Shown here: piece after piece, positions 1 through 64,000 of the stretch
How positions within the stretch are numbered: the first letter of the stretch is position 1
Layout: each line of letters opens with the position of its first letter
DNA from: Chrysomallon squamiferum
Taxonomy: Eukaryota; Animalia; Mollusca
DNA length: 64,000 bases
Assembly: GCA_012295275.1 (NCBI GenBank)
Contig: CM022671.1
Location: 20,460,001-20,524,000, forward strand
Direction: 5' to 3'
Translations under genes and position numbers: made by a program
Notes under the pieces: model-generated
Database searches by the model: none
What the model was told of the DNA's origin: nothing
What the model saw: only the letters and a program-made list of their open reading frames with translations

Positions 1-537
1 TACATACAAATAAAAAACAATAAGTAATAATAAATATTGTGTAATTTGAAATGATTTACAAAAAAGTGTGGTTGTAAATGCATTTAAATATGAATATCTG
101 CTCAATCCACTGTATGTTGGTTGTACACATCTGAAAACGGACATGAGCTTAATTACCTATTAGTCATCTTCAAGAAAGTATAAAAAATTACTGTTACTTT
201 AAAATTACTGTTAGTAGAAACTGTTTTTATGATACTTATTAATTATATTTTTTCACAATGTTGTGAACTTTTCTAGCTTGGCTTCTCTGTGATATGGTAT
301 TGGTCATTGGCGTTTTCTATTTTTGTAATTTATTATTACGGCTACAGATTTTGTTTTTTTTATAAATGTCTATTATGGAATTTTTTTACTTTTTTTCCCT
401 TTATGTGACCAAATTTGAATATATAATTAGGGTTTCATATTAATATTTTCTATCGTTTATATTTATTTTTGTTTAAAGTGTAAATTTGCTATTAAAAACT
501 TGTGTGATTTTCTATCTAATATAGTTTTCTATCAAAT

Positions 538-710
538 ATTTACCATAATTTTACATTACATATTTGTATGATGCTTTACATTACTTTCCATCATTTTCAT
601 TTTTGATCCAATATATAATATAAACTTTTACCATAATTTTATATTAGGTATTTGTGTGATGCTTTACATTAATTTCCATCAAATGCATTTTTGATTCAGT
701 ATTTAATATA
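538..710. repeat. ~88-bp tandem duplication
   Basis: tttaccataatttta..atttgt.tgatgctttacatta.tttccatc occurs twice. Confidence 0.75.
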
Positions 711-3700
711 CTTGTTCCTCAAGCATTTTTTGTTTCGTTTTTAAAATTACTTTCCAATAACAATTTGTTATTTTTCATCAGTCATTTATGTTGCATTTTT
801 CACATTTTCCATCAAATATATGTAACTTCTTAAGCATACGAGTATTAGTATTTAATATATTTGTCATTAACTTTCAATTTTGCTTTGTATTGAATACGTT
901 TGATAAATGGATTCAATTTCTGTTATTACTTTGTCCTGCGAACATGTCAGAGAACATATAAGTAAACTTTTTACAATATATCACAGGGAAAATACTTATC
1001 TTTTGTTCTCAGGATCTCTGTTCTCAATAGACTGACATTTTTAAAAGATTACTGCTTTTTAGCTGCATTAGATTTTGAACCTTTATGAACGAGTTAGAAA
1101 ACAAAATGGGATAACTTGTTGGTTGTGCTCCTTTGTTACATATAGTGAAATACATGACTACTCTGGTTTATTTTTATATATCAGTATTTGTAATATTGAA
1201 CAGTACAAGATTTACATACACTCGCACACTACATAAACAAACACACAAGCATGCCAAACACACATGCACAGAGTTAGAAGTGATCTGCTACACCTTTATG
1301 TGATAATATCCATCTGATAATATTTTTCAGGTCTTAATACTTAATAGAATTTATGCATTATCAGACTATAGATACATATGTCTCGCATCAATTTTTAAAA
1401 TTAAATATTAAAAATATGACAGTAAACCTTCGTGTTTTTTATTTTTAGCACATATGTATTATTTACCACAGATTTAATTGTGTTTAAATAAATACAATAT
1501 TGTATTTTTATGCTACATTAATCTTATTTCTTGTTTTTAAAACATTTTAATTAAAAGATTTTGTTCCTGGATACAATTGATTACATTTATGTAAAATAAA
1601 GAACTTGGAAGTTAGTTGTGTTTTTTTTGTCGGCCTGTCTTATCTGCAGATATTTGGTTCTAGGATATACTAGATGCTCAGGATACTTGCATTAAAATTT
1701 AATGTAATAATTGTAGCCTGAATGTATTCATAGAGCTACTACTAAGAAGTTCTTAAGAATAGTCTAATGGAAAATTAAATTTTTCAAATATTTTGATCTT
1801 CAGATACTATACACTATATCAGGGGTACTTACTGTAATTTCTCTTAAAGACTTATGTTCAGAATAATCAACAAAGACACAGAACACAAACAGGATCTAAA
1901 TGTTTATTTTCATAACTTTTAACAGTAAAAAAACTGACTAATATTCCACAAAATAAATAATGAAAAATGAAAAGCAAACAACTTAAAAAATGCCATTAAA
2001 ACAAATGCACTCAAAACATTACAGTATAAAAATACAATCCACTTAAAATTTCTAATTCTAAGTTTAAATATTTTTATTTGTTACAAAAAACATTTTGTGC
2101 ATTTTTAAAACCCTTTTGCATACATCACCATAAATAGCAGAGGTTTGACATTTCTTGAAGAACATTTTTATTCTGGATCCCAAACAATCCAGGGAGACCT
2201 ACTATTATTTGGTTTCAAAATTTAATTGTTGCACTTGTAGTGTGAAGAAAAAAAAATTGGTTTTACTACAATACTGTCATAGGTCAGTTAATTGTGAAAT
2301 GAAAACAAAATTATCTTTGAATATTGCAAGCACCAAGCAAATCCAAGATGAAAACAAACAAAAAATTGATTATTCAGAACTAATTGAAATAAAATGTTGT
2401 CCATGACAGAAATGAATAATAATGATAAATGTATTTAATATAAATATAAATTATATCCATTCAATTGATTAAAACATACCCTGTTGTATAAAAAAAATTG
2501 CATGTAAAATGACAGGACAGAGGTGTGTGTGTATACACAGTATATTACAACCTGTAGTTCCTGATAGCAATCTACTGTTAACAAAACACATCACTTAATT
2601 ATACTAATGGCTACGAGTAAAATAAATTATTATTATATGTATATATATTTTTTTGTAACACTGAACTGTAATGACATACGATGTTGCTGTATTAAAAATC
2701 TGATCACATTAAATGATTTTGATTGACTGTCACTAGTGATCACACATGATCACTGATCACCTTGGTATTAATTACAAAAATCTCTAAGTTAAAAAGAACA
2801 CAGTAAATTAAAAATAACATTTATGCCACCGAATAATAAGTCTAACAGAACTTTTGGAGATAATAAAATATAATAATTCTCTTCTGTTATTTTCACCATG
2901 AACAGCAATACAGTTAATTATGAAATTAAAATATTTTAATATACCCAAATTAACTGTGCAACTGTTATTATTACATAATCTCAGAAATGTTGATATTTTA
3001 TAGATTAAATAATCGATATTGACATTAGTAAAATAATGTTATTAATTCTTAATTGTCTAATTCACAACTAATGTTGTGTTCATTGTAGACATATTTGAAT
3101 AAAGACTTTTATGATACAGAGGTAAAAACATGTGTTTCACTGTATCAAAAGTACATACTTCCTCTTTTTCTTCCCTTTTTACTCCAGTTAAACCTTCTTT
3201 GAATGTTATTTAAAATAAAGAATAAAAAAATAAAAACAGATATAAAGTGAGATGAACTTAGGTTTAGTTTTTATTTACAAGGTTTGGTTAATCCAGATTA
3301 TTAACGGAAAAATATTAATTTCAGTAAAAAAACAAAAAAATGTTGTTTTTTTTGTACATAATAACATATGAAAATGAAAACATTTGATCAAACCAAAACA
3401 TTAAGATCAGAATTTAAATGAGTGAGAATATTTTTAAATAATAAATGAGAACAGATGATGATTTCATGCAATTCCTAGATAATGTTAATGATTCTTGTTA
3501 TATTTCTTCTGCATATAATTTATATTAATGAACTGACCATTTCCGTTTGTTTAATAAGAGTACCTTTCTGACAGATTGACTTCTTGGATCTGACTAATAA
3601 ATCCATCACAAGTACACACAATTGAATTTATTACAATAAAACAATATTTAATAAAGCATGCATTATGTGTATTTTATGTACATATATTATCCCATACGCC

Positions 3701-4076
3701 AAAATTATAATTTTATGATGATTAATAACAATGATACAAATAACTAAGCAGTATTGTGCGTTTTAACATGATAAATTATTTAACAAGGCCATGAGATGAT
3801 ACACAATAGGAATTTACAATTATTAAAATAACAAATGGCAAACTGACGTTTCAATAAGTTTACAATTTTCATTATTACCATTACTGAGAAACTATAAATA
3901 AACAATTAACAACAACAACAAAAAAAGAAAAAGAAAAAAGTAATAAATAAATAAATAATAAAAATAAATAAATAATAATAAATAAATGTTAAAATTTTAG
4001 AACTTAAAAAAACTATTCCATGTTTTACGTTGAACTGCCATTAATCCAAAAATCATTTTTATATGATGATAAAAAC

Positions 4077-4124
<48 letters not shown>

Positions 4125-5817
4125 TGCTTGGACAGTTCCATATCTAGATGCATAGGGCTATGAGATTTTTTAACTTAATTTAGGAAAATGATTGATCTGT
4201 GAACTGAAATCTGTTAAAATAGCTCTCTTCTTATTCTAATCTTTAACACCTACATTGAAACTTTTGATAATTTAAAACCTTGCTCTACAAACAATTTACA
4301 CATTCAATTTCACTAGAAGTTTAAGGCTACCATAAAATAGACTAGTACCCTTGAAATACCTAGTAAAATATTCAGAAAAAATATTTCAAACAAAATAAAT
4401 GCAAAAAATATTCCCAACATTATAATAATAATTTTAAAAAAGCTATTTACAACTATAATTTACCAATTTTCCATTAACCCGAGATTCTGGTTTTATTCTC
4501 AGTTTAAATCTTTATGGCTTTGTTGGATCAATGAAAACAATTTATCCACATCCTGATTTTCTTTATTTTTAAAAGCTCTCTCCTATGTCTTGAGTTTATT
4601 TATATTTGTGAAGATAAAGCACCACACATGTGACAGTTTGTTCTGATATGACTGTTCAAAGTATGTACATGTGATTTTTTTTTTAAACCTTTAAAAGAAG
4701 AAAAAATATGAATGTATTTTAAACTTATTTTAATAAGGAAAAAAAATTACTATAGTAACATAGTGTATTAATGTGAAATGGTAAATAAACTAAATCAATT
4801 TTTAACTTTTTTAAGTAAATGTATTTATTGAGACCAACCTTTGTTAATAATAAAATAATCTGTGACAACAACATAATAAGCTGTAAACATATATATATAT
4901 ATATATATAATTTTTATTATTACAAAACTTGGTTATATGAGCAATGATTTGGTTTGCTTGTTATAATTATTATATTTAATTATTAACAAAGATTGGATAA
5001 ATAAAACAATCAATGGCAATTTGTTTGCATCACTGTAGGTGTGCTTTAATGGCTCTCTTGTGTCTAATGTGCTTTTGTTTTGTGGGTTTTTTTATATGGA
5101 TAAAATCTGTTATGTTCCAAAACATGTTTAACATAATACATATTGATTATACTTATAACAATTACATGGAATTTAATTTATTCCATCTGTATACTATAAT
5201 ACATATTGCACATATATATTACATATTTACAGAAAACAGAACTTACACATACACATACACACTAACACTCACACTATTAACTGTTTTACAAAAATCATAT
5301 TACATACATGCATTCAATTTGTTGATACCTGTAATAAATACATTTTTAACAAATTTATATTATAGACATACATATCCCATTTTCCCTCAACAATCCCCCA
5401 ACACACACACAGATAAAAAAAAGACAAAATGTGCACAAATTTACACTTCAAATGAAGTTAACAAACCAAAAGTAAACTAAATAACAAAACAAAAAAACTA
5501 AAGAACGAAAATCATCAAAAAAAAAGAACAAATCTCATATTTACATGGAAGGAATATATATAAAAAAAAGAAAAAAAAAAAAAAAAAGAAAAAAAGATAC
5601 ATATATATATATATATATATATATCAACCCACATCTTTGTCTCATTTATTGAAACTGCCATGAATGTGGCATAAAATGAAATTACAAATTGTTCATTATT
5701 TGGTGTTTTTATTTTCTTTTTGTTCTATTATTTTAAAAAAGATATATTACATTAGAAAAGAGGAATTATTAAGTTTTTGTTATATATATATATGAAGAGT
5801 TGCACAGTTATGTTTTA

Positions 5818-24730
<18,913 letters not shown>

Positions 24731-25227
24731 CTTGATTCCATGCACAACATTGATTGCAGGAAGATTATTTTATTTTAAAGCGAGCTATAGACTATGTACA
24801 AACAACTTGTACTCAAGCATGCAGCTGTCTGAACGTAAACAGGGTAGCATACTGTATCTATGTAGCGTTGAATATTTACAATGTAGTACTGCATGACTGG
24901 AAAATAACCTTAACCTTGGAGAAAAACGGAATAGTCCATTCTTCAAAAAGGGGAAAATTTTACAAGTATTTACCCCAATTTTACAGGTCATTTATTGATT
25001 TAACAAGGAAAAAAGCAATGACCATATTAATCAATTTTATTATCTTTTATTATAATTTTTTGGGGGTGGATGGGTTCAAATATTTTGGTAAATGAATTTT
25101 ATTTATTTATTATTATTTCATTTCATTTATTTATTTATGGAAATACAGCGGTAAAATACATAAAGATAACGGTAATCAATTACTTATTACATTAAGCTGT
25201 CGAATATATGTAAATGTAAAACATAAA

Positions 25228-25287
<60 letters not shown>

Positions 25288-25779
25288 AAAACTGTTATGA
25301 AATTCAGTTTCTTCATCCAAATTTATATATTATACACTTTTTCCTTTTTTCCTCCATTCTTTCTTTTTGTTGTTGTTATTGTTCTTAAAAAATTATCCGT
25401 GGTCTTGAAAGTGTCAACTAAATGTTGAAAGAAAATAATTGTTTAACAGTACATCACTGCTTACAGACTGTACTTTAATTTTAATTTTATTTATTTATTT
25501 ATTAATTTTTAAATTGCATAAATTATAAGATTGACACTATGTAGACCATAGTCAGAGCTAAGAAACTAATACTTGTCAACAAAAGCATTTAAATGTTTAA
25601 TGAGCTACATGCCATAAATTTCCGGGCATGTGATATATGGGTATAATCACACAAGATAAAAGGGAAGGTTTGTTTTTCTGTGGGTCTGACTTAAAAGGTG
25701 CCTTGAAGTGTGTACCTGTGGCAATAAAACAAATGATCTAAACAAACCGTAATAAATATATAATTGAAAGAAGAAATGA

Positions 25780-25829
<50 letters not shown>

Positions 25830-26790
25830 TAAAATAAATAAATAAATAAATAATAATAATAAATAAACAAACAAATAAATAAATGAAGTATGCAGATTAT
25901 ATTTAGACTTCCATCATATCACCAAAGTACACTTTAAAATTCATCTCTTATTTAGTTTGATTAATATAATGGGTAAAATAAATAAATAAATAAATAATAA
26001 AACAACTTTTTTTTTTCTTTCTTTTTATGTGACAGCAGATAATAAAAACACTTATAAATCTTAAAGATGTATTATTAATATTATATGATGTAATTAATTA
26101 CAGTTCTGTCATTTGCTACTAGTTTAGTTTTTTTAGCCATACTTTTTCAAACAAATGCATCAAAATGACTGAAAGAATAAAAATATAATACATCTAAATT
26201 AATTTACTATATCAAATAATTAAAGATTTTATATATGAGTGTATACACAACTTTTCAAATCATTTTAATAGCTACTGGTAAGTGGCTAGAGTCTTGGCCT
26301 AAAAAATAATAAGCATTTTAACCATTCCAGCTAGTGTCCCACATTGAGAAGATGCATATAAATTATCCTTTGCTGTTAATAAGAAAAACAACTTTGAAAA
26401 CTGTGGCAAAAACACTCCTCTATCATATATTCAAAAGCTTAACATATGTTTGATGTATAATACTTCTATTAATATGTAGTGTTTTACACAATACATTTTA
26501 ACTGAAGGTTTGTGCATCAAACATATGTTAAGCACATGAAAATGTGCATATATGTATGTATGTGTGCATGTGTATGTATATATAAATCTGCCCAAGAAGG
26601 ATAAAATGTAAAATATAAACATAACATATTTATAGACATATTTGTTTATATATCCGAAAATTAAACTAAATATCTGAAAAAGAGGATTAGTTCACATTAT
26701 TACCAATTACAATGCTATGTCTATCTTACTTGTAAACACCATTTATATAAGGGATATAACTCTAGGCCATCAAAGGATTACACACATCTC

Positions 26791-26826
<36 letters not shown>

Positions 26827-28803
26827 TTGAAAATATAGTTCCAAAACATAGGTAGATGCCTTACAGAGATAACACATATAATAAAATACACTGGGGGAAC
26901 TTCAAGGTGACTATCATGGAGATATGGCTGTGAAAGGAGGTTTGATTGTGTGTGTGTGTGGGGGTATGTGTGTGTGCATGAGTGTGTAAATGGGTGCATG
27001 TGTGTGTATGTGTGTGTGTGTGTGTGTGTTTATATATAATATTCAGCATAAAAGACTGTCAGTAAAAGATTGTATTCATAACAGCATTGCAGCTCGTTTT
27101 CACTTAAAAGTAACATTTCAAAGGCAGTCGTTAAAACCTCAAAACTCCTTAATATTTCTAACAATTTGTACAGAAAAAAGTATACAGAGGAATATTTATA
27201 TTTATGACAGTGTGCTTAAATTTAAACAGTAGGTGGCATTTTAAATATTTTTCTCAATATTTTCAGACCTATCACGTTTTAATAAAATCTGTAGTGGTTT
27301 AGTAAATAAAAATTCACTGACATATTCGAAACAATATTTCTGACTGAGCAGACATTAGTGTTTACATTTATTTGACCCCAGACAACCCCAGGGTGGTATT
27401 AAGTTACATATGTAATTCATGAAATATGTGTTAGTAGAATGACTAAGCATAGATCTGGATAAAATATCTGTAAATGCATTCATCAGGTGGCCAAAACATG
27501 AAAAAGATTGATACTTTCTCATAAAATATCAGACATACTAATCAGCTGAAATATTTACACCTGAAATGTATTTATTTCTGAATACATCTATGTGTCTGTC
27601 TGTGTGTTTATATTAGTATAGACAGACCTGTCTTTATATCTCTCTGTTTACATATGTTTAAATGAGTTTATCTTTGTTAGTATAGATGCATGTGTTTATG
27701 TCTGTCTGTAGATATCTGTTTTGATTATGCATATTAGTTTGTGAATCTGTTTAGATATCTTTTTAATTGTATAGGTATCTGTATGTCTGTATAGATACAT
27801 GTATGTCCATCCATCTATGTGTGTATCTCTATAGTAATCTCTTTGTTTGTGCACCTTACAATTTTATGAAAATGTTATCAAGTTACTAATAATCTAAACA
27901 TATATTATTTCTAATTACATCTGTGTCTAATCAGATGTGCTTGTTTGAGTTTGCTTCTATTAGCATGCACATTTACATTATAAATATTGATTTTATATCA
28001 CTTAAATAATTATATTCAGTTTCATGCTGCTCATAAATTGTTATAATTCATCACAGTTAAGACACATACAGGCCATTTTTTAAATATTTAACAATATAAT
28101 TCCTTTATAAAAATGATAAAAGTAAAATTGCAGACTACAAAACATAGCACCACTGTCTCAATTATATTATATTATAGTGTATAGTACTGCATAGTATAAT
28201 ATTTTACATTTTACACTACATTCCAGTTATCACTTACTATCTAAACATAATATTATGTTGGAATTACAAGTTCAAGAATTTAAATGAACTTCAGCCTCAT
28301 TTAAACCATTGTAAACTTTTTCAGATGACAACAAAGGGATGAGAGGTCACTATATTGATTTAGGTGAGAGTTACTTGTTAGCAACAGAACATCTGTACAT
28401 AACAAAAATCAATGCTGGCAGTAATTCCCAAAATCTATATCAAAATCCAGTTATTTCATAGAAACACAGATATCAGGTATAACATTTCACTCTAGTAATA
28501 TCTGAGAGAGACTGGAAATATCTGTTTAACCCACATCTAGTATATCCACTCACACACTCTGTACTGCATTCATTCTCCGTACGTTGAACTTTGTAATGTA
28601 TAATAATATTGTGTGTTGTATCTCATCAATGTTTAACTAAGTTTCACAACATGTAGGTGATGTGGATATTTAATACGAGTTATTGTTATCATTTCACTGT
28701 TGTATAATAAAATGAATCAACAGGTGGGTTAGCAGTCTTCAGTTGAATGTGTTACAATGTTTTGTAAATAATATCTACATGGCACACACACACACACACA
28801 CAC

Positions 28804-28838
<35 letters not shown>

Positions 28839-29137
28839 TATAAATACTAGTTAACTGTTTATAAAAAGATTTCTAGAAGGCAGAATGTGTCAGTGACTAT
28901 GTAATAAAATATTAATTTTTTATTTCAATATATTTCACAAGATACCTATGTATATGTATTGTTTTTTTTACCATGTGGTGAACAATTACTGTAATGATAA
29001 TGTTAATAAATAATCAGTTTGTACCATATGTTTTGTAAAATATTTGCAAAAATATGTTATGTAACAAAAGATACATACATAAACACACACATATATACAC
29101 TTAAAAACACTTAGAAATTTATATACCTATTGAATTA

Positions 29138-29192
<55 letters not shown>

Positions 29193-29347
29193 GTAATAAT
29201 AATAATAATCATAATCATAATCATAATAATAATTTGCCACACAATCATAAAAAATCTTTATCCTAAGAATAATCTTCAAATATATAAACAAAAACCATAA
29301 ATAAGAAAATGTAAGTTCAACATCATGTCAGAAAATATAAACATTAC

Positions 29348-29378
29348 CTGAGGTTCGGGCTATGATGTAACTTGGCAT
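29348..29378 (-). CDS. PFKFB: Candidate alternative first coding exon of PFKFB (MPSYIIARTS)
   Basis: ATG to CAG|GTAATG donor, phase 1, matching the exon-2 acceptor. Confidence 0.5.
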
Positions 29379-30601
29379 TATTCCAGTATCATTTGACTCT
29401 GTTTCCAGACAAAAATTAAATTCAGTTTTGAGTCCTTCACCACACACATTTATTTTATTGTAAAATTAATCTTTACACTCCAAGAATAAAAATTAAAATA
29501 ACTGACATAAGAATATCCAAGGATCTGGAAAAAGCAACAATACCAAAAATAATTTTAAATAAAAAATTTTCCCAGAAGAAGCTACTAGTTCAAAAATCCA
29601 AGTTGTAAATTCCTATAAAGACCAGACTGCGATATTCTGTGTCTGAAAGCCTGTGAAGTCACTGTGTGTGTGAGTGTGTGTCTGTCATTACAGCTATATC
29701 ACACACAAATAACCTTGTGCCAGGTTAGAAGAATCACAGGTTTATCACATGCTACAGTCCACGCAGGCTGGCTGGTTTATACAACCATGCTGTATGGTTT
29801 TGTTCAATGTTGTAAAGTACCTGATAAACAAAATAAGAAGGATAAACTTTGTTGTTTAATCCATTCACTTCAGTTAGGAATGAGTGAGTCACTCTGTCTC
29901 TTTATTTATTTATTTTTTAATACCAATGGAAAACATTATATTACATAATTTATACTGCATTATACTCAAGTCATATTGTTAGTTTCTGGGAAAACCAGAC
30001 TATAATACAGTTTATCAACAATTAACAGACATATATTTCTACAAAAATCATACAAATACTTACACACAGATCACACAAACACACCCCACATTAATACATA
30101 ATACATACACCACTCACTATATTCAAACACACACGAAGACACACAGACAAAAAAACATACACATTAAATAGGGGACAGATGAATATATCTCCATTAACAA
30201 TTTAAGGATAAAGAATAATGACTTTAAAAATGAGGATAATAAACATACCAACATATGATTCATCCCCGACTGTAGGCACACTTTTTTTTTTAGACATTTT
30301 TAACAACTGACAGTTTATGGATTGACACAATAAGAAAATACCGTATTTTTTTCTTTTTTTAGACTTTGATCAAGGTATTAAATCCTAATCGTATAACCAA
30401 ATGATTAAAATACACAAAATGTAAATTTGTATTTTTCCCTTATATAAACTATGTTATTGTACAAATACATATTTAAAAAAAAAAACATTCCATCATTATA
30501 AAAGTATATTTTCATTATGTTTTTTCAAACTAATTACAGCTTTTCACGCAAACTAAAAGATATACAAATATACAGATATAGTGTATATATTCATAAGGAA
30601 A

Positions 30602-30632
<31 letters not shown>

Positions 30633-31877
30633 AAGAATCAGAATAATCCAAATTAACAAACATAGGCACATACATAAAGACAAACATTCTACACATATCC
30701 ATTTAGAAAGACGTAATTATACATTCAGACATCTTCATACATTTATAAACATACAGTATCAGACACATTGATAGATACATACATTCAGTGACAAACACAC
30801 ACAATGAAATAAAAAAAAAACATGTGCAAATTAACATGTGATTCTTATAAATGACAAATAAATTTCAAATCCACTCTTAAAAGAAGCCAAAACTGATTAC
30901 TTACAGTTCATGCTGACCTAGTTTTCTTATCACCAAGTAGTAAAATTTCCTCAGTATTTTATAGAAAAAATTATTCTTCTCTCAGGCTGACAATCCTAAG
31001 TTTCCTTTCAACTGACTCACAAAAAAGGAGTGGTCAGACATCCCTCGTCAATCAAGGTTGTTCAAACCCAAACCCTATATATATATTTTTTTATTTTATT
31101 TTATCACACTATCAAAGGTTTAAAGAATTTTATTTATTTATCATTATGTAGAAATTATATGAAAATTGATGGAAAAAATAATAATAAATAAATTTACATG
31201 AGTAAAAATACAAAACTCCTGGAAGGAAGGGTTAAAAAAATATTCATTTATAACATTTCAGCACTGTTAAATCAATAGATATTTCTTTAATTCTTTTTAT
31301 TTTATTATTATTTTTTTTTAAAATGAATCACTGATTTAAATTCAATGGCAGCTGAAAGATAAATAATATATCATTCTGTAAGAAAGGGTTATCAAATAAC
31401 TGCTACTATTTAATTATTTGATTTGTTTAAAAAAAAAAAAAAAAAAGGAAGCACACCTCAGAAACAAGTTAGTATTCAGCAATTCAAATATTTGTTGTTT
31501 TCAATTGATTTTTTTTAGATTTTAAATGTTTTGTTCTTTCAAATTTGAACACTATTGTTGTTGCCAGTTTAGTTGTAGATTAATCTTTAAAAGCAGTTTT
31601 AATACGTATGGAGTGACCCTAATTATGCACAGAACTATTGTATTTGTGGGTGTGTCCACTTGTTTAAAACAAGGAAATAATGTGACATATTTTATTCAAT
31701 GATGTCATATTTTCTAATACTGGATATGACAGTCAGTACAAGTAAGTACAGGTAAACCAGTGCTGTAAATCATAATTCTATTTTGGTTTTCAGGTTAACT
31801 GTCTTGGTCAGTTCAGTGTTCATAATGTATTAATAATGTGTGAATATATATTTGTGTGTGTGTTTGTGTGTGTGTGT

Positions 31878-31928
<51 letters not shown>

Positions 31929-32807
31929 AGAGAGAGAGAGAACTACAGATATTGTAAAATTGATATTAAGATAACTTTTCAAAAATAAAAATATTGAAAG
32001 TTCTTATTTCAGAAGCTTTCTTTATAAGATATGTTATTATAAAAAAAAATGTCATGTGATATTTAGTGTTAACTCAACCTTTTTAGACAATTTATATTTT
32101 CTAGTTATTTTAACTTAAAAATAAAAAAGAATTTTATTATTTATTATAACAATAACCCTATATAATAATATTAATAATATAATAATTAAAATGAAAGAAC
32201 ATACATGTTTTTCTTATAAGATCATTTGTGTTCAAACTCCACAATTATTATTAACATTCAAACCTAGCAACCTTCATGATTAATGGAAGATCTGGGGTAG
32301 AGTTGAAAAATGCCATAAATGTCTACCATGATAACAACACACCTCTATTCAATGCTGGATTTACAATGAAGATACAATAAAAAAATTCTCATGCATATTT
32401 TAGTTTTATTATATTCTTTCATTATTATTTTTTTTTTTTTTTTTTTTGCTTTCTTTTAACAGGAACCTTCTAATAATGAATGAGACACCAGGGTTTGTCA
32501 ATACAAACAGAGGCTTTAAATTAATTATCTGAAAATCAGCATAGATTTAAAGTACAATCTAATGTAATGTTGGGGGTTTTTTCTTAGAAGAAAATATTTA
32601 TAAATGCAGTCAGACTTAATTAAGATTTACTTTAATGAAAATCATTATAATCATAGTGACAGATTTTCAACAGATTTATGTCTACATTTTAAGAAAATTG
32701 TCTTGGAAAAGGAAAATATATTCAACAAATGTAATGGTTCAGCACAATTAATTTTCCTTAAAGTAAACACTCTAGAATTCACACTCACATTTTCCAAATA
32801 AATATAC

Positions 32808-32890
32808 CCATAACCATAATGATACCTTTTTATAAATAAACTTATTCATAACCATGATACCTTTTTATAAATAAACTTATTCATAATCAT
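32808..32890. repeat. ~35-bp tandem repeat
   Basis: atgatacctttttataaataaacttattcataa occurs twice, followed by degenerate copies. Confidence 0.8.
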
Positions 32891-33218
32891 ACTGATGCAT
32901 TTTCACAGTAAATATATTCATAATCATACATTTTCTTTGTAAATATACTTGTAATCTTATTCATAGATTTTCTATATATGTGTGTATGTATGTATGTATA
33001 TATGTAAACATACTGATAATCTGATTATTACTTTTTTTATGAAAACATACTTTTAATTATACCCATACATTTTCAATGTAATTTAAAGTAATTAAGTACA
33101 TGTGCAATGTAACAATCCAACTGAACCCAAATCCATCTTTAGTCCATGTTTTTATTATTTTTATTAAATCTATTTTAAATTGATTATCATATCCAACACA
33201 CTGAAGGCATCACCCTAC

Positions 33219-33297
33219 CTTTTATTTTCTGAATCCTGGATGTTTCCAGAATATAAATGTGTGTATGTGGACTCCAATTACTTATTTCTCTATGCAT
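33219..33297 (-). CDS. PFKFB: Candidate alternative first coding exon of PFKFB (MHREISNWSPHTHIYILETSRIQKIK)
   Basis: ATG to AAG|GTAGGG donor, phase 1. ETSRIQKI loosely resembles the vertebrate PFKFB N-terminal TQTRLQKI. Confidence 0.35.
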
Positions 33298-34530
33298 GTA
33301 TAATTTCTTTATTTTATAAAAGAGAGAACTGTCTATGTTCAGTTCTGGATTCAAGCAGCTATTTTGAACTAATTAGAGATTTTTGTTTATTTTCTAGATT
33401 GCTTCCTTTCACTTTTTTTTCAACTTTCTCAAATGGATTTGAGTCCTACTTGTCTAAAACATTAGTTACTTTATCAATTTTGACAGGTCTATGGTCATGC
33501 CACACTTTCTCATACATTGTGAAAGCATTCCCCACAGGTGGATTCATATTTGAGTAATAGTTTACACTTTTCAGTAAGAAGAAGAAAAAACATTTTGAAA
33601 AAATTGCACTTTGGCCTTGTTTTCAAAAGGTTATTATTGTTATTTATTACAATGATTACAATTCACAACTAACTTATGACTATTCATGTTTGTTTTAACA
33701 GCCATTCAAAAATTAATCCATTAGTAAGTTCTGATGTGAAATGTAACTTCATAAATTATCTAAAATTTAGTGTTTAAATTTTACTGTTTTGTTAAGTTAA
33801 AATATTTACCGAATGCTTCATAATTGCTTTGTTTATATGAACATAAAATAATAAATAAAATAAAATAAAATGTTTAAAAGATTTTAATTTTTATGCATTA
33901 CTATTAATGTGACTTATGTACAAATAATATTATGTATTACAATAATAAAACAAAAAACAACAGCAATAACAAAAAAGCAACAAACATAATAATTTTATGC
34001 TCATTACATTTCGCGCCAATGTGTCGTCACTTCTGGTTTGGTATCAAATATATAGAAGAAAAATACAACAACAAAACAACAACAATAACCTATAAACAGG
34101 TGCCATCTTATCACGATACAGCTGCTAATTATTTAATTCTCTGGATTTTCGGATTACTGGGATTTCAGTGTAAAGGAGTGATAAACTGATGCAGCTTAAA
34201 TATCAATTCATTTAACAAGAAGTGCACGGACGCGCACACATATTCTTGTGTAAGGTTGGAAGGTATTGATTCCATGTTTACTTGATCCTGTTTTCCTGTC
34301 ACTGTCATTTGTAGAAAAACAAAACAGTTTGCAGTTACTTATAACCGTCATAATTTCATACAACAGGAACTAGCAGCATAGCAATAAATCGCAGCTAATT
34401 ATTCAATAAAACATGATGACAGATTAACACAAATTGCTACGAAGAAACTGGAAATTTTCACATATTTTCGGTAACTAGAACGCATGCCATATTCGTTAGA
34501 TTATCGACAATGCAAATTATTCATCCGTAC

Positions 34531-34600
34531 CTTTTATATTTGTCTTCTGAGACACCTGTTTACATTCACATTTCAATAGACACAAAGGCACTGTATTCAT
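34531..34600 (-). CDS. PFKFB: Candidate distal first coding exon of PFKFB (MNTVPLCLLKCECKQVSQKTNIK)
   Basis: ATG to AAG|GTACGG donor, phase 1. Lies just downstream of a CpG-containing promoter-like patch (34760-34830). Confidence 0.5.
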
Positions 34601-34759
34601 CTTCTTTGGAAATCCCTCCTTTCCTTCCTTTGTTTACAAACAGGCTTTTGAATTGTAATGAAGTGATGTTGCTACTTAATATTCATGAACCAATTTACAG
34701 TCAATAATCGTAAAAACAAAATAGGTCACATATTACCATTCACAACTCTTGCAATTTCA

Positions 34760-34830
34760 ACAGACTGACGCAGATACGTTACGTAATGTGGCGTGTGACT
34801 TCCTGATTATATTTTAACATTAAATACACG
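34760..34830 (-). promoter_or_regulatory. Putative PFKFB distal promoter with PAR-bZIP/CRE-like sites
   Basis: Local CpG enrichment, TGACGCA half-CRE, and GTTACGTAAT at 34778-34787. Confidence 0.4.
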
Positions 34831-35767
34831 TTCATATGAATTAAAAGTGGGTATTAAAATAAACCTATTATAAATAATAATAATTAAAAAGAAGAAAAGA
34901 GTACTACTTAGATGTTGTCATTTTCATTTTTCTTAGAAAAGCCATTTAATACTTTTGTAGATTATATATTGCCTTTTTATATTTGCACTTTACCATTGTT
35001 TATTGGGTACCGTTTAATAGCATTAGAAAATAAAATCTACAATAACATGTATTTAATTCATAATATATTTCGTCAGTTATTTTAGCCAGATGAATTTTTC
35101 AGTGTAAACTTATTATTACTATTAAATCTATTTTATTTATTTATTTATTAGTGTGGGCTTGGTAGGATCACATTAAAGACTATCACTTTAAGTTTACTCT
35201 ATTTTGAATACATTTTATAATTGTGCTAAATTTGATGAGGTTGAAAAAGCAAACAAAATTGACAACCATTTCTATACTGAAAACATACCATTTATAAAAG
35301 ATCAGATTTTTAATATTCATATTATTTTCTTTATTTTGTAACATTTTCTTGGGGAAGGGAAAATTATTCGAAATTTCTGCAGGATATAGGGGCTGGGAGA
35401 GCTGCAATGTTCAATTTGTATTCTCATGTGTTCAAAAAACTAACAATCTCCAGTGCCAACAGCATACTCCAATTGACATTATTTTGTCAGAAGTAGGTTA
35501 CTCATGAAAACCTTTTGCAAATGATAAAAAATCAAGGATTTCTCTGTGAAAAGCTCCAAGATTTCTATTTTACATATTTATTCTTGAAATAGGAAAACAT
35601 GGCAAGTATTCAGTTTAAAATTATGTCCTTTCCTCTGCAACAAGCTTTTTCTTGCAAATTTTAATTTTTTTTTTTTTTAACAAATAGAAAATTATACTCC
35701 TGTAAAACTATGTTCATTTTTTATTCTAATGAACAGCATATATTTGTCCAATGACAATCATTTAAAT

Positions 35768-36041
35768 CAGGCAGGGGCAATCTTTTTCAAGAAGCAGGCA
35801 ACATGAGACATGGCTCATCCTCAGGTGGGCCATAGGTACTAATTTAGGTGATTTTGTGTTACTATGTAGTTTATTTTAAGAAATTTTTCAATTTCATTTA
35901 CTCCAGGAACAGTTACAATTAAAGGAAAATTACATGTTTTAGTATATTAGTAGACACAAAATACTCATTTTATAAAATTTTCCTTGTGAAATTTGGTAGG
36001 CCAATCAGAAAGCCATGCAGGCCATAGTTTGTCCAAGACTG
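35768..36041. mobile_element. hAT (Charlie-like) non-autonomous element/MITE
   Basis: Ends CAGGCAGGGGCAATCTTTTT ... GGCCATAGTTTGTCCAAGACTG. Flanked by an 8-bp TSD, ATTTAAAT / ATCTAAAT (1 mismatch, central TA), typical of Charlie-group hATs. Confidence 0.65.
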
Positions 36042-36439
36042 ATCTAAATATTCGACTAAGCAAACTGACAACTCAGATGAATATCCAAAATAACCCAATA
36101 CATTAATTCCATCTCAAAATAAAATAAAAATAAAAATAAAATAAAAACCATCACAATTTAATATTTTATTACATCAGGCACAGTAAAGACTGACAACAAT
36201 AAAATGAATATACTTTTATTTGAGTCTAATAAAAATGCACAAGTTGTGTATGAACTAAAATTTTGTTTCCAGTTTGATGAAAAATATGAAAGGAATGAAA
36301 TCATAGGGCAACATTTTAACACTGAACATGATTTATTTTATGCCTTTAAATTTAAGATCTAATGTGATATGACTATCAAATTATGACAATTTATCAAGTA
36401 CAGAAACTACTTTCAGACTGGAGAAGTTTAAATTCTGAA

Positions 36440-36735
36440 TTAATCACTGTCACTGTCAAAAGTCTTCTTTTTGCCACTTCCGCCAAATGTTCCTGAAAGA
36501 AAATATTTTTTTTTTTTGAGTTCATGTAGTAATCACATTAAAATGAGTTAGGATGAAGTTGAAAAACTAAATATCCAATTTATAAAGCAGAAGTTCAATT
36601 AAATGTTTAAATTTATCCACAAAGAAATTTTTAAAATTTAAACTTCACATACCACCTCCACCACCTCGACTACCGCCACGTCCTCGTCCTCCACGACCAC
36701 CTCGGAATCCACCACCACCACCACCACCACCACCT

Positions 36736-36773
<38 letters not shown>

Positions 36774-38910
36774 CATGAATTACAAAATACATAAATACAT
36801 TCTATTCTAACTTTTAAACAGCATTATAATTTGAATTCCACTTATCTCTCTTAAAAATTATAATCAATCATAAAATGTAACCGGACACAAAAATAAGTCT
36901 GCATAAATCTGTTCTGTAAATTGTTATGTACGTTCCATTAACTATGAATAACACTACAATAGATGTCATCCAACTCTCAGGAACCAAAATGGAACATTGT
37001 CAGAACCAGAGGAACCAGTACGGCTCCAACCAGAAAATCTTGTGTTCCATTAACTGTTGTACCACAGACGTAACACTGATGTCTCATGACGAGGTCAGCT
37101 GACTGGTCTGTGGAGGAACATTTAAATTTTCTGCATCCTGGGCCATGTTATCAAGATGCGTGAAGTTATATTCGGATTTCTGATATGCTGCTATAAAAAC
37201 TGTTTAATATTCAAATTAATTTTAATATTGGTAAGAAACATTTCAATTTTAATATATTTACCTGTTATTATCATTCAATTGCTGGAAGTTCGTAATAGTA
37301 AAATTTTAAGGAATAGATATCAAAGTACACAATGTTTTTAATGACATTCTGCCACATGAGGTTTACATTTAAACTTTACTTACCGTTGTATACTATCAAA
37401 TTTTAATCTTGTCATGCTCAGATATGGCAAAGCATCTTCAATATTTTATCAGAGACTCTAGTCCAGATGTTTCATCATAGCATGACAGTTTTAAACCAGG
37501 CAATTTTCCTATTATATCAACTTACAAATAGTACTACAAATAATGCAAGCTTAAAAATATTTTAAATACGTACGACCAAAACCGCTGCCACCACCACCTC
37601 CTCCCCCACCGGAACGCTCAGCAGCAAAATCAAGGAATACTTGACGTCCATCTACCTCCTGACCTTTCATACGGTCAAAAGCTGATGCAGCTTCTTCAGG
37701 AGAGTTGAATTCAACAAAGCCAAATCTAAAGAGATACATTTTCATTTTAAAATTAGAAATCATCAGTATACTGAACATACTACACAAAATCACTTGAAAA
37801 CTGGAAAGGTAATTATGAATCAAACTGCCCAAATTAATAAAAAAAACAAAAACCCCAAAACAAACGTATAAATGCTTACCCTTTGCTCCTACCAGTGTCC
37901 CTGTCTGTTGCTATACGAGCTGAGACAGCCCCTTCAAATTGCTTCTGTAGGTATCCATCTCTAGTCTTGTAGCTCAGATTCCTCACAAACAAAACTTTGG
38001 ATTCACCACGTACTGAAATGGAAATTTTCACTTGTTTGGTCAGTTCAATATATAAAGTATGAAGATTCATTATTTTCCTACCAGAAACAAAACCAAATCG
38101 AGAATTGCAAATATAGTCAACACTAATGTATCAAGTATGTTCTTGCATTTTAAGACGGGTTGGTTTTAATATTTTTTTTGCTTAATTTTACTTATTCACC
38201 TCCTGCAGATCCTCCTCCACCTCCACCTCGGCCCCCACCTCCTCTACCACCGCCACGACCACCACCACGTCCTCTTGGAGACTTGGAGTCACGTTTGGCT
38301 GCACGGTCAAGGAATAATGATCTGCCTTCTAGCTCTGCTCCTTGTCTCTCATTCAACATTTCATCAACTTTAGATGAACTATCAAACACAAGGTAAGCAA
38401 ATCTGAAACAAAATGAAAATGTTTTTGCACAAGTTCCTGTGAAATATGACCAGTCATTTTAAAAATTAAAATTACACTAGAAACCCTTTCAAAACAGAAG
38501 AGATCAATAAATCTTGAGTTTCATCATTTATGCATTTATTTATGTATTAAAACTTACCCTTTATGTCCACCTTCTGCACTTTCGGGCAATCTAACACTGA
38601 CAGCATCTTCAAAGAACTCATTCAGCATTTCTTTGGTAACATTTTCAGCCAAATTTTTCACAAACAAGGTTTTATCATCTTCATTATCTGAAAGCCAATA
38701 AGCAAATTCAGTACTATTCCAAATCGGGGGGCAATACAGCAGCTGTATTCCAAGTAATATTATACATGTTAAACCCAGATAATACATTTTCTTTTAAATT
38801 ACAACTTAAATATTTGGTAGTTTAAATCTATCCTTATGTTTGTAATAAAAATGAAATGCAGTTAATCTGTTTTGTATTTTATACAAATTATTTTTCCTCA
38901 GGAGAAGAAA

Positions 38911-38942
<32 letters not shown>

Positions 38943-41900
38943 AAATGGTAAATATGAAAGAATGCCCATCTATGCAAATTACACTAAAATGTACTTACCA
39001 TCACCACCACCACCACCAACTGTCTGTTGGGTAGGAGTTACAGGTGTTGGATTTTGACTTCTTTCTTTAGCTTTTTCTATTTTAATAGGCTTATCTTGAA
39101 AATCTGTACCATTTAAGGCTAAAACTTTGTCCAAATCATTGGGATCAGCCAAATCAGCATATGCAAATCTGAAAATAAAACCAGAGGTACAGGATGGAGA
39201 AAATCAGAGAAATGCCTAACATTGTGTATTCCCAAACAGTTCTATTTAATTTTCTACCACAATGTGATTCTTTTAACAAACTTCCTATGTTAACTATGGT
39301 TAAATACTTACTGTTTGTAATCAATTTTTCTTATTTCAGTTACTTCAATTCCTTGTTTCTTAAAAAACTTTTCCAACTTCTTTTTTTCCAGAGTCTTGTC
39401 CAGTCCACCAATAAATACAGTTACTGAAAAAATGTCCATAATTAAGTATTGTGTTTTGTGACATTTAAAAAGAAATATACATTTTTAAATGCTTTTTGAT
39501 GCACGTAAAGTATACACACCTTTTTCATCACTTCCATTTTTAGTTTGGGCCTTTTTGTCATCTCCTTCCTCGGCTGAAAAAAAAATTAAAAATTAAAAAC
39601 TATATACACAAATATAAAATTTATATGTACTGACCAATATTCCTTGCAATTTGTTTCACTTAAAATGGTAGCAACCAAACATCTACAGAACAGCAACATT
39701 ATAATCACCTATGTGTTACACCAGCATAGATTTTATTGTAGTTGTTTTAATGGAAAATTTTCCATTAAAACACAAGGGGACACTAGGCAAAAAATGAAAA
39801 ATGTTGAACAATATTGTTTTTTAATTTTTGACATGAATTCAGAATGTGAACATATAAAATTTATTTTTCAGATAACATTTCAGATTATTTCGCAAAAAGG
39901 AAGTGCATGTACATATGGGATTGTTTCCATCAAGTTTCAATTCTGTAACGAGTAATATGCATTTTTCATTTTTGCCCCCTTAATGAGTCAGAGGAGAATA
40001 CTCAGTTTGACTAATACCACGTATTATAACCAGAAGAATTGAATTCGATTCATGGGAAGAAGCATCATACAAAATCATTTGTTATCTTCTGATTGATGTG
40101 ACTACTACTACACGTGATTTAGGCTATTAATAATTTCAGTTTTATCTTGCAACAATAGACTGACATTGAAATGTTAATGAAATGACTCATTTTCAAATGG
40201 ATAACACACCATCAGAATCCTCATCTGAATCCTCTTCAGATTCATCAGAATCTTCATCTACTTCCATTTTATTTTTCGCCTCATTTACCAGTGGTGCTCC
40301 CTTGCCTTTCTTCACAGGCTTTGGAGGTTCCTCTGTGCAAAGAAATGCATAGTCAAGTCAGCTGAAAGAGCTGGGACAGCTTGACCAAAAAAAATCTAGT
40401 TTTTAACTACAATTACTTTTAAATTATTCAGTCTTGTAGTTTACTGAAGGAAAAACTTTTCAAAATTTACCATCTGATTCTTCTTCATCCTCATCATCCG
40501 ATTCATCTTCATCTTCATCACTTTCTGCAGATTTACCTTTAGCCTTTGTAGGTGTTTTTGCCTTTTTGTCAGGTGTAGGAGCTATAAAAATTAACAAGGT
40601 AAATTTATGAACTGGTGCTCAGATATAAAAGTCAAACTAATATTTCTGACTTTACACTGACAAAATCAATATATACATTTCATTTCCAAGTGCAAAAATG
40701 GACATTTAATATTGTGAAGGGAATGAACAGTGTCAGACACTATAGACATTACCTGCAGGTTCATCAGAAGAATCTTCATCTTCATCACTGCTTTCAGGTT
40801 CTGCTGCTTTTGCCTTAGTTGGTTTGGGTGTCTGCTGCTTTGTCACTTTAGCCTTTTTGTCCTTTTTTGCAGATTTTGGTGCTGAAGAAAAATTGGAAAT
40901 GATTCATTTAAAACTTATTTTTATTTTGTCAATTTCACTTGAATGCCAAATTATAAAGTGCTGGTTAAATTACCTGGTGGCTCTTCAGATGAATCAGATT
41001 CGTCATCACTCTCTCTCTTGGTGGCCTTGGCCTTGGCCTTTGTCTGAACAGGGGTCATCTTGGCATGTTTGGCAGCTTTAGGAGCTATTAAAATTTTAAA
41101 TTAAGAACAAAATATAAACAGAAGCTAATTCAAGCTGGTCATAATACTTTTGAAAGGTTGACTTTTCAAGCATATTCTAAAATGGTTGTTGATTATTTTT
41201 AATTGCTATTAAGACAAAAGAAATAATGAACACATTATTTCCAGATGTTCACAGCAAAGGGTAACCGTATTACTTAAAATGTGTGACTGGTTATTACAAA
41301 TGTACAAATTTTAACAGAAAGTGTTAATTTCATAATTCCACAGACAAGGTACTATTTGTTTTTACAAACAAATTACCAGGTGTCTCATCAGAAGATTCAG
41401 AATCTTCCTCCTCACTACTGTCTGCCTTTGCTGGTTTAGACTTGGTCTTTTTTCCAGTGACTGGAGTTTCCAACTTTGATTTCTTTTGGGCTTTACCCGC
41501 CTTTTTTGCAGATTTAGGTGCTGTAGGTTAGAAATGCTAAGTGCAATTTTAAATTACCTAAATCAGTTTTTGGGTATTAAACTTTCCTACATTTTTCATT
41601 CTACTGTTAACATTCACCAATGTATTTATAAATAAATCAAAAAAAATATCAAGTCTCACTGAATGAACCAAAATATTTTTTTTATTATATAATTTATGGC
41701 ATTTCTATCCTGTAATAACATCTCAGTCTGATAAAATGTTTACAGAACTATAAATTTTAAAATAATTTATGTCAGATGAACTATTTGTCTTAAATATGGC
41801 AGATCAAATCATGAGTAAGAAAATACCACCAATCTTCAGAACAAAGATGTCCAACATACTTTTAATTTCTTGTTTTGCTTTATTTTTGCCAGAAGGTGAA

Positions 41901-44584
41901 ATCTTAGCCACTTTAGCAGGAACATCTTCTGTAAAAGTAAGTAGACTATTGTAAGGATACAGCTTATATATTAACTAGGCTGTTTGCTGCATACCACATT
42001 TAAATACCCTTTACAATAAATAAGGCTAAAGACAATTTAAAATTAAGTTCTGTCTCAGTCAAATGCCTCGATTGTCTTCAACTGCACCAGGCCAATTAAG
42101 ACTCGTCATCGCTCATCACAGACATGAACAAACAAAAATTGAAAACAAGACATTTTATATGTATAAATTCCCTTTTTATAGAATTTTCAAATTGCCTAAC
42201 AAAATAAAAAAATTAACATGCATCCTAACACTTGAATATTCTGTGAATAATTATGGGCCAACTATTCATGCTATACAAACAAGTATAAAGGGATAAATCA
42301 TTTGCTGAACTGCCATACACTTGGAACTTAATGCTGTTAAAAATTTGAAAGCTTCAACAGTTTTCAAGCAACAGAGATATTGACACTGTACAGTTTTAGG
42401 AGTTTTGCACAAAAATCTACAAACAATTAAAAATATATATAAAAAAAAAAAAAGGCTGCAAAAATGTTTGAAAACTGAACATGAAATATGAACTGAATTT
42501 ATATTTGAACTTGGATCCTATTGTGTCCTTGTATTACAAAATCAAACATTTCAAATAACAGATCCCAAAGATAAACAAAGAAAACCCCTGTACAACTATT
42601 AATAATGACAATGTAGCAGTCCAGTCTCAGTCAAATGCCTCGATTGTCTTCAAATAGGACATGTGGCCCAATTAAGACTCGTCATCGCTCATCACCGACC
42701 TGAACTGCCACAAGCAGATCACAAGTTGTTTAAAATTAATATATTCATTATCAAATATTTCTAGAAACATTCTGTCAAATCTGATTTTGTCAGTTCTATC
42801 CAATCAAATCAATACAAGGTGTTCAGTTACCTTCTGATGATGAATCTTCACTGTCATCACTGCTTGCTTTGCGCTTTGGAGTAGTCTTCACCACTGGCTT
42901 TTTCTGAACAATTTCTTCCTAGTAGTAGTATTATAAATGCATTAAAATATAAAATTATAAAAATGTGGCCAACAAGGATTATGTAATTCTAAAATTAGAA
43001 ATTCAGATTTAAAGAAAAAAGGGTAATCATTAGAGTTACCTCAGCACTGCTATCATCCATGCTTTCCTCAGACCCAGAATCTTGGGCTGGAACATCTTTC
43101 TTCGACTTTTTCAAATTAACCCCATTTGCAACCTGTGAAATTGAGAAATATGTTTTTGATTATTAGTTTTCAGTGAATATAATATATTTAAAAAAAAATG
43201 TGTTTACACATTTACCCAAGTACTGTGAATGCTTGTACAAAAAAGTCAACCAAGTACTCCAATTTTCAGTGGAGGCAACTACTAAATACACTGTCAAGAA
43301 ATCACAAAGACATGTTAATGTCTTTCGTGTATGAATGGGATTTATGAAAAACCATGTAGGTTTTGATCACTTGTGAAATGTATGCCCAATAAAAGCAACA
43401 GCAAATCAAGTTCTAGTATTATGATTTATGGACTAGTACAAACTGTTAGAAGTAAAAAGCATTTTTTGCATCAGAGACCAGATGTCTTTTTGTAATGAAA
43501 AAATCCGTTGGAACATTTTCACCAACATTCTAGATATATTAGCACTCAAATAAAAAAACTGAATCTTCAGTACATAAAAAAAAAAAGCAATGCAGTATTT
43601 AAGAGATCTCATCCACCACTAATATTACATTAAACACTTTACTATACCTTAAATCAACACAATCTTTAATACTGAATCTATATTAAAAAGTATTGAATAC
43701 GACTTTAAACTCACCTGTTGCATACATGTAACATAAGGTGCTAGTTGCTTTAAGGTTACCCAAAGCCTGCTCTGGTCGGCAGAGGCAGGCAAGCATGGAT
43801 TTCAATCCTCTGACTGAATGGAGGATTTTGCAAGTAGCCCCTGAACCGACAGAGGCTAATAAAAGGTACCATATTTACATTTCCCCTGATCGGCAGGGTT
43901 GTTAAAGGTGACTGTACAAAACCCCTGAACGGCAGGGGTTTAGTTTCAAACAAGGATATAGCAAGAATTTATGCTGTGACCAACACTGCAATTTTATCTC
44001 TGAATTCTTGTCACCATCATCAATGCACTGTGCAAGCCATCCAAATATTCATGTAAACCTCTGAACATCCAATAATTACAAAATGGACGATGCAAAATAA
44101 ATTCAACTGGAAGGTTTCCTGAATCCGGCATCATCTTTATCAACGGACATTTAGCAAATTAAACAACATTATCAAACCATGAACTTCACCATTGGACGAT
44201 ATTTTTAAAGAAAAAAGTAATTCTATAAATGGGCGGGAAATAAGCTTGAGAATGCAGACATATATCTGCAATCAAACATTATGAACATACACGTGGTGAT
44301 TAACCACGTGGTTAATTCAATGTTCACGATTTTAAATCCATTCAGGTAATTCAAATACTTATGAAACAAATATTCATAACTACTCATAAAACAAAATTAC
44401 ATAATAAACCTGAAATTAAATACATAAAATAATTTTGTTTTTAAATTCAATGATAATCATACTGCATGGTCAAATCCACGTGCTCGGACAAAATCCGGGA
44501 GCCATCTTGTTTAAAAGCAGATTTCAAAATGAATAAATTAAGTTCTTTATATACCTTAGACTTCTTTGCAACCTTTTTCGTCAT
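36440..44584 (-). CDS. NCL: Nucleolin-like protein (acidic/basic N-terminus, 3 RRMs, RGG/GAR tail), 18 exons
   Basis: Exons (minus): 44555-44584, 43040-43132, 42831-42918, 41860-41928, 41377-41520, 40974-41084, 40753-40881, 40471-40581, 40210-40332, 39520-39573, 39312-39423, 38999-39168, 38558-38687, 38200-38402, 37880-38012, 37574-37725, 36653-36733, 36440-36492. Alternating K/TP-rich and D/E/S-rich blocks; RNP2 motifs VFIGGL, LFVKNL, LFVRNL; RNP1 KGFAYL and KGFGFVEF; RGG boxes; C-terminal GKKKTFD like nucleolin/Nsr1. Confidence 0.93.
36924..37114 (-). ncRNA. SNORA74: Box H/ACA snoRNA U19 (SNORA74/snR191-like)
   Basis: 5' hairpin CCACAGAC/GTCTGTGG with pocket GTCA...GTTAC; H box ACAACA; 3' hairpin GTTCCATT/AATGGAAC with pocket GAGAGT...TAGTT; ACA box 15 nt from the pocket. 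Both pockets complement 28S helix 69 (GUAACUAUGACUCUC). Intronic in NCL. Confidence 0.8.
37410..37487 (-). ncRNA. SNORD52: Box C/D snoRNA, U52/SNORD52-like (snR78-like)
   Basis: 9-bp terminal stem TGTCATGCT/AGCATGACA; C box ATGATGA; D' CTGA; C' TGAAGA; D CTGA. The D' guide GACTAGAGTC complements 28S GACUCUAGUC. Confidence 0.85.
39982..40080 (-). ncRNA. Weak candidate orphan box C/D snoRNA
   Basis: ATGATGC ... CTGA with an AATGA/TCATT flanking stem. No rRNA target recognised. Confidence 0.25.
41770..41843 (-). ncRNA. Candidate box C/D snoRNA (U32/U51, snR39/59-like target)
   Basis: C-like TGAAGA, D'-like CTTA, C'-like ATGATT, D CTGA. The D guide ATAGTTCAT complements 28S GUGAACUAU. Short duplex, non-canonical C box, and very close to the donor. 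Confidence 0.45.
42051..42124 (-). ncRNA. SNORD15: Box C/D snoRNA U15/SNORD15-like, copy A
   Basis: Stem TGTCT/AGACA; C box GTGATGA; guide GATGACGAG before a D'-like CTTA; guide CGAGGCATTTG before D box CTGA. Both guides complement 28S CAAAUGCCUCGUCAUC. Confidence 0.88.
42624..42699 (-). ncRNA. SNORD15: Box C/D snoRNA U15/SNORD15-like, copy B
   Basis: Boxes and both guides identical to copy A, with a different internal spacer. Extended flanking stem 42616-42708. Confidence 0.88.
43765..43941 (-). promoter_or_regulatory. Array of five RNA hairpins, four with a shared apex motif, in NCL intron 1
   Basis: Hairpins at 43919-43941, 43884-43898, 43835-43858 and 43765-43790 share CUG-loop-CAG. A fifth hairpin at 43804-43827 has a different loop. 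Compensatory and G-U changes in the stems. Confidence 0.75.
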
Positions 44585-44982
44585 GATTATTGTTTAAAAT
44601 GGTCTTTAAATTAAAACCCCAATTAAAAAAATAACAGTAAATTTCTATCTCTCTCTCTTCTTTTCGATCGTCTCGTGCGAATGCAATGCTACTGGAATCG
44701 TACACAAACTCTTCGTATTAGTGTTCCGCTACGTCTGCTCTTTAATTTATACTTTAACGTGCTACCAGGCCGAGAAACAGGCAATAATTCCCACAAACCA
44801 TTGCGTCAACGCGTGCCCACGTGGTTGTGAAGTATTTCAGTCAATCAGATCGCATATGACTTTTTAAACTCCTCCCATTCTACGTGTAATGGGGAAAGAA
44901 AAGCTTATAGTCATTGGCGTTTCTATGTCTTTGTCTACGGTATATATTATACTATCCATTAAGCTCACAGCTGTTACGTAAT
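44290..44982. promoter_or_regulatory. Nucleolin promoter/intron-1 E-box cluster
   Basis: CACGTG at 44290, 44305, 44477 and 44818; CpG-rich patch ~44660-44900; GTTACGTAAT at 44973. Confidence 0.6.
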
Positions 44983-45183
44983 GCATGCTAAACTAAGGCA
45001 GAAAGGCAGACGATGCCTTTGTACTTCCAAATCTATAAAAGAATGCATTATAAGAAAAGTAAACAGATGAATGACACCGTGTGAAATGTATTTTAAGATG
45101 TTCTGAATTATTTAATTAGAGTTAATTTTAAATATTAACTTTTGTTCATACAACCTTCAGATAAATTAACTGACTACGATGTT

Positions 45184-45225
<42 letters not shown>

Positions 45226-45780
45226 GTTCAATATTTTAAATATTTTGTATTTTATTCTTTTAAAATTTATTATAATTTTCATTAATTTGCAGCTTTTTTT
45301 TTTTTTTTTAAATTAATTTAATAAATGATATTAGATGAGATAGGTTACACAATTATAATTCATTAAGAGCATTGCATTATTTGTTTTTCATCTACTTGTT
45401 TTACTAAAATACTGCATTAAACGTGTAAAAGCTTTTATCTGATATATACCGCTTTTGCACGACTAATAGAATATCACTGATATATGGAAGATGTTTTGAA
45501 TAATTATATTTTACACTGGGGACCTTTTGATCTACCTTGTGTTTCTAATGGGGCGTTGACCGCGAATGCATTTTTGGTTTGGGGGGGGGGGTAGCTTTTG
45601 TCCTGGGATAGGCCTTATGTGCATGTCCACATAATAACATAATATTAATTAATTAATTCTGGATTTTTAATGATACAGTTTATTTCAGAATATAATTAAT
45701 TGCTTTTTAAATAATAATAATAATAACGTCAAATTCTGAAAGATGCACAAATATAATTATTTATTACGAATTTTAAAAAT

Positions 45781-45840
<60 letters not shown>

Positions 45841-47493
45841 GTCTTCAAGATCTCTTCATATATATTTTTATATTTCATTAATTTTATTTATTACATATTT
45901 ATTTATTTTATGTATATTTCATTTTGATTTTTGCCAGTCTTTTAAAACATATAGATTTTGTACTTTAAATTGGCTAGTTTTTGTTGATGTGAGTAAAATA
46001 TTTTTGCACAAATAAATTTTCAAACAGTTTTGATTATTATGTAATTTGCTATTATTTTCATAAATTATAACAATTTACATGCACTTTTTAAATATTAAAC
46101 AAATTCGGTATAATATTATTTTTTTTTCTTAGGATTCATTAAATAGAAGCTATCAAGCTTATTTTCCCATTTTCTTTATTTCTCTGTAATTATCCAAGAC
46201 TCAGGATATTAATTAAATACTCCAGACATATATATTAAATAAGGTCTAGTTACTAATGCTGGTTCATTATAACCTTCAATCAGCAAGCAAATGGAACCTG
46301 TTCTTTCTTACGTTACAATTTCGGATTTCGAAGGTCTTGATTTATTTTTGATCACTATAATACCGATCGCGGCAAAATATCTTAAGATAAACTAAAAATG
46401 ATTTATTAAAATTACAGTGTTAGAATACTAGAATATTGTCATTTTTAAAATACATTCGCCTCTGTGAATCCCGTTAAAACAAGCTCCTACTTTGTCGTTC
46501 GTTTTATATTATAAACGGCTACCAAGTCAATAGCTACTCTTCTGGCGAGAAAAAAAAAAAAAAAAAAAAAAAAAAGCCAACTCAAAATCGATGACGTTTT
46601 GTGTGTTTCCGCTTGTTTTGACTCGTTAGGAAAAAGGTTTCTAAATTTTTGTTCAGTATAATTTGTGCAAATATTGGAATAAATTATAAATGTGTTAGGA
46701 AATATATATTTCATTTAAGTCTGTCTGGTCGAATCAGTTTTTTTATAAAGTTTAAATATAATACTAGGAATGAATCAACTTTAAATATTACCATTTTATA
46801 CATGTTCTGTCACGATTGTGAGTGTCACTGTTTTTGTTAGTAAGTTACTTTTGATATCGAGCAAGTTAACTTGTATCATTTCGTTCAGTTTGAACTTTTT
46901 GTATTTAATGGAATTTATAGTTAAATGTGTATAATTTAATTAATTCATATTTTATTAAAATGATGTAAAATAAATTGTGAAGTAAAAATCTACAACACTC
47001 TCGGTCAAAACGTGAACCAATACACAGACCAAATTTTTATGTTCAGTTATTATAATTTTTATATATTATAGTGAATTTGAATAGTTTCTTTTAAATTCGT
47101 TTTGAATAGTCTTTTCTGCCAACTTTTAATGTTGAAATTATTTATTTACTTTGGTTACTTGAAACTGGCAGTAGTGTGTCATCAAAATATGTAACTATTG
47201 TTTACATGATACTGAACATTAATTTATTAATTAAGCAGTTTAAATGCTCAGTAAATAAAAATTTAAAATCATTTATTTATTTTGAAATGACTGATACAGC
47301 TCTATTTGCATTATAGGAAAAGTAAGGGAACCAGATAAAACGTTTTTAAAAATTGCACTTATTTCATGTATATGAATTGCCAACTAATACTATCAGATAC
47401 AGTTATTTATAGCTTTAATCACTGATGTGTATGTTTATGTGTTTTTAATCTTTATTTTATTATACATTTTTTATTTTTCCCCTCCAGGTAATA

Positions 47494-48423
47494 ATGGATG
47501 GCAAATATTTAAGTATTCGATGCAAATGGAAATCAGGTCAGATGTATCTCAGTAATTTACCTTTGAACTCTAGTATTGGAAATCTCAAAGAACAGTTAAC
47601 TAGTATTACCAGCATTCCAAAAGAATTCATAAAAATTCGCCAAGGTTATCCACCTAAGGTTATAGATATAAGTGATGAATCACAGCCACTTTCATCCCTT
47701 CCATTTCGATCAGGAGATACTGTGATTGTGGAAGAGGACAGTGCAGTGGCAGCAGAACGTCAAAAATATGTTGACCAGGCTGTACAGTCACAGCTTCTGT
47801 CAGGTATTAAAGGGGTTCTCATTCGAAGGGTTGTTCCTGCTGATAATTCATGCTTGTTCACCAGCATCAATACACTGATGTCTGATGGGAAAGTGGACAC
47901 ATCTTGTGCTCAGGATATGAGAAAGCTGATTGCCAGAATTGTGATGAGTGACCCTAAAACATACAATGATGCTTTTCTTGGTAAACCAAATGACAAATAT
48001 TGTCAGTGGATACAGAAACCTGATTCTTGGGGTGGTGGAATTGAATTGTCCATTCTCAGCAGTTATTTTAAGATTGAAATTGACATCGTTGATACACAAA
48101 CTGGCAGGATTGACAGATTTGGGGAAGACAAGTACTACAAAGAACGAATTCTGCTGATTTATAATGGAATACATTATGATCCATTAGTTATGGAACCTGT
48201 GGATTCATCACGACAAATAGAATACAAATTTTCTACATCTGATGAATCTATCCTGGCTCAGGCTATGGAACTTGCATCAGAGGCCAAAGAATCCCATCAG
48301 TATACAGATGTTTGTAACTTCACACTGAGATGTCTCATTTGTCAGAAACCTCTTAATGGGACCACTGAAGCTGAACTGCATGCTAAAAAAACAGGTCATA
48401 TTAATTTTGGAGAATATGTTTAG
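47494..48423 (+). CDS. YOD1: Ubiquitin thioesterase OTU1/YOD1
   Basis: 309-aa ORF: ubiquitin-like N-terminus (GYPPK), OTU catalytic VPADNSCLF, WGGGIEL, YNGIHYD, and C-terminal C2H2 finger LRCLIC..HAKKTGHINFGEY. A 5'-UTR acceptor (ttttcccctccag) ends at 47487. Confidence 0.96.
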   Translation: MDGKYLSIRCKWKSGQMYLSNLPLNSSIGNLKEQLTSITSIPKEFIKIRQGYPPKVIDISDESQPLSSLPFRSGDTVIVEEDSAVAAERQKYVDQAVQSQLLSGIKGVLIRRVVPADNSCLFTSINTLMSDGKVDTSCAQDMRKLIARIVMSDPKTYNDAFLGKPNDKYCQWIQKPDSWGGGIELSILSSYFKIEIDIVDTQTGRIDRFGEDKYYKERILLIYNGIHYDPLVMEPVDSSRQIEYKFSTSDESILAQAMELASEAKESHQYTDVCNFTLRCLICQKPLNGTTEAELHAKKTGHINFGEYV

Positions 48424-51197
48424 ACTGGAGTTGTAACTTTTTTTTTTTTTTTTTTTTTTTAAAGTTACTGAAAATAAAATAAAATAATAGATCCAGTATT
48501 ATTCATTGTTTTATATTGTCTATATCTTATACATACATATATTTATATATATAATAGAAATTACATTTATTTTTTGTGGCTTTTTTTTTTTTTGTGTGTG
48601 GAGTCCAGTGTTGAATTTAGATTGAATATAACAAGAAAAAAGTGTCTAACAAAATCAAATGAAGAAAGTTTTTAGTGAGACTTAGATATGTGGAGTTTTT
48701 TCTCCAGAATACTGAATGCTATTTATTATTTTTTATTTCTCTTTTGTACTCAGCACTTTACTCATATTTATGAAATAAAATTTTGAAAACATGATTATGT
48801 TTTTTTTTGTTATTGTTTTTGGATTGTTTTTTATACAATCATCTGATATGTGGTAGCATGACCAATATTTTCAACAATGAAGAAGTATTGGTTATAGTTC
48901 ATTAATAATTCTTGTAACTCAAACACTGGGCAACAGTACTGTTAGAATTTTTTATTATACCCCTGATCCAGTGAAGAATACATTTTTGTGTAATTGAAAT
49001 TTTGAATATTGAAGTGTTTTTATAGCTGGAAAAAAGGGAACAAACTATCTGGCCAACTTTTAAGCAATAAAGTAAATAAATTTAAAAAAGAAATTCAAAA
49101 AAAAAAAAAAACATTTCAAAATGACATTCATCTAAATAACCTATTAACCAAACAATACTGTTATATATATTTTTTAATTTGCTGATCAGATGTTCATTAT
49201 TTAAACATATCGGAATATTTGATTCAATTTGACAATTGATATTTACAGGGTTCTATATTTGTTACATGTTTCTTGTAATAAGATACTATTTTCAAGTTAA
49301 CTTTTATGTATTTTATGTAATGTAGGTATATGTATGTAGATCAACAGATGTGTGTGTCTATCACACACACAAACACACAGGTATTGAAAACTCGTTTTAT
49401 TGTGTGAATTTATTATAATTTATTATAACTGCTTAAAAGGTCATCAGAAATGCAACTTAGTAGAAAAACAACAACAAAAAACGTTTAACATTCAGTATTA
49501 AGTGGATTAATAAGGATCAAATACACTGTTTTAGATGTGTATTAATCAGTATCTTATACAATTTTGTTTTTCACTTTTTATTGTTTATTTTATATTTTAA
49601 ATATATATTTAAACCAAAACTGAGTTCAGAAATGGGAAATTTCCGAATCCGGCTCACATCCGGGCCCAAGCTTGCCGGATAAATGGTCTGGTACCAGTAT
49701 AACACACACACACACACACACGTCAAAACATAAACATATATACAAACACATACGTTTATATTATCACCCCTTCATAACAAGTCGAGACAAAATCGCCTAG
49801 ACGGTATACTAATGATAAAGTTCTTTCGACACTAGAAGAAACCAAAATCAAATTACGTATGTATACACTATAATACAGTATAATATATTTAATATCATCA
49901 AAGGTAGCCTACACTTTAACATTTAAGATAAATGTATTTTATCGCAGTGCATGGTAACTGAGATGCCGCACGTTTAGCTAGACTGTTTGCAAAGCAGGCG
50001 TGTAATTTTTTTTTTTCTTTTATCTCTCTCTCACGTGAATTGTGAATTGCAATGTGATCTCATTAACATCAACCCAATCAGCGATCAGTACTAGTCACTA
50101 AATGGTAATGTTGTAATATCTGTGCCCGACCACGTGTTTACTAGTTCGTACCATTCAACATTTTGCCAGTTGTTAAAGGGGGGTTAAATGCTTCACCCAA
50201 ACAAAACTTTTAAATGGCGCGAAGAAGCAGATACAGAGTGCGTTTCGATTACTCTGAGTAGTTCGTATCGCTGACTGCCTAATGTTAATAAATTATTCAC
50301 TAATATCCGCAACTCATGGGAAGAAAAGAAAGGAAAAACAACAACCACAAACAAACAAACAAAAATTCACTCTGTTAATATCAGCACCCTAGCTGATAAT
50401 GTTTTGTCAGTTGTTTTTCACTTTTTTCACCAATCATGAAATCTTCGTATTACATTTATTAACTTTTTTTACTTGAGTAAATTTTCAAACAGATGATTTA
50501 GTGTTCATTACTAGCCGGTACCCTTTCGAATTTTTGACAGTGTAGTATATTATAATTTTATCCGAGACTCATGCGACTTTTCTTATACCATGATGTTAAT
50601 TCATTTAAGGTTGATGTTGCTTAACTTGTATTTAATCGAAACTGATCTAAGTTTAATTACATAAAATATTTTATTTAATAAACAATCGACAAACGGGGGT
50701 GGGGGAAATGTTGTATTCTCAAAATTAATTTAAAAAATAAATAAATAAATAAATAAATAAATAAATAGAAAAGAAGAAGACCTAAAACATTATATTTGAA
50801 CATTTAGGTCTTGGTCATATACAAGCTGACTGGCGTGTGTTCCTTTTTCTCTGTGGGCACTTGACAGATTTAATTATTTGTGTTACAAGGAGAAGTGACG
50901 TCATTTTGATATTTGTTTTTTTTATATACATACTGAAGTTAACTGATAATAAATATTTGATTGTTTCCGATAATCATTTAAGTATCAGTATTTGCAATAA
51001 AATGTGTATTAATCGTTCTAACCTATTCCGTTTTAAGCTGTCCAGTAGTACACTGCAACAGAGAACCCTATAGAGCCAATGGATTTATCGTTACCATAGT
51101 GCGCATAGTGGTTTCGGCAGCGTCACGTGATTAGTTTCCCGTCATCGTATGTGATATAACAAAAGTATTATCTGAAATCGTTTTAAACAAAAAGAAA

Positions 51198-53383
51198 ATG
51201 AATGAAAAGTTAGACTTTGCCGATGCTGTTTTGTTGCTGACAAAAGCAGCAAAATCATTCATAAGATGTAAAAATCATAACTTGTTGTAAGTAGTCACTG
51301 CAGATTTCTAAAACACGATCGTAATTATGGTAGCTATTTCTAAATTATATATTTTTTGACGGTTTCAAAAAAAAACAAAAAAAAAAAAAAAAAAAAAAAA
51401 ACCAACAACAACAACAACAACAACAATAATAATAATAATAAATTAAATTAAATTTAAACGGCATTGCAACGTGTGTGTCATAGAAAATTAATATTTTACA
51501 AATGAATTCAGATTATTTTAATTATTAAAATATTTCTGCTTGTCTATATATGTATATTTTGCTATACTGACAAAACATTTTCCATTGCACCATTAGATAA
51601 CAGTAAAAATTTAAAAATGGAAAAAAAAAAAAAAGAATGATGTAGCAAAATAGTTTCATGTATTACTTTAGAGTATGCAAGCTGTCAAATAATAATAATA
51701 ATAATAAATTAAATTAAATTTAAACGGCATTGCAACGTGTGTGTCATAGAAAATTAATATTTTACAAATGAATTCAGATTATTTTAATTATTAAAATATT
51801 TCTGCTTGTAATATATATGTATATTTTGCTATACTGACAAAACATTTTCCATTGCACATTAGATAAAGTAAAAATTTAAAAATTAGCAAAATAGTTTCAT
51901 GTATTACTTTATAGTAAAGCTGTCAAATATTTAATTAAAGCAATTTTCAAGTGAAATTGTAATGCTATTCACGATAAGCAGTTCTAAAAATCATTGTTTA
52001 ACAAGAAACATACATTAATATGTATAATTAATTATAATGGTAATATCAAGGTGGGTTTAATAAATGGTGCAAACAGCCACTGTTACTAATGTCCATCTGA
52101 TTAAATTAGACACAGAGAAGGAGAAATACATATCGCAATTTATTTTTCATGGCTATATTTTAACAAAATGTATCATTTATAAATGAGTCCTTATCACTTC
52201 TAGCCAGTTAAACTGGTCATGAAGTATTCTTTTTGTTTGTTTGTTTTGCTTTTGTTTCCTTTATAGCATTCCTATAAACAGTATGTGCAAAAGTTTTCAA
52301 ATTCCTTTTAATCAAAATCAGATTATATTTAATTAAATCAAATTTAAAACTTTCAAAATTGGATAATCTTTTACTCCCTATTCTTGTGATCCTCAGCCAT
52401 TTACCTCTCTGATCAGTTAGCTCATCTGGTCCACACAGAATTCAGTATTTTAATTTTTTCACTGCATAATTAAATTTCATAGTCATTTCCATAATGAGTT
52501 TAATTATCAATAAAAAAAAAAAATTACAATTCATATTTTCTGCTTCTGAGCTGATGTGATGTTTGGGAGTCCCTGGGGCTGTGTCTGCTTTGTGCAGCAT
52601 AACAAAAACTTTTCTTAAGGCACTGAGGTAAATCTTTTTTAATCAGTTAACAATAGTACATTTGTGAGTACATATACCTGGTTGTAGCAAGGAAAGGGTT
52701 GACAGATGCACTTTAGAAGTATAAAACTATTTTACAAGGGGACAAAAACAAACCAGCGGGGTAAATGATCCAAGAGGCAGACTGGATCCTAATGAGTGTT
52801 GGTGCCAAAATATTGTAAGACATGATTATTGCCAAAATAAGTACAAAATGAAAAAAAAGTACATGTTCTTGATCAATAATTAACAAATAAGAAAAAAATT
52901 AAAAATTATTTATTTTTGACTTCTAACAGCAGCATTATTTAATTTAACAGAGTGACTTTGAGTTATTATACATACATACATCAATTTTTTTCTTCCATTC
53001 ATCCATCTAACCATCCATCATTTATTCATACATTTTTTTTTATATATAACATAATATATTTGCTAATTACATATTTGCTAACGTAAAGCAAGAAGTAATT
53101 GTTACATTTTATTACCATAAAGTTTGCTGTTGTCATGAATGGAACAGACATTATTATGGATGTGTAGTAATAAAAAATTAGGTTTTTTGTTTTAAATAAT
53201 AGCTATTAATTTTTCTTTGTTAGCCAATGTGAGGTATGTCATCCATATAATGTTACAAAGAAGACAGAAGAACAATATTCTGAACAAGTAATATCAATAT
53301 TATCAGATGTTGATAAACGCCGGACAAACTTTCAAAGTAAATATGCTGAAAATACAAATGAAAGAAAGAGGCGAAAATCATAT
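51198..53383 (+). CDS. First two coding exons of an unidentified gene (51198-51286, 53224-53383)
   Basis: ATG exon with GTAAGT donor (phase 2) joins in frame to an exon with a tttctttgttag acceptor and GTAAGT donor: MNEKLDFADAVLLLTKAAKSFIRCKNHNLFQCEVCHPYNVTKKTEEQYSEQVISILSDVDKRRTNFQSKYAENTNERKRRKSY. CpG-rich patch upstream. Confidence 0.6.
51424..51929. repeat. Recent ~250-265-bp tandem duplication
   Basis: Two near-identical copies starting (aat)n-aaattaaattaaatttaaacggcattgcaacg at ~51424 and ~51689. Confidence 0.9.
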
Positions 53384-54121
53384 GTAAGTTATATAAAAAA
53401 AACTTTTATATTAAAGATTTTTATGTAAGCTTCTTTTTGTTCTAATATGTGCTGAAAATTATGTATCTAAAGCACTGATCTATTTTTTCAAATTTCTCTG
53501 ATCTTTCTGACAAACAATGGAGGTAATGGCCTTATGTAAATGCTCTGTTCAGATACATGATATACTTTCTTGATACTGATGGTTCAGAACCCCCTTTAAA
53601 GCACACAAAACAAGCATTTGGCTTTTGAAATCATTTAATTTAATTATTATTTTATTTAATAATTTGCTTTTATTGACAGAGTCTGTACTAAAAATCTTGT
53701 GCCATCTATAATAATGTATTTCATGCAGTCATCTAACAGATACAAAATGAATATACATTATTATTATTATTATTTAATTATTATGTATCCAAGATAAAGA
53801 AAAATACATATATTATTCTTGTTGAGTAAATTCAACAGTTACTGTAAAGACTGAGTCAGAGTTATTTCATGCTTGGCCATTATATTTATTTAATAATTCC
53901 TTTCTGAAACAAAACTTTCATTAAATTATGTAAACAGCTAGGGCTACATTTAAATTATATTAAATATGTTATTTTATCTTGGTGATATATCTGCTTGTAA
54001 TCCTAATACTAATACTGAATTGTAATTTAAATCATTTCTGTAGGTTGCTGGTCATTTATGTTTTATCTTGTTCTAATTGTTGCCTTCAATCAGTTTATCA
54101 AAGGCATGGTGCACTTTAATT

Positions 54122-54176
<55 letters not shown>

Positions 54177-55326
54177 GTACAGGCAAAAAATAGCTAAAAG
54201 TATGATGACAAGAGGTTTGCTCTTTTATAGCATTATAAATACATGTTTGATCCCTAATATATATTAATCTTTTTAAAAAATCCTTAGAATGTTGAGATAG
54301 CATTAAAAGAATATTAATTTACTTTTCCTTTGGAAAAAAAAAAAAAAAAAAGATTTTTAATTTGGGGTAGTTTTATTTATTTATTTATTATTATTTTTTA
54401 ATGTGTTTAAAAGCTGTTTATCAGTGAATTTTAACAAACTATTTAATGTGAATACCTTATGTCATTCAGTAACCACATGGTTACCTAAGTGTTCGCTATT
54501 TTGAAACCATTCAGGTTATTTGGTTCCATTATAACTGAATAATGTTCACAAGTGGCAAATAACTTTATTAACTGAGTCTGTTTTTGTATGTGTTACTGAT
54601 GGTTGTGTCCCTTTAGCTATGTTTGCTGAATGTTTTTACTTATGTTGGTTAATTAATTAATTTATTTATTTTATTTATTTATTTTATATATATATTTGAA
54701 GAGTATTTGAATATTTTGAAATTTATATTTTTTTCAGGTAGGAAATTACATTATATGTAGATCCATAAGTATTTTACATTAATTAATTAATTATTTATTT
54801 TTTTTTTTTTTTTTAAATAATTTTTTGAAGGGTTATGGTGAGGATTAAATTGTTTTAGCTTATTAAAACCATTTTTTTAATTTAATTTTATATTTTTATA
54901 AAATTACAGAAATGACATGAACATTGACTTTATCATTAGTGATTTGTCATAACTATTGAAATTTTTTAATTTATATTTTTTTAATTATTTTTTGCCACTT
55001 ACATTTGACTATTTCTGTTGTTAAGAAATACTGCATTGCAAACAGATGGATAATTGGCTTATAAATGAATGTAGATATAATTTTATTTTTTCTGTTAATT
55101 TACTAATGCATGTAACAATATATCCACACAGAGACAGATACACAGCACACACTCACATAATCATATACAGACTCACAAATACAATCTCCATTTCTCAAAA
55201 AATAAAAAGTTTAAAGACAAAAACTCACACCCACACACACACACATATACACTCACATATAATATACACATACAGATACAAGCAGCTTTACACACACATA
55301 CACACACACGAACATACATGTATATC

Positions 55327-55357
<31 letters not shown>

Positions 55358-56219
55358 ATACAAACATACATCCAGGCCTCTATTAGCACTTGAACAAATA
55401 TAAGACACCTTCATTAATGTTGTAATCTGACTGCCCTTGCTGAACAAGAAATGAACGTAATTGCAACTCCAGTGTTGCTGGGATGTATGAAGGCAGTTAT
55501 GTAAAAAAAAATTCCTATGTTGAGCTCATAAATTGATTTTTCTTTAGTTGTCAGGTAATTGCAGTGTTTCACTAGCACCCAGCTATGGAAATGTTCAAGT
55601 GTGAGCAACTCACAGACGATAACTGTAACACGCAATCTTAAAATGTCTCACATCCGTTCATGCAATGGATACAGACAATTAATGGAATTAAGATCTAAAA
55701 GCTATAAATATTAAATGAAATGCTACTTGATCTGTCGAAGTAATTCTTTAGCTGATATTAATGTGTGGGTTTTTTTTTTTTTTTTTTCTCCTCTTACTTT
55801 TTAATTTTGTAAAACTTCAATATTATTTTATACCGGATGAAAAGATTTTAATTATATATTTGTTTCTGAAAAAAAAGAAGAAAAAATCAAATCTATTACA
55901 TATAATCATATTGTGTGATTTTCTCTTTTGTTTTCTTCTTTGGCACAGGAGACCCAGCTTATTTTTCAAGAACTCTGGTACTATTTAACAATGACAAATG
56001 TTTTTTTTCTACAGATTAAAAAAATATTGTATTAATGTTAATTTTTAAACAAAATGAAAACAGATTTATAATGTATAATGCAGTTTTGTTTATTTGGTTT
56101 TAAATAAAATACCACCAGGTGGAAATTGATCATGTTTACAGAAGGTTCCTTCATGCTAACAAAACTATTTTCTTCATGAAATGTGTTTTATTTAAGGAAT
56201 TCCTTTTTGAGTAAGGTGG

Positions 56220-56253
<34 letters not shown>

Positions 56254-59200
56254 CACAAAAGTATATGATATGCTTGATTAGATAAATAATACAGATTTAT
56301 AGCTTAGGCATTAGCTTACTGAAACACAAAGCTTCTGAGCCCACTGAAAATATAGCAGCACTTTGGCAGCAACATTATTTACATGATTTTGTATTATTCT
56401 GGTGTGTATTTAAATATTAATTCTCTGAATGTTCATTAAATCTTTTTTGCACACCCCATCTAGTCATTTCACAGCATAAATTATTTGAAATTAAATGTAT
56501 TACAAATCATTATGAACTGTATAACTATCTAATAATAATAAATGAACATAAAATAAATAAAAATTCTTTTTTGACTGATGCATAGCATTGCATTCTTGTT
56601 CACAACAGGAAATAATAATTGATGGTTTTCATTTATCATAGCATAGACTGACTTCCCATCATAAGGTGTTAACCAGCTTTTCACCTATGCTTGCACTGGT
56701 TTAACCTGAGCTCAGGCATTGACCAGCTAAATGATCCTGGAGACCCAACCTTACCTGGTAATTGTATGGAGTAGGTATACACATATTGAGTCTACACAGG
56801 CATTGATTTTCATTGTTGATCAAATTGCAGATTACAGTCAGAGCAATTGAGACCCTGATAATGGCGAGGCTCAATGTTTGCTTGGCTAGCAGATATTTCT
56901 GGCAGTCTGGTGCTGTGCGAAACTGGTCTGTCGACAAGCTTTCAATGACATCAATATCATCATTGAAAAGACACACAATTGCTAAATTATTTTACCTGAA
57001 TGGTGTTGGAAAACTGACAAGCATAAATTGTTGCTTTGTTACCATGACAATCTGTCAATAAATTGAGCATGATTAAAAAGGTTCTGAAGACCATAGAAAT
57101 TTGCATGGTTTAGATGGGCTATAGAAATTCTCGTATTAAATGATACGCACAAACCTCGTCATGTATTGACTTATTGGATTTGCACAGTGCTAAGCAGTTT
57201 GTTATAGTGTTCTTTAATTAACTTCTCATGTGCTTGTGAACTGCTCTAATGGCCATGGTTAAGATTTTGGTTTACATTTTGATATGAACTTATATTTTCT
57301 AACAGAAAAATTGTAATTTTTGGTAAAAAAAAATCAATTTGGTTTCTTTGGAACTATTAAATAACTTCTTTTGAATAATCTAAACACAGTAATTTAAAAA
57401 AATAAAAATAAAGTAGCACTGTTTGTTCAAGAATATGTGAACACAAATTCTGTTTCAGGTATAAAATATAAAACAAATAAAATAAAAATAAAAATTAAGA
57501 TTTTACTTTAAGTGAGGGATCAAATGATGATAAGATATGGTTAATTAATGTGTGATTATTGGCTGGATGGAATCTGTTGACACTTTAATCTCAAATGTAA
57601 GTGTAAAGTGATGGATGGGTAGGAGATATATTTATATACACTTTATTAAATCTTGTATTTCTTGACCATTACAACCTATAAAAAAAAAAAAAAAAAAAAA
57701 AAATTATTGGAAAAAAAAAAAAAAAAAATTATTATTAAAGGAACTAACGTGTCATAATTAAAAGCACCTACTCATTGTTGGAACTGAAATATTGAGAAAT
57801 AACAGCCATTACATATTTTTCAAATAGCTGTCCTGGTATTTAAATATATATTTTTATACTAATGAAAAAATTTAACCCATTGTGTATAATATGCTCCTGT
57901 CTCCCCCAAAAAAAAAAACACAACCTCCCCCCAAAACAACACATCCCCACCCCAAAGGTAAGAAAATAGAATTTTAAAAATTAATTTTTGCTTGTATACA
58001 TTCATGTACATGTACATTTGCGTACTTATTCATTTATACATTCACACCCTCACATAAATACACCTGTAGGCACGCATATACACACATGCACAGATGTAAA
58101 CAGCATATTGAAAAAAAAAAAATCACTATTTATAATATTTTATAACCTAGTTACATGCTTTCATTCAGCTTTCAAAAGCTCTACACATATTTCAATAAGC
58201 TATTAATGATTAATACACTGTGACAGCTACAATGTACGCTGACAGAAAAATAAGCCTGTTTTGCATGATTGAAAATGTTTTCTTCTGTTGACATGAAAAA
58301 CTGTATTGTTATTTCTTTGCCTGTCACTGGCATGAGACTGTGGTTTGTGAACTATGGCCGTTCTCAGTCAGTGGTCACTCAATACTGGTGAATAGTGAAT
58401 ACAACACCCAGTGACTGGAGCTGAACTGTGCAGATAATTAAAGGCCGGCAGTGACCTAACGGATTCAGCTTGGCAGCCAGGTTTCTCTCTGCATAGCCAC
58501 GAGGTTTTGTCATCTCTATCATGGGAGATAATACCTTGTGGACTGCATGCTTGTTCTGATTGGCATTTATGTACTTACCGCTCAAGTCAACAATAGCATT
58601 AATGTTTAGCTGGTCACAGTTTTCTAATCGGCTGTTGCGGGCACAATCGTTTCAACACATAAGCCGAAGAAGGTAAGTCGTGCTTTTAGTTTTTCTGGTC
58701 AGTGTTTGTATTGTAATGTCTTCAGATCTCTTATTTGTTAGTTTTTCATTCTTCCACATACCTACACACAACCGATGCATGTTTAATTTGAAAAAAAATG
58801 TGATTAATTTCTAACGGGATATTTTTGAAAAGCAGTTTATACATTATATACTGTGTTTCAGTCTATATGAGAGGTTTTGCAGGTGATGTGGTTAATTGGT
58901 TTTTAAGTCTATATTTGTGACAGCAGTGTGTTTTGTTGGAGATATTTTTGTTTCGTGTTAAATGTCCTTGTTTTTCTCTCTTCATTGTTATATTGTTGCT
59001 GTTGGTGATTTGTCAGTCCTGGTTAGTTTACTTCTCTATCCAGCTGTCTGTCTATGTTAATTTTCTAGTCCTTCTGTGTCTTATTCTTCTGTTTTTTCTG
59101 TTCATCCATGAAACATCTCTTTCTGTGCACCCTTCCATGCATGTGTCCATTCATCCCTTTATTAAATATGTCTAGACTATCCATCCACTTTCTGGCAATC

Positions 59201-62176
59201 GATCAAATTCTAATTATTCATCTGTAATTCCAAATGTCTGTGCACTTATCCTGCATGTTTCTGTCACTACAGATCATTTTTGCAATACTGTAAATTCTTG
59301 TAAATTCTTTACAGATCAGTTTGATGTCTAGTTATTATATATATTTTTTTTTTTTACTAGTCTGTTAGTCCTTATGTTTTGAGTGTTTATTTTATAAGGG
59401 TAGTGGATTTATTATCATTTAATGTAAAAAAAGAATATTTTATAGACACCTTAGGGTGGACCTGAAATTTTAAATAGGGGACCAGTATTATAAGGGATGT
59501 GATTGTCCAAAGTTTAAGTGAGTATCAATGAAAAATACTGAAAAAAATAACAAAAAAAATCAACTCAAGAAACATCTGTCATGATGTAGTAGGCGGGACC
59601 TGGATGAACCACCCATTGATTTGCATATGCATGATGTAAGTTGAATGACACAGCACTTTAGCTACTTGTGCTAGTGTGATACATTTTGTATTACCTGTTA
59701 AATATGTTCCAAGTAATACTTACAGATATTTATTGATAGGTAGAACAAGTGTTTTTAGTTTTATTTTGCCTTGAGATATTTTATTGATCATTTCTAGCTC
59801 ACTTAGCAACAAGCAAAGCATATAATAACTGCTCCAAAGTCAGATTAATTATGTAAATTATGGTTTATAGCTTCTTTTTAGTGATTTTTGTCAAAACAAA
59901 ACAATTATTTTTAAATACCAGTTTTATACATGCACACACACACACACTCACACACACACACACACACACACAAAAAGACATGACTCCTTACTGAATTAAG
60001 AAATTCTAAATGACTGGCAAATAACAGTTTTGTTAGATGAATCAATGTATATGTAAACATTTCTCACCTGGATGGATAATTCTGCTAGTTATGTAGTGGT
60101 AGTAGTTGTAGTAGTAGTAATGATGATAACTGATGATGGTGATGACACTGACGAAAGTGATGATAATAATAATGATAGTAACTTTTGTATCCACCATATT
60201 ATTATTAACGTTTATACAGATTTACCATAGTATTATTAATTTTCTTACCCACCATAATAAAATTAACTTTCACACCATCTCATTATCTTTTGTATTCATC
60301 ATATTATTATTAACTTTTATATCCACCATATTATTAGTAATTTTAATATCATATTATTATTAACTTTCATACCCATCATATTAACTTTTACATCCAACAT
60401 ATTATTATTACTGTTGTTGTCGTTGCTGTTGTTGTTGTTGTTACTGAAATTATATACATATTTTTTTTGAGTGACACTGAATAGTGTTTAGACTATTTCT
60501 GACAGGCCTCTACTTGATCAAGATCCAGCAATACCAGCTCCAGGGCTGGATTGATTTTCTGCAAATGTAAGTCCCTTGCGTTTGTGCTTTATTTCTTGTT
60601 CTATGGCCCATCAATAGTTAACCTGTCCGATGTGTAGGATAGGTCCAAACCTGTGTTGGCAATAAGCTCTGTGCTCGTTGGAGATCTTGACCGGCCAGGA
60701 TTGTGTGGTATGTTATCATGCATGTCGTGTTGTCTTTATTTTTTTAGTTTTAAAGAAAAGTACAAACCAAAAAAAAAAAAATTATTTTTAGAGGCACAGT
60801 ATTGAATATTTTAATAGGTATGTGTTAATTTCTTTTTTTTATTTAGTTGTAGTTTAAGTGTAATGGTCTAGGTTTACATGCTATTTGTTTTACAAAGTCT
60901 GTTTTTTTTTTCTGGTATATAAATGTAGTTGATGTTTTTTGATGAATGTCACAGTGGGTAGACACAGAGTGTATAATGTTACTGTTACAGGGATCAGAAT
61001 GTAATTGAACCAGTAGTTGTGGATCAGGGAATTAGAGATAGATTTAGTTTACTCTTTGCCTGATATATAGCATGCAGGTTAATATCATGTAATTGGTGTT
61101 GTAAAAAATACACAGAATGTATAGATTTTTGTTTATTAATTAATGTCATTTTCTTTATTATCAATCACAAGCATGTGCACACACACAGATACACACACAT
61201 ATGCACACACACACTCTTAGAGATAAACATACCACACAGAAACTGATATATACACTTAGTTGGAAATATATTACATTTAGAAACACCCACACACATTCAC
61301 TTTACAGCCACACATATACATTCACATGCATATAATACCATATTTACATTAATAGAAACAGATATACACACATACACTATATATATATATATATATATAT
61401 GACACATTCTTCTGTGTACCTAATTATTACAGTTAAAAAAAATTACATAAAGAAACTGGAATATGTTACCTTATTATAAAAAGAGGTTGATGAAACAAAT
61501 TAACATGTAGTGGTACCTAATTAAAGTCTAAATTAGTTTTACAAAACTAATAAAAAGGCATTCAAATTTAAAATTTTATTTGAAGTAAACATTTTCAAAA
61601 ATCTCATTTTGTAATAGTTTACAATAAATAAATATATAAACAACAACAAACAAACAAATAAATAACTAAATGATTAAATATTAATGTGGTTTTTTTTTTT
61701 TTTTTTCTAAATATAGTATGACATGTTTGTATAAAACAGTATCATGTTTGGTTCTAGTTGATACCGAATTTAGATAAACACTAAAAGCCATTATGATTTG
61801 AGAACAACATTTATAATACATTGTTAATGTGAACTTAGATAACTCAAGAAGTCTTCCTTGCAGTATTTTAAAGTGGGGTCAAATGATTAAATTGTATTTT
61901 GATGTTTTTACAAAGTGTTCTGATTATTGTTTGTGTATATGTTGTTAGCATAGTTGATTAGAAATTTTAGATTCTCTAAGGTAATATTTATATGCATAAA
62001 CACATAATTGCATACATACATGCACACACCCAAACACCCACAGTCTATTTTCAAGAAGGCCTTTTGGTTGAATAGGAATTGTCAAATGTCAGGAAAAGAA
62101 TTTTGGGTAATAGTCTATATATAGACATACCCATACATACTTACATACATTCATACTTAGATGTACCACATACATT

Positions 62177-62207
<31 letters not shown>

Positions 62208-62689
62208 CACACACACACACACATACATACACCTGTATGTACATACATATGTAAATGCACACAAAAAGAAAGAATGACCTCTGATGATGTGTCACTGTAT
62301 TTTAGTTCCTGCTATACTGTAATGCAAACCAGTCTTGTACATTTGCATATATAAATATGTCCATGTAGATGTGTTGTATAGGTATCTCTGAATTACAACA
62401 TTAATGTGATTCTGACCTTGAAATACTTCGAGGAATATTTTTTTAAAGAAAACAAAATACTGAAAGGTTAAAAATTCTAAAAAGGTTTTGTAACAGTAAA
62501 AAGCTGTTGTGGTAGTGGTGGGAAAATTCACACTTTGAGCATTGACTTGTCTGATGAGCTCTCCTTGAGCAGTAAACATGATAGATTTTCTACAGCGTAA
62601 ACTGCCCTGAAAATCAATACATCAGTTCGGAATAGCCTACATAGTCACACTTCTTAAACATATTTACTTTAGACATATGCACAGGGCTG

Positions 62690-63040
62690 CAGATACTTGT
62701 TGGTTGAATACTCTGCTATTAGGAAGGCTGTTGGTTAAATAGTCCTATTTCAGGAACAGAATAATTGCTGAAAAGTCTGTATTCAGGAAGGCCTGTTGTT
62801 TGAGCAATCCACTGTGAGGAAAAGCATACTGGATGAATAGCTTGCTTTGTGAAAAACCTGTTGGCTGAATCGGCCAATTTCAGGAATAAAATATTGGCTG
62901 AATAGACTGCTTTCAGGACTGCCTTTTGGCTGAATATGAATTGTCCAATGTCAGGAAAACTATTTTGGGTAATACTCTCGATAAGGCCTGTTAGCTGAGT
63001 AGCTTGTTGTCAGAAAAGCAAGCCTGTTGGCCAAATGGCC
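62690..63040. repeat. Degenerate ~33-bp minisatellite
   Basis: About 10 units resembling GGCCTGTTGGCTGAATAGCCTGCTTTCAGGAA. A related detached copy lies at ~62040-62115. Confidence 0.75.
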
Positions 63041-63636
63041 CTGTTACATTACAGTATGGAGGCTAAAATACTTTATTATTAGCAAAGGTATAGACAGAAT
63101 TTCTTAATATTCTTCATATGATGATAATTTGTTTTATCAGAAAACAAATGAAATCTGCCTATATATGAATTTATGTAATAAAACTAGAAACTAGTTCACT
63201 ATGACATTTAATTTATTTGTAACATTATCCCAAAACAATGTTACACAGAAACTTTTAATATATCTGATTGTGATTCTGACTGTCATTTCTGAAATGCTAT
63301 CTGAAACAACAGGCAACAAGTTTTATGACTAATTTGACATCCATCATCGATTGGTGTTAGAATTGGACATGGAGGAAGGTGGTGGTCATTTTTCACCTTA
63401 TAAAATAGTTAAAAATTTAAAAAGTCTATAATAAATAATTAATGTGATTTCAGTTTTGAAGAAATTTATTTGTCTCAGTGTTAAGATGCAGAATTAAGAC
63501 ACACCATTGAAAATAGCATACAGAAGACTAGATGACAGCAAATTAAAGAAGTGCTTAAAATTTTATCGTAATGTTAAAACATAAACTCACCATCCCCATA
63601 TGCACACACACACATCATACATACATTCATACATCC

Positions 63637-63667
<31 letters not shown>

Positions 63668-64000
63668 TACACACACATATACATGTGTGTGTGTACATTA
63701 TCATTTAGATTTTTTTATTTTATTTCTACTTTATGTTTAAAAATAACATGAATGGTTTTAAAAACATAATCAGACAGGGATTAGTGTTATTCATATAGAA
63801 TATAGCATTCACATGCTATTTTTGTCAATCACAAATCTCTTCTGCGGCTTAATGTACAGATTTAGACTTGCATGTAGGGTTTATTTTACCGGCAATATTT
63901 CTGACTATTTGTAAACATCAGCAGCATCAGCAGTAATTCATAACCATGTCACAGTTTGATTTGATTCAGTACATATAGTAATCTGTAGCTTAATGTCGCC

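What the first reader, a model, noticed from the sequence alone, without database searches (positions are those of the whole stretch)
43715..43941. Covarying hairpin array inside a candidate poison exon of nucleolin: possible autoregulatory RNA switch
Seen: on the nucleolin pre-mRNA strand four hairpins share one apex: AAACCCCUG-CCGUU-CAGGGGUUU, CCCUG-CCGAU-CAGGG, UAGCCUCUG-UCGGUU-CAGGGGCUA and GCCUGCCUCUG-CCGAC-CAGAGCAGGC. One stem position varies C-G, U-G, U-A between copies, and the U-G pair only works on the minus strand. The block is a GC-rich island in an AT-rich intron. A consensus donor CAG|GTGAGT follows at 43715/43714. The three candidate acceptors I checked (exon starts 44060, 43924 inside the first hairpin, 43911) each give an in-frame stop after the phase-0 exon 1. 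Known: vertebrate nucleolin RRMs bind stem-loops with a (U/G)CCCG(A/G) loop (the NRE), and many RNA-binding proteins autoregulate through poison exons and NMD. Inference: these GCCGA-type loops are NRE-like sites through which nucleolin controls inclusion of its own stop exon. This could also uncouple snoRNA output from protein output.
Basis: partly seen in the sequence, partly recalled or inferred. Interest (0 to 1): 0.88.

Follow-up and report, generated by a model that had tools for sequence, protein, structure and literature searches.

The report
Hairpin array in mollusc nucleolin intron
The first intron of a mollusc nucleolin gene carries four look-alike hairpins just before an unusually strong spare splice site, a layout that likely lets the cell destroy surplus nucleolin message, although no RNA using that site was seen and the loops do not match the known nucleolin binding word.

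Summary
Intron 1 of a three-RRM invertebrate nucleolin carries four hairpins with the consensus CYCUG-YCG(N2-3)-CAGRG (43941-43765). A donor CAG|GTGAGT at 43715/43714 follows, stronger than exon 1's own. Both exceed chance: 2 of 2000 shuffles gave four shared apices, the copy-specific outer stems give p about 0.009, and about 0.02 such donors are expected in the intron.

Contigs of 4 RNA runs show only the normal exon 1-2 joint, and three cross the donor unspliced. 0 of 4 loops match (U/G)CCCG(A/G), and the RRM1-2 linker is much longer than in vertebrates. Extending exon 1 to the spare donor, or using an acceptor at 44409, fits better; all seven routes tested give an early stop. Hairpins 2 and 3 can also pair with each other (2.2 kcal/mol lower).

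Weak support: fewer variants upstream of the donor, and 2 of 4 invertebrate nucleolin transcript contigs have non-coding sequence in place of exon 1. No orthologous intron could be obtained. Most likely this is an unproductive-splicing feedback element, a new variant of a known kind, unproven.

The parts
44555..44584 (-). Coding part of nucleolin exon 1 (10 codons, phase 0); donor AAG|GTATAT matches the consensus at 6 of 9 positions
   Evidence: joint to exon 2 in 4 of 4 RNA runs
44409..44429 (-). Best cryptic acceptor upstream of the spare donor (exon would start at 44409, leaving a 145-nt intron; stop at 44382); use not seen
43919..43941 (-). Hairpin 1: 9-bp stem, loop CCGUU
   Evidence: apex pair probability 0.98-1.0
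43884..43898 (-). Hairpin 2: 5-bp stem, loop CCGAU; predicted alternative pairing with hairpin 3
43835..43858 (-). Hairpin 3: 9-bp stem with one U-G pair, loop UCGGUU (UCGG is complementary to the CCGA of loops 2 and 4)
43804..43827 (-). Fifth hairpin: 7-bp stem, 10-nt loop of a different sequence
43765..43790 (-). Hairpin 4: 10-bp stem with one bulge, loop CCGAC
43709..43717 (-). Spare donor CAG|GTGAGT (8 of 9 consensus matches); an ATG at 43723 just before it is in frame with exon 2; use not seen in RNA contigs
43040..43132 (-). Nucleolin exon 2, the acceptor partner of both donors
36443..44584 (-). Host gene: nucleolin, 18 coding exons, 656 aa predicted, acidic/basic N-terminus, three RRMs, GAR tail

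Best explanation
The block is likely an RNA control element: four short hairpins sit between the weak exon 1 donor and a stronger spare donor, and a protein that binds their CG-containing loops, most likely nucleolin itself, would shift splicing to the spare donor and give a message with an early stop that is predicted to be destroyed by nonsense-mediated decay. Shown: the hairpins, both donors, the stops on every route tested, and normal exon 1-2 splicing as the only joint seen. Predicted: hairpins 2 and 3 can collapse into one duplex 2.2 kcal/mol lower, which hides two of the four loops, so binding could be threshold-like. Inferred: use of the spare donor (by extending exon 1 by 840 nt, or through the acceptor at 44409), the identity of the binder, decay of the product, and continued snoRNA release from downstream introns.
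For: The repeated apex is non-random, and the outer stems differ between copies yet each pairs with itself. That points to selection on pairing rather than plain duplication. The only cryptic MAG|GTRAGT in the gene lies 50 nt downstream; about 0.02 are expected in the intron. It matches the consensus at 8 of 9 positions against 6 of 9 for exon 1's donor. All 7 routes tested give a premature stop. Of 11 variant events in intron 1 in RNA contigs of 3 runs, 9 lie in the 582 nt below the donor, 2 in the 840 nt above and 0 in the block (p=0.007). No other transcript contig in those 3 runs fits the block at 80% likeness. 2 of 4 invertebrate nucleolin transcript contigs that reach the 5' end (L002, L003) carry non-coding, motif-repeating sequence where exon 1 should be. 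For L003 the break falls exactly where its sister L004 has a 30-nt exon 1. Precedent: L10ARE lies between two alternative donors (abstract of PMC4937301). CG is invariant in the four loops.
Against: No joint at 43715 appears in 4 of 4 RNA runs, and contigs of 3 runs cross the donor unspliced. These are contigs of one study that drop rare forms, without NMD block. 0 of 4 loops match the NRE consensus, and the RRM1-2 linker differs from the vertebrate one. No orthologous intron was found among 65 metagenome loci, so conservation is untested. The L002 and L003 leaders show no sequence likeness to the block (p 0.67 and 0.44) and no excess folding (z -0.3 and -0.75). L008 and L009 have odd 5' ends at another place in the gene, so such ends may be pre-mRNA or assembly artefacts. 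With SNPs alone the variant contrast is not significant (p=0.11), nor is zero variants in the block (p=0.15). The plus strand folds nearly as well.
Confidence: 0.4

Rival explanations
1. The splicing module is real, but the hairpins are read by another RNA-binding protein or act by structure alone, so the control is not nucleolin feedback.
For: The loops fail the NRE consensus and the linker differs. The structure and donor evidence does not name the binder.
Against: Known cases of this layout are mostly self-regulation (abstracts of PMC4937301 and PMC2095825). The array lies in the gene of a stem-loop-binding protein, and its loops keep an invariant CG.
Confidence: 0.2
2. The repeats are DNA palindromes (CCCTG-N5-CAGGG) bound by a transcription factor in a promoter-proximal enhancer, and the donor is incidental.
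For: Intron 1 also holds three CACGTG E-boxes, one inside a perfect 18-bp palindrome. Both strands fold almost equally. Low variation covers the whole upstream 840 nt.
Against: Copy-specific outer stems would not need to pair for a DNA-binding site. The spacer is conserved and asymmetric, with all copies in one orientation. A consensus donor nearby is unlikely by chance.
Confidence: 0.15
3. The block is a neutral remnant: a short palindromic unit duplicated locally or left by a decayed mobile element, with stems perfected by template switching.
For: The copies share about 15 nt at 69% mean column identity, and the block is a GC island. No use of the donor was seen. No genome was available to exclude dispersed copies.
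Against: Spacing is irregular (39, 44 and 70 nt) and the spacers are unrelated. There is no other copy in the 64-kb window or in RNA contigs of 3 runs. No variants were seen in the block, though this is weak.
Confidence: 0.15
4. The block is the 5' leader of an alternative first exon that ends at the spare donor and starts a nearly full-length nucleolin (MQQ-VANG...) lacking the basic N-terminal decapeptide.
For: An ATG at 43723 is in frame with exon 2. The L003 leader also ends in an in-frame ATG at the junction. Annotated Haliotis rubra isoforms begin at unusual methionines.
Against: The start context is poor, with an out-of-frame ATG 4 nt upstream. RNA contigs run on unbroken from exon 1. 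The L002 leader has no in-frame ATG.
Confidence: 0.07
5. The block is an unrecognised intron-encoded small RNA (snoRNA or scaRNA type).
For: The gene hosts at least four snoRNA-like elements.
Against: There is no Rfam match at the block even at E<=5, while four other elements score E<=0.0025. No RTGATGA box is present in intron 1, and the hairpins are too short for H/ACA pockets.
Confidence: 0.03

Closest known systems
L10a/RPL-1 autoregulation through L10ARE (PMC4937301, abstract read)
   Same: A ribosome-related RNA-binding protein gene with an intronic element between two alternative 5' splice sites, where the unproductive form goes to NMD.
   Different: L10ARE is a single conserved 39-nt stretch with proven binding. 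Here there are four repeated hairpins, and no use of the donor, binding or conservation has been shown.
NOP56 control by SNORD86 (review PMC11028025, passages read)
   Same: A nucleolar protein and snoRNA host gene, with an intronic RNA of two conformations steering splicing according to protein level.
   Different: The sensor there is a C/D snoRNA. This block has no C/D boxes and no Rfam match; its two conformations are only predicted.
Vertebrate nucleolin recognition element, NRE (passages of PMC12293987; primary papers not held)
   Same: Short stem-loops with C-C-G in the loop, in several copies. CGA, called a possible minimal NRE in that paper, is present in 2 of 4 loops.
   Different: The loops lack one C of (U/G)CCCG(A/G), and the G or U before it is paired. 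Natural NREs lie in pre-rRNA, not in nucleolin's own intron. The protein has 3 RRMs and a longer RRM1-2 linker.
RPS13 intron 1 feedback (PMC2095825, abstract) and AtGRP8 cryptic 5' splice site (PMC2602770, start of abstract in listing)
   Same: [quoted passage not shown]
   Different: Neither abstract mentions a repeated hairpin array; different proteins and lineages.

Membership tests
Nucleolin (host gene) | Acidic/basic N-terminus, tandem RRMs and GAR tail; best hits are nucleolins | tested here: met
   three RRMs, as in the other invertebrate nucleolins aligned
Nucleolin recognition element (NRE) | (U/G)CCCG(A/G) hexamer | tested here: not met
   0 of 4 hairpins; the only match in intron 1 is at 44500, outside the block; consensus
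Nucleolin recognition element (NRE) | Motif single-stranded in a hairpin loop (loop of about 7 nt or more, recalled) | tested here: not met
   loops are 5-6 nt with the preceding U-G paired; opening two pairs would give a 9-nt loop, untested
Nucleolin recognition element (NRE) | Cognate protein with a short, basic RRM1-2 linker (role of the linker recalled) | tested here: not met
   about 30 residues ending in an acidic stretch, against about 13 in human
Nucleolin recognition element (NRE) | Direct binding by RRM1-2 | not testable with these tools
   needs EMSA or CLIP
Poison exon / AS-NMD autoregulation | Alternative splice site that creates a premature stop upstream of a junction | tested here: met
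   7 of 7 routes give a stop, 41-732 nt before the junction to exon 2, with further junctions downstream
Poison exon / AS-NMD autoregulation | Alternative site used in RNA | tested here: inconclusive
   0 of 4 RNA runs show the joint; contigs only, one study, no NMD block
Poison exon / AS-NMD autoregulation | Conservation of the element across species | tested here: inconclusive
   no orthologous intron 1 among 65 loci; L002 and L003 leaders are suggestive but not alike in sequence
Poison exon / AS-NMD autoregulation | Inclusion responds to the level of the encoded protein | not testable with these tools
   needs knock-down or over-expression
snoRNA / known Rfam family | Rfam match or C/D or H/ACA boxes | tested here: not met
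Dispersed repeat / MITE | Further genomic copies | tested here: inconclusive
   none in the window or in RNA contigs of 3 runs; no genome held; run X5 did not lay on the locus itself, so it gives no negative

The most novel reading that the evidence does not exclude
Nucleolin meters its own level through a multi-hairpin, two-state RNA switch in intron 1 that diverts splicing to a decay route. This is an old, widespread feedback whose binding word has changed between lineages (CG-loop hairpins here, GU-rich arrays in other animals and fungi), so each array would reveal the true RNA specificity of that lineage's nucleolin.
Probability: 0.2. Interest if true: 0.75.

Novelty: new variant of a known kind. 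Interest (0 to 1): 0.45.

Why it matters
Nucleolin is an abundant, growth-linked driver of ribosome production. Four literature searches (only the top 20-25 listings of each were seen) showed no paper on nucleolin limiting itself by unproductive splicing. If the element works as proposed, it adds nucleolin to the self-limiting ribosome-assembly genes. It would also give natural binding sites for a three-RRM invertebrate nucleolin, and a route to keep making intronic snoRNAs while protein output is cut. The principle itself is known from L10a, S13 and NOP56.

Tried and rejected
Genome: none is held, so no genome-wide copy count and no look at this animal's pre-rRNA spacer were possible.

Rfam: 0 hits at the gathering threshold in the window, and none at the block at E<=5.

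Orthologous intron: the metagenome scan with a mollusc alignment gave 65 loci, but no animal genomic contig reached intron 1. The prokaryote genome collection gave none. A two-hairpin pattern in viral contigs gave 1 GC-rich match without the array, taken as chance. A scan of all 66 loci held for CTGYCG hairpins with stems of 5 bp or more found 4 single copies and no array.

Run X5 did not lay on the locus and was not used. Contig depth along intron 1 was not used as evidence.

A shared UG-loop-CA apex in the L002 and L003 leaders (4 each; p 0.028 and 0.054) was chosen after looking, and two of L002's come from a tandem duplication, so it is not counted. GTGGG counts upstream of 24 fungal-like loci were 0-3 per stretch, but their orthology to nucleolin was not established, so this tests nothing.

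The primary NRE structure papers were not held, so the loop-size and linker roles are recalled. The bacterial promoter/terminator scan found nothing and is irrelevant here. Intronic polyadenylation was considered: there is one ATTAAA at 43670 and no AATAAA in intron 1, and contigs run through it, so it was not pursued. No supplements were read; NMD target tables in them could list nucleolin.

Full report
Host gene. The block lies in intron 1 (44554-43133, 1422 nt) of a minus-strand gene whose 18 coding exons give a predicted 656-residue protein: acidic/basic N-terminus, three RRMs and a GAR tail. Fourteen of its 17 introns are seen as joints in RNA contigs. Single exons hit nucleolin first among solved structures and named proteins. 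The closest named relatives are mollusc nucleolins. On a tree the protein groups with Haliotis at 88/86 support, below the tool's threshold, so the host is likely a mollusc, probably a gastropod. No whole genome is held.

Observation. GC is 0.47 in the block against 0.30 in the rest of the intron. Four hairpins with one shared apex arose in 2 of 2000 shuffles. The consensus 15-mer matches 3 times in the window at up to two mismatches, all inside the block; the fourth copy has a 6-nt loop. Beyond the 5-bp core, copies 1, 3 and 4 extend by 5, 4 and 5 pairs with different letters, while swapped arms give 0-3 (p=0.009). This is the best sign of selection on pairing. Strand evidence is weak: z is -3.0 on the minus strand and -2.2 on the plus strand.

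A refinement on structure. Hairpins 2 and 3 are near reverse complements, loops included (CCGA/UCGG). The minimum-energy fold pairs them with each other. The four-hairpin form is 2.2 kcal/mol higher and dominates only when pairing is limited to 40 nt or less. The element is therefore predicted to have two states, exposing two or four loops.

Splice signals. The spare donor matches the consensus at 8 of 9 positions; exon 1's donor matches at 6 of 9. MAG|GTRAGT is expected 0.02 times in this intron. One other cryptic 8-of-9 donor lies in intron 16. The site at 44409 scores 9.8 and the true exon 2 acceptor 10.6; the matrix is small and includes the true site. The likelier unproductive forms are thus exon 1 extended by 840 nt, or a 695-nt exon from 44409. 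All 7 routes tested stop early. An ATG just before the donor is in frame with exon 2, in poor context.

RNA evidence. Five public runs hold the gene, four of them RNA runs of one study, all kept as contigs. All 4 show the exon 1-2 joint and none shows a joint at 43715. On the closer lay of 3 RNA runs, contigs cross the donor unspliced at depth 3-7, beside 50-56 for the normal joint. Other introns are covered too, so intron 1 retention is not special. Contigs drop rare forms, so this neither supports nor refutes a decay-bound isoform. Variants in intron 1 number 7 SNPs and 4 indel events (two adjacent rows counted as one): 9 lie below the donor, 2 above and 0 in the block. This gives p=0.007 overall, 0.11 for SNPs alone and 0.15 for the block. 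No foreign contig in the 3 RNA runs fits the block at 80% likeness.

Comparison with other species. The metagenome scan returned 65 loci, none with an animal intron 1. Five transcript-like nucleolin contigs reach the 5' end. L004 and L006 and the vertebrate-type L007 have a normal start. L002 and L003 instead carry about 200 nt of non-coding sequence with repeated UGUGG or GUUGG words. L003 and L004 are sisters (100/99), and L003's leader replaces exactly the 30 coding nt that open L004. That the L002 join is at exon 2 is inferred. These leaders are not alike in sequence to the block and do not fold better than shuffles. L008 and L009 show odd 5' ends elsewhere in the gene, so artefact is possible. 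L005 lacks its 5' end and was left out. Earlier scan notes report G-rich arrays in fungal nucleolin leader introns, and one reports nothing special; these are unchecked leads.

NRE test. The consensus is (U/G)CCCG(A/G) in a stem-loop (passages of PMC12293987). No loop matches: copies 2 and 4 read UGCCGA with U and G paired. CG is invariant, and that paper calls CGA a possible minimal element. The RRM1-2 linker is about 30 residues and ends acidic, against about 13 basic residues in human; its role in NRE binding is recalled, since the primary papers were not held. The loops are therefore not NREs. A changed specificity in a three-RRM nucleolin is not excluded.

Mechanism and rivals. The best reading (0.40) is nucleolin-sensed unproductive splicing at the spare donor. 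The rivals are the same module with another reader (0.20), DNA palindromes in an enhancer (0.15; three E-boxes lie in the same intron), a neutral remnant (0.15), an alternative first exon (0.07) and a small RNA (0.03; no Rfam match).

Known systems. The closest are L10ARE (abstract of PMC4937301), RPS13 (abstract of PMC2095825), NOP56/SNORD86 (passages of PMC11028025) and NMD-sensitive snoRNA host genes (one abstract passage of PMC4233243, in whose main text nucleolin does not occur). Four searches showed no report of nucleolin autoregulation by splicing among the listings seen. No supplements were read.

Verdict. This is a real, non-random RNA-like element next to a strong unused donor. Its function is plausible but unshown. 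New variant of a known kind; interest 0.45.

Noticed in passing
window 37573-36734 (intron 16, minus strand): A weak exon 16 donor (5 of 9) is followed by a C/D snoRNA-like element (37487-37410), two strong cryptic donors (37384 and 37262), then a SNORA74-like H/ACA RNA (37114-36925). The layout recalls NOP56/SNORD86 and may be a second unproductive-splicing site.
   Followed up: partly
window 42700-42622 and 42124-42050 (intron 3): Two copies of a SNOR75/SNORD15-like C/D snoRNA lie in one intron. A similar snoRNA sits in an intron of other animal nucleolin loci, L038 and L041.
   Followed up: partly
window 44316-44299, and CACGTG at 44290, 44305, 44477, 44818: A perfect 18-bp palindrome centred on an E-box, with further E-boxes near the start of the gene; local fold z is -5.5. 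Probably Myc-type sites (recalled for nucleolin genes).
   Followed up: no
window about 40068-40002 (intron 9, minus strand): ATGATG...CTGA about 67 nt apart: a candidate further C/D snoRNA that Rfam did not list.
   Followed up: no
window 39917-39949: A short stretch shared with several unrelated RNA contigs in all 4 runs (loose ends), likely a piece of a dispersed repeat.
   Followed up: no
L002 1-230 and L003 1-201: Non-coding leaders joined to nucleolin coding sequence in two other animals. L002 has a tandem pair of 9-bp hairpins with loops GGUCU and GUUCU; L003 has five GUUGG words.
   Followed up: partly
P0125 and P0040 (Haliotis rubra annotation): Isoform X1 begins with an atypical five residues and X2 at a downstream methionine, which could reflect a non-coding 5' exon or a missing exon 1.
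   Followed up: no
window 43696 region and 43670: A 12-nt deletion allele in one low-depth contig lies just downstream of the spare donor and leaves it intact. An ATTAAA with a GT-rich tail lies 45 nt below the donor.
   Followed up: no
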